The notes under the pieces were generated by a model. That model did no database searches. It saw only the letters and a program-made list of their open reading frames with translations, and was not told the DNA's origin. Positions 1-64,000 of a stretch of 64,000 bases of DNA are shown piece after piece (positions within the stretch are counted from its first letter, which is position 1; the number at the start of each line of letters is the position of its first letter). The position numbers were made by a program, and so were the translations under genes. Origin of the DNA: Octopus vulgaris (lineage: Eukaryota); contig OX597814.1 of the NCBI GenBank assembly GCA_951406725.2, forward strand, positions 144,708,001 through 144,772,000, in the 5' to 3' direction.

Positions 1-59
1 ACATAATTTCTTCAGTATATTTATGACTTATTTGCTGTCACTTCGAACACAACTCTTAT

Positions 60-1430
60 GCAGATAATAGTCTTCACTCCTTAATCTTCCTTATATAGTT
101 GTCATTCGCAATGCCTGATTATTCACTGAATTACAACATTCTTCAAGGAGAATGTGGCGACTTAGTCTCCTACAAAAGCAACAGCATCCTTTTATCTTTT
201 ACTTGTTCCAGTCATTGGACTGCAGCCATACTGAGCACCGCATTGACGGGTTCAATAAATAAAATCACCATCAGTACTTATTTAATTAAAATTTGATACT
301 TATTCTATCGATGTCTCATGATCATATTCTGACACTATTCATCACTAATTCCCTAACAAACAAAGGATTTCGAGGGACCCACTGCAAGGCATTTTTCAAA
401 TGTTCTAACAATTCTGCCAATCCACTGCTGAGGGGATCTCCCAGATGTTATATATGTAACAATACTAAAATGACTTCACAAAGACTAGTTTCTTCTTCCG
501 GACCAGGAAACTCTACAACCCAGATCCATTTCAAAAACTCAATTAAGACCCACATTGGTGTACAGCTCACATATATGTATCTGTGCCACATACGAAATAA
601 TGCTGACACTTTGTCAGTTACAACGACGAGTGTTCTAATTGATCCGACCAACGGAACCGCTTGCTCGTTAAATTAACGCGCAAGTGGATTAGAATTCCAC
701 AGGCACGGGTACCCTTAACATAGTTCTCAGAGAGATGCAGTGTGACACAGAACGTGACAAGGCTGGCTCTTTGAATTATAGGTACAGCCCATTTTTTCCA
801 GCAGAGTGAACTGGAGCAACGGAAATAAAGTGTCTTGCTGCAGGACAACGCGCGGCCAGGTATTGAACTAACGACCTTATGATCGTGAGTCATATACTCT
901 AACCGCTAATCCACACGTTTTCACGCTACATAGAATATATACTGCATCTGAAAGAAGGCAGTGCGAAAGCAAGGCAAATATTAATTTACTAATACGCTAC
1001 ACCAATGGTTCCCAGCTGTTTTGTAACCTCGCTGCCATATCATTCTATGTTCAAGATACCAAGATACACAACGTACTTAATGGCATTTTCTGTCAGTTGT
1101 GTTATTCAAATTCAAGAACTCGTGACATTCTTACAACACCATACACCAGGTTTGGAAACGACTGCGGCAAAACCACAAGCTTATAGACACGCAGTTTATC
1201 TTCTCTACATTTACAATAGCCTCATCTCTAAACGTTTTGCATTACTCCAGGTTCATGGCTCACAAATCCTTCAATGCACCCGACTTCCCTCAACTCATCA
1301 TCCTTGCTCTGTCGTAAATCCTACGTCCATCACCAAACATTTTCCAAAATCATTTTTCGCCTCAGAGCTGTAATTCTCTGGAATCAACTAACAACATCGA
1401 TCTTATCAGTCAGGAATGATCTACAAAGGT
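60..1430 (+). mobile_element. Highly decayed CR1/L2-group LINE remnant (APE-like fragments, then RT C-terminal tail), interrupted by a SINE
   Basis: SHDHILTL (SDH-like motif, ~315); C-terminal AYRHAVYLLYIYN...HHP...KSFF...LWNQL pattern typical of CR1-group ORF2 ends (1180-1400); many stops and frameshifts. Confidence 0.4.
620..925 (-). mobile_element. tRNA-derived SINE family C
   Basis: Reverse complement shows a tRNA-like head, then the core ttgtcctgcagcaagacactttatttccgttgctccagttcactc shared with 39983-40220 and 51100-51212. Confidence 0.7.
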
Positions 1431-1459
1431 GAAGGTTACATTTCCTTTCCTTTCTCTTA

Positions 1460-1645
1460 ATTGGTTTCAAATTTTGGTACAAGGCTAGCAATTTCGAGGA
1501 AAGGGTAAGTCGATTAGACTGGTACTTATTTTATTGACCCCCCAAAGTCAACTACAGCGGAATTTGAGCTTAAGACGTTAAGAAAGACGAAATGCTGCCA
1601 AGCATTTTGTCTGACGTGCTATCGATTCTGTTAGCTCGCCATCTT
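1460..1645 (-). mobile_element. SINE family A copy
   Basis: ggtttcaaattttgg...ctggtacttatttta...aatttgagct...gattctgttagctcgcc matches the other family A copies. Confidence 0.75.
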
Positions 1646-2296
1646 TTTCCTTACTCTTATTAAATAATAAAAACGAGTGTTAATTAATTTATTGGATATT
1701 TCAATTTGTGAACAATAACGTCTTTGCTAACAGGTTTCCGATGGCAAGAGAGTATCAGCAATTTCCTGCAGAACAAATGTATCAAAAGTTTTCTTTCATA
1801 AATCATGAGTTTTTCGGTTTTCTCGCTGGTTTCAATATTTTTCGCCGATACATACACGCGCGCGCGCACACACAAACTAATATGACGGGCATCTGCACAG
1901 TTTCCAAATACCGAATTCCACGGATAATTATTAGTTAACTTGACGCTAGAGTACAAGACGGATATTCAAGGCGTTGTACGGTGATATCGAACCTGGAATA
2001 ACGTGGTTATGAAGTGAACCTCTTACCTACACAGCCATACTTGTACCCATATGTTGTATTACATAATTTTTCTGATATGGAGGGAAAGGCCCATCTAGGG
2101 TTTCCGTGAGAGGTGAAAAAGGATGGACACACTGTGGTGCTTGATAAAATTAAGATAGTTTCCAACTATTTGGTATAGCGAAGAAAGAAGAATTATATGG
2201 AGGCAAACTTTGTTTTATATTTTCATTAAAAAAAAAAACTAGAAGTAGGAAAAATCTCTGGTGCAAAAATCTCACAAATATTTTGGTGAGAGTATT

Positions 2297-2850
2297 TCAC
2301 CGAGGTTGACTTTGTCTTTCATCCTTTCGGGGTTGATAAAATAAGTTGTGTACTGGGGTTGATGAAATCGACTTGCCCCACCCTCGAAATTGCTGGCCTT
2401 GTACCAAAATTTGAAACCTATATTTGGGAGAGAGGAAATGGCGGTGAGCTGACAGAATCGTTTGCACTCCAGGCAAATTGCTTAACGGCATTTCGTCCGT
2501 CTTATTTCGTCTGCCGCTACGTTCTGAGTTCAAATTCTGCCGAGGTCAACTTTGCCTTTCATCCTTTCGGGGTCGATTAAATAAGTACCAGTTATACACT
2601 GGGGCCGATGTAATCGACTTAATCCGTTTGTCTGTCCTTGTTTGTCCTCTCTGTGTGTAGCCCCTTGTGGGCAGTAAAGAAATAGGCATTTCGTCCGTCT
2701 TTATGATTTGAGTTCAAATGTTGCTGAGACTGATTTTACCTTTTATCTTTTCGGGGTTGATAAAATAAGTACCAGCTGTGCATTGGGGCCGATGTAATCG
2801 ACTTACCCCATCCCCCGAAATTGCTGGCATTGGGACAAAATCTGAAACCT
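2297..2850 (+). mobile_element. Cluster of tandem/nested SINE family A copies
   Basis: A-box-like ggcggtgagctgacagaatcg, B-box gagttcaaattc; core ctttcatcctttcggggtcgattaaataagtaccag present three times. Confidence 0.85.
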
Positions 2851-3959
2851 GTATTTAGGAGTTGTCTTGGTATTTGTCAGCTTGAGAACCGTTGCTCTAA
2901 CACAAGTTTGTCAGGATCCATCCTCGCCTTTGATTATACACCTCGTACCAATGATACTCCTTTCTACTCTATTCTGGTACTCACAAATATTGTCCTTGCA
3001 AAAAGAAACTGATAAATATTTCTCTGTAACAGACCTTGATCAAAAGCGTTCAACCATAATCATCCCTTCTATTTTCAGATATAGTGTATCTTGGGCTACA
3101 TTAATCAACGTGTCCTTCCATTTTTGTAACAACAGGTAGAATGTGAGTTGAGGGAAATTTAGCTGTTATATCTAGTAGGTAGAGCGACAGCGTAGAGAAT
3201 TTTTAAAGTAAGGCTCCAAAACCTGTTTAAGTAATGATGTAAAATAACCCAGGATTCAAAGAAAACAAAGACCATCTCAATTGCTTTTAAAAATGTTTCT
3301 TATAGGATATTAAAATCTAAATTTTAAAAAAAAATCATCTTATTAGATTAATTAATATCAATAAATATAAAAAGTCAAACACGGTGACATAAAGAATAGC
3401 ACAGAAGCGAAATTATTAAAACGGATTGATGAACTAAGGGATTCCATTCAAAACAACATCGCTTCAGATTTATGAAAAATAACGTTGCTTCATTTTTGAT
3501 ATAGCTACATCAAAGACAGAACCTTAAAATATCAGAGCAGCTTGGATGCTATTATCAATGTCAAACCAATTTTTGTACTTTTCTTTTAAATAATAAGGAT
3601 TATTATGGAGAAATAATAAAAAAGTTGGCAAAAATTATGGATCAATTTTCAATTTCATAAGAATTGTTATGGATCAATTTTGAAGTTCATAAAGATTATT
3701 ATGGATCAGTTTCCAAGATCACAGATTTTAGCATGGAGAAATAAAAAATGAAAGATGCTTACATGAAAATAGCTGATAATAAAAATTAATAAAAACCATT
3801 AAAAACCTAACGGATTTTATTTAAAACAACTTTAGTTTAGATTTAGGGAAAATGCTTTTTTAATTTTTGATATAACATCAAAATTAGAAATCTTTGATGT
3901 CAGAGCAATTGGGATGCTGTCTTCAGAGCCCAACGTGTTTCTGTACTTTGCTTTTTTAA

Positions 3960-5225
3960 GTCACAAATGCTGAAAATCTTTCTACTCGAAGTCGTAGCAA
4001 AAGATAGCAATATTTTCATCATATCTACAAGCATAGTTTTGAAGGTATTTTCAACTTTGACATTCAAACAGAGAAGTAATCTGCCTTGTTCTGAAATTCC
4101 ATGAATGGTTTTCTATTGTTGAGGCGAAGCCCAAGAAATGCCTCTACCAATTCTGTAAATTACAGTCAGTTTACACCAACAATTTTACAGTTAAAGAGAT
4201 TCGTAACTCTGGATTTCGTATTCAGAGAATCACTGTTTGAATTTGATTAGATGCCTTCAGACACTTTGATATCTACAATGTTCTAAAAACCATACTAGTT
4301 TTGAAACATAGCCATCTGTACACTTCCTGTACCTGTACAGAAGCGTTGATCCAGATACTGAAATCTTTTGACTTGCAAAAAATGGCATTGATAAATTCTT
4401 CCTTGCAATTTCTTCTTCAATGCATTTAACATGCCGGAAGATATCAACTAAACATGAGAAATGTGCCAATCAAATGGAGATATTGAATTTATTTTCAAGG
4501 GTATGTTTTCGTCTTAGTTAAAAGTTTTGAATTCAGTTGTGATACCCCAAGCTCTATTGGGAACATCACATTGAAACCACTTAGCTTTGAGTGAATATTG
4601 AATCCCCCTCATAAATCACGAGGCAGCCGTCACGTTTTTAGTGAATCCTCTTTGACAGCGTTGCAAATCTTAATCACACCATTCACGACAGCCTCCAATT
4701 AGGTTGCAACTGCCCCATAACCAATACTTGGCACTAGCTCACACTTTGAGTAACTTGAATTTTAGAATGATGCTTTTTTTGTCAAATTTATAAAACTCTG
4801 CATGACCTAATGGTTGTAGGTCTATTAACAGACACACTGATACGCCTTCACTATTTCACATCAACCCTTGCATGTTGAAATATGTTTTAGCCTTGTTAAA
4901 GGCATTAAATCCACAAGGTTTCAATGCAAATAGAGAACAGAACATTTGTTCTTCAAATATGTGAGAATCCCTCTAACGAACATATACCATCACTTGAGAA
5001 TTGTTATTAGCATTTATGGTTCCTCATAAATTTGTATAGCACAATAATTAATTGAAGAAATCTCATGATCTCTCAAATTTTCTACTATAATAGAAATTTG
5101 CTCATTTACAACTTTTGTAGATACGAATCTCTTACAATTACACGGCTTCTTTCTTTTCACAGATGATCTCAGCTGCAAATTTGACCAACTCTTCTGCAAC
5201 AGTGAATGGAGTTTCTTTTCAGGGA
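3960..5225 (-). mobile_element. Decayed hAT (Charlie/Buster-type, ZBED5/FAM200-like) transposase
   Basis: Manual minus-strand translation gives TPFTVAEELVKFAAEIIC, LEAVVNGVIKICNAVK, CLVDIF and MKILLSFATT in the collinear order of Charlie/Buster transposases; many stops. Confidence 0.75.
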
Positions 5226-6619
5226 ACCAAAGTTATGGATTAACAGTTACTACTCTTGAAGACCTGAGTCCAAATTTAGTTCAGATCGATTTTATGTTTC
5301 AGGTTACTTGTGACGTCTCTCATGAGAGCTACTGGTAACATGGAATCCAGTATGACCTGTTGCGCGGTCGGGACATTGGTGACTTAACCAGAACTCCCAT
5401 TAGGCTTGTTTGGTGAAGAGGGTTGCTAGAAACCCAGTAGGACAAAAAAAAAAAACAAAACAAAACAAAACCTGTCAAAAGGTTGGATTAACCTGGTGTA
5501 GGCTCATCGACTATCTAGCAATAGTATGAGCCCTAAGAAATTCCGGGTTGATGTCCGATATACTGGAAGACCACTGAGATTGAGGTATCTCTTAGCTTTT
5601 GTTAAAGTATGTCTCTAGAACCCATTTCAAATCAAGGCTACGACTGCTCCGATAATCGGCGGTGACTTGGTTAGCGAATTCTTTGCGGCATGATGTGCTG
5701 CTGCGGATCACATTATCCCAAAGTATGTATGCATGTGATCAGGGACCACATGTGAACTTGCATTCCAACTGAAAGTCCGAATATTGTCAGAGCCGGCTCA
5801 ACCCATCATCGGTAGATGCCGTCGCAAGTATAAGTACAACTTCTGGCGACGAATTGGCAGAGTCATTAAAACGCCGGATAGAACGATAGAACGCCTAGCG
5901 ATGTTCATTCCCGCTCTCTTTGGCTTTCATCCTTCGTTATCGATATTTAAAGTAACAACATTGAGGTTGATTCTTCTCTCTTTTCTGAAAGAAATCGGTT
6001 GCGTTTAGATGTAGAGACATCATCTGTCACTCAATCAGGAGTCGAGGGCAGAAAAAAAGGAAGGAAGGAAAACGTCAACGAGGCTACTTCAAAGCTAACC
6101 CTTGGTTCTGAGCATTGATGCAGCTTTCTTATCTCATTCTAATGTTTACCTTTTGAACGTTATTTCCAAAGTCTCAAAGTATTCCTGTTGTTTGGACGAG
6201 AGACGTGTGTGTAAAATGTCAAAGTGTTTCTTTAGTTGATTCTTTTTGAAAGACTCTGAAGTCAGAACATTCAGACAGACAACACGTTGTGGCTTTTATT
6301 TGTTCTCTCTCTCTCCTGTATTTCTGTGAAGCCATAGTTAATGAACTTTGCTTGGTATTTCCTTTTGCTGATTGATGTCATCACTTTTCAAAAAAAGTTC
6401 AGAGCCAATTGATAAATTTTTAAAAATATTAATAATGTTAAATTTTTTAGTTGAAATTATTAGTAAAAAAAATATTTGAAATCACACACACACACACACA
6501 CACAAACAAACAAATGGAACAAGACATGAAAAAAGTATAACATGAGCGATTCATTATTGAATTTGTAGTTATCATTCATGTAAAAATAAATTTTAAAATA
6601 CAAACAATATAAAAGTATA

Positions 6620-7200
<581 letters not shown>

Positions 7201-7523
7201 ATACATACATAGAAATTTCGTCACGTAATATTTATGTCCTGTGTTTGCTTCTTCGCTTTCCATCTATCTGTTTGACTATCTTTCTCCTTCTGAAAGAAAT
7301 TTACTGTGGGTCGAACTGGAGGATGAACTCTATCAAGTCTAAAAATTTCCATTATATACAATATATCACAACGATTCTATTAGGAACTGAAGGAGCAAAG
7401 CAAGGCGCATTTATGAACAAATGAAAACTGAGACGAAATATTTCAATATTTAGTTTCAGTTGCTGTCAGAACTGGTAAAGTATTTTCACTGAGTCTTGAT
7501 TTATTACGTTAAATTGTATCTGT

Positions 7524-7892
7524 TACTTGTTTTAGTTATTAGATTGCGGCTATGCTGGAATACAGCCTTAAAGAATTTTTAGCTGAATAATGAATCCACT
7601 TTGGTACTTAATTCTTAAAGCTTGGTACTTATTCTATCAGACTCTTTTGTCGAACCGTTAAGTTCCTAGGACGTAAACGCATTAACACCGGTTGTCAAGC
7701 GGTGATGGGATACACAAACAGACACAAATACACACACACGTACACACACACACATGATAAGCTCTTTAAACTTTCGTCTACCAAATCCACTCACAAGGCT
7801 TTGGTCGACCCGAGGTGTATCGCAGTGGGACTGAACCCGGAGCCTTGTGGTTGGGGACCAAGCTTCTTACCACACAGCCATTCATGCGCCTA
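7524..7892 (-). mobile_element. SINE family B
   Basis: Reverse-complement match to 30553-30930. Confidence 0.8.
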
Positions 7893-8553
7893 TGAAGAAA
7901 TCTGATGAACTTTAGCATTTAATATTTAATTATTTGCTCCTGTGCTAATGAAAGATGTTTTATTTGATAATTTTTTCTTTGAAAAGTCCTTGAATTTTTA
8001 TATACTGTTACATGACACCTTTACCTTTTATAGAAACAATAACAATATGACTTTAAAATATTTGTCATATACAATACAATTAACATACACTTTTAATAGA
8101 TTTGTAAAACTCATAACCCTTTTTTTACTAAAAGAAAAAAAATCGTATTTTTCATTGATTTCGACATTTTTTCAGAGAACTTTGCCACAAAATAACCAGC
8201 GAACTTTTGTGTGAGATAGATTTTAAAGCTAGTTTCTCATTTAATTAGAAATTGGTTTAAATACTATATTATTTAGAATTAAAACTATTCATTATTCATT
8301 TAATTATATAATTCTAGCGACTAAAAAAATACGTAAATTTTTAAGTTTGGATTTAATTAAATCTATAACTTAAAATATAACCGAAAGATAAATTGAAAAA
8401 ATAAATTAAAATAATCTTTGATTTAAATTATCAAAGACTCCATTTAATTTCACCCACCTCCCCACCAAAAAACAACAAAAAAAACCGAACGATGAAATTT
8501 AAACGTTTAAAACATTTTTTAATGAATGAAAAATACATACGTACGTGCATAAG

Positions 8554-8622
<69 letters not shown>

Positions 8623-8989
8623 GCACACAAAGTAAAATTGAAATAATTAAGCAACCGATTACAATATTTTTTTAAGATTCGTAACAAAAGGTGGGCAAAG
8701 AACAATAATAAATTACGATATTTATGGACAGAGTTCTTGGTTCATTTTTACGAATTGCCTTGGGTAAACCATGTAAATTATCTAATGAATCTACAAATGT
8801 GTGCACCTTATTTTATGAGCTTCTGATATATCTTATATTTGTTTATAACAAAACATTGAAAAAGTAAATCATGCATACACACACATGCTTATTTACTTTA
8901 AAGTGTTGTGCCCTTTTTAAAACGTAAAAATCAAAATCAAAAGTTACATCCCTTTCAATTTGCTACCACGTGAATGCAAAACATAAAGA

Positions 8990-9168
8990 ATATATTGTGT
9001 TTTTATCCACAATGGAGACGAACACCATTCCTCCATGTGATCGGCTTGAAAAATTGTTAAGATATTAAGATATTTTTTCTTAACATGAAACCAATGCTAG
9101 CCTCAATACACAAATAAAGAAATTCTATTCACCAATGCGGTGTTGAGCACTCATTTTCATCGTTCAAC

Positions 9169-9172
<4 letters not shown>
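8990..9172 (+). repeat. Dispersed repeat, probable PLE 3' tail (second copy at 43690-43870)
   Basis: ccatgtgatcggcttgaa...gatattaagatatttt...gtgttgagcactcattttcatc is shared with 43690-43865; both end at a microsatellite. Confidence 0.65.
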
Positions 9173-9204
<32 letters not shown>

Positions 9205-9229
9205 TCTCTCTCTTTATTTCATCGTTTTC

Positions 9230-9265
9230 CTTTCTGTTGAAGAGCGTAGGCTTAAAACGTAAAAG
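9230..9265 (+). ncRNA. Minimal type-I hammerhead-like motif (degenerate, A6U variant)
   Basis: cttt-CTGTTGA-A-gagc(gtag)gctt-AAAA-CG-TA-aaag; same family as the better-preserved copy at 59008-59043. Confidence 0.55.
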
Positions 9266-9446
9266 ACTTTCTCACCTTCCCGAGCGTCAAATTAATACAC
9301 CTGCTTGTTGTTTATACACCTGTATTCATCTTTTTTTCTGTAAATGTCAACTATATATATATATATATAGAATGGTGGTACAACAATGCTCCAATATTTA
9401 CTGGAAATAACAGCCGATAATATACGATGCTATAATAGCGTTACAC

Positions 9447-9555
<109 letters not shown>

Positions 9556-9747
9556 AAGGGGTTTGTATGTTTGTGTAAAGAGGGATAAATATTATTCAAA
9601 GAAATTCCAACTCTGTCTGTTTTTTATGTTTTATTTATATTCTTTATAATATTAATGTAGAATATAGAATATATAGTATAAATAATATATATATAGTAAA
9701 ATGAAAGGAAGTATTGAATAGATGAAATATTGAATATAAAATATTAA

Positions 9748-9791
9748 GGGACTAGTATACTTTCTTGCATTATAGCAGTCTTCAAGGTCCC
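9748..9791 (-). ncRNA. Minimal type-I hammerhead-like motif
   Basis: Minus strand gggac-CTTGAAGA-ctgc(tataat)gcaa-GAAA-gtatac-TA-gtccc: 5-bp stem I, palindromic stem III. Confidence 0.6.
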
Positions 9792-9810
9792 AGGTTGTGA
9801 CAGGAGTGTT

Positions 9811-9907
<97 letters not shown>

Positions 9908-9996
9908 TAATAATATACATATGTATATAATTATATTAAGGGAGCAAGGGCCAAAACAACCTATCTTCAGCATGCTTGAAGTGCTGATACATTAAA

Positions 9997-10549
9997 AAAA
10001 CTACCGAAAACTCCAGGTAAATATACATATGGCTGAAACCGGGGTAGTGAAAGAATATCAAAAAACCTCACGTTAATTGGGAATTGGTTCTAATTTCTGG
10101 ATTGAAGCAAAAAAAAAAAAAAGCAGCTTTCTTCTTTCGTTAACACTATACACGGGGAAATATAAAATCATATAACTGTACATACCGTACAAAGCAGGTT
10201 CACATATCTATATACAAATATTTGCAACTATAGATCCAAGGTAAGTCAATTTTGAATCCCCTCACAACAGCCAACGTGTATATTACAAGAATAGCCAAGC
10301 AGTAAACGCAAGGATAAAAATCACGTTAATGATTTTTATTAGGTAGTCAGCATGCTATAAAAATTTATAGGCAATTTATACATTAAATTAACAATTTATA
10401 TTTCCCCGTGTATTGTATTAACGAAGGAAGAAAGCTTTAATCCAGAAATTGGAACCAATTCACAATTAAAGTGAGGTATTTTTAATATTATTTCACTATC
10501 CCACTTTCAACCATGCGTTTATTTATCTGGAGTTTTTGGTAGATTTTTG
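9997..10549. repeat. Inverted repeat, arms ~9997-10168 and ~10394-10549 (PLE-type fold-back element)
   Basis: ctaccgaaaactccaggtaaat...cacggggaaatataaa versus tttatatttccccgtg...tttatctggagtttttggtag. Confidence 0.85.
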
Positions 10550-10591
10550 AAGGTATATATATATATAAATGTATGTATGTATGTATATACG

Positions 10592-11026
10592 TGGGGACAT
10601 AGAAATAATCGGACTGAATACCCGATCGCGCGGTTAAACCATTGGAAGTGAAGGACTCCTAGCCTTTGTTAGGGCATCCTTCTAGGAGAAGGTAACTCAG
10701 GTAACTGGGATAACTCCGACATAAAACTTGCGGCTCAGTGGTTACCGATGATGTTGACTTGTTCTTCTTTTCGGATTATGGCTGCTGTTGCTTAGTGAGT
10801 GGGATTGACTCAGTGCACAGCCTTTCCTCACTTAAAAAAAATCTTCTTGCACAGGCATTGCACGATAACAACATTGTTCATGATTGTTGATGGTGCTGTG
10901 AGTCTCAACTGAATGGCTGGCTGTAGCCTTAAAAAGCAAATAAAAGTCACATTCGATCACAGCACCAATAACAGTTAAGCCTCGTGCAATGGTCATACTC
11001 AATAACGAGGGGGCAGCCATCATCAT
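10592..11026 (+). mobile_element. Unclassified interspersed repeat with (CAT)n tail, possibly RTE-dependent
   Basis: GC-richer 430-bp block between TATG microsatellites, ending catcatcat. Confidence 0.4.
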
Positions 11027-11164
11027 GTATGTATGTATGTATGTATGTATGTATGTATGTATGTGTGTATGTAAATGTATCTTACCTACTTTCTCTTATA
11101 CGAGCAAAGCCATTGCTAGAAAGAATCATCACTGAAATGAGTCATTGTTGATGAAATGTGAGAT

Positions 11165-11309
11165 CTTTTACAGGGCTTAGAAAAACTGAAGGACTGCTGC
11201 AATAAGTGTGTGGATCTGAGAGGGAAATATGTTGAATAAAATCATAATTAACTGATCCTCTGGTATTTTCTTTTACCCAAGGTCAGGAACTTTTCAGCAT
11301 CCCCTCATA
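11165..11309 (+). mobile_element. Partial mariner-derived MITE (family of 18616-18822)
   Basis: gaaaaactgaaggactgctgcaataagtgtgtgg...aggaacttttcagcatcccctcata. Confidence 0.75.
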
Positions 11310-11699
11310 CACACACACAACTTTAGGACGAAAAAAAAGCACATAGAAATGAAAACGAAAATTTGGAAACAGGATTGAGGCTAATATTAAAAACTGAACT
11401 CAATTTTCCGTGAAAACAGCTATAAATCCGCTAGCCATACCGATTATAAATCATAGCTAAATCACACCTCCAGTATAATAAACGGGAGGTTAAATGAGTT
11501 GGAAAGTTTACACTGGACAACTAGGAAGCTACTGACTGTGTATGTAAGGAAACCATGAGCTCAATGTAGATATTTGTGGTCTGACACAAATAGAAAACCA
11601 TTATTAATTAATAATAGCCGAACCTGGTAAAACACTTAGGAACAAACTGTGAAAGACTGGTGAACGCAATTAAGAAATACAGAAAAAAACAAAAACTTT

Positions 11700-12900
11700 T
11701 CTCTATATAGAAGGAAGCGATAAATTACAAAACAAACACAAACGACATTGTAACAATAAATTTTAGATAACACTGCAACAGAGCTGGTTAAGGAGACACA
11801 AAGAAAGCAACAACAACACGAAACAGTATTACAAAATATACTAAAGATGAAATACGGAGATAAACTACTCCACGGCAAGTTACTCCCCGCAAGGCTCGAG
11901 AGCGACGAAATACGCCAAAGTGAAAGACTCATAAGCTCCGGACTAAAAGCAGTAACAGAAGGACTGATTGTCACCGCGAAAGAACAATGGCTGATCACAC
12001 ACAATTATAAGAACAAAATATGGAACCCAACACCAAATGCAAAATGTACAACTAACACAATGAAACGGCTGATCGCACCATTTCCAACAGTCCTGTCTTT
12101 GCAAAATCTAAATATATACACAGATATGACTGAGGGGATGGTTATATCCACCGGGCAATATGTGCACACTTTGAAGTGAAAACACAATTTATGGTATAAA
12201 CATGTACCAAGCACAGTACATGGCAACGACCCGAGCACAACTATCTATTATAAGCCTGCTCATATTGCTTAATAAATCAACGAAAAGTATCCAGACGTCA
12301 TCACCGAGGGCTAGAAAGAAAAGACATACATACGGATAGACATAACAATCTCTTCTGCAAAAATATTGCATGAAAAAATGCAGAAAAAATGTCAAAATGT
12401 GATCTCGAAATCAAAATATTAGAGTCGTGGAACATGAAGGTGAAAAGAGTACCAATAACTTAATTGGAGCGTATGATAAAAGAATACAGAAAGAAAACAC
12501 AGAAGCCATATCAGGGTTGAAAACATTATACACTGTTCCAAAATAGCTCTGGCAGGAACAGCCCACATTCTGTACAAGATATCATTAATTTAATAGCGCA
12601 GCTAAAATAGAAGTCTTCACAGACAGAACAAACGCTATCCAATTAGCACCCAATAAAATATAACAGCAGATCAAACATATACTCTACAAAATTAATGCCC
12701 ACTAAAAATAATAACTCACATGACACGCACTACACACTACTGGAAAACCTCACTAACAAAACGAACTGATGTAGTACACAAGCTGGAAAAATCTTCACTC
12801 CCTCATCCTCCATATAAAGAAGACTATACGATACAGTACACAGGAACATAGAGGTTCACCAGGAGGTGTAGCTGAAACTTGAATGAAACCAGCGAAGAGG
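11700..12900 (+). mobile_element. Decayed R4/Dong-clade non-LTR retrotransposon, 3' part
   Basis: LHGK...GLKAVTEGLIVTAKEQWLITHNYKNKI, CCHC/RHD region remnants, WYKH and REL-nuclease tail remnants; frameshifted. Confidence 0.75.
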
Positions 12901-12919
12901 CAACAACAACCAAAATAAT

Positions 12920-13296
12920 GCTTTCAAATTTTGGCACAAGGCCAGCAACTTCGGGATGGGGCTAAGTCTGACATAGCGACTTGAGTGCTCAACTAGTATT
13001 TATTTTATCTAAGCCGAAAGTCAACTTCGGCGGAATTTGAACTCAGAATATACAGAGAGACGAAATGCCGCTGAGCATTTTGCCCGACGTGCTAGCGATT
13101 CTGCCAGCACGCCGCCCATACAATTCTTAATAATTCTTTCTACAAAAGACACAAGGTGCTTAATTTATCGACCACTAAATGAGGGAAGGCAAAGTCGACC
13201 TGGGCAGAATTTAAACTCAGAATGTAAAGTCGGACGAAATGCCGCTAAGCATTCTGCTCGGCGTGCTAATGATTCTGCCAGCTCACCGCATTATAT

Positions 13297-13340
<44 letters not shown>

Positions 13341-13524
13341 ATCCGTTCTGCTATTTAGGAAATTTTGGGGGAGGGGACCAGTCGATTACATCGACCCCAG
13401 TGTTTCACTGGTACTTAATTTTTCGATCCCGAAAGGACGAAAGCAAAGTCGACCCCGGTGAAATTTGAACTCAGAACAAGAAGACAGACAAAATACCGCC
13501 AAGAATTTTGCTAGGTCACCGCCT

Positions 13525-13525
<1 letters not shown>
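12920..13525 (-). mobile_element. Three SINE family A copies interleaved with (TAC)n
   Basis: Repeated gaatttgaactcagaa / gaaatgccgctaagcatt / gattctgccagc motifs. Confidence 0.8.
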
Positions 13526-13575
<50 letters not shown>

Positions 13576-13607
13576 GACTACTACTACTACTACTACTACT
13601 AAAAACA

Positions 13608-13938
13608 ATAATTGTAGGTGCCCCAGGTATGATAAAAAAGGGACGTCAGAAGTATCTAGATAAGATCCCAGGAGAACCATTTCTCAGAGAAATCCAAAAG
13701 ATTGTACTGACAAGTGCTGCCCACATCCTTAGAAAAACCTATCCATTTAAATGTCTGTGTTATATTATATGAGGATATTTCGTTACTGCCTCTGCCACTT
13801 CCCCTCCCCAAGCTTTCAGTCTGTGTTGTATTAGATGAAAAATTTCGCTACTTCCTCTCCCAAAGCTTTCAGTCATAATGTAACGTCTCTTATTTTTCAC
13901 TCGCAAATGACTGTGACAAACATGCAAATCAAAAGTAA
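13608..13938 (+). mobile_element. R4/Dong 3'-end fragment with 3' UTR, followed by (TAA)n
   Basis: IVGAPGMIKKGRQKYLDKIPGEPFLREIQKIVLTSAAHILRK; homologous to 52838-53640(-). Confidence 0.75.
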
Positions 13939-13951
13939 AATAATAATAATG

Positions 13952-14027
<76 letters not shown>

Positions 14028-14029
14028 TA

Positions 14030-14200
14030 ATCTTTTCAACTATAGGCACAAGGCCTGAAATTTTAGGGGAGGGAGGGGACTAGTCGATTACATCGACACC
14101 AGTGTTTTACTGGTGCTTAATTTATCGACACTGAAAAGAATTTGAACCCAGAACGTAGCGCCAGATGGAATACCGCTAAGCATTTCGCCCGGCGTGCTAA
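14030..14200 (-). mobile_element. SINE family A copy
   Basis: aggcacaaggcctgaaattt...gtcgattacatcgac...ccgctaagcatttcgcccggcgtgctaa. Confidence 0.75.
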
Positions 14201-14238
14201 TAATAATAATAACAACAACAACAATAAAAATAAAAATA

Positions 14239-15510
14239 AATGGTGAGGAAGCTAATGGTCCGAATCTAGTGAAGGCTGTAAATACTTGGGCAGTATCATT
14301 ACTTAGATAATCAGCAGCTTTTGTAGATTGGACAAAAACTGAATTAGCAAAGCTAGACAGAAGAACTAGGAAGGAATTCAATATGAATGGAGTACCCCAC
14401 CCAAGGGCAGAAGTAGCAAAATTATACCTGCCTAGAAAGGAAGGCGGAAGAGAGTTAATATCAGTAGAAGACTGTGTGGAGTTAGCTAGAGTAGATATAG
14501 ACTCCTATGTAGTCTATAGTGAAGAAAGTTTATTAAAAGCTGCTAGAGTCACAGCAAGACACAGGGAAACCAAAAATCCAAATGAAGTTAAAAACCAGAA
14601 AAAAAGAATAGAAATTATCTGACTGACAGGAGAAGGCGTTGCATGGTAGATTTCCAAAGATAGTTGCAGCAAATAGTAGTAGTGAGACATGGTTATGGTT
14701 GCAGAAAGGAAAGCTAAAGAGGGAGACAGAAAGTTTGTTAGTAGCTGCATAAGATCAAGCATTGAGGACTAATTGAATAAAAACCAAGATAGACAAAAAC
14801 CAAATAGATTCCCAATGTAGATTATGTAAATCAAAAGTGGAAAGCGTCACTCATATAGTAAGTGAATCTAGCATGCTGGCACAGAAAGAATACTAGAAAA
14901 GACATGACAATCTAGGGAGAGCAATCCACTGGGTGCTATGAAGAAAGCTAGGAGTTGAACATACTGATAAATGGTATGAATACAAACCTAGTGAAGTATT
15001 AGAAAGTAATACCTTAACATTCAGACTGACAGAGTAATAGAAGCTAGAAGATCTGATTTGGTAGTAATAGATAAAGAGAATAGAAAGTGCCAGATAATTG
15101 ACTTTACAGTCACAAATGATGAAAAAATTATTATGCGAGGTATAGAAAAAATAGTCCCAAATGATGAAACAATTAATATGAGAGGTATAGAAAAAATAGC
15201 AAAGTACCAGGACCTAGCTATTGAATTACAGAGACTATGGAAAGTGCGGGTATCCCAGTAGTTATAGGTGCATTGGGAACTATCCTTAAAGATCTGAACA
15301 GATGGGTAGAGGAAATAGGCATAGACCCCAGTTTAGTACAGTTCCAGAAAACAGTGTCATTAGGGATAGCTAGGATACTTAGAAGGGTTCTTGGCATCTA
15401 AGGTTACTTGCTGTAACCCAATAGGATGGTTCTTGACGTCTAAGGCTACTTTTTGTAGCCCGATGTTAGGATTCTTTTCTTTTCCAACAGCCTAATCTGT
15501 TGAGTGTATA
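14239..15510 (+). mobile_element. 5'-truncated R4/Dong-clade retrotransposon (RT C-term, CCHC finger, REL endonuclease), pseudogenised
   Basis: NLVKAVNTWAVSLLR, LDRRTRK, HPRAEVAKLYLPRKEGGR, CRLC...ESVTHIVSE, RHD, DLVVIDK...IIDF, KYQDLAIELQRLWK, VIGALGTI; flanked by (TAA)n and (TAC)n. Confidence 0.9.
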
Positions 15511-15514
15511 TGAA

Positions 15515-15562
<48 letters not shown>

Positions 15563-15588
15563 GCTACCACTACCTTCACCTCCACTAT

Positions 15589-15621
<33 letters not shown>

Positions 15622-15651
15622 CAACACCACCATCACTACCATCACTACCAT

Positions 15652-15729
<78 letters not shown>

Positions 15730-15745
15730 CACCACCACTACTACC
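15515..15745. repeat. (TAC/CAC)n trinucleotide microsatellite
   Basis: Direct reading. Confidence 0.95.
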
Positions 15746-15769
15746 AACAGCATCCCGATTACCGTTACT

Positions 15770-16022
15770 AATAATGGTTTCAAATTTTGGCAGAAGGCCA
15801 ACAAGTTCGGGGGAAAGGTTAAGTCATTTACGTCGGCTCCCAGTATTCAGCTGGTACTTCTTTTATCGATCCCGCCCACGCCCCCGCCAACCGAAAAAAA
15901 TGAAAGGCAAACTAGATCTTGGGCGGAATCCGAAAAGTCAGAACGTAAAAGAACCGGAAGAAATGCTGCCTCAGCAATTTTTGCCCGAGTCCTCTTAACG
16001 ATTTTCGGCAGCTCACCACCTT
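15770..16022 (-). mobile_element. SINE family A copy (degenerate)
   Basis: ggtttcaaattttggc...ctggtacttc...gaaaggcaa...ggcagctcacc. Confidence 0.7.
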
Positions 16023-16424
16023 AGCAACAACAACAACAACAACAACAACGACAACGACAACGACGCTGATGATGATGATGACGACGACGATGATGATGAT
16101 GATAGTAATAATAACAGATCTGGCTCTATCAGTATGACATAGCTGCTCTTTTGTTGGTATTGAGAAAACGCTAAAGCAATTTATTCATACATATTTGATT
16201 AGTCTGTAAGTTGATTGAAATATCCTATGAAGGCTCCGCTGTAATCTGACTATTTTTGCTTTAAACAATGATAATCTATTATAGGAAGAACTGAACATCT
16301 GATTCACGAAGCTAACAACATAGTATCTTGGCCGGAAATTACAATACGTGTTGTTTCATCATAGTCACAGACTATTCTAAAGATTTGATATTGGTAGACC
16401 TTGGAGAAAGGGTTTTTATTGGCG

Positions 16425-16865
16425 ACAGTGGTGGTGGTGATGGTGGCGACGTTGGCGATGATGGAGGCAGTGGTGATGATGTGGTAGTCGTCATGATGAC
16501 GTTGATGGTGGTGGTGGTGGTGGTGGTGGTAACGATCTTGATGTTCGTGGTGATAGTCATAGTGGTAGCAGGAATAGAGGTGGAGCGAGTGGTGATGGCG
16601 GTGGCGATGGTGGTGACGGTGTTGATGGAGAGGGTGATGGCGGCGGCTGTGTTGTCGGAGATTGTTGTTGTTGGTGGTGATGGTGGTGATAGTGGCGAGA
16701 GTTGTAGCAATAGCAGTGATAACAGAAGTAGTGACGACGGTAGAGATGGTGGTGGTGGTGGTGAAGGTATTAGAGTTGATGTTGGCTTGGGTGGTGTTGG
16801 TAGTGTTGTTGATATCGTTGCTGATGTTGTTGTTGGTATTTGTAGTAGTAGTAGTAGTAATAGTG
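16425..16865. repeat. Degenerate (GGT/GAT/GTT)n low-complexity tract
   Basis: Direct reading; explains the poly-V and poly-T ORFs. Confidence 0.85.
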
Positions 16866-16899
16866 GTTCAAAAATAAAAGAAAGAATGGAAAGAGTGTT

Positions 16900-17320
16900 C
16901 TTCCACCAACGGGTCCAGGAGTAATGTGTGACAGAGAACATGGCCTTCGTTGATTCCACAAAGGCATTCGACGCGGCAAAATGGTGAAGCCTGTGATAAA
17001 TTCCCAGAAAGTCTCAGGGACAGTTCACTCGTGTAAGAGAATCTCAAGACACTGGCCTGAGGGCAGTAATGACACAGACGAATTCCATCTCTACACTGGG
17101 AGTAAAGCAAGGATGTGTGCTAACACCAACGTTATCCTCACCTTATTTGACAGCGATGCTGAACGGCGAAGTTCGGAGGTTAATAGAAGGTATATACGTA
17201 CAGAGAAGACTGATGCCAACCTGTTTAAGGTGTTGCCTATTAAAGCTAAGACCAAGATCACGCATGTTTTAATTACAGAAATTTTGTTTGATGATGATTA
17301 TGCCATTATCTCCCACAGAG
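16900..17320 (+). mobile_element. RTE/BovB-like LINE reverse transcriptase fragment
   Basis: AFVDSTKAFD, GVKQGCVL, NLFKVLPIKAKTK, TEILFDDDYA (FADD-like). Confidence 0.8.
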
Positions 17321-17348
17321 CATGCACAGGCTGGTGGTTGTCTTCGAA

Positions 17349-17406
<58 letters not shown>

Positions 17407-17493
17407 CTTTCTATGTATTTCGATCGAATCCCCTGCCAATTAATACGGGGTCTCCTAACGACAATGTAAACTCCATATAATCAAGGTATCCTT

Positions 17494-17580
17494 GGCCTGA
17501 AGAGTAGCTTTCGATCTACCCCCTTGTTTTGGATAATTTACAACTTCCAAGGTTCTGCTAGCTATGAGACATATGTAACC
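17494..17580 (+). ncRNA. Degenerate hammerhead-like motif with long stem II, in a ~210-bp unit between (TA)n tracts
   Basis: ggc-CTGAAGA-gtagc...gctat-GAGA-c-atat-g-TA-acc; same family as 61398-61480. Confidence 0.5.
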
Positions 17581-17640
17581 TGGATTTTATCCACTCCATT
17601 CCCTAATTTTTAGATGTTTATATATATATATATATACACG

Positions 17641-17688
<48 letters not shown>

Positions 17689-17748
17689 TATAAATAAAGA
17701 AAGGAAGAGAGAAAGAGAAAGACAGGTATGCATGTATATTATACATGT

Positions 17749-17788
<40 letters not shown>

Positions 17789-18615
17789 TTGTGTGTGCAC
17801 AATTCCATTGAAATATACTGCCTTGATTTAACACAGGTATGATGCTTTACTAATAACTGGTTCATGAGTTTCTTACCTAACAAATTCTTATATAATCATA
17901 CGGCAACACATTTATGGCTCTACAGATTTTCTTGTGATTGCTTACAGAGTTATTTAATGCCTTTTTAAAATGTAGAATCACGAAAATCACATCATATAAT
18001 GACACACATAGCTACTACATACATATATAAACACATATATGAATGTATTATTGCATATATACATACATCCCTGAAATCAAAATTAAAAAAAAAAACGATT
18101 GTAGCTGATGCTATAAATCTTTCAAAAAGAATATTCTAAGGTGACAGCCTATATGTGCTTCCGTACTAAATTTCTTGTCATTTCTTTTACAAAAAAATCA
18201 GTAGCTACATGCATGAACCTTCAATAGCAAGAGACATTAATGTGACACTTTATTTCTTTGAGGATGATTTAAAAAACCTACGTTGGTAATATTTACAATG
18301 CTACAGTGGATTTACCAGCAACGTTATAACTTGATATAACAATGGGATTTGTCTGGAGAAATTATAAATTATAGTCGACAGAAAAACTACTTCCCAAACC
18401 AAGAATCTTTACAGCAATGGCCTCTCTCTCTCTTTTTTCTCTCTCTCTCCATTTATTTATCTATCTGTCTGTCTCACACAATGACTACTACAAATACCCA
18501 AGTATTGTCGAATATATATCATATAAAATGATATAAGCAAAGAAAAATCTGACCAAAGTGTACTGTATCATACATAGAATATATGGCAGTAGGAGATATA
18601 ATCTTACAATCAAGT

Positions 18616-18822
18616 TACAAGGTGGGGCTGAAAAGTTCTTGGCTTTAAGGGTATCCCAAAAGGCCTGGTTGAGTTTTTTTTTACAAGGTTAAGAAAAACT
18701 GAAGGACCGCTGCAATAAGTGTGTGAATCTGAGAGGGGAATATGTTGGATAAAATCACAATTAGCTTATCTTCCTGTATTTTCTGTTACCCAAAGCAAGG
18801 AACTTTTTAGCACGCCCTCGTA
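18616..18822 (+). mobile_element. Mariner-derived MITE with ~30-bp TIRs and TA ends
   Basis: tacaaggtggggctgaaaagttcttggcttt / aaagcaaggaactttttagcacgccctcgta; internal KCVNLRGEYVG resembles the mariner C-terminus. Confidence 0.85.
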
Positions 18823-19069
18823 ATAGTGTTTGTATTAAATTAGAAATACCTGTCGAAGGAACTGGCTCCGTAGATATTAAAACCCTCAAGATTTTGCCAT
18901 CAGTAGGAACATCCCATGGATCGGTAATGAACCTATCAAGAGTTTCCTTTAGATGCTCCATGCGACACAAGAACTATTACTAGCATACTCGACAAAGACT
19001 TAGTGATGGAGCACTCTGCACGCTCAAACAGAGAAGATTACGTTTACTTACATTTAAGAATGATACTAA

Positions 19070-19612
19070 TATCCTTTCTACTATAAGCTCAAGGCCTGAA
19101 ATTTTGGGGAGGGGGTTAGTCGATTACATAGACCCCAGTTTTCCACTGGTACTCATTTTATCGACTGCGAAAGGACGAAAGACAAAGTCAACCTCAGTGG
19201 AATTTGAACTCAGAACGTAAAGACGGATGAAATGCCGCTAAGCAGTCTATTCGGCGGTCTAACGATTCTGCCATTTAATATCGGTTTCAAATTTTGGCAC
19301 AAGGGCAGCAATTTCGGGGGAGGGTTGGGTCGATTACATCAACCCTAGTGTTCAACTGGTATTTATTTTATCGACCTCGGAAGGATGAAAAGCTAAGTCG
19401 ACTTCGGTGGAATTTGAGCTGAGAACGTAAAGACGAATGAAATGATGCTAGGCATTCTGTCCGGCATGCTAGCGATTCTACAAGGTTGCGGCCTTAAAAA
19501 CGACACTAAAATGAAACTTTAGTAGAAGTCACTTACGCAAGGATTCACGCAGTGGGAGTGAACTCGGAACCATGTGGATGGGAAGCAAGCTTCTTACCAC
19601 ACAGCTACGCCT
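19070..19612 (-). mobile_element. Two SINE A copies plus a SINE B head
   Basis: Family A core twice; cttcttaccacacagctacgcc head. Confidence 0.8.
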
Positions 19613-19719
19613 GGGTGTAAAAAATAAGTAGCCAGCAAGCCGCTACAGGGAATCGATCTCTGTGCCTCTTTCGACTGAGTACTCTGTACCATTGAGCACT
19701 TACATTCATTTGAATATAA

Positions 19720-20060
19720 GGAGGTACAAGGAATTCTAGTGACTACCTCAGTTAAAATTTCAAGGAAATCGCAAGGTAAAACATAGTAAAATTTATAAAC
19801 CTCAGAATGTTTTGCCCATGAAAACATTCTTTCAGCATTAATGAGAAAGAGGGCATGTCTGGAAAGATACTTCGAATCCAAGAGATTCTCTGTGCAGACT
19901 ATAACTATTGGTGCACTAGGTTACGTTAGAAGATGCCTTAGTAGTAATCTAAAAAAATCTGGAGTTTTTCAGGCAAAGAATATAAGCTAACATGCGCTTT
20001 ACAATATCAGACTGTTAGTGGAATAGTAAAAATATGAAATGCTTTTCTAAAATTGAAATA
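19720..20060 (+). mobile_element. Decayed 3' end of a restriction-like-endonuclease LINE
   Basis: TIGALGYVRRCLSSNLKK...LQYQTVSGIVKI. Confidence 0.45.
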
Positions 20061-20244
20061 TAACCATTTATCATTGCTGTTATCTTAATTCCAGCTACGG
20101 AGTTTTGTTTCTTTGTTAGAAAACCATCCCTCTTATTTATAGGAATAATGCAAAGAATTTAAAAAGAAAGATACTACTTATATGTATACAGTCTGTTCAG
20201 GATAAATTTGATTGTTTGCATACAAGGTAAAAAAAAACCCCACA

Positions 20245-20245
20245 G

Positions 20246-20341
<96 letters not shown>

Positions 20342-20583
20342 CATGTATGTATGTATGTATGTATGTATGTATGTATGTATGTATGTGTGTATGTATGAAT
20401 GTATGTATGTACGTATGCATGTAAGTTCGTATATATATATATATATATATATATATAAGTATATATGTATGTATATATATATATGTATGCATGTATGTAT
20501 GTATGTATGTATGTATGTATGTATGTATGTATGTATGTATGTATGTATGTATGTATGTATGTGTGTCTGTATATATATATATA
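20245..20583. repeat. (TA)n/(TATG)n compound microsatellite
   Basis: Direct reading. Confidence 0.95.
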
Positions 20584-21187
20584 TGATGTGACTCTCTTCT
20601 CCATACTGTGGTCTTCCTCCATTCTTCTGTAATTCCCCTTTTTCCCCCTTCCCATCACCGTTTTCTACTCCTCCTCTCTCTCTCCTCTTTCTCTTTTCAC
20701 CCCTCTCTCTCTCGTTGCTCACACGGGACCATCATCCATCTTTCTTTTCCTGCCTGGACATTCAAAAGAGTGGAACGTTTTGTTCTCTCTCTCTTTTATC
20801 TTTTCAAAAAAATATTTCTCATAGCATTCACTATTTTCATCTCGTTTTGGTCTAACGACCCTCCATGTTTGTTTTCGTTTGGTTTCCTTGTATGTCTTCA
20901 CTGTCATGTTTTTGTTCCCAGCTTTGACCGTCCATAAACCCTAAATTTTATTTTAGAATTTATGGGAACAACTGTCTTTGAAGACTCATATTGTCGTAGA
21001 ATTCTCGAAATGCGGAGTGAATAGACAGCCAAAAACTGATGAAGGGACCTTTCTCGGTTTTTATTTTTCCTGTTCTCCATTTTTTCTCGTTGTACATGTA
21101 TTTCATGTTGTTTGAACCGTTGGCGACGTGCTGTACCCATATATGCATTATATATATATATATACACTATGTGTTATTTACTATTTA

Positions 21188-21253
<66 letters not shown>

Positions 21254-21392
21254 GTATGTATATACATATGTATATATATATGTAATTGTTTTGAGAAAGA
21301 AGATTGATTAGAAATCTTCTAACAATGCATAGGTTTGGACTTAGAAGTGCTTAAGAGTAACTTTTAGACGAAAGATATACATACATACATAA

Positions 21393-21489
<97 letters not shown>

Positions 21490-22359
21490 CGTATGTGTGT
21501 GTGTGTAGACACACACACATATAGTTATTATTGTATGTATTTATGTATGAATATATGTATGTATGTAGGAAAAACAGCGTTAACCCAACAACTTATTTAC
21601 ATTGGATTATATGAAATATTTCTTCGCTACGTGAAATTTTGCTTAGAGAATGATAACTGACTCTGATAATAACAGCAACACCTACCGTATTCAGAAATTT
21701 ATGAGCAATCGAAGACTGCGTAAGTTTTCTTTTTATTTCATTTGGTCTTTCGGTTTAAATCAAGATCTATTCCAGTGATATCAGAAATCCACCTAAACTT
21801 AAACTACCTCACAGCTAATCGACTTCGAAAATAGACATTTTTCGTCGTTTTGAAACTTGGTAGTCACAAACAGTAATTGTTATTCGAATCCTTATAATGT
21901 TAGCCAAACTTTCAAAAGACATTCAAAACCATCTAAAAGACGCCATAGACGAGAACGATAAAAATTCAAACAAATCGCTAACACTATCATACCAACATTA
22001 CAATCATCTTCACTCCGCACACATAAATCTCCACGGATCCAGCGATTATAACCGTAGAATATATATATATGAAAGTAGAAATAATTTACAGTTTAAGGAG
22101 AATTTTTCCGAATTCTCTCGGCTATAATTAGATAACTGACCGTTTATGGTCTTAAAAATTATCGATCATATCCCTAGAGACAACATAACAACAGACGATA
22201 ACATCGACGGCTGAAAAATAAATTCATATCTGAATACAGATACTATTGTTCGAAAAAATTATTCAGTCGATGTCTGTAGTGTATGAGCCAATGAAAGTTC
22301 TTAACGTAAATCATACATTCAGGTGCATAGCAACACTAGATCAGAGTCAACGAGGGAGC

Positions 22360-22535
22360 CAGTATTGGATTTAGGCATTAGCTAAACAAGCTACAGCATA
22401 GGGCCTCAAATTTGTAATGAAATAAAAGTAATTAAAAATCATATGTTTTCAATTTTTGTGAGACTTTCGGCTTTAATTTCTTTCAAAAAGGCCTTACAAA
22501 ATATATTTAGGGCCTCACCATATCTAATCCAGCAC
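22360..22535. mobile_element. Putative MITE with short TIRs
   Basis: cagtattggatttag / ctaatccagcacta termini; internal tagggcctca occurs twice. Confidence 0.45.
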
Positions 22536-23379
22536 TACAAGGTTTTAAGTAGTGCTTTGACCTGCAAGAAATAGGAGCCAAATCTCTCTCAAATCATCCC
22601 TTATGAAACGACAGATTGAATAAAATTGTCCAGAGTATACTATTCCAGCAGAAAGGTCATGGATGGAATGTCCTCAATCATAGCTTTGTATGCTGCATCA
22701 CAGCTGTGTTGGGGATCAAACATCAACTGCCGCAAAACTAGAAAATATCACTAACATTCTCAACAGAATTGGATATGTAGATAAGGCATGAAGTTAGTAA
22801 TAAATTCACCGCGAACTAACTACAGCATACGTGAAGAACGACAAAAATGCACATTAATGTCACGTTTTGAACATTTGAAAAGAAGTTAACTCTACAATGT
22901 GAAATCAAGAAGGATGCGAGAAACTCTGTTACCAAAGAAAACAAGGGAAAAAATCCAGAAAAAAACAAAAAACAAAAAAACAGAAAACAAAAACTCATGA
23001 ATTATAAGCTTGTCTCTAACCAATGCACCGGACGAAAACAAAACAAAACCATCTCCTTCTCAGGAATATCTTAAATCCTTTTGGTCGTAGATCTGAAATG
23101 GTAAGAAGCAATTCATCTATAGCATATAATTGGTGAGTTTAATCTTAAAGGAACACTGTATTAACAGCTTCATAAAACATACATCATAAACTCTGAAACA
23201 CTCACTAAAACTGTAGTAAAGCTGCATTATTCAAAGGAATCACAAAAAACATTAATAGTTGTATACTAGTACTTGATGTTGATGTTCTACAGAAATTCGC
23301 TGATATCTTTTACAAAAATAGTGTTATATGGTAGAATCTTTAACAAGAAATATCAATGTAATCCATAATTTCTTTGTTG

Positions 23380-23830
23380 GCAATACTGGAAATATCAACA
23401 TTGCTGAGAAGCGGCTAGGCTTAATAATAATGTTTTCTAATGATATAAGGCTGGAATTTAGCCTTGAAAGAAAACTACTTCTTAAAAGAAAAACATTCAC
23501 GCTAATAGTCTGTATCTTTTCTTCTCACAATAAATGATGCGAAATACTTAAGTATTTACCAAACGTATGATATAATGGGATTGAGAAGAAAAGTGACCAA
23601 AAATATTACATCAGACTATAAAAACATGGCAGTCGGTGCTAACTTTCCTCTTACATTAAGACAATAGTTAATATTTCACAGTACTGCAACCAACATTTTA
23701 GATATTTTATTAACTATAAAGAAATCTGCTTCATTGACATTAAAACTAACAAGAAGCGCCCATAAAAGTGAAGCGCCTATAAAAACAATCATATCGAAAT
23801 ACGCTGTCTTTGGAAATCAAAGAAAATACT
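23380..23830 (+). mobile_element. Highly decayed R4-type RT fragment
   Basis: MFSNDIRLEFSLE, resembling the conserved FSxDIxMEFGLxKC motif. Confidence 0.5.
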
Positions 23831-25602
23831 TAAGGTCAGTCCAGTGATCTTTGAGTGTCATATGATATTTTCATGCGGTATCTGATGATAAATAGATGGC
23901 TTTCCGTCGCTCGACAACGAAGATTTATTCATTAAATTAATAGGGCAGTTGAATTATTTGCTCCTGAATTAAGTGGGTGAGTATTCTGCAAACTCGTAAG
24001 TCGGTAAGCATTCTACGTAAGTGGGTGACTACCCTTAACGTAATTCTCATCAAAAATAAGCGTGACGCAGTTTGTGTGACAAGGTTGTATCTTTGAATTG
24101 CAGGTTCAAATCATCTAATGGGTTTCCATACAATTTTCTTCTACTCAGTTTCACTTACAAAGTATGAGTAACGAAAAGGACATTTGCCTTAGATGCCCCG
24201 CAGTGGGCTTGAATCCGGGGCCTCGTGATTGCGAAGCGAACTTCTTAACCATTCGACTACACTACACCCACGCATGAGATAACCAGCAGCAACTAAAAAA
24301 AACAAAAAACAAAAAAAAAAAAACAACAAAACATCAACCAAGTTTCCAATATATGGGGAACAATACTGTCCAAGCTGGAAGAAAAGTTCTTTAGAAGTAC
24401 TTACTTTTTTTCAAGAGATACCGAAGCTCCTATTCTTAGACACTTTAACGGAAGACACAACTGGGCGGGCGACTGGAAACCGTGCAGAAACTATGGAAGC
24501 ATTGTCAAAGGCTTACATGTTATCCAGACTGCTGCGACGAGAGATCTGTCGTCTGTTTGTGGCTCAAAGAGTATTGATTGCGCTTGAGAACAAGATTATC
24601 TATGCAACAAATAATATAGTTACAAACACTTGTGCGACTCGAGGAATGTAGTCCTCTACATGTCTGACGTGGTTAAAAAAACTCCAAAGAAAATACAAAG
24701 TGTCCAGAGATTATAAACGTTACAGGATTTAGGTAAGAGTAACATTTTATGTGCGATTACATACACACACCCGCGAACGTACAAAAGCACACATCTTTGA
24801 CCTTCCTTCGTTTTTGAAGATGAGCAAAACTTCATCTTTTATAAACTGGCATCAGTTCTGAAAGAGTTACAGTAATAGAGAATGCAACCGCGCAGACAAC
24901 AGAAGGTTTGTTACTATTCCTATCTATATTACACATTCACTACGATGAAACTACGAAGGGCGTGACTAACACAACAAAAAATTCACAGCTTGTCTCTGGT
25001 TTGAAGAAATTCGAATTGTGACTTGCGCTGAATTTGGATTATAGTGACTGAGGCCTACACCAGACGATCAGTTTTATTCTATCGTCTCGGGCTTCCTGAA
25101 TCTGTAGCAAGACGAACTGAGACCGCTGGAGGTATATCAAGAATGCAGATGATCAGGGCGATTTACGCATCTTCCTGCGTTCTGAGATATGCGTCCTACA
25201 GCTATGTTGAAACTTGATCACTGATGGTTGAAATTCTTCTGAACAGTTCGCCGGAATCCAGTCTTTATACGCATAAGGTGATAACCATATGAACAAAATC
25301 TTACTGAGAGTTTAAAACATATCCGCTACTCTCAGTCTAGTTTGACCGATTTTCCACTACCGCTACACAGAAAGTGGCGCACTGCTGGAGCTACCGACGA
25401 AAGCTGGGTGACAAGTGGAAGCCAGTGTTCTGAAAAAAAAAAGAGTTGACAGCAACCTGTCAAAGGTATCGCCCCCACTTTCATATATTTATCAAAGGGC
25501 AGATAATCTCAACTTCATCTAGCCTTATATATATATACGTTTATATATTTGTTTTGCAATATTTTTGATGAGAAATCGTGTGTTGAAACATATATTTTCG
25601 TA

Positions 25603-25760
25603 TTTAGGAATGGTCATTTTGCCAGTTTAGCCAATAAAAACACACGCACTATATAAGATTAAGATTAATGTAAAAAATAAATAACGCTGTAGCAAAGTAA
25701 CACCAAATATATAGTGCGCGTGCTTTTATTGGCTAAACTGGCAAAATGACCATTCCTAAA
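25603..25760. repeat. Inverted repeat, arms 25603-25655 and 25708-25760
   Basis: tttaggaatggtcattttgccagtttagccaataaaa...cactatata and its reverse complement. Confidence 0.9.
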
Positions 25761-26802
25761 AACAACAATATATATATATATACGTGCTTAGATACATTTG
25801 TAAGTAGAACAGTAAAAATATGCAAGACTTCTTAAAGTTCGATATGTAACAATTATCGTCGTTGTTATTCAAACTCTACTGATGGAACTTTTGTCTCTTC
25901 TCTCCTCCTAGAAAGAATATTGATAAATTAAAAGAAGAAATAGACATATATACATACGGACAGAGATATTTAAAACTTACAAGTTATAAATCCCGATTTT
26001 TCAAGTTTGTTACTTTAATTATCAATATACTTAATCATATTATTAAAAGTTTGGACAATAACCTTGACGGAAAACAAAACGAAGAAAAAGATACCAAAAC
26101 TACTAAGAAAAATCTTGCTAGTTGCATATTCATTTTGAAAGCGAGGCGGTAAAAAGTAGTATTGGCGATCCTTCCGAAGCTCAGCAAGGGATTCCAAAGT
26201 GTTATTGTTTAAAATGATTGCAAATGAAGGAGACTTGTTTCATAGATAGAAACCAGCTGCTTCTATATTGGCTGAATTTCAAGAATAAGAAAATGTATTA
26301 TACTTTACACAAGCATGTGTACTTGTAGCTACACTAGAATGGTGTAGGAAGTTATTTCGAAGTCAATTTATTCAGGAAACCACGGAGATTTTGTATTATT
26401 AATTTAATTTTGTTTAGTCTATTTCAAGGCTATGATGGAAGGAGAGTTTATTTGTTTTTAAGATAAGTTTCTTCTTACTGAACATTTTTCTGTCAAACTA
26501 ATTCTCTTACCAGCAAGTTTCTTATTTAAACAATCTTTTATTTCTAAACAGAAATAGGCAACAACAACTGCAACAATAACAATAATAATTCACTGCAACA
26601 ACAACAACAACAAAAACGGTAAATAAAACAACAACAATAACGACTGCAATAACAAAAACAATATATGAGTGATGAATTTAATTTATCTTTAGACAAACTT
26701 AACTTAGTTTAACTACGAATGAATATTTTGCCCCTTGGCTGTCTCTCTCTTTTTTCTTCTGATTTCTTTCTCTTAGTTTTGGAATTCGAATCAGAAACTC
26801 TA

Positions 26803-27340
<538 letters not shown>

Positions 27341-28419
27341 TGTATTTACGTATATATACGTGCCAGAGGAGTGGCGCCATATTTAACAGGTTCATGTAAG
27401 TTCATAAGCACGCCATTTATCAAATAGAAATTCTCAGTACTCAGAGTTGGAGAAGAATTAGTAGCTAGCGACACTTTAGTAATGAAAGTAATAACTGTTG
27501 AAGCGATAAGAATAATTGCAACATCTCTCCATGTGTGCAAATCAAATAAATTATAAATCAAATTCTTATACATACATACATACATACATACATACATACA
27601 TACATACATACATACATACATACACACACACGGTACATGCATACATACACACACAAACGTACAATACATACATGCACATATATTTACATATATGCATGCA
27701 CATTTATTCGATATAGGTATAGATAGATGGGTGGATAGATAGATGAATTTGTAGATAGAGAAGTAGATAGATGCGTCCATACATATATATTCGGACATTT
27801 ATAAATACACGGGTAACTACAGGAGTAGACAGACAGACAGACAGACAGACAGATAGATAGATAGATAGATAGCTAGCTAGCTAGATAGATAGATATGTAG
27901 ATGGGTAGATAGATATATATAGGTATGTAGATAGATATGTAGTTGGGTAGATAGATATGTATATAGGGACGTATCTATTCATGTATGTATGTATGTATGT
28001 ATGTATGTATGTATGTATGTATGTATGTATGTATCTATCTATCTATCTTTACATACACAAAAACACATGCAAAACACACAAATACACGAGCATTTATGCA
28101 TCTTTCTACATTTCAGATAAATAAACGTGCGCCATGCTTTATCTGTCTCAAACACAAATAGTCACACGCACATATTCAATCATAATCTCTTTCAGAGAAA
28201 CACTGTAACAATCTTTATGCCTCTATATGCAACAAGTCTGTTGTTGGTTGGGTTTGTATATAGCAATATAGTTAATATACATACGCAGAAACATATAAGT
28301 AAACTCATAAACTCATACATACAGAAACACGTATGTAAACTCAAATGCACATAAACACACATACATACATATCTATATGTATGCATGTTATATATAAATG
28401 TAAGAATAAATACCTGCAT

Positions 28420-28489
28420 ATCTATCTACCTACCTACCTACCTACCTACCTACCTACCTACCTACCTACCTACCTACCTACCTACCTAC

Positions 28490-28520
<31 letters not shown>

Positions 28521-28533
28521 CCTACCTACCTAC

Positions 28534-28612
<79 letters not shown>

Positions 28613-28680
28613 CCTACCTACCTACCTACCTACCTACCTACGGACCTACCTACATACCTACCTACCTACCTATTAACCTA

Positions 28681-28753
<73 letters not shown>

Positions 28754-28755
28754 GC
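28420..28755. repeat. (CCTA)n/(CTAT)n tetranucleotide microsatellite
   Basis: Direct reading. Confidence 0.95.
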
Positions 28756-29224
28756 TACATACATTCTGTGCATCTGTCTATCCCTCCTACTCTCTGTTTT
28801 CTTTGTTTATCAATCTGTCTACCTGTCTGCTTGTGAGTCTCTGCACTTGCTTCCTGTCCGTTTGTCCACCTCTTCCTTTCTCTCTGTCTATTTGTCCGTC
28901 TGCATACATCTTGTCTACCTGTCTATCTATCATCCACTCCATCCTACCTACATCTATTTCTCCCTCTCTCTCAGAACATTTTATTTCTTTCTTAATTCCT
29001 TCAATTTACAATGCAAGAAAGAGGCTGGCTGTTTCTCACACCGCATCCTACCAAACAACACATCATATTTTTATTTTATTTCTCACAACATTTTACTTAT
29101 AAATGATAAACTAGAGAAAAAGTCTAAATAATTTCAGTTTTTACTTCACCTCTACACTTGGCAGATTAGCTTATATATGGTATTTTTTTTATTTACCTGT
29201 AATGCTTGACTTTCAAGATAATTA

Positions 29225-29455
29225 CTCTTTTACTCTTTTACTCTTTTACTTGTTTCAGTCATTTGACTGCGGCTATGCTGGAGCACTACCTTTAGTCGAG
29301 CAAATCGACCCCAGGACTTATTCTTTGTAAACTTAGTACTTATTCTATCGGTCTCTTTCCCCGAACCGCTAAGTGACGGGGACGTAAACTCACCAGCATC
29401 GGTTGTCAAGCGATGTTGGGGGGACAAACACACAAACACACATATAAACACATAT
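29225..29455 (-). mobile_element. SINE family B 3' half
   Basis: (tactcttt)n tail, gtttcagtcatttgactgcgg. Confidence 0.85.
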
Positions 29456-29491
29456 AGAGAAGAGACGACACATTATCGATAAAGAAATTTA

Positions 29492-29528
29492 AGAAATTTG
29501 AAAAGAAAATACGAAACCGGTTATTTCT
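29492..29528 (+). ncRNA. Minimal hammerhead-like motif, U3-A8 core
   Basis: agaaat-TTGAAAA-g(aaaata)c-GAAA-ccgg-TT-atttct; near-identical to the Penelope 3' HHR at 49444-49483. Confidence 0.65.
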
Positions 29529-29661
29529 ATAGCTACTTACCACACTGCCACTCCTGCGCCTATAGCTACTTACCACACAGCTACTCCTGCGCCTATAGCT
29601 ACTTACCACACTGCCACTCCTGCGCCTATAGCTACTTACCACACAGCCACACCTGCGCCAT
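29529..29661. repeat. 4x 33-bp tandem repeat of the SINE B 5' head (minus orientation)
   Basis: agctacttaccacactgccactcctgcgcctat repeated at 33-bp period. Confidence 0.9.
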
Positions 29662-30552
29662 AGTTAATAATGTAATTAAAAGCGTCACTAGTTAAAGGAA
29701 AAGATCCTTTATAAGGTTGGTTGTGGGTTGCTGGGGTTTCTTTTGTGGGGGCTGTTAATTCTGTAAAGCCCTGACTGGGCTTGGTATACAGCAAAGTGGA
29801 GGGCCATAAATTACATTCCCGTAGCTACAGAGGGGACACCAGGTGGCTTTTGATAATGAGGGGCATGCCGATGCTTTTCTGCCAATGGGATGTAAGCTGG
29901 AGTTTGATTAACGCTGGCTGGTTCACCTGCAGGAGGGTGTCTGATGTTGAATGACCCGAAATTCGCTCAGATCTTAGAAACATTTCTGATGATACATCCC
30001 AGAATATCCGTGAGATGTATTTTGGAACTAAAAAAGGAAAACGAACTTTTGAATTAAATTTGAGTTTGTTACAATGGAAACGCCTTTGAATCTTGGCTTG
30101 TTCGATCAAGAATGATCGAATACTAATCAACTGTCAAAGAAGCCTGTTGGCAGAGCTGTTAGATTAGAAGATAGACTGCTTTTCAGCAATCATTCTGGAT
30201 TTCTGTGTTCGAGCTCACCTTTATTTTTCATCATTTTAGGGTTGAGAAAGAAGATTGTTTGCTTGTTATTTTTTTCTTGCTGTGTATGTCTGCTTGTTAG
30301 TCTACCTTTCTGAAAGGAATCGGCTACGCTGAGACCTGGGGAATGATAGGAAGCAAAACGTATAGCAAATTCCTGCCCCGCCCTACTTGCTGTACATTAT
30401 GACGTCGATCCTATGATTCTACCAAGGGGTCGCGAGTCCAAAGCAAAGCAATGCAAACAACCATCACCAGAACCTGTGACAATAGCATTTGCATTATCAC
30501 CTCCACCACTACTACCACCACCACTTAGTGTACCAATAACTTACAAATCCAC

Positions 30553-30930
30553 GCAGGTGTGGCTGTGTGGTAAGTAGCTTGCTTACCAGCCACATGGTTC
30601 CGGGTTCAGTCCCACTGCGTGTCACTTTGGGCAAGTGTCTTCTACTATAGCCTCGGGCCGACCAAAGCCTTGTGAGTAGATTTGGTAGACGGAAACTGAA
30701 AGAAGCCATCGTATATATGTATATGTTTATATGTGTGTGTGTGTGTTTGTCCCCCCAACATCGCTTGACAACAGATGCTGGTGTGTTTGCGTCCCCGTAA
30801 CTTAGCGGTTCGGCAAAAGAGACCGATAGAATAAGTACTAGGCTTACAAAGAATAAGTCCTGGGGTCGATTTGCTCGACTAAAAGGCGGTTCTCCAGCAT
30901 GGCCGCAGTCAAATGACTGAAACAATAAAA
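30553..30930 (+). mobile_element. Near-complete SINE family B (tRNA head + CORE-like domain)
   Basis: A-box-like tggctgtgtggtaag, B-box-like gggttcagtccc, ttgggcaagtg core, internal TA/TG seed, 3' aatgactgaaac. Confidence 0.9.
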
Positions 30931-31049
30931 AAAAAGTACAAATGAAAATTCATAGTCTGCTTAGAGAAGCTGTAGAGTTCGAAACTATAATCTCTCTTTC
31001 TCTCTACATATTCTCTTTCTCTCTACATATTCTCTTTCTAAGTTGATAG

Positions 31050-31480
31050 AGAATGATATATTCACTGGATTGCTACTGGGTTGCTAGACAACTTCCACCA
31101 CAACTCAAGATAATTTTTGTTTTTCTAAGTCACAGAAAACTAATTCAGCCTTTAAATTTGTCAGAGATTTTGACAGTAATATCCACCAATTTCCCTTATA
31201 TCGAAATCTATGAATGTATTCAAAATCAGTTGCATTATCGATATGACATTAGTTCCAGTACGGTCCGGTCCTATTTACGGATAGCCTTGTATATTGTTTT
31301 AGCAAGCAGATTACACTCCATAGGAAGGTAATATTTTCATGACATTTTAGAGCATCAGTTAATCCCATGTGTCATGTTTTCCACAGATATATATGATATA
31401 ATCGACATTTTCAATCTCATCTTGAGGATTTAAGGGCTTCGCTGACCATTTTGTTCAACAGATACTTTGTGGTTATTTCT
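31050..31480 (-). mobile_element. Decayed PLE GIY-YIG region (second PLE type)
   Basis: SYISVENM and PMECNLLAKTIYKA resemble the SYSCMxNM and CPLxGxCL...IYKA motifs that precede the GIY-YIG domain. Confidence 0.4.
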
Positions 31481-31927
31481 TGATCTTGATGTATAAACGC
31501 ATGATTTTCGAAATGTGATGTGATGTAATGATCACGAGTCCCAGAAAGGTTACATATCCCGTCAATATTTGCATCGCTCCCAACATTATGTATCTATTTA
31601 TACATGTATCTATGTATTCATGAATTCATGTACGCATTTACGTATGTATGTTTACATGTATGCGCTTATGTATGTATGTATCGCTTGCAATCATGTGGTT
31701 TCGGTTTCAGTCTCACTGCACGGAACTTGAGCAATTGTCTTCAACCACAAACCCAGCCGGCCAATACTTTGTGAGTGAATTTGGAAAACGGAAACTATGT
31801 GAAAGCCCTGTAGTTGCAGTGTGTATCGTATTATTGGAAGTAGACAAGATGATGATACTATTTATTCATCAGTTGCAGGCGTACATCAAACTCTACACAT
31901 AGTAAATACTCTAAACTACATCTTGTT

Positions 31928-32016
<89 letters not shown>

Positions 32017-32296
32017 ATAATAATAATAATAATTTGAGGGAATATTATTCCTAACTTACAGGGAAAAATTCAATTTAGAAATACTAAATCAAATTTCACA
32101 AAATATAATATATATATAAAAATCAGAAAAAACCCCACCCTTTATCAATTCAAAATGAACAATTAAATTACACCATCTAGAAAATTACATATAATAGAAA
32201 TATTAAATATAAAATAACAATAATATACCAATGATTAAATAATGGGCAAAATAATAAATAAAACGTATATATTTGGTTGAATAACTTAGGTAGAAT

Positions 32297-32349
<53 letters not shown>

Positions 32350-32593
32350 TGTCTGTGTTTGTCCTTCTCACCATTGACAACCAGCATTGGTTTGTTCACG
32401 TCCCTTTAACTTGTTGGGTCGGCAAAAGAAACAAATAGAATATGTTTTAATCTAAAAAAAAAAGACTGTGGTCGATATGATCGACTAAATCCTTCAAGGT
32501 AGTATTTGAGCATGGCCGCAGTTCAATGACTTAAGTAAAACAATGAAAGAACGCGTGTTTTTTTTCTGGATTTGTTTTCAAAATTTCTCATTA

Positions 32594-33385
32594 GGTGTGA
32601 TTGTGTGGTTCAGAAGCTTGTTTTTCAACTGTGAAGTTTGGGATTCAGTCTTAGCGCTCAGCACCTTTGGGGAGTGCCTTCTATTATAATCCTGGACCGA
32701 CCAAAGCCCTGTGAGTGGATTTGGTAGGTAGGCGGGAACTGAAAGTAAGCAGGCGTGCGTATGTCTGCATGCATGTGTATGTATGTATGTATGTATGTAT
32801 GTATGTATGTATGTATGTATGTATGTATGTATGTATGTATGTGTGTATGTATGCACGCGTGTGTGTGCATGTGTGTCTGCGTGTGTGTGTGTGTTTGTGT
32901 GTTCGTGCGTGCGTGTATGTGTGTCTTTTTATTTATAGTCTCACCAACACTTGCCAGCCGGTGTTGGTTTCTTTACGGCCCCATAGCTTAAACGTTCGGC
33001 AAAAGATCTTGACGCAATAAGTATCAGAATTAAAAAATAAGTTACGGAAGAGGAGCGCTAAGCAGTGAAGTGTATAAATGCTATGTTACCAGCTCAAATC
33101 TGCGTGTGGCACGTTTGAACTCGTAAATAAGCTATTCCCTGTGCTTCGTTAAATTTTCTCCACATTTTCTCCATGAGAAATTTTCTACAGCGAGACATTT
33201 TCCCAGTGGCAAAGCACAATAATGACTTATTTACGAGTCCATACGTGCCACACGCATATTTAAACTGGTAATGACATTACATTAAAAAAAAAAAAGTTCT
33301 CGGAGTGATTCGTTCGACCAAACCCTTCAACGTGGTGACTCAAAATGGCTGCTGTCTTATGACTGAAACAAGTAATGGATAAAAG
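32594..33385 (+). mobile_element. SINE family B with microsatellite expansion and an inserted hairpin element (33045-33283)
   Basis: SINE B head and core 32594-32750; 3' part resumes after 33285. Confidence 0.75.
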
Positions 33386-33580
33386 ATTACATGGTTCCTA
33401 ACTAAATAGAAAAGGGTACCTTCAGAGGAATTTAGACAACGCATGAATGTTTGTGTTTTGAGATTTATTAAAGTTCTTAACAATCAAGTGACAAGATGAT
33501 TACTTTCGGTGAGTGAAGATCGTTCCAGGGATTCGTGAATATATAATGAGTTATGCGTTATACGTGGACATATCTGCTCC

Positions 33581-33638
<58 letters not shown>

Positions 33639-34092
33639 TGGTTACTGTTTATGTATACGTGTGTATGTATGTGTGTGTGGCTGTATGCCATATGCTCACG
33701 TGATTGTGTGCACGTGTCAGTTCTAAGAAAATTTCGTTTAGGAATGTTAATAATGCTTTAGAAGTCTTCCTTGTAACAGTAATCGATTGAATTGGGAGGA
33801 TGCGAGAAGTATCGATCAATCAATCAATCACTTTATCAATCAATCGAGGGAGAGAGAGAAGTGGGGAAGAAAAATGAAGGAGAAAGGGAGAGCGGGAGAG
33901 GGACGGGGAAGAGGCAAAGCGCTCGCGCGAAATAGATTGACAAATAGATAGTGAGAGAGAGAGAGGGAAGAAGAGGGAGGGAGAAGGAGAGAGAGTGCGA
34001 GAGAGAGAGAGAGAGAGGGGAGAGAAGGAAGGCGCGTGCGCGAAAAAGATAGATAAATTGATAGATAAATAGATAGATAGAAAGATAGACAT

Positions 34093-34152
<60 letters not shown>

Positions 34153-34569
34153 TAGAAGAGAAAGAGGAGAATCCACTTCAGCTCTGGTCTGATGCATTAT
34201 TTGTTAATCCGAACGGAGGGCAGGCAAAGTTGACTTGATCACAAAATGTAGAGAGCCGGAACGAATAACCCAAGACATTCTATCTGAGGCATTAGAATTT
34301 CAGTCAATTCAGTGCCTTCCGCCCTTCCTGCCTACCGTCACCAAGCCATCCATCCATCAAACCACCTACACAAACATAGACACATGTACACAACTTATAT
34401 ACATACATACACACTTACTTACACATACATACACACACACAAATATACATTTGAAAAAATGAATGGCGATGTTTTTTTTTTATTTGATTTTAATTATGTT
34501 TACAGTGAGTTTATATATATATATATATATGTAATTATTTGTATTTTTGCACGCGTATGTAGGCATTAT

Positions 34570-34804
34570 ACTCTTTTACTCTTTTACTCTTTACTCTTTT
34601 ACTTGTTTCAGTCATTTGACTGCGGCCATGCTGGAGCACCGCCTTTAGTCGAGCGAATCGACCCCGGGACTTATTTTTTGTAAGCCCAGTACTTATTCTA
34701 TCGGTCTTTTTGCCGAACCGCTAAGTGACGGGGACGTAAACACACCAGCATCGGTTGTCAAGCAATGCTAGGGGGACAAACACAGACACACAAACATATA
34801 CACA

Positions 34805-34884
<80 letters not shown>

Positions 34885-35112
34885 TACGACAGGCTTCTTT
34901 CAGTTTCCGTCTACCAAATCCACTCACAAGGCATTGGTCGGCCCGAGGCTATAGCAGAAAACACTTGCCCAAGATCCCACGCAGTGGGACTGAACCCGGA
35001 ACCATGTGATTGGTAAGCAAGCTACTTACCACACAGCCACTCCTAGTGGGACTGAACCCGGAACCATGTGGTTGGTAAACAAGCTACTTACCACACAGTC
35101 ATTCCTACGCCT
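34570..35112 (-). mobile_element. Near-consensus SINE B with duplicated head and internal (TA)n
   Basis: Reverse match to 30553-30930; agtgggactgaacccggaaccatgtg occurs twice. Confidence 0.9.
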
Positions 35113-35357
35113 TTGTACATCCTTCCTTGAAGATATTCTCATTTACAGTAATTAACCGAATTAATTTAGTTAAATTAAATTAAATTTGGTTAATTTTTAT
35201 GCAGCAAGTGATGAATTGAAACAACTGTAGGTCTGGTCTTTTCAATGTTAATAAACTTTTATCAATCTTATCTCTATCTTCTCTCTTGTTTTGTATATAC
35301 ATGCATAATACATACATACATACATACATACATACATACATACATACATACATACAT

Positions 35358-35390
<33 letters not shown>

Positions 35391-35554
35391 TAATTATAAA
35401 TAAGGGCAAAAGAAAAAAAAATTTCTATGCTAATATGCTGAAAAATAGACCCTAGATCGTCTAACCACATACAATATTATTCACTACAAATACACAGCGT
35501 GTTGAAATGAGAAAAGCAAGCTAACAGAAATTTTTAAAATTCGTTATTCTCGAA

Positions 35555-35604
35555 TCGAACCGATTTCTGGATTAATTCCATAAGGATTCTTCCTTCTTCA
35601 GCGA
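35555..35604 (-). ncRNA. Hammerhead-like motif within a PLE-tail repeat (35395-35720)
   Basis: Minus strand tcg-CTGAAGA-agga...tcca-GAAA-tcgg-TT-cga. Confidence 0.55.
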
Positions 35605-35755
35605 GAAACACGATTAGAATAAATGGAACACTTATATTTACCCACGGAAAAAGCAGATGAAAAGTTTGTGTACGTTTAAGGACCTCAAATATATCTAAAC
35701 AGAAATTCTGTAGCAAGCTTCAGCACACATGTAGATACACGCACACACACGAACT

Positions 35756-35855
<100 letters not shown>

Positions 35856-36239
35856 TACGCGCATACACACACTATAGATTTATACACACACATACGACGG
35901 GCTTCCATATAATTTCCGTTGACTAAATCCACACACAAGGTAATAATATTTGACTCGGGGCTATAGTAGAAGATATTTTCCCAAGGTGCTGTGCAGTGGT
36001 ACCGAACCCGAAACCATGTGGTTGCATATCGAGCTTCTTAACTACTCATTCAAATGTATGAACGCATGTATCTATGTATATGTATATATATGTAGGTATG
36101 TATGTGGGTATTTTATGTATGTGTATATATGTGGGTATTTTATATATTATTTCATGTTTGTTCACATTAAAACACAATCACATGGCAATCTAGAAAATAA
36201 ATATAAGCAGTTTAGATCCAGCGATTAGACGTATAAAAG

Positions 36240-36600
36240 ACATTAAGAAAGCGTTGGCCTGATTTATAAACAAGAAGAAATCGGTCGTGGCTCATCTTTC
36301 AGTGATGTTGATAAGTTTCAAGGCGGTAGTTTTAGTAGGAAGAGTGTCTTGCAGGCGAGAGGGAGAGGGGAAGAAAGAAAAGGAGAGAGAAGAAAAAGAG
36401 AAAGGTATGATTGAAAATAATCCAGACATTTGTTGAGTAACAAGCATCGTATTTCGTTTTGGAGAATATTAATCTTGTTCGGAAATCTTGGAAGGCCTGG
36501 TTATATCTTAAGTGTCTTTTATGGTAACGAAAGAAATCTGCTTAAAGCACCACACCACGTCCTTATTTCTTCTTAAGGTTGAAAGTGATTCCCCAAGGAA
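36240..36600 (-). mobile_element. Decayed PLE RT N-terminal fragment
   Basis: ISFVTIKD...TRLI resembles the FITxKDHK...RLI motif. Confidence 0.35.
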
Positions 36601-36878
36601 AGTCTGACTCTCTCCTTATGTGTACGTTACATATACAGTCACGCGTGCGCGCACACACACATTAATAAAGATACTTAGTTGTTTGCCACTTATACATGTT
36701 ACATATACATGAATCCACTCAAATATATTATGTATGAATATATGCGTATGTTTAGACACACACATGCACACACACACACACACTAACACATACGCACATA
36801 CACACACATCTTCACGTACACGCGTGTACAATCACTCAAATCAACGTGCATATCTCTCTCTATATATATGTATATATA

Positions 36879-36983
<105 letters not shown>

Positions 36984-38113
36984 CTCGTCTCCATGACCGA
37001 ACTGCAGTCGTGGATCAAAAAGAGGCTGAGGAAGGGCGAATGGCACCGCGAGTATCGCGTTGCTCTCAAGCAACTCTGCCGTCCCGGGTCGACCTTGAGT
37101 GACTTCAACACGACCAAAGCATTCTATAGGGGATTAGTGGAGGGGAGGTACGACGACGATCTTGGGGCAAACCTGGGCGTCGACGAGGAATACCTGACCC
37201 GCCTGTTTGAAACGACTTTCGGGCCGGGACCTATGGACAACTTCCAGAGATCCCTGGCCTGGCGGTGCTACCGAGAAGCGCTACCCGTTCGGGATAAGCT
37301 CTATAGGTATGGCTCGTGAAACACGGGGCCGACCTGCCCGAGATGCGGGCAGAGCGACGAAACCGCTCTGCACGCAATCGTGCAGTGTCCAACAATCTCC
37401 GACCTGTGGGCTTATGTCGAACGACTGCTGTCACGTGTGGGACGTGTCGGTTTATCAACCGAGTCTATCGTTAATATCGTCACGCCTCCTTCCTTCAAAC
37501 GGGAAGGAAGAGCTATTTTTATCATACTTGTGGCTATGGCGAAAGAATGTATCTGGTGGACGCGTCTGAAAGGATTAGAGACAAACACTTTCCTCTCTGG
37601 TCAATCTCTCATCAACTTCTTCAAGTATCACTTGAAGAGGAAAGTGAGAGTAGAGAGGCAAGTTTGTCTAGTGAGTGTTTTAAAAAAAGATGGGTGAATG
37701 TAGCAAGGATGGCACGTATGAATGACGAAGCCACCTTGACTATGATTCTATGAACCGTAAAAATTAATACAGATAGTTGCTTATTTGCAAAAAAAAGAAG
37801 AAATATAACATGTGACTTCATTGACCGAGGTTACCGTGGTCTTTTCCGTAGGCTTTTCTTTCCACGGGTAAACCTCACCTGTCCCCCCTTTACACTTCAT
37901 ATTGACATTTCTGTGATAACGATCCCTATTGATCCAATTTTGTTCCTCTCCCTCCCCCTTTTTTTATCCCCCCCTTTTTTTTGTCCTCTTTCTTTCTATT
38001 TACGATCCCTTTTGATCGAAAACCAAACCCCCTTCTTCTACCCCCAAAAGAAAAGCTCTACCTTGTAATTTTGTCCTGTCTGTGTGCAGCCCTGTGTGGC
38101 TAATAAAGAAACA
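36984..38113 (+). mobile_element. 5'-truncated Tx1/L1-clade LINE (zf-RVT C-terminus plus 3' UTR) abutting (TATC)n
   Basis: LAWRCYREALPVRDKL...TCPRCGQSDETALHAIVQCP (CCHC zf-RVT); pyrimidine-rich 3' UTR ending aataaagaaac. Confidence 0.85.
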
Positions 38114-38178
38114 TATCTCTATATATATGGAAAAAAGTCAAGGTAGAAAATGCTAAAATAATTTTATAAAAAATATTT

Positions 38179-38215
38179 CTGTACCGGTTTCAGTCATTGA
38201 GAATTTGTTCAACTG
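38179..38215 (-). ncRNA. Degenerate hammerhead-like motif
   Basis: Minus strand cag-TTGAACA-aattc(tcaat)gact-GAAA-ccgg-TA-cag. Confidence 0.35.
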
Positions 38216-38530
38216 TTAGTATGGAAAAAAATTAAATTTTTAAAAAATTAAATGAAAAGTTTTTTTAAAAGAATATTTGCATAGAATATTTCGTTGTTTC
38301 TGCCTTCTCTGTCTCTCTTATATACTCTTGTAGGTTCGAGGTCGTTGTGTATTCTTGGCAAAGAAGAAGAAGAAGAAGAAGAAGAAGAAGAAGAAGAAGA
38401 AGAAGACGAAGAAGAAGAAGAAGAAGAAGAAGAAGTATGCAGGAGTGTTATGCTAGTAGTAGGATGTTAAATGGTCAAGTGCCTTGAAAGTGACTTGTTG
38501 TGGATGGTAGTAGTGATTGAATTCTTGAGA

Positions 38531-38633
<103 letters not shown>

Positions 38634-38914
38634 ATGCTATAGAACCTCCTCAACACTAGACACCAATATCTAAGCGTTATCTGAGCTTGAAAATATTATC
38701 TGAGAAGTAAAAAACAATGAATATCAAAGCAAGTAATCTCCACAAACCATGAATCTACCAACACTACATTTTACTAGAAATGAAGGACAACTCAGAATAG
38801 CGAGACTAAGGTACTGAAAAAAATCCACAATCAGGCATAACAAATATGTATTTCCATCATTAGCTGCCAAGCCGTCGGCCCCTACTCCTTTCTTCTTCAT
38901 TTATGTCGGTCTCT

Positions 38915-39135
38915 TTGGTGACTAGCTTATCTTGATTGGCGATTTCAGTGCCAGTGTCGGAAAGAACTCCCTCTTGTGGGAGAACGTTAGGGGAAACAAG
39001 GTACCGGAAATTACAATGCAAACAAAGAGTTACTTCTCAGACTTTGCATAGAGCACGAATTTTTCATTACCAATTCAGTTTCGGCTCCCAAACCACTTAA
39101 AAATTACAAGAATGTCTCCACATTCTTGATATTGC
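38915..39135 (+). mobile_element. RTE-like APE endonuclease fragment
   Basis: LILIGDFSASVG...GNYNANKELLLRLCIEHEFFITNS. Confidence 0.75.
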
Positions 39136-39145
39136 CATGTCCTTA

Positions 39146-39738
39146 AGGTGGCGAGCTGACAGAAACGTTAGCACGCCGGGCGAAATGCTTAGCGGTATTT
39201 CGTCTGCCGCTATGTTCTGAGTTCAAATTCCGCCGAGGTCGACTTTGCCTTTCATCCTTTCGGGGTCGATTAAATAAGTACCAGTTATGCACTGGGGTCG
39301 ATATAATCAACTTAATCCGTTTGTCTGTTCTTGTTTGTCCTCTCTGTGTCTAGCCCCTTGTGGGTAGTAAAGAAATAGGTATTTCGTCTGCGGCAACGTT
39401 CTGAGTTCAAATTCCGCCGAGGTCGACTTTGCTTTTCATCCTTTCGGGGTCGATTAAATAAGTACCAGTTATGCACTGGGGTCGATATAATCAACTTAAT
39501 CCGTTTGTCTGTTCTTGTTTGTCTTCTCTGTGTCTAGCCCCTTGTGGGTAGTAAAGAAATAGATATTTCGTCAGTCATTATGTTCTGAGTTCTAATTCCA
39601 CCGAGGTCGACTTTGCTTTTTATCCTTTCGGGGTCGATAAATTAGCACCAGTTGCGTTCTGGGGTCGATATAACCGACTGACCCCTTCTCTAATCTAATC
39701 GCCCGGCGTGCTAACGTTTCTGCCAGCTCGCCGCCTTC
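39146..39738 (+). mobile_element. SINE A trimer (one head plus tandem ~185-bp core-tail units) followed by an inverted head
   Basis: Units restart at ggtatttcgtc (39196, 39378, 39562); inverted head 39698-39738. Confidence 0.9.
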
Positions 39739-39982
39739 GAGAGTGGATAAATATAGACACAAAGGCAGGCAGATACACATACACACATTCACACATTCAC
39801 ACATTCTCACTCATATGTAATGACAAATAAGAAGAATGGAGAATGTTGTAGTAAAATGATTTACCCATTCAGTTCTGTTTATTTGTCAGTATAAAACTTT
39901 GTGGATACTTGTAAATTTTCAGACATTTATCTTGATATAACAGACGATCTCCAGTTTACAGCTTTCTCTGATAGTCAATAAT

Positions 39983-40220
39983 GGAGGTGCGTGGCTTAGG
40001 GTATTGAACTCGTGATCGTAAAATTGTGGTTTCGATTCCTGGACCGGACGATACGTTGTGTTCTTGAGCAAAACACTTCATTTCACGTTGCTCCAGTTCA
40101 ATCAGCTGGCAAAAATGAGTAACCCTGCGACGGATCGGCATCCCGTCCAGCTGGGGAATTTATATGCCACTGAAACCAGGAAACCGGCCCTTTAAAGCCT
40201 GGCTTGGCTCGAGAAGGACA
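39983..40220 (+). mobile_element. SINE family C
   Basis: ggtttcgattcc B-box, ttcttgagcaaaacacttcatttcacgttgctccag core. Confidence 0.8.
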
Positions 40221-40302
40221 CATTTCTTCTTTCTTCTTCTGATAGTCAATATCTGTGGATGAGCTTGATAAGGTAAACACCATGGTTACATAACCATATG
40301 AA

Positions 40303-40798
<496 letters not shown>

Positions 40799-40995
40799 AT
40801 GACGACGGCCTTCCACCTTATTTCCGTCTATCAAATTAACTCACAAGGCATTAGCTGATCCAAGTCAATAGTAGAAAGCACTTGCTCAAGGTGCTGCGTA
40901 GTGGAAGAGAACCTGAAAACTCGTGGTTGAAAAGCGAGCGTCTTAACCACACAGGAAAGCCTGTAGAAGTGTAAATATATGCACATGTGTGTGTA

Positions 40996-41055
<60 letters not shown>

Positions 41056-41293
41056 CACGTTAGACTTTGGTTATTATTTTAAAGCAAGTTTAATAACCAC
41101 AAAAGAGTAATTGATGTAGAGGGTGGGTAGTTAGTCCTGAGAATAGTGTCAAATTTATAGCAGTTCTGGAGTCTTATAGGAAAACCGAATAAAAATGATA
41201 TTGGTAATTTAAATACTTTAACGAAAATATTTGATTTAAAACCTTTGTGCACAACACACATCCATATGTACATGTATGTGTGTAAATATATAT

Positions 41294-41343
<50 letters not shown>

Positions 41344-41369
41344 ATACATATATATACACGTATATATAT

Positions 41370-41404
<35 letters not shown>

Positions 41405-42019
41405 GGTATATGCATCTATGTAAATATATAATATATGTATATATCTATATCTATCTTTCTATATAAATATACTTACATGTATGTATGCATATGTGTGTGT
41501 GTAGAGAGACGCAAGAAACATATTAGCACTTAAATTTTCATTTAACATTTTATATATATATTAGATTGTTAACATTGAACTAATGCGTAGCAGAAACTTG
41601 TGAAATTTTTAGAGAATATTATAAATAATATTCTTTAGTTGGCCTTTAATTCAATCTGTATTAGTAAACAACACACACTCTCACAAGTTTCCATCTACGC
41701 ACGTACAAAAATAGAAACAAATACATTTATATTTCTTCACACAAAATTCAGTTGACACCTTAATTCTTTTTAGAATAAAAAAAATTCTTAACCTTCAGTT
41801 TAATTAGTCCAATTAACTAGATGCCTGGTATTTTTTTAACACTTGACCCATTACTGACCTGTATTTACTTAAAATTAAATATTTTTTATACCTGTTTCCA
41901 TTTCTTTATAAGTATTTTTAACTTCTCATTTAATTTTTTTTACATATTTATTTATCTATGAATACCCATTCCTTTTTTTTTTTATTAATTTGAATACTCA
42001 AACACACACAGACACACGC

Positions 42020-42104
<85 letters not shown>

Positions 42105-42237
42105 GCAAAGGTGATGTAAATACAACACAAAGACGAGATAAAAAAATAAATAGAGTTTGTATTGGTCTAACGCTCAGGAAATGGGGGAAAAACAAGGAAA
42201 TGTCTTTAGCGTTTCGAGTATGTATGTATACACACAC

Positions 42238-42348
<111 letters not shown>

Positions 42349-43316
42349 ATACATATGTATACACTCACATATGTATGTATGTATGTATGTATGTTTGTTT
42401 GTGTGTGTGTATTTTCCTTCCTCTCTATTTCTCAAGTTGTTTCTTTACTTGTTTGACTGCTGAAATTATCTTGGAATTTGTTTTTGTGACCTTTAAACTA
42501 CTTCCTTAGATTTCAACCAGCAAGAAAAATAAAAAATTCTTTTTTATTGTAGTTTTAAAAACAAATGGAAATTACTACCGAAACACCCATTTCTTCTAAT
42601 GAGGCTACCCTTCCGTTTTCATTTGTAAATTCCCAAATCTTTCTTCGCATCTTGAATAAACCGCCAGAAGAAACGTAATATCCCACGGGAAGCTCACTAT
42701 CAACCTAACTGTGATGCTTTCCTTGTTATGTACACCTGGTTGCTACATTGATTATTTATCTGCTGCTGTTCATGAAAATGCTGTTTGAAAATACTATACG
42801 ACACACAAACGTTGCCTGCACTGATCTTAAGCGTTGTTCCTTCTGAGATATTTTCGTGGAAACTTGTTAATGTCATGGAGCAGATTTCCTCTCCTGTTCA
42901 ATCACGTATTTGAAATGTGTTAGTGCTATACAGCAAATGCATTCTAGAATAATGTTCTTCTGTAGAAAGAAGCTCCTACTCGACAATTTTTAAAGTCTTT
43001 TCTTAATTTGTTTCTATTTACAGCATTTTATATGGCATATTTTTATTGAAACCTAGGTGTCTGTGATACCCTTATGTGGAAAAAAAGACAACAGGAATGT
43101 AATAGTTTTAGTTTTAAGAAGCGATTTTCTTTCCATTCGGCTATTATATTCGAATATTTCTTTCGGTCTAATTTCCATGGAAAAACATTCCAGTAGATTC
43201 TTAACCCCGAAGAAAGAACTAGTTTCTAATGCATAGACAAACCTCCCATTCATTTATTCATTCATTCATTCATTCATTCATTCATTCATTCATTCATTCA
43301 TTCACTCTTATTAAGG

Positions 43317-43870
43317 ATAAAATCTTCTCTCCCTGCATACACAAGCAATATTTCACACTTAAACTCTTCAAAGAGGAATCAACACTTGTGCCGCTAAACC
43401 CACCACGATAGCTCCTTTCCTGAACGTGAAATTTGAATATGTATAACACATGAACCCCGCATACAAAAATATTCTCCCATGACCAACTACCTTAGCACAC
43501 AAGCATACGAACATCACATACACCCAGAATACAATATTAGATAATGCAAACAAATTTACCATCCGACACAACTGTTTGCCCAAAAGTCAAACCCAAGGGA
43601 GATAACCACTCAAAAAATGCCATCCAAGATTTGCACCCATTATTTTATTGTTTTCTTTCCGAGAATCTCTGCGAATTCAATGAGACTTTGTGTTTATCCA
43701 AAATGTAGAGCAACGCCATTCGTCCATGTGATCGGCTTGAAGAATTGTTAAGATATTAAGATATTTTCCTCTTTTTCTTAACATGAAAACAGTGGTAGCC
43801 ATAATTCACAAATAAAGAATTTCTATCTACCAATGCAGTGTTGAGCACTCATTTTCATCAACTGACATTA
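43317..43870 (+). mobile_element. Probable PLE 3' fragment
   Basis: TLQRGINT-like end resembling the PLE terminal GLN motif (weak); 3' part shared with 8990-9172. Confidence 0.4.
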
Positions 43871-43911
<41 letters not shown>

Positions 43912-44025
43912 ATATAATTCGAGATGTCTCGAATTATATTATATAATATTTTACTATAAAATTGGATTTAACCCTAAATCTGATTTTTCCCTGTAATTTT
44001 GGATTCATTCCCTAATATTTATTAT

Positions 44026-44066
<41 letters not shown>

Positions 44067-44091
44067 CGCTCACAAGACAGACACACACACA

Positions 44092-44311
44092 AACGAAGAG
44101 GTGTTGCAAAGTTCCTGGCTTTGGGTAAAAGAAATACAGGAGGATCAGTCAATTATGATTTTATTCAACATACTCCCCTCTCAGACTCACACACTTATTG
44201 CAGCGGTCCTTCAGTTTTCTATGCCCTCAAAAAAAGAAATCGGAAGATTGGGCCTCTAACCAGGCTTTTTGAGACACCCTCAAAGCCAAGAACTTTTCAG
44301 CACCCCCTCGT
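44092..44311 (-). mobile_element. Mariner-derived MITE (family of 18616-18822)
   Basis: TIRs aaagttcctggcttt / aaagccaagaactttt. Confidence 0.85.
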
Positions 44312-44339
44312 GTATACATACATATATACATACATACAC

Positions 44340-44374
<35 letters not shown>

Positions 44375-44538
44375 TATAGGTGAAATTGATTAATTTTATT
44401 AAATTAATTATATTCCACCCTTTATTGCATATATATATATATATATATATATATCTTTACATTTAAATATATATATTTGCATTTAAATGCTTCAAGATAC
44501 AGTTTCTAAAAAGAATTATGTCACACACACGCACACGC

Positions 44539-44591
<53 letters not shown>

Positions 44592-44789
44592 TACACATAT
44601 AACAAAAACAACGAAAATGAACAACAACGTAAGATATTTCAAGACTACCATAAAAAGAAGTTGGTCACAGGCACAGCTTTAGAAATAAAAGTCCTTCGTC
44701 TTGCGCTACATAAAGTAATATTAAATGCAAAAATGACCAAAGTGAAAGTAATGTCTGTAACTCAAGGATCGTCACATTAGAATACGCCA

Positions 44790-44866
<77 letters not shown>

Positions 44867-45799
44867 ACAGCTTTCTATATTGAGAGAATAGCGTAGGGAG
44901 GCTCTATCAAGAGCGATGCTATGTTCCTAAAAAAAAAAGTAATTTTTATGTGATAACTACAAAAATATCCGACAAAAATAACGTTGAAAGTGAGCTTCGT
45001 GAGTGGACTCACTCGCATATATATGTATATATATATATGTGTGTGCGTGTGTATACACACACGCACATGCACACATGCAAACACACACACACACACACAT
45101 ACACATATATACACAGATAGACATGCACATGTGTAAATATGTACGTGTGTGTATATGTGTGTTATCTTCTTGAAATTTGAATTCAAAAATGTTCAAAGAA
45201 AGGGCAAAAAAGTACTATATATAAAAATAACTTTCAAAATGTAATTAAAAAAACCCAACAAAACTCTGCAAACAAGCCAATGTATCCCTTAAAAGATAAA
45301 ATAACGATTATTTTTATAACTATATCTTTTTTCAGAAAGCCCACTAGAATTTGTAATTTCAGGGCAAAAGCGAATCAGCTCTTTGATGTTACTTTCTAAC
45401 ACTTTTGGAAGCCTTTTATTTTTGTAATTATCTGATGTTTTAAGGGAAAACAATTCGCTTTTGTTATTTCATTATTTTCAACCTACTGCTTTATTTTCTC
45501 TCACTGTTCCTTTCATTTCTCTTTCTACCCGCAAATCGTTTTCTCTTTTATTTTCTCTACTGCTTTTTTCTCCACTTGTAAAGTTTTATTTCCCTTAGAA
45601 TTTCAGACAAGTATATCCGTTACTTATTAAAAACACGTTTAAAAGTCCACTTAATTATACCAAAAGAAATATTTCTTTTGTAATTTTCAACGTTGAAAAT
45701 TCATTAAAACAGAAACAGAGGCATCTTCAGTTACATAATGAACGCTTGCTAAAGCTTTGTTTAATATATTTGGTAAGGGATGTTGAAGATGATAGAAAT

Positions 45800-46335
45800 A
45801 AAATGGAAGGAAAAGGAGAAAAAGAAGACGATAAAGAAAAAAAGCAAGAACATGAGAAATGTTAAAAGCTGCATGGAAGAAGAAGAAGAAAAGGAAGAAG
45901 TAGAAAAGAAGAATAACTAAAATAGGAAGACGAGAAAGAAAGAAGAAAAAAGACGAAGGAAAATGAAAAGCAATTAGACAAGTTAGATGCTGAAAAAGAA
46001 AAGGAAGAGAAGGAAGAAGACAACCAGGAAAACGATGAAGAAGAGCTAGAAGAATACTAAAGGGGAAAAGAAGGAAAGAAGAATAAAGACGAAGAAAATG
46101 AAGACTGGAGACGCAAAAGAATGAAAAGCAGGAAGTAGAAAAAATGGAAGAAGAAAACGGAGAAGCGAAAGAAGCATGAAGAGGAACAGTAAAAAGAAGA
46201 AAAGGACGAAGAGATGAAAAACAAGAAGATGAAGAAGACGAAGAAGAAGAAGAAGAAGATGAGATAGAAGAAGTACAATTGGGAGATAAAGAAAGATAAA
46301 GACGATGTGTAAGAAGAAGCGTAATGGAGAAGACA
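45800..46335. repeat. GAA-rich purine low-complexity tract
   Basis: Direct reading; stops interrupt the plus-strand frames. Confidence 0.85.
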
Positions 46336-46751
46336 AAAATCCGTTCAATAGCATTGGGGCTTCAATCAACTCCTCTCAGATAAACAGTATAGAGTGAAGG
46401 CAATCAGATTTGTCTTGGCAAAACAATAGCATTTTTCTTAGTTCCCTAGGCAACTACTTCAGATGCATATTATAATATTTCGTGCTTATTATTTTGTTCT
46501 TCTAGAGGTTATTCGAAATCAATACGTTCTCCGCATCTTGAAGCACTAATGCAATCAGGTTTTTAAAGAAGAGAAAACACTCAGATACACACACACAAAT
46601 ATATATATAATATATATAATATATATATATCTAATATATATGTAAATATATATATAATATATAATATATTCTATATATATAAATATATATATATATATAA
46701 TATATATATATAATATATATATATATAATATATCATATATATATATATATG

Positions 46752-46797
<46 letters not shown>

Positions 46798-47656
46798 GTG
46801 TGTGTGTGTATAATTTTTTTCCCCATACGAATTCATGGGATATTTTTATTGTTTCTATCTATTCTGATGGAAATGGGTAACGTTCATTGTAATAAAAAGA
46901 AATGAAAAAAAATGTGCCAAAATACTGGTTGCATTAACAAGAATTATTAGTTTTCACACGACAGCTAATAATAAGTTTTTGATGCACATCTTATCTTCCA
47001 GTGACACTGAGCGTGCTTCGCTGACGGTGTCCAAGCAGAACTGAACACAATCTTTTTGTTGAATCAATAAACCAAAGAAAGCTAATGTAGAATAAGGAAA
47101 TTTGCAGGAAACTATGTCCGAGTATGTGAATTTAAATATTGAAATAAATAAGTTGAATATTTTTATAACAACATTCTGGGGGAAGTGCGCTATGAAATAA
47201 AAATAATAAAAGATTACCAATTTGACAATACTAACGTAACTTGCATTTTGCTTTTGATAGAAGACAATCACAAAATAAAATCGATAACTAATTTATTAGT
47301 ATTTGCAAGACATGGAAAGAACGTAGAGGTCTGAGAACGATATACAAGATTTCCTGGTTGTGATTTTTAGTCACTCTAGCACTGTTTCCTTATGCCGTAA
47401 CATCACATCATTGATAACGAAACTTAAGCTAAGTATTATATTTTTGCAATGAGATTCCTTTCCTATTTTTTACAGGAAAAACAACCAGAATTTCTTCTAG
47501 CTTCAAAATCTACTTCTACTTTGTGGCAGAGTATCAATTTTAAAACTATTTTCAGAGCCTTATCAGATGCAGCGCAATTTGGGGAGAGTATATACTCAGT
47601 GTGGAAGTTGTCGGAGTCTTCTCCGGTGGCGATTCCTATTTGGTATAAACATACGA

Positions 47657-47735
<79 letters not shown>

Positions 47736-47874
47736 AGAAAGTTGATTTGTGAAAGCACGTGGTTGAATATATAGAAAATAGTAAAAAGTGAAAAAACTAC
47801 AGAAGGCTTGTTTTAAAAGGTTAAAAAATATATATTTGAGTCAATATGTCTGCAGAATGTTATAAATTTTTTTC

Positions 47875-49366
47875 AGAGATGACTTAGATATGTTAAACCA
47901 CCTTCCCAAAAAAGCCAAGGAAGAAACAATCATGGTTTCATTTGATGTAGTTAACTTATATACCAGTATACCTCATAATTATGGACTAGAGGCAATACAG
48001 TTCTGGCTGGACCAATTTCCGGAAGAAATACCAAAAAGGATCAGTAAAGTATTCATTACTAAATCAGTTGAATTCATTCTACATAATAACCACTTCATGT
48101 TTGACAATACATTTTACCGTCAAAAATCCGGAATTGCTATGGGTACAAGGGCAGCACCAGTCATTGCGAACCTAACAATGGGCTACCTGGAAATAATCAT
48201 TTACCAGGAATCTTTATCAATCTTTGGAAACCCCTCTCTCAATACATAAAAGAGAATTGGAAACGATTCCTGGACGATTGTTTTATACTCTGGAATGGAA
48301 ACACAGATAAACTCCTAAAATTTAAAAACCTATTGAACAGCATAAACCCAAATATACAGTTCACAATGGAATACAACCAAAAGGAGTTCCCATTCTTGGA
48401 TATACTAATTAAAAAAATTAACCTTAAAATAGAAACAGACATTTTTTACAAAGCCATAGACGCCAAACAATACCTTCTTTTTAATTCATGCCACCCAAGA
48501 CACAATAAAACAAACATCTTCAACCTTGCAAGAAGGATATGCGCAATAGTGTCAGAACAAAATACCAGGAACTTTAGACTGCAAGAACTCAAAAACACCC
48601 TAATTGACAGACATTACCCAGCTCAACTCATAGAAATCAACTCATAGACGTGCAACAGAAATCAACATAGAAACTTTAAGAAAAGTTCAACACAACAACA
48701 CACCTTCCCCGAAAATACTACCTTACATATCTACATACAACCCCAGAAACAAAGAAGCCTTCACCATCATCACCCAGAATTTACCAATACTTCATAAGGA
48801 CCCCAAATTAAAGGAAATTCTAAACATACACCAAATCATTAAAAGCTACAAACAACCTAAATCACTTAAAAAGATTCTCACAAAGGCAAAATTGTTTTCT
48901 GAAATTACGGATGCAAAAGTAAAAAAAAATGTGGTAGACCGAACTGTGCAACATGTCCAAACCTGCTAGAAGGATCAGAATTCCTCTTCAAAGAGGGACA
49001 GAAATTCAAGATCAAATCTAATTTTACTTGTGCCTCTGAAAACATAATTTATGTCATAAAATGCTCGGGCTGCACCATAACTACGTGGGGTCCACGGAAC
49101 TATCACTCAGAAGTAGATGCACACTGCATCGACAACAGATTGCATTCCCAGAATACAGAATGATACCCTTTAGTGAGCACATTGAGAAATGCGCAAAGCA
49201 ACTACTACCACAATTTCTAATCTTTCCATTCTACCAATGTGCCATCGGAACACCAACACAAATTAGACTAAACAAGGAAACATTCTTCATTGAAAAATAC
49301 AAGCCCAAACTTAACCATTCCAACATACTTATACAGAGAAACTTAGTCCAAAAGAAAGGCAAATAA
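47875..49366 (+). pseudogene. Frameshifted PLE ORF: reverse transcriptase + GIY-YIG endonuclease
   Basis: VSFDVVNLYTSIP, YRQKSGIAMGT, WKRFLDDCF, PFLDILI, SCHP, CGRPNCATC, FTCASENIIYVIKC, NYVGST, ETFFIEKYKPKLN; several frameshifts. Confidence 0.92.
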
Positions 49367-49443
49367 TTTTAAGCGATTATCTCCCTTACACCGGAAGAAA
49401 TCACTTATTACCTGATCTCCGCTCAATGTAAACATAACGATTT

Positions 49444-49483
49444 AAGAAATTTGAAAAGCTGTACGCGAAACCGGTTATTTCTT
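49444..49483 (+). ncRNA. Minimal type-I hammerhead ribozyme in the PLE 3' pLTR (U3-A8 core)
   Basis: aagaaat-TTGAAAA-gc(tgtac)gc-GAAA-ccgg-TT-atttctt: 7-bp stem I, 2-bp stem II, palindromic stem III, GUU site. Confidence 0.75.
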
Positions 49484-49600
49484 CTAAACTATGTCATTGT
49501 ATGAAAAATTTATAACATTCTTCAGACATATTGACTCAAATATATATTTTTTAACCTTTTAAAACAAGCCTTATGTAGTTTTTTCACTTTTTACTATTTT

Positions 49601-49650
<50 letters not shown>

Positions 49651-49651
49651 A

Positions 49652-49731
49652 AACTTAGCGGTTCGACAAAAGAGACCGATGGAATAAGTACTAGGCTTAC
49701 AAAGAATGACCCCAGTACTCATTCTTATATA

Positions 49732-49783
<52 letters not shown>

Positions 49784-50050
49784 TATATAAGAATGAGTAC
49801 TGGGGTCATTCTTTGTAAGCCTAGTACTTATTCCATCGGTCTCTTTTGTCGAACCGCTAAGTTACGGGGACGTAAACACATCAGCATCAGTGGGGGGACA
49901 AACACACACACTCTCACATATACGACCGGCTTCTTTCAGTTTCTGTCTACCAAATTCATTCACAAGGCTTTGGTTGGCCTTAGGCTATTGTAGAAGACAC
50001 TTGCCCGGAAGCCGGAAGCAAGCTACTTACCATACAGCCACTCTTGCGCC
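49652..50050 (-). mobile_element. SINE B fragment with a perfect 75-bp inverted duplication around (TA)n
   Basis: 49652-49726 is the reverse complement of 49789-49863. Confidence 0.9.
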
Positions 50051-50896
50051 AATATATATATATATATATATAGTCAGTTTCTGGATATAGTGTCTTCCTT
50101 AGGGATTGTAAAATCCAGAGATCAACTGGTGTTATCAATGATATATTGGGAGAATTCTCTCAATATACAGGGATAAACAGTCTAATATACATTTATTACT
50201 ATAAAAAAACGGAGAAAAAATATTGTGGATGATTATTTTATTTTGTATCACAATAAGAACATAACAAATAGTTTAATACAAATAAAATTTAATTGAATAC
50301 ACATTAACATAAAATAAGCATAAAATTATCATTTACGAGAATATATAGACGGTAAGGGGTTGTGAGGGACATTATGTAATTCGGGTAATGATTACATGTC
50401 CCTCAAGACACATAACCGCCTATTTTTCAAATCCACAATAGCTTTCTAGAAAGTTTTGATTAGGTAATACCTTCCCATGTTACACCCTTAGCATCCCCTC
50501 TTACTTTTTTTGTTAGCAATCTAATGTTTACATTATGTAGATACTTAACATATGAATATGTAGTCCTTATCTATCTTATCTAGTAAGATTTTTACCACCA
50601 ACTTGAATTCCTGGGAAAAAAATGCATAAGCATTAGCCTTTCGCACGAGTGGTCACTTGGTTGTTATTTTTTACATCTAAAACTCTTAACATGGTTCGAA
50701 CCCTCCGAAGCTCTGTTTACATAGTAACCAGATTGAAACATGTGTAGGCACTTTCTATGCTTATTTTATGTTAATCTATGTTCATTTGAATTTTATTTGT
50801 GTTAAACTATTTGCAATGTTCTTATTGTGATACAAATAAAATATGTATCGACGATATTTTTTCTCCGTTTTCTTATAGTAATATATATATATATAT

Positions 50897-51212
50897 AAAG
50901 GGTAAAGACCCCCTTCGGTCATGAATGACCATGGGATTGCACCTAGAAAGTTACCCTCCTAGACACAAGTCCGGGCAAGGTTGTTTATGGAAGACCAGCA
51001 GTCGCCCATGCATACCAGCCTCCCCTCTCCACGCCACCAGTCTTATCCAAGGGAAAGACAAAGGTCGATACAGCTTGGCACCAGTGACGTCGCAACTCAT
51101 TTCTACAGCTGAGTGAACTGGAGCAACGTGAAATAAAGTGCTTTGCTCAAGAACACAACACGCAGCCCGGTCCGGGATTCGAGCTCACAACCTCACGATC
51201 GTAAGCTCGACG
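50897..51212 (-). mobile_element. SINE family C variant between (TA)n tracts
   Basis: gagtgaactggagcaacgtgaaataaagtgctttgctcaagaacacaac core. Confidence 0.8.
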
Positions 51213-51252
<40 letters not shown>

Positions 51253-52547
51253 AATATGTATGTATACATGCACGTATGTATGTGTGCGTGTTTGTGTGAG
51301 TGTGTATGTATGGATATAATATATAATATATATTGTATATATATTTAATTTTTAGATCGTTACAAGCATTTGGTGTTTTGTTCCTCTTCTGTGTATGTAC
51401 ACCCCAACATGTCTGTTTGTAATTGATTGCGTTAAATGTATTTTTATGTGGCGTTCCTGCAACTATTAAAATATTATTATTATTATTGAGTGAGAGAGCA
51501 ACGCATGCCATGAAAGCGATATAGAGGTACAAATGTACGAAGCCCAGTATACCTTTTGTGATTGCTCGTTTGATAAGGGTACACCAGGCACCTGCATCAC
51601 AACCATATGTGAGCAACATGGTAATCTCATATCAAGATAAACAGTCCATGACCTTGCAGGTGGAGCCCAGTTAGAATTTTCTGCAGGTTGAGTAGCCCAT
51701 CCCACTCAAAAGGTCCCTGAGTAAGGTTTGTTTAAGGATGATGAACTAAACACCCATGTTTCCAGAGGTGAATTATTCAAACCCCAAAGAATTCTTCTCA
51801 ACACATGACTATGATGCTCGTGATCAGAGATGCACATATTGTCAGCCACTAAGGGACATGCTCAACTGGTTAAGGTCAAGGAAGTGACAAGCAACTATGT
51901 GGTATTGCGCGGAATATTTACTGTAGCCTATCTTTTATATTAAGACAAAATAGTATACATGATAACACTTCCTGCCGAGTGTCTTCCCAGCACCTAGAGC
52001 AAAGAAATTCACTTATACACTAGTAGGTCATTACAATAAACACATCAGATTGTTCATTTACAAAGTCATGTGATAGAATGAAAAAAAGGGAGACAGAAGA
52101 AAGAAGGAGGAAAAAACTGAAAGCAAAGAATATAAGAGGGAAACGGTTAGAAATTCACAGTGACGGTGACGAACTGGCGAAATTATTACCGCAGATGAAG
52201 TAATTGCTCAGCAGCATATCTCTCGTTTTTATGTTGAATTCAAATGCCGCGAGGGCTGACTCTGTTCTTTTTTCCTTTCACAGTCGATAAAATAAGTACC
52301 TGTTCACCAGCAATTGCTGGCTTTGTGCCAAAATTTGAAATTATTTTTGTCACTATTTTCCGATTGATTTACCTTTCATTTCATCTTCCGACTGGGTCTC
52401 AACCAGACACATAAGTCACGTACATATTAGATGGAAAGAAACTTCCTGAGAAGGTGGGTAGTTGATGTCAACACAATTTTTTGTGTCTCGTAGATTGATG
52501 TTTTCCCAGGGATCTGATAAAAAAATCTTCTTCTTCTTCTTCTTCTT

Positions 52548-52577
<30 letters not shown>

Positions 52578-52578
<1 letters not shown>

Positions 52579-52759
52579 AGGCGGCGAGCTGGCAGAGTCG
52601 TTAGCGCATCGCTACGTTTTGAGTTCAAATTCCGCCGAAGTCGACTTTACCTTTCATCTTTTCGGAGTCGATAAAATAAGTACCAATTGTACACATGGGT
52701 CGATGTAATCGACTCTTCCCCTTCCTCCAAATTGCTGCTCTTATGGCAAAATTTGAAAC

Positions 52760-52762
<3 letters not shown>
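52578..52762 (+). mobile_element. SINE A between (CTT)n and (ATT)n
   Basis: ggcggcgagctggcagagtcg head; tail aaatttgaaacc(att)n. Confidence 0.85.
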
Positions 52763-52802
<40 letters not shown>

Positions 52803-52996
52803 GTTGTTGTTGTTGTTGTTGTTATTATTATTATTATCATTTTTTAATTTTAATTTTTGTTACAATCACTTGCCGAGACACACCCAGTGAAGGATAAGAG
52901 ATGTTACACAGTTCTATATTCAAGAGATGAGGAATTATGTACATTATTTACATTATTAACATTTGGTGGATATTTGTCCTCATATTGTCTGTTGTT

Positions 52997-53042
52997 AACA
53001 CAACGTTTCGGCCGATATACCATCCAGCCTTCATCAGGTATC
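52997..53042 (-). ncRNA. Type-I hammerhead ribozyme
   Basis: Minus strand gatac-CTGATGA-A-ggctgg(atggtata)tcggcc-GAAA-CG-TT-gtgtt. Confidence 0.8.
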
Positions 53043-53091
53043 TTGGGGAATTTCGAACATGGGTTCTCATTCGTACGGTATTTTACTCCAA

Positions 53092-53137
53092 GATACCTGA
53101 TGAAGTCTGGAGGGTATATCTGCCGAAACGTTGCGTT
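53092..53137 (+). ncRNA. Type-I hammerhead ribozyme (slightly decayed copy)
   Basis: gatac-CTGATGA-A-gtctgg(agggtata)tctgcc-GAAA-CG-TT-gcgtt. Confidence 0.7.
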
Positions 53138-53645
53138 AGCAACAAACGAGATGAGGACAAATATCCGTCAAATGTAAATAGTGTAAATAATGAAGAGATG
53201 TTACAGTTTGACTGAAAGCTTGGGGAGGAGAAGTGGCAGGGACAGTAGCGAAATATCTTTATGTAATATTACACAGACATTTAAATTGATAGGGTTTTTC
53301 TAAGGATGTGGTCAGTACTTGTCAGCAAAATCTTTTGGATTTCTGTGAGACATGGTTCTCCTGGGATCTTATCTAGATGTTTCTGACATTCCTTTTTTTT
53401 TTTTATCATACCTAGGTGCTCCTACAATAACAAGAACAGTTCTCGCTTTAAGATGCTACATCTTTTGTATTTCAATTTCCAGCTCCTTATATTCACTTAA
53501 TTTGTCAAATTCCTTTACAGATCTATTTTTATCAGAGGAGGCACTTACATCTATTAGTCTACAAGTATTTTCTTCCCAGTCTTTAATAATTATGTCTGGT
53601 CGTTTAGCCTGGGTCATTCTGTTGACTGGAAAATCTCAGTATCAC

Positions 53646-53715
<70 letters not shown>

Positions 53716-54222
53716 GTTGTTTTTGTTGTTGTTGTTGTTGTTGTTCTTTTACTTCTCAGAGCTCTCTGTCTTGTTTGCTCTATAGATTCTGTGAGAGCGG
53801 ACAGCAGCCTGCTGTCAGAGGTCTCACAGTCTTTCTGGGATTATATGAATTTTCTCCAGCTGAAGATGTTTCCTTTTCTTTTGATTATCTTGTAAACAGG
53901 TAATGACGGGATATTGTCACGTCTAGTTTAAAACCTGAGCTTGTCAACAAGTATGTTCTAAACAGCTTTTTTACTGCAACTTGTCGTGTTTGGAATATTC
54001 TTAAATATGGATTTGTTTATTAGAGGAACAGTAAGAATTCGTAACCAGAAAGGGTGTATCGCTAAATACAATATATAAAAGTGAAAAGAACAGATCATTG
54101 AACATATGGCGAGGAACCAAAGTTTAAAAAAAAAAATTCAAATGAGTTTTACAGCAAAACTCAAGCATTTTAAAAGAAACAAACAACGGTATTTCTATAG
54201 AAAATGCTAATCTGAATAATTC

Positions 54223-54575
54223 GCAGACATGGCTGTGTGGTAAGAAGCTTCTCCCCAACCATGTCGTTCTGGGTTCAGTCCCACTGCGTGACACCTTGGG
54301 CAAGTGTCTTCTACTATAGCTTGGTGATTGGATTTGGTAGACGGAAATTGAAAGAAGCCCGTCGTATATATATATATAGATGTATATATTTATGTGTGTG
54401 TGTGTGTGTGTGTGCTTGTTCTCCCACCATCGCTTGACAACCGATGTTGGTGTGTTTACGTCTCAGTAACTTAGCGGTTCGGTAAAAGGGCCTGCTAGAA
54501 TAAATACTAGGCTTACAAAGAATAAGTCCTGGGGTTGATTTGTTCAATTAAAGGCAGTACTCCAGCATGGCCACA
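54223..54575 (+). mobile_element. SINE family B
   Basis: Matches 30553-30930. Confidence 0.9.
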
Positions 54576-54943
54576 TTCTAACGACACATTTGGAAACACG
54601 GCAACAACTCAGATCTCATTCACATCTTGCTAAAAGAAAATTATTCTGATATTCTTAATATCAATAATAAAGGGAGAAATATCTACTTGGATCCTATTAA
54701 GAAACTCCAGATATAGGCTAGCTAACCGAGAGAACAATTGTTTGATACACTATATAACAAAAACAAGTGCACGTTTGCCTGAAGTCACTACAGACTACGG
54801 GAAATAAGGGAAATGACTTAGTGGACGTATAAAGTTACAGGGGATTGTTGGCTCTTCAAAGAAAAATTGGCGTTAGCTCTGGCCGATATCTGGGGCGAGA
54901 TCTTCTCTGTCGAGAGGAACGAGTAGTATGGAACTCTCTCTCT

Positions 54944-54981
<38 letters not shown>

Positions 54982-55479
54982 ACATATATACTAACACAAA
55001 CACGCATACGCACAGAAACATACACACACATTGCGAGAGAATGCGCGTGGTCTAGCTGCCAAGATGTTGGATTCAGGATCGTGCGTTTGATTCCTAGACC
55101 GAACAGCACGTGGTTTTCTTGAGCAAGTTACTTTACATCACTTTGTTCCAGTCTTCTCACTTGAAAATCCAGTTTTCTCCCCCATCTCCCTGTCATATCC
55201 TTGATGTTCCACTTAGTGGAACGTGAGAGCCGAAAGTGTGTCTACATCTGTTCTTAACTACAACGGCACATGAAACACTTAGCGAAAACATGGTACCAGC
55301 TATCAAGTCATACTTGTTTGTGCTTGACGTCTATAAATTATACATCCTGATAATACAAAGGACGGGATGAAGAGCTAAATTGAGCAGGTGCGTGACATAA
55401 CTGCTCCCATGCTAATTTCTCAAAATACGAGGAAAAAAATATGTCATCGTGAAAGCCATTATCGGTTCTTTGTCACTAT

Positions 55480-55885
55480 TTATTTCTTTATTACCCACAA
55501 GGGGCTAAACACAGAGGGGACAAGCAAGGACAGACAAACAGATTAAGTCGATTATATCGACCCCAGTGCGCAACTGGTACTTATTTAATCGACCCCGAAA
55601 GGATGAAAGGCAAAGTCGATCTCGGCGGAATTTGAACTCAGAACGTAGCGGCAGACAAAATACCTATTTCTTTATTACCCACAAGGGGCTAAACATAGAG
55701 GGGACAAGCAAGGACAGACAAACGGATTAAGTCGATTATGTCGACCCCAGTGCGCAACTTGTACTTAATTTATCGACCCCGAAAGGATGAAAGGCAAAGT
55801 CGGCCTTAGCGGAATTTGAACTCAGAACGTAGCGGCAGACAAAATACCGCTAAGCATTTCGCCCGATGTGCTAACGATCCCGCCT
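55480..55885 (-). mobile_element. SINE A dimer with Tx1-like tail
   Basis: Two ~185-bp units plus head in reverse orientation. Confidence 0.9.
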
Positions 55886-56903
55886 TTGTCCCTATTGCAA
55901 TACGATATATGGTGCTGGTGAGCACTGAAATGAGCGTTAACGAAATGTTTGCAAGTGGAGACCCTTTGGACATGACTTCCGAAAACGACAAAACGATTCC
56001 GGAATTGTGTCCTGTAGTTGGGGTGGAGAGGAAGAGCATTAAGATTGACTGTGCAATGAGCAAAGTACAACTGTTTCAAACGTGGAAGACTTAGTGAGTT
56101 TAAGAAAAGGGACAGCATAAACAGTAACAGCAGGTCACGAGGGAGGCTGGTCTTAGGGCACCACCACTCGCAACTGTGGAAGATATCGCCTCTTCCTCTG
56201 TTCCAAAAGCTGTCCAGGAAGTCGACAAGGAAACCATAGTTCCCTCCTCATAGCAGTACCAATACTTTGTATTATGATGATGGCTATGAAATGGAAAACG
56301 GAGAAGGAGGTGGCCAGTTGGGAGCAGATTGTCGGGGGAAGCTAGAAAAATGTAATGTAAAAATAAAAAAATATACAATGAGCTTCCGCATAGTTTTCGC
56401 CTAGCAACTTTCGTGAAGGCACTTGCTTAAAGTGCTATGCAGTATGACGCAAACTAGAATAAGAATTATTACACATACAATCATTTCAAGTTTGCCCTAC
56501 AAATCTGTAAGTTTCTCAAAAATTGTTATGGAAATAATGCAATTTTTTTTTTGTAAATTTGTAGTCAGTTTGGCATCGAAAAGATAACGAATTAAGCATC
56601 AATTTAGAACAAAATGTTATTGAAAATATTTTATTGTTCACTTTCAACTTGCATATAGATTATTGGTTTCGAAATTTTGAAAAGGAAATCAAACAACACG
56701 TTAAAAGAATTACACCTCCTTATATATATATAAATACACATACATACATATAAACGCACACACATACGCCCACACACACGCTCACGCATGCACGCACACA
56801 CACACACACACGCACACACTTATACATTTATGAGGATAGTATCTCACTGATATGAAAAACACAATGAACAAACATTCATTTACATATATACATGCATTTT
56901 TAC

Positions 56904-56983
<80 letters not shown>

Positions 56984-57287
56984 GTCCATCCGGTAGATTA
57001 TTACATACGGAGTATAGTGAGCTGAATTACTTCGATTAAGAGCGATTATCCTTTTAAGTGCCCTTCCACCTTATTACTCCTTAGTGAAATATATTCACCT
57101 CATTTAGCTGGGCTAAGTAGCGATCATTTATGTAAAGAGAGGAAAAATGACAACACTTATGAATAAAATAGGATAAAGTGAAAGTATTGGCTTGTCAGAT
57201 GAACTCCTTCGCTTTTTTCCCCATTTATTTTGCCATCTTTATTTTTTGCAAGCAGTTTTAACAATTCGGTAAGTTATACATTCTTCA

Positions 57288-57891
57288 TTATTACCTCCGC
57301 ATTAGCGAAAGCGAAGGTATTGTTTTCAGTTGTTTGTTTGTTTGTTTGTTTGTTTGTCCGTGGACAAGATATCTCAAGAACCGCTGGATGGATTCGGATG
57401 AAACTTTCAGGGATGTTTGACTTCGTGACTGGTACGAATTGATTAGATTTTGGGATCGATCCACTACCGGACAAGGATTCTGGATTATTTGTTATATTTA
57501 TTTTACATGATTACGATCTTACGTTAACTTTCAAGTCTTTCTCGGTTATCTCCTTTTAGGCTGTAGCTATTTTGAATGGTGAATTTGTTAACTTTGGTTT
57601 GTTTTAGATGAAGATAAACTATTTATTACTGTTACTAAATTTTCTACAGCCACCTTCACATTCCATGACTACCAGTGGGATCGATCAGGTGCCGGACAAG
57701 GATTCTGGATTATTTTTCCGGGGTTTTTACTTAATTTTTGAGAGCGGTCGAGTTCATTTTTAGTATTCTCGTTTATGAGAGCAGTCGAGTTTATTTCAGA
57801 TATTCTCATTTCAAAAATCATCCCTGGCTAATCGTTGAGAGGACGTTGGTGTTGCATTGGCAGAGGTTTGCACTCTCTGAGTGTTCTTGTT
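57288..57891 (+). mobile_element. Helentron-type non-autonomous element (DINE-1/HINE-like)
   Basis: 5' subterminal repeat acctccgc with adjacent inverted copy gcgaaggt, (GTTT)n tract, internal repeat ccggacaaggattctggattatt twice, 3' gcagaggt plus hairpin cactc-tct-gagtg. Confidence 0.75.
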
Positions 57892-57904
57892 GATCATGAT
57901 TTCT

Positions 57905-58706
57905 TGCTAATTATGATTTCTTGTCAATGCCTTGAAGATAGAGATTACAGGTCCTGACTTGAATAATTTTCATCGAGCTATATAGTTCAGCTCTTTGTTG
58001 TTGAACGAAAGTCTTCGAAGGCTGTCAGAAAACGACTGAAAAAGACGATAATCTGAAGGCATTGTATCAGGAGAATATGTTGGGTGCAGCAGAACTTTTC
58101 AACCGAGCTCTTGAATAGCATTTTTGGCCAAATTAGCGCCGCGAAGGCGAGCGCTGCCGTATTGCATCGAGGTTTTGGACCTTACTCATCGAGTGAATAT
58201 GATGGGCAACTGCATCATGAAAGCGGCCCATCTGACGGACCAATTCTGAAATGAACTGGGGCGGTTCCACATGAATCGATCCTCGTTGAAGTGAATTGGT
58301 CAGCCGAAACGTGGAGAGTCTGTGAGGTTAATTTTTTTCCCCTACTTGTAGCATGAAAATCATTTCTGTCCATTTCTTTCTAACAACAGTTCCATATCCA
58401 TACACATCATAAATGTCTGAAGCAGCTTTGGCAGCTTTGGAACCTTGATTAAAAGCGAAGAGAAGTAGGCATTGAAAATGCTCATTTTTTTTTCTACTCG
58501 GTATTCTATTATCATATGTATGAAAAGAGATAAAATACATTCATATTTAGAAAACAACAAACAAGAGTTGTATTGGAAGAGCAACAAAGAAAGACAAAAA
58601 GCACCCCCCCCGCAAAAAATCTACGAAACACTACGATAAAGATATTTTTCGTGTTAATTCAAATAACATCATAAAGAAACAAACGAATTTATCTGACAAC
58701 CCAATA
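57905..58706 (-). mobile_element. Decayed, internally deleted mariner transposon
   Basis: TIR tattgggttgtcagataaattcg; NEHFQCLLLFAFNQGSKAAKAA (HTH start); LHPTYSPDTMPSDYRLF (YSPDLAP motif). Confidence 0.85.
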
Positions 58707-58856
58707 CCTCAGATGAGAGTTCAGTAAGATAAATACACAAGTAGTGTGTTCTCAGATATGATACATAGCAGGCAAGGCTGTTTGGTTAAAATGTTTGTTT
58801 TGCACTCACGAGGTCTGGTTCGATCCCATTGCGTGGAAGCCCATACATATATGTTA

Positions 58857-58909
<53 letters not shown>

Positions 58910-59007
58910 TATATATAGGGAGAATTCAGCAAAAAAACTACAGGCGAAGACAGGTGGTATAGAAAACAAACAAATGTATTAGTATAACGCTCGGGAATTG
59001 AAAAAGT

Positions 59008-59043
59008 CTTTAACGTTTCGAGCCTACGCTCTTCCACAGAAAG
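59008..59043 (-). ncRNA. Minimal type-I hammerhead-like motif (A6U variant) in a ~150-bp unit 58916-59063
   Basis: Minus strand cttt-CTGTGGA-A-gagc(gtag)gctc-GAAA-CG-TT-aaag. Confidence 0.65.
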
Positions 59044-59061
59044 GAACACAGAAAGAAAGAA

Positions 59062-59151
<90 letters not shown>

Positions 59152-59477
59152 TTATAAAGACAAGTTTATATCGTTCCCTACTGACGTTCGGCATTGTGGT
59201 TATTTGCAACCTCTGCATTGTATGTTTCAAGTACAACTGGATGCTGAACCACACCAACAGAATTAACTAAATTAGCTTAGAATAATAGTTTCATATTTTT
59301 TTTATACTTAAGATCTAAACCGAATGTGAAATAAATAGTTAAAGAGCTGTAAACCTACTTTTGGGGCGCCCTGTATTATAGATGTTCTATTTTTCAGATT
59401 GACACTAGGCTAACTACTGGTGAAACTTTGAAGTCACTGTCAATACAATTATATACAAACAAATATATGTATATTTG

Positions 59478-59539
<62 letters not shown>

Positions 59540-59542
<3 letters not shown>

Positions 59543-59923
59543 CTAATGTAGGATAAAATTTTCTTCGAAAAAAAATTTTATCAATGGGCAGCATATCAAA
59601 AAATACCTTTAAAGGTTAAATTTATAAATAACTTCTAAAATAAGGGCAAAAGGAAAATTCTGATGCCAAATATGCCGAAAAAGACAAAATTGTCAATAAC
59701 CATTATAATTTATGCGTCTCAAAACATGCCGATAGAAATTTCTAAAAAATTCCGTTATTACCGTATTGGTTCCCCGAAATTGGGACCAATACGGTAATAA
59801 CAAAAATTTTTAGAAATTTCTATCGGCATGTTTCGAGACGCATAAATTATAATGGTTATTGACAATTTTGTCTTTTTCGGCATATTTGGCATCAGAATTT
59901 TTCTTTCGCCCTTATTTCATAAG
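59540..59923. repeat. Fold-back element, ~142-bp arms 59632-59774 and 59782-59923, 7-nt loop
   Basis: Near-perfect hairpin between (TA)n tracts; family of 40402-40703. Confidence 0.92.
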
Positions 59924-60039
59924 ATATATATATATATATATAATTTCAACAATTGAGGGTAAAATTAATTAATTATTAATTAATTTCACCAAGTGTTCAG
60001 TATGCAAAGGGACCATTTAAGGCGAATTCAAATTATTAC

Positions 60040-61088
<1,049 letters not shown>

Positions 61089-61261
61089 GTGTATGTATGT
61101 ATGCATGTATGTATGTATGTATGCATGCGTGTATGTATGTATGCATGTATATATGTATGTGTGTATGTGTGTATGTATGTATGTATGTATGTATGCATGC
61201 ATGCATGCATGTATGTATGTATGTGTGTATGTAAGTATGTATGTATGTATGTATATACACT

Positions 61262-61560
61262 CAAATTAAGGGAGTGGATCAGGTAAAATCCAGGCTATAT
61301 ATATTTCTTTGCTAGCAGATCCTCGGAAGCAATAATTACTCAACGAGGAGTACTCCACGAGACATTCATGAGGCCGAAGTTAACCTTACTTATATGAAGT
61401 CTGATGAGTAGCAAATGCACCACCCCTCGTTGAGTAAATATTACTTCCGAGGATCTGCTAAATAAGAAAGATATGTAGCCTGGATTTTACCTGTTTCACT
61501 CCCTTAATTTGGATTTTCATTTGCATTCACAGCAACCGTAGTTGCTAACCGTGCACTATA
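61262..61560. repeat. Fold-back element, arms ~61262-61348 and 61425-61511, with degenerate HHR 61398-61480
   Basis: caaattaagggagtg...tactcaacgagg and its reverse complement; CTGATGAgtagc...GAAAgatatgTAgcc. Confidence 0.85.
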
Positions 61561-61847
61561 TAAAAAAAGAAAAAGATCTGTCAGCTTATCGAATTTGGGT
61601 AAGGAAAAAAACTTGCAACCTTTTACGTCAATAAACTATTATTGTTCCTGAAAGTTGTTTTTTATATCTACCATTGATTGCTAGAAGCTTACTAACTTGC
61701 TACACCTAGATCCTTGGATCTTACAATTACATATCAATAACACACACACGCACGCACGCACAAATTTACATATACATAAATAGAAGCATACATGCATATA
61801 TGCATATGTGCGCGCGTGTGTGTGTGTGCGTGTGTCTGTTTGTGTGT

Positions 61848-61947
61848 GTGTTTCTTACTTTCTGTGTGTGCAGACAGAAAAGTCTAATAGCGATTAATAT
61901 ATAAATATATGTACACACACACACGTATATATACATTTATGTTATAT

Positions 61948-61991
<44 letters not shown>

Positions 61992-62796
61992 CATATATTT
62001 GACGGTTTTTCGTATTTTGTTCACACACGGATTTCGTCGACTCTAAGTCACGGTAGGAAACACCATATTACCCAATGCACCACATGGTCATCAAAATTTT
62101 GCATTGCAAAAAAAAGCCTTCTCAAGAAATGAACAAATGCATCTTAGCATCGTTGTTTTGGAAGCAACATTATAGTCTGTTGCAGCAATGATAACAACAA
62201 AGAATACAACAATAAGAAAATTAGTTAAAAAACATATAACAACAACAAAGATTAAAAAAAATGTAAAATTGTGTAAAAAAAAAACAGTGTGATAAATAAA
62301 CAAATAAAGGATGATAAATTAGCGTAGAATAATTAAACAGAGAAAAATAGTGAGAGAATAATTATTATTTTACCCCTGATTTTTCAATTATTTCGGAGAG
62401 ATACACACACACACACACGCGCATATACACACTCGTATATATACATGCACACATACACATATATACACACACACATACACAAACACATAGACATATATTT
62501 ATTTATTTATTTTTTTATTTAGATATTATCTTTTAATATATCATTCACATATTTTAAAATCAATTTAGAACATATTAATGTAATTATACATATGGACCCA
62601 GCCACCTACCCACTCAAATAAACACACACACACACGCGCGCATACACATGCCGACGTATATACATGTGTATTAGCATTTTCAGGTGTACAGAGATTTTGA
62701 TATATGTGTGTATATTTCTACATACAGACGCGCAACACTTTCTCACATACATATACACAAAAATACATATGCACTTATATCTCCAAGCACACACAA

Positions 62797-62840
<44 letters not shown>

Positions 62841-62868
62841 GCACATATATACATACACACACACACGC

Positions 62869-62899
<31 letters not shown>

Positions 62900-62923
62900 C
62901 ACTCACACATATATATGCCTATG

Positions 62924-62961
<38 letters not shown>

Positions 62962-63061
62962 ATGTAACATAAATGTATATATGCGTGTGTGTTAGTGTAT
63001 ATATTTATATATTAATCATTATTAAACTTGTCTGTCTGCACACACAGAAAGTAAGAAACAC
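61848..63061. repeat. Long-range inverted repeat, arms ~61848-61915 and ~62994-63061
   Basis: gtgtttcttactttctgtgtgtgcagacaga versus tctgtctgcacacacagaaagtaagaaacac. Confidence 0.85.
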
Positions 63062-64000
63062 TGGTGCCACCAAACTTTAAACTTGATATTAATTGGAATG
63101 TCATTTTCGTTAGAAATATTTCTGATTATCGCAATGTTGTTGTTGAACGCTAAACTGTCTATAATTCAGATGGAATAACATTGGTACTGTCAATAGTTCC
63201 ACGATAAGTTGCCTATGGTTATTGCATTTCTGAAATATTTGAAAATTTATATTCAAAAGTTGTTGATGATTTTTCTTTTATTTGTTGTTTGTACTGTTGC
63301 AGTTAAGGTTTTAGGACTCAAAGTTACTTGTTGTTATCCACTTCTAAATCTGTAAGTATTTTTAGAACATAAAGTTTCTTGAATAGAGAAAGCAGGTTTC
63401 CAGATCAAAGCAAAGCTCAGCATTTTTGTTGGAAGAGACTTAGTAAGTTAATTACTGGTATTTGACTTGTATTTTATCGTAATGTTCCGTAAAGAATTAG
63501 TGACAAAGGGGGCCTGAGCAGCATTTGAATCCGTTTGAATTTCAGGAGAGGAAATAAAATATCGAAAAGAAATTTTCCTATACCGTACTGACTGTGCCAA
63601 ACGACTACTTTGATCTAGATTTGGAACATAGACCCAAAGCCACAATTTATGGGGAGTAGAGACAATAGAGGTAATACAGAAGGGAGACATGGTGTGGATG
63701 TAGTGACTGATGAAGGAGTGAGAAAATGTGCTTACTCTGAAGACACAGCTTTCATGAGGTGTCTGATGATTGCGTTATCCACGACCGGCATTTCAATTAC
63801 ATTTTTCACGACCTGTATGAAAACAAGTTTGAAGATTTTCTAGCAAATGAAAAGGTCGTCTATTTCAAAGTACCACTTCACTTAGCGATAACGAATAAGA
63901 CTTAGCATTATCATTTTATAAATAATTAATCTAGGTTTTAAGAAGATAAGTAGGTACAGGAAGAATATAAGAAATAGAAGCACGACCAGGTTGTAAAAGT

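What the first reader, a model, noticed from the sequence alone, without database searches (positions are those of the whole stretch)
9202..9352. ~150-bp solo unit with an A6U-variant hammerhead, two copies (9202-9352+, 58916-59063-)
Seen: both copies sit between (TA)n tracts with similar boundaries, and both have U at core position 6 (CTGTTGA, CTGTGGA) plus an extra A before a GAGC-GTAG-GCTC stem II. Known: A6 is nearly invariant in hammerheads. Inference: a family-wide natural core variant rather than decay, in a discrete SINE-sized ribozyme element.
Basis: partly seen in the sequence, partly recalled or inferred. Interest (0 to 1): 0.7.

Follow-up and report, generated by a model that had tools for sequence, protein, structure and literature searches.

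The report
Retroelement-tail hammerhead with fixed U6 core
Two 150-base repeats, likely the cut-off tails of a very abundant Penelope-like jumping gene, carry a hammerhead-ribozyme motif in which a normally fixed core letter (A6) is U across the whole repeat family rather than only in these copies; it would be a new natural ribozyme variant if it still cuts, which is untested.

Summary
The two copies are real (81% alike, E 4e-25) and both read U at hammerhead position 6. Laying 39,905 contigs from four public runs on copy 2 showed no other letter at position 6 at the 3% listing threshold, while neighbouring N7 and the cleavage base N17 vary freely. It was wrong on a discrete SINE-sized unit. 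The 3' end is fixed to (TA)n, but the 5' end is private to each copy: other copies run on upstream, and a third copy in the window starts inside helix II. All other features (extra A after A9, 4-bp helix I, palindromic ACGU helix III, 3' end about 91-96 nt after the cut site) fit the minimal hammerheads in Penelope-like element (PLE) tails, which are known. The parent ORF was not found. New is only U6: I found natural A6C in print (one phage, slow in Mg2+), not A6U. Cleavage is untested; the motif is either a slowed, dimer- and protein-dependent ribozyme or a dead one amplified from one founder. Copy 1 is likely dead (G12A).

The parts
9202..9352 (+). Copy 1: 5'-truncated tail of the repeat family, between (TA)n tracts
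9230..9265 (+). Hammerhead motif of copy 1: helix I 9230-9233/9262-9265, core C3 9234, U6 9237, extra A 9241, helix II 9242-9253 (closing pair G-U), G12 changed to A at 9254, N17 = A 9261; likely inactive
   Evidence: numbering; G12A loses the general base (established; G12A used as inactive control in PMC13481778 passages)
58916..59063 (-). Copy 2: 5'-truncated tail of the repeat family, between (TA)n tracts; its ribozyme part equals the family majority except at N17
59008..59043 (-). Minimal type I hammerhead motif of copy 2: helix I 59043-59040/59011-59008, C3 59039, U6 59036, N7 59035, extra A 59032, helix II 59031-59020, G12 59019, palindromic ACGU 59016-59013, N17 59012
59036..59036 (-). 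Position 6 = U, fixed in the family
   Evidence: table 3: no row for 59036 in 4 of 4 runs (listing threshold 3%), while 59035 shows 30/24/4/30% G>A
58986..58992 (-). Downstream block shared by all three copies (GAGCGU); predicted to be able to pair with the helix III strand and hold the motif unfolded
   Evidence: pair probability 0.45 copy 2, 0.96 copy 3, 0 copy 1; prediction only
42105..42218 (-). Copy 3: more diverged copy, 5'-truncated inside helix II, with a 12-nt insertion after the ribozyme; 3' end approximate

Best explanation
These are likely 5'-truncated tail ends (pseudo-LTR remnants) of a very abundant Penelope-like retroelement that were written into (TA)n microsatellites, and the minimal hammerhead motif they carry has U in place of A6 throughout the family; it is predicted to cut only slowly, as a dimer and with help from the element's protein. 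Steps: (shown) the 3' end is fixed and joined to TA, the 5' end differs between copies; (shown) U6 is fixed while N7 and N17 vary; (inferred, from PMC11167929) the element's endonuclease nicks AT-rich DNA and its reverse transcriptase starts about 90 nt after the hammerhead cut site and falls off early, which leaves such tails; (inferred) A6U arose once in a master element and was copied with it; (inferred, from PMC4209133) two hammerheads of a tandem transcript pair through the ACGU palindrome to form helix III; (predicted) U6 lowers the rate further, as the natural A6C does, but the masters kept the rest of the core because slow, protein-triggered cutting of the tandem RNA is still used. The solo genomic copies have no partner hammerhead and would not cut in cis.
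For:: 10,143, 13,421, 12,799 and 3,542 contigs laid at 80% likeness or more in runs labelled organisms A, B, D and B; no other letter at 59036 from 3%. Register is confirmed by the free position next to it: N7 is G, A (4-30%) or U (copy 1); N17 is A (25-81%), U or C (up to 7%), and G is not listed. All other listed changes between C3 and U16.1 are C>T or G>A at CpG sites (1-23%). 2 of 3 free core positions vary against 0 of 10 fixed non-CpG ones (Fisher p 0.038). Boundary asymmetry (table 2): the half-TA bin beyond the 3' end keeps 44-47% of the depth of the bin before it, the TA bin beyond the 5' end keeps 0.1-3%; loose ends at 59064 share one non-TA upstream sequence in 4 of 4 runs (82, 66, 130, 33 contigs). 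Copy 3 starts inside helix II. Anatomy matches PLE min-HHRs. N17 to 3' end is 96 and 91 nt against 85-92 nt from cut to RT start in the anole PLE. Octopus PLEs with a (TA)n preference are listed in PMC8557442 supplements, and the window holds other PLE tails with A6 hammerheads.
Against: No RT/GIY-YIG ORF could be joined to this family: the upstream sequence is known for about 30 nt only and is absent from the window (1 match at 3 mismatches, 2.6 expected); no genome is held; scans of metagenome, genome and viral contigs gave 0 hits. The selection signal is weak and post hoc: p rises to 0.125 if loop II counts as free; no compensatory change in helix I or II was seen; G1.4>U (2-9%) breaks the last pair of helix I. 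Published data say position 6 matters: all single CUGA mutants had low activity (PMC9901934), A6C gives 0.004 per min at 1 mM Mg2+ (PMC7151607). ViennaRNA does not favour the hammerhead fold: helix I probability at most 0.08, helix II 0.01 in whole copy 2, U6 can mispair with A15.1 (0.03 and 0.24), double-hammerhead energy -12.9 against -23.6 kcal/mol for the best dimer (the model ignores core contacts). Hammerhead cleavage was not needed for insertion in vitro and Naiads thrive without one. Depth at position 6 is 68-87% of the peak, so a minority of clipped A6 copies cannot be excluded; 552 loose-end rows were hidden. Transcription is not shown (run X12 is RNA only by guess).
Confidence: 0.5

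Rival explanations
1. Same origin (Penelope-like tails, U6 family-wide), but the ribozyme is dead: A6U killed it in a master element, the element did not need it, and retrotransposition multiplied the scar; the motif persists through recent descent or as a protein-binding handle.
For: Low activity of CUGA mutants and of A6C in Mg2+; PLE min-HHRs are slow even with A6; hammerhead mutants did not impair insertion by the anole PLE and no RNA-seq ends were found at its cut site; Naiads lack hammerheads; predicted folds are mostly non-hammerhead; no covariation seen.
Against: Frequent non-CpG variation inside the core falls on N7 and N17, the positions that catalysis leaves free, and N17 is not listed as G; the other conserved bases are kept across runs of three organism labels with different subfamily make-up, while flanks carry many substitutions and indels.
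Confidence: 0.33
2. A short non-autonomous element (SINE-like, or a solo monomer of a non-LTR retrozyme) of a few hundred bases that borrows a PLE enzyme, rather than truncated copies of a coding PLE.
For: No ORF linked; copies 1 and 2 have similar length and start 32 and 24 nt before C3; one contig in run X7 joins 59057 back to 58909 head-to-tail (tables 5, 5c); retrozyme monomers derived from pLTRs are described (bioRxiv 10.64898/2026.07.22.740005).
Against: The 150-bp 5' boundary is not shared (tables 2, 7; copy 3); no tandem array in the window and head-to-tail joints rest on single contigs; no Pol III head; retrozymes carry canonical hammerheads (PMC7229834 passages). A longer non-autonomous parent is not excluded.
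Confidence: 0.11
3. The active fold is a monomer that uses the conserved downstream block as the second strand of helix III and cuts at a second site (GUU/GUC at 58988-58986).
For: 15.1-15.5 can pair with the block in copy 2 (0.45) and copy 3 (0.96, five Watson-Crick pairs), and the block ends in GUH in 3 of 3 copies.
Against: The helix I that this fold needs has 3 non-pairs of 11 in copy 2 and 4 of 11 in copy 1, with probability 0 next to the core; energies -4.8 and -0.6 against -7.4 and -4.6 for the first site; pairing probability 0 in copy 1.
Confidence: 0.03
4. Independent decay of an A6 consensus in these two copies.
For: Copies are 19% apart and copy 1 has other decay (G12A); reference bias could hide clipped contigs.
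Against: No A at position 6 at 3% in 4 of 4 runs, although a change one base away was seen at up to 30%; none of the 24 best-supported loose ends lies at 59034-59037; A>U is not a CpG change.
Confidence: 0.03

Closest known systems
Minimal type I hammerheads (min-HHR) in pLTRs of metazoan Penelope-like elements (Cervera & De la Pena 2014, PMC4209133)
   Same: Short helix I, extra base between 9 and 10.1, G10.1-C11.1, palindromic 15.2-16.2 (CG), U-rich 5' flank, mostly solo copies from truncated elements. The Acropora digitifera Neptune row of Fig. S3 has the same 4-bp helix II with 4-nt loop, GCUC 3' strand and CGU.
   Different: U at position 6: 56 of 56 rows of Fig. S3 and 34 of 34 rows seen in File S2 of PMC8557442 have A6, though both searches demanded it. 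No linked ORF shown here.
Natural A6C hammerhead of phage Bcep176 (Perreault 2011, PMC3088659; Naghdi 2020, PMC7151607)
   Same: A natural pyrimidine at position 6 in an otherwise intact core.
   Different: C not U; a single phage motif with tested activity (0.004 per min at 1 mM Mg2+, 0.31 at 1 mM Mn2+) against a high-copy animal repeat family with no test; not a minimal dimer type.
PAc, the Poseidon PLE of Anolis carolinensis (Frangieh 2024, PMC11167929)
   Same: Hammerhead about 90 nt upstream of the 3' end of insertions; AT-rich targets.
   Different: PAc has a tested, protein-assisted hammerhead and a known ORF that starts in helix II; no A6 change is mentioned in the parts read; here no start codon lies in the core and no ORF is linked.
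Non-LTR retrozymes of animals (PMC7229834; bioRxiv 10.64898/2026.07.22.740005)
   Same: Small non-coding unit with a type I hammerhead, PLE-related, solo monomers occur.
   Different: Retrozymes are tandem arrays with canonical hammerheads and circular RNA; here copies are solo, 5'-truncated and the hammerhead is of the minimal type.

Membership tests
PLE min-HHR (Cervera 2014) | CUGANGA core with A6 | tested here: not met
   U6 in copies 1 and 2 and family-wide; C3, U4, G5, G8, A9 are kept
PLE min-HHR (Cervera 2014) | GAAA (12-15.1), U16.1 and H17 | tested here: met
   Copy 2 and family majority; N17 = A, U or C. Copy 1 has G12A; G12A is 2-4% in the runs
PLE min-HHR (Cervera 2014) | Extra base between 9 and 10.1, G10.1-C11.1, helix II | tested here: met
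   Extra A at 59032/9241; helix II probability 0.87 in the local fold of copy 2, 0.01 in the whole unit
PLE min-HHR (Cervera 2014) | Palindromic 15.2-16.2 allowing a dimeric helix III; short helix I | tested here: met
   ACGU palindrome and 4-bp CUUU/AAAG in both copies by sequence; predicted helix I probability at most 0.08
PLE min-HHR (Cervera 2014) | Self-cleavage as a dimer | not testable with these tools
   Needs a bench assay
Penelope-like element (EN+) | RT plus GIY-YIG ORF adjoining the pLTR | tested here: inconclusive
   No PLE protein piece near any copy (tblastn); upstream known for about 30 nt only; no genome held. The PLE at 47866-49366 has another tail sequence
Penelope-like element (EN+) | Fixed 3' end, variable 5' truncation, insertion into microsatellite/AT-rich DNA | tested here: met
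   tables 2 and 7; copy 3; 2 of 3 copies end in TA, copy 3 in (TG)n
Rfam hammerhead families | Covariance-model match | tested here: inconclusive
   0 matches on copy 2 at E up to 10, but the A6 minimal hammerheads at 53037/53097 are missed too
SINE | tRNA/5S/7SL-derived head and a defined 5' end | tested here: not met
   (0 Rfam matches); 5' end not shared
Non-LTR retrozyme | Tandem repeats each with a canonical type I hammerhead | tested here: not met
   Three solo copies in the window; head-to-tail joints on single contigs only
Non-LTR retrozyme | Expressed as circular RNA | not testable with these tools
   Only contigs were laid; run X12 is RNA by guess

The most novel reading that the evidence does not exclude
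A very high-copy octopus-type Penelope family runs on a working natural A6U hammerhead: a deliberately throttled ribozyme that stays off in Mg2+ (U6 and the downstream block hold it misfolded) until the element's protein or a metal such as Mn2+ switches the dimer on; all CUGANGA-based surveys would have missed it, so animal hammerhead counts omit whole families.
Probability: 0.3. Interest if true: 0.72.

Novelty: new variant of a known kind. Interest (0 to 1): 0.5.

Why it matters
A6 is among the most constant hammerhead bases; the only natural substitution I found in print is A6C in one phage. A substitution fixed in a large animal repeat family is a natural experiment on an open question: whether the hammerheads of Penelope-like elements have to cut at all. 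If U6 dimers cleave, the core consensus and the search descriptors need widening; if they do not, this is a clear case of a successful PLE family that spread with a broken ribozyme. Either result comes from one cheap assay. The element type itself is ordinary.

Tried and rejected
No whole genome is held, so no genome-wide alignment or walk to a parent ORF was possible. Exact-motif scans of metagenome, genome and viral contigs: 0 hits each. Search of the window for the upstream continuation: chance level. Rfam on the whole window gave 170 matches at E up to 1; none of the 150 shown is a hammerhead, 20 were not shown; on copy 2 none. The window's own PLE (47866-49366) was considered as parent and rejected: different tail and a U3-A8 core; blastn and nhmmer give no match. 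A second GAGC acting as a decoy for helix II: probability 0.02-0.03, rejected. Second cleavage site: see rival 3. A spacing argument from Hydra-clade elements was dropped: their cut site is about 35 nt from the end (note 4). Family motif terms gave no relevant hit in the supplements of PMC8557442 (line-wrapped FASTA could hide a match) and PMC13282606 (its consensus library is not among the files). Expression could not be judged. The 'A6U' hit concerns twister ribozymes. Lunse et al. 2017 on PLE hammerhead dimers was not held and may list position-6 variants.

Full report
Observation. Copy 1 (9202-9352, +) and copy 2 (58916-59063, -) are present as described, each between (TA)n tracts, and align at 81% over 118 nt with E 4e-25. 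An 18-nt core pattern matches only these two places, against 0.06 expected. Numbering: copy 2 has helix I CUUU/AAAG, core C3-U4-G5-U6-G7-G8-A9, an extra A, helix II GAGC-GUAG-GCUC, G12-A13-A14, then A15.1-C-G-U16.1 and U17. Copy 1 differs at four of these 32 bases: U7, U11.1, A12 and A17; the loss of G12 likely makes it inactive.

Host. The window is 28-42% G+C and rich in microsatellites. A broken PLE ORF at 47866-49366 has named relatives from Octopus bimaculoides and Argonauta at 59-62% and from oysters at 54-57%. That the host is an octopus is an inference from this and from my recollection of octopus SINE tails, which I did not test.

Is U6 family-wide? No genome is held, so I laid contigs of four public runs on copy 2 (4 of the 24 runs listed; organism labels A, B, D, B; 80% likeness; changes listed from 3%). 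10,143, 13,421, 12,799 and 3,542 contigs were laid. No row appears for 59036 (position 6) in any run. One base away, N7 is A in 30, 24, 4 and 30% of depth; N17 is A in 63, 81, 25 and 69% and C in up to 7%; G17 is not listed (fractions). The other listed changes from C3 to U16.1 are C>T or G>A at the three CpG sites (59028, 59027, 59019, 59015, 59014; 1-23%); G1.4>U is 2-9%. No indel reached 3%. Limits: depth is summed contig word depth, not copy number; the bin holding position 6 has 68-87% of peak depth, so contigs clipped there could hide a minority with A6; none of the 24 loose-end rows shown lies there, but 552 rows were hidden; copies under 80% alike are not seen. U6 is therefore the family letter in all runs, and decay is rejected.

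Is it a discrete 150-bp unit? No. On the 3' side contigs run on into the TA tract: bin 58906-58911, half of which is TA, holds 44-47% of the depth of the bin before it in 4 of 4 runs. On the 5' side they do not: the TA bin 59068-59073 holds 129, 1,519, 2,129 and 12 against 25,687, 47,518, 210,993 and 12,616 (table 2). Loose ends at 59064 share one non-TA upstream sequence in all four runs (82, 66, 130, 33 contigs; table 7). With copy 3, this is a fixed 3' end and a variable 5' end, the pattern of target-primed reverse transcription that stops early. One contig in run X7 joins the 5' end back to the 3' end, as in PLE partial tandems (table 5c). How far the parent extends upstream is unknown: that sequence is not in the window and motif scans of three public collections found nothing. 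Rfam finds no SINE head.

What it is. Cervera and De la Pena (PMC4209133; main text parts 1-2 of 4, supplement parts 1-2 of 3 read) describe minimal hammerheads in PLE pseudo-LTRs with short helix I, an extra base between 9 and 10.1, G10.1-C11.1 and a palindromic 15.2-16.2, mostly as single motifs from truncated elements, active only weakly and as dimers. Everything here fits except A6, which 56 of 56 aligned motifs have (their descriptor demanded it). So the extra A is ordinary. In the anole PLE (PMC11167929; parts 1-2 of 4) reverse transcription starts 85-92 nt after the hammerhead cut site, targets are AT-rich, the ribozyme cuts only when protein is added, and cutting is not needed for insertion in vitro; here N17 lies 96 and 91 nt from the 3' end. 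Octopus PLE families that prefer (TA)n are listed in the supplement of PMC8557442 (passages, supplement searches and part 2 of 59); none was shown to be this family. PLEs cover 6.83% of the O. vulgaris genome in 190 families (PMC13282606 supplement). The same window has other hammerhead tails, all with A6: 53037 (-), 53097 (+), 60277 (-), 60750 (+) and a U3-A8 form at 49451. If three copies per 64 kb is typical, the family has on the order of 10^5 copies; this is a rough inference from one window.

Does it still cut? Untested. Against: all single CUGA mutants were low in a mutational scan (PMC9901934 passages; no A6U number seen); natural A6C gives under 0.1 per min (PMC3088659 passages) and 0.004 per min at 1 mM Mg2+ but 0.31 at 1 mM Mn2+ (PMC7151607 parts 1-2 of 4); predicted folds disfavour the hammerhead (helix I at most 0.08; helix II 0.87 locally but 0.01 in whole copy 2; U6-A15.1 mispair 0.03 and 0.24; double hammerhead -12.9 against -23.6 kcal/mol), with the caveat that the model ignores core contacts; Naiad PLEs lack hammerheads. 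For: frequent non-CpG variation in the core falls on the two positions that catalysis leaves free (2 of 3 free against 0 of 10 fixed, p 0.038; p 0.125 with loop II counted as free; post hoc), across runs with different subfamily make-up, while flanks differ by many substitutions and indels. No compensatory change was seen. I put slow but used cleavage somewhat ahead of a dead motif (0.5 against 0.33); both share the PLE-tail origin and the family-wide U6, which together I hold at about 0.85. A block 20-26 nt after N17, shared by all three copies, can pair with the helix III strand (0.45, 0.96 and 0 in copies 2, 3 and 1) and could be an off state that protein binding relieves; this is a prediction with one copy against it.

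Novelty. Searches: 'hammerhead' + 'A6U' gave one work, on twister; 'hammerhead ribozyme' + 'Penelope' + 'octopus' gave one; 'hammerhead' + 'cephalopod' + 'ribozyme' listed four, none on this by title or abstract; further searches. I found no natural A6U. The library lacks most subscription papers; Lunse et al. 2017 was not held, the figure supplements of PMC3088659 gave no searchable text for my terms, and Repbase or Dfam were not searchable, so the repeat itself may well be catalogued. Also consulted: bioRxiv 10.64898/2026.07.22.740005 (parts 1-2 of 5), PMC13282606 (parts 1-2 of 3), and passages of PMC6765202, PMC7229834, PMC11662667 and PMC13481778; a term search of PMC11014351 found nothing. 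In this scan's earlier notes the words 'a6u' and the core string met no finding and no look-alike stretch was indexed.

Verdict. A new core variant of a known motif in a known kind of element. It works like a PLE minimal hammerhead but fails the A6 membership test, so I file it as a variant. Interest 0.5; 0.72 if it proves active.

Noticed in passing
window 47763-49605 (+): Broken Penelope-like element of another family: RT and GIY-YIG pieces at 47866-49366, a CX4CXXC linker near 48925-48960 (Neptune/Nematis-like), an inverted copy of its last 100 bases at 47763-47861, TA on both sides.
   Followed up: partly
window 49444-49483 (+): Hammerhead of that element with the U3-A8 core (UUGAAAA), a 2-bp helix II, a CCGG palindrome and a 7-bp helix I; U3-A8 is already described in PLEs.
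   Followed up: partly
window 53002-53037 (-) and 53097-53132 (+): Back-to-back pair of minimal hammerheads with the standard CUGAUGA core, likely a fold-back PLE truncation.
   Followed up: partly
window 60189-60334 and 60693-60838: 146-nt inverted repeat, arms 100% identical, each with a CUGAUGA...GAAACGUA motif (60277 -, 60750 +); helix fit not worked out.
   Followed up: no
window 49650-49865: Near-perfect palindrome with a (TA)n centre right after the PLE end; gives spurious miRNA scores in Rfam.
   Followed up: no
window 59617-59938: Inverted repeat with 157-nt arms, 92% complementary, 8 nt apart, 550 bases from copy 2.
   Followed up: no
window 851-917 (-): tRNA-like match just under the Rfam threshold (27.3 of 29 bits), possibly a SINE head.
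   Followed up: no
window 36756-37697 (+): LINE-like fragment with a zf-RVT match (E 6e-4).
   Followed up: no

Follow-up and report, generated by a model that had tools for sequence, protein, structure and literature searches.

The 284-bp hairpin at 52909–53192 is one of thousands of variably shortened, head-to-head end pieces of a coding Penelope-like element (PLE). By sequence, both of its arms are pseudo-LTR (pLTR) pieces of an element that encodes a reverse transcriptase (RT) and a GIY-YIG-type endonuclease. It is very probably a single, dead insertion of two 5′-truncated pLTR pieces in head-to-head order, made by priming on both target strands and by microhomology joining. The hairpin is thus the ordinary footprint of an abundant PLE, and this explains the abundance of paired opposite-strand hammerheads across the genome. 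The thousands of two-armed insertions form a natural record of the way in which both target strands are used by Penelope enzymes. Opposite-strand hammerhead pairs that probably derive from truncated PLEs are already described in the available text of PMC4209133. The unusual point is a tRNA-like promoter sequence at the start of the end repeat of the parent, which may be in use and is not part of the focal copy.

Target site, hairpin and hammerheads

The insertion splits the 3′ untranslated region (UTR) of an abundant non-LTR element within the window, the 64,000-nt stretch of Octopus vulgaris DNA that was analysed. The host element is taken to be R4/Dong-like from a C-terminal motif, and Pfam gave no family for the end of its open reading frame (ORF). 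The flanking sequence AAGAGATGTTACA, of 13 bp, is identical at 52896–52908 and 53193–53205. The empty site is found in a paralog at 13.9 kb of the window and in 19 of 19 genomic host paralogs, which carry the 13-mer, or a variant of it that differs by 1–2 nt, once (2578 candidates in the paralog search, 40 scored). The left flank continues from the 13-mer in 18 of these 19 paralogs above the score cut, and the 19th shares its last 11 nt. The exact repeat and the empty site bear out the preliminary description, which had proposed a discrete 284-bp insertion by retrotransposition with a 13-bp target site duplication (TSD). Just left of the insertion (52856–52895), the host element has lost about 14 nt relative to its paralogs. 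The (ATT)n end of the host is directly adjoined on its left by an abundant SINE-like repeat of tRNA type (52580–52760), which has several paralogs elsewhere in the window.

Features of the focal insertion and its flanks (positions in the window)
Feature	Position	Strand	Remark
3′ UTR of the host non-LTR element on the distal side of the insertion	52856–52895	-	Continuous with the right flank in paralogs
Left TSD copy (13 bp)	52896–52908	+	Once at the empty site in 19/19 host paralogs
Tail-bearing arm, 3′-most ~178 nt of the parent pLTR; surplus length forms the hairpin loop	52909–53086	-	
Penelope "tail", 33 nt, one-sided; continues into the ORF body in the parent	52909–52941	-	
Minimal type I hammerhead; stem I (5 bp) and stem II (6 bp) intact; putative cut after 53002	52997–53042	-	
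Parent ORF start codon (MRTQVRNFPKTP...), within the hairpin loop	53068–53070	-	From sequence; open frame in L281
Inverted arm without tail, 5′-truncated ~140 nt from the pLTR 3′ end	53088–53192	+	
Second hammerhead of minimal form; intact core, with stem II mismatched at two positions and stem I at one	53092–53137	+	
Right TSD copy	53193–53205	+	Exact repeat of the left 13-mer
Host non-LTR 3′ UTR and broken ORF end	53206–53640	-	87% to 13611–13821

The inverted arms (52942–53046 and 53088–53192) are long, as first described, and measure 105 nt each, not 107 bp. They are 89% complementary and enclose a spacer of 41 nt. The hairpin RNA has a predicted minimum free energy of −156.7 kcal/mol (z = −18.8), which is equalled by none of 200 shuffles. 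This predicted fold agrees with the earlier proposal that read-through of either strand forms long double-stranded RNA. The exact loop junction is present in contigs of three DNA-like public runs (assembled contigs, mostly of guessed type) and is therefore not an assembly artefact. In the public contigs, the summed depth of the loop lies about 30–260-fold below that of the lower adjoining arm bin, which indicates many copies of the arms but not of the junction.

The hammerhead cores, CTGATGA...GAAA, are located at 53097–53128 (+) and 53037–53006 (−) with C-GTT after each, and the GUU ends fall at 53132 (+) and 53002 (−), where they had been placed before. Both hammerheads are minimal forms that lack stem III; in the minus-strand hammerhead it is replaced by a palindromic AACGUU. 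The plus-strand hammerhead is likely dead, to judge from its letters. Rfam, searched at the gathering threshold and at E ≤ 10, gave neither a hammerhead nor a tRNA family, whether in the window element or in the tRNA-like head of longer copies. The matches obtained were microRNA models on hairpins and simple repeats. The available text of PMC4209133 describes the minimal hammerheads of metazoan PLEs as type I, without stem III and with palindromic 15.2–16.2, an unpaired base before stem II and a 5-bp stem I, all of which resemble the focal pair. Monomers of such hammerheads did not cleave in vitro in that account. The same source (Cervera and de la Pena 2014) reports dual minimal hammerheads on opposite strands of Schistosoma DNA, 100–700 bp apart, which are probably truncated PLEs. 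In comparison with the pairs in that text, the focal cores are just ~60 nt apart and belong to another genome.

A transcript in either direction was first proposed to include one sense hammerhead. The sense hammerhead is present in each, and in the head-to-head order the antisense arm is transcribed ahead of it in both directions. The ribozyme stems have a predicted probability of 0.00 both in nascent transcripts and in the complete hairpin, and stem II reaches about 0.9 in the isolated minus arm. The duplex is predicted to block both focal hammerheads. Across the copies, 79 of 184 arms pass a test of core and stems, and 13 of 83 copies pass it with both arms.

The coding parent and the survey of its end pieces

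A BLAST search of the octopus genome with the hairpin gave 5526 candidates, of which 40 were scored, nearly all of full length. When 26 distinct loci were aligned, the left end was fixed and the right end stopped about 33 nt before a perfect palindrome would have been complete, while the content and the orientation of the loop varied between copies. Other copies extend upstream into an (AAT)n run, then into the tRNA-like head and then into coding sequence. The near-complete parent copy L121 comprises an inverted pLTR, a short direct pLTR, a broken ORF and a final pLTR with the tail. Its RT matches PF00078 over the cut-off. The C-terminus has GIY-YIG-type and CCHH-type residues that were seen by eye, and Pfam called no GIY-YIG domain in it. 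Of the 120 homologs listed, one bears the name GIY-YIG endonuclease, and an octopus protein is the closest of the named ones in the list.

The connection between arms and coding sequence is found at both ends of the ORF. Arm sequence lies within ~350 nt downstream in 27 of 29 other loci that were found by their endonuclease end, and pLTR sequence stands directly 5′ of the ORF body in at least 16 of 30 loci. In L281, an open frame runs from the ATG of the pLTR through the hammerhead and the tail into the ORF body. Read against this frame, the focal hairpin corresponds to codons 1 to ~55 of the parent ORF, and the hammerheads are, as their letters read, inherited coding sequence of that ORF. The "protein-free ribozyme unit" of the preliminary description is not supported, since the arms elsewhere run on into the tRNA-like head and an ORF for RT and GIY-YIG. 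The arms differ from the majority base at about 5% of positions, so the family is not very young.

The traits found are those of EN+ PLEs: RT followed by GIY-YIG, pLTRs on both sides of the ORF, an inverted truncated copy, a one-sided tail of 33 nt, a TSD of variable length, and a minimal hammerhead in the pLTR. The domain order of the parent fits the Penelope/Poseidon clade, and a PDB search did not discriminate. No cryo-EM structure of a PLE turned up in the literature searched. In the accessible parts of PMC3846280 and bioRxiv 10.1101/2021.04.23.441226, the scheme for Adineta Pen2a and EN+ PLEs likewise has a 5′-truncated copy with an adjacent, inverted truncated copy, a tail of 30–40 nt at one end, a TSD of 8–15 bp, and a pLTR that holds the first ORF codons and has a short palindrome at its 5′ end. 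In contrast to Pen2a as given in the available text of PMC3846280, the focal pieces are too short to keep the ORF body, and the octopus parent pLTR begins with a tRNA-like head with A and B boxes in place of TATA/Inr motifs. Poseidon PAc of the green anole (Frangieh et al. 2024, PMC11167929, as far as its accessible text goes) resembles the octopus parent in having RT and then GIY-YIG, a hammerhead that overlaps the ORF start, and a tail inside the 5′ ORF. The same text reports no tRNA-like head for PAc, unlike the octopus parent.

The window holds a second, broken Penelope-type element with RT and endonuclease at 47767–49608 (+), with an RVT_1 match (E = 7e-5) under the cut-off, 105-nt inverted ends (97%) and flanking TA runs. 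It was rejected as the parent, as it has no DNA match with the hairpin.

The BLAST-ranked set is biased to the length of the query and mimics a family of fixed length. A tail-anchored sample, blind to the junction, was used instead; it comprises 90 loci from among the first 100 tail matches listed for contig 1. An adjacent inverted piece is present in 61 of the 90 loci and extends to within 70 nt of the 3′ end in 51. These 51 head-to-head copies are 146–1058 bp long, with a single one at 270–300 bp, and have 50 distinct fold points (pairs of arm lengths). The independent family with common 284-bp boundaries that was first proposed is contradicted by these fold points, and such variation is the result that the proposal itself had named as speaking against it. 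MITE-like copies with shared ends and a single internal junction are likewise not what is observed: beside the 50 fold points in 51 copies, the focal-type junction in its majority form has 6 exact genomic matches, compared with 3519 for the unjoined 28-mer past the loop and 3866 for the fixed end. The inverted arm ends 25–45 nt before the end of the tail in 48 of the 51 copies. The tail arm is the longer one in 22 copies and the inverted arm in 21, and both are equal in 8. An exact TSD of 8–15 bp flanks 24 of the 51, and a simple exact search found none in 21.

Animal non-LTR retrozymes, as described in the accessible text of Li, Clavereau and Pollet (bioRxiv 10.64898/2026.07.22.740005), are also non-coding, hammerhead-bearing and related to PLE pLTRs. 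They are head-to-tail tandems with hammerheads on one strand, whereas the focal copy is head-to-head, belongs to a set of variable length and has a coding parent. Head-to-tail units with same-strand hammerheads, which define retrozymes, are thus absent from the focal pair.

Three short hairpins (C1:200384199, C7:94487648 and C7:94570744) have the same hammerhead stems and other sequence upstream of stem I. Their sequence assigns them to a related PLE family with the same structure.

RNA templates and the tRNA-like head

Two subfamily haplotypes (in L006, L010 and others) are distinguished by a pair of linked sites, 126 nt and 57 nt away from the 3′ end. The two arms of each copy were compared in 103 pairs, which cover all loci fetched to that point and are not a random sample. 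Rare variants common to both arms of a copy number 25, compared with 7.1 in shuffles. The subfamily site agrees between the arms in 74 of 81 copies (16 with both minor, 58 with both major). Both arms usually come from one source. Point mutation would account for 1.6 discordant copies, and seven were counted. In two of these seven the arms differ at both linked sites; one resembles a point mutation, and four are ambiguous. A hand count over 50 of the 89 loci listed gave 7 with both minor, 6 discordant, 35 with both major and 2 others. There are hints here that a minority of insertions come from two RNA templates, and site-specific mutation or gene conversion could also produce such copies.

The tRNA-like head is about 75 nt long and contains A and B boxes that are spaced as in a tRNA. 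It is present in longer copies only and absent from the focal copy. In L052, L053, L077, L099 and others, the ORF stop is followed directly by the head and then by the (AAT)n run, and a short natural palindrome spans the 5′ edge of the head. The head aligns to the genome's own tRNAs, with Arg-TCT (z = 6.9; 0 of 500 shuffles) and a second one (z = 6.8) as the best two of 11. ARAGORN found 0 tRNA genes in seven head-bearing loci. A separate locus, L196 (C12:25267077-25270148), has seven tRNA-Cys-like genes in 3 kb, two of them with altered anticodons.

Arms that reach the head mostly end at its 5′ edge (50 of 66), which amounts to 2.8 ends per 100 nt compared with ~0.3 elsewhere, or about ninefold the background truncation. 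Six of 30 head-anchored loci run into the ORF. The other 24, two of which look like one duplicated locus, match the parent for just 0–7 nt upstream of the head, and none stop at 8–44 nt. Exact genomic matches number 1395 for a 25-mer of the head and 443 for a 25-mer upstream of it. All three results would also suit a separate tRNA-headed SINE that supplied the arms and borrowed the Penelope enzyme. Such a SINE is unlikely, because the head directly follows the ORF stop in coding copies (the 6 of 30), lies upstream of the ORF start in L278 and L293, and is the 5′ end of the parent pLTR. The stop is explained by run-off at the 5′ end of the parent RNA. A search for sequence specific to a SINE gave none, and the whole unit with the head is the parent pLTR.

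With the arms drawn from the parent, their stops 0–7 nt upstream of the head most likely mark the start of the RNA, at the place where a pre-tRNA would start. An RT that stalled at the head, or at the short palindrome belonging to it, would stop in the same place.

The sense strand of L121 (2628 nt) contains no TTTT, where 3.8 to 4.4 would be expected (P = 0.023 and 0.003), and the other Penelope remnant of the window has seven in 1465 nt of its sense strand. Each TTTT position occurs in at most 3 of ~26 copies. Two further TTTT counts were set aside. The absence of TTTT in the ~270-nt pLTR is uninformative as a signal (P ~0.5). The depletion over copies (28 compared with 95 expected) is not independent evidence, since GGGG is equally depleted (23 compared with 66) and the copies come from one source and include four duplicate rows.

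Transcription of the parent by polymerase III is suggested by these sequence features. It is tentatively proposed, as a possible and rather doubtful reading, that polymerase III reads the coding PLE along its full length, from a captured promoter of tRNA type at the start of its pLTR, and that a minority of its head-to-head insertions come from two different RNAs. Insertions from two RNAs are what a dimeric enzyme that primes on both strands would allow. If the head is a working promoter, the parent would be a protein-coding retrotransposon that is read by polymerase III. No description of such an element was found in the literature searched, and subscription journals, supplements, Repbase and Dfam lie outside that scope.

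Small-RNA-gene-like sequences occur in other mobile elements. Sm-alpha of Schistosoma, which is non-autonomous, joins such a sequence to a hammerhead. Helenus and Ajax, non-autonomous LTR elements, have one in their terminal repeat, according to the available text of PMC10886601. Unlike in Helenus and Ajax as given there, the octopus head lies in the terminal repeat of a PLE that codes for RT and endonuclease, and the focal copy does not reach it.

Proposed priming on both strands and its alternatives

In the preferred mechanism, the element enzyme would cut both target strands 13 bp apart, and each cut strand would prime reverse transcription, from two start sites that lie 33 nt apart within the RNA. 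Priming at the distal site would give the tail arm, and priming at the proximal site on the other strand would give the arm without a tail. Both cDNAs would run toward the RNA 5′ end, and their short ends would be joined by microhomology. The scheme is carried over by analogy from the lizard element. The enzyme of anole Poseidon cuts and extends both target strands, two RT start sites bound the tail, and the enzyme requires the ORF RNA over its first 172 nt, as reported in the accessible text of PMC11167929. Priming on each target strand and a pair of start sites are thus shown there for PAc, and the octopus element would share them. The focal copy lacks the downstream ORF RNA that the anole enzyme requires and would therefore be unable to remobilise as a unit.

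Pure snap-back would always make the tail arm the longer one, which is not seen; the even split between the arms fits two primings. A snap-back of a few nucleotides at the pLTR 5′ end is common in full-length arms, which indicates that self-priming occurs too. Snap-back of this kind is proposed in the available text of PMC3846280.

The final shape would be the same if a longer palindrome had lost its centre after insertion. The focal copy would then have inserted as a PLE palindrome of ~550 bp, whose centre was removed by cruciform processing or slippage. Palindrome centres are unstable, long near-perfect palindromes of the focal family exist, and a deletion leaves either arm longer and uses microhomology, as is observed. 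Loss of the centre is nevertheless distinctly unlikely. In the 29 loci that lack an inverted arm next to the tail arm, the tail arms show the same range of truncation (47–1132 nt), so that 5′ truncation alone explains the short arms. In addition, the short junction is found in three other DNA-like runs, with no longer allele among the pieces (contigs) listed.

Two-strand priming with microhomology joining, as preferred here, is consistent with the junctions of the short hairpins, of which 29 of 33 have an overlap of 1–5 nt. The focal-type junction is the commonest one among short hairpins, being present in 4 of 26 BLAST-ranked loci besides the focal copy. As the (177,145) junction it recurs in 11 of 33 loci, 6 of these 11 having been picked by that junction. 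A microhomology of 4 nt underlies it, its long arm can be on either side of the tail, and both subfamily haplotypes contain it. L009 and L022 have tails at both ends, and the private changes of the focal copy and of L009 are absent from other copies.

A double-hammerhead hairpin that moves as a protein-free unit of its own would account for the many near-full-length BLAST matches with the same outer ends and for the recurrent junction, and the double-tailed L009 and L022 could in principle template either polarity, but this is scarcely credible, as BLAST ranks by length match and the tail-anchored sample forms a continuum, the common junction lies on microhomology in both polarities and both haplotypes, the private changes are not shared with other copies, and both hammerheads seldom pass the stem test and are predicted not to fold within the hairpin. 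The recurrence of the focal junction is explained by microhomology, and limited re-transposition would explain it too.

The window has a further head-to-head structure at 60040–60985, a near-perfect palindrome of ~950 bp with arm blocks that are 92–100% complementary and a 15-nt centre. It contains divergent hammerhead-like cores at 60242–60277 (−) and 60750–60785 (+), each with a palindromic GUAC loop. It looks like a younger head-to-head PLE insertion, the sequence of which is unrelated to the focal family.
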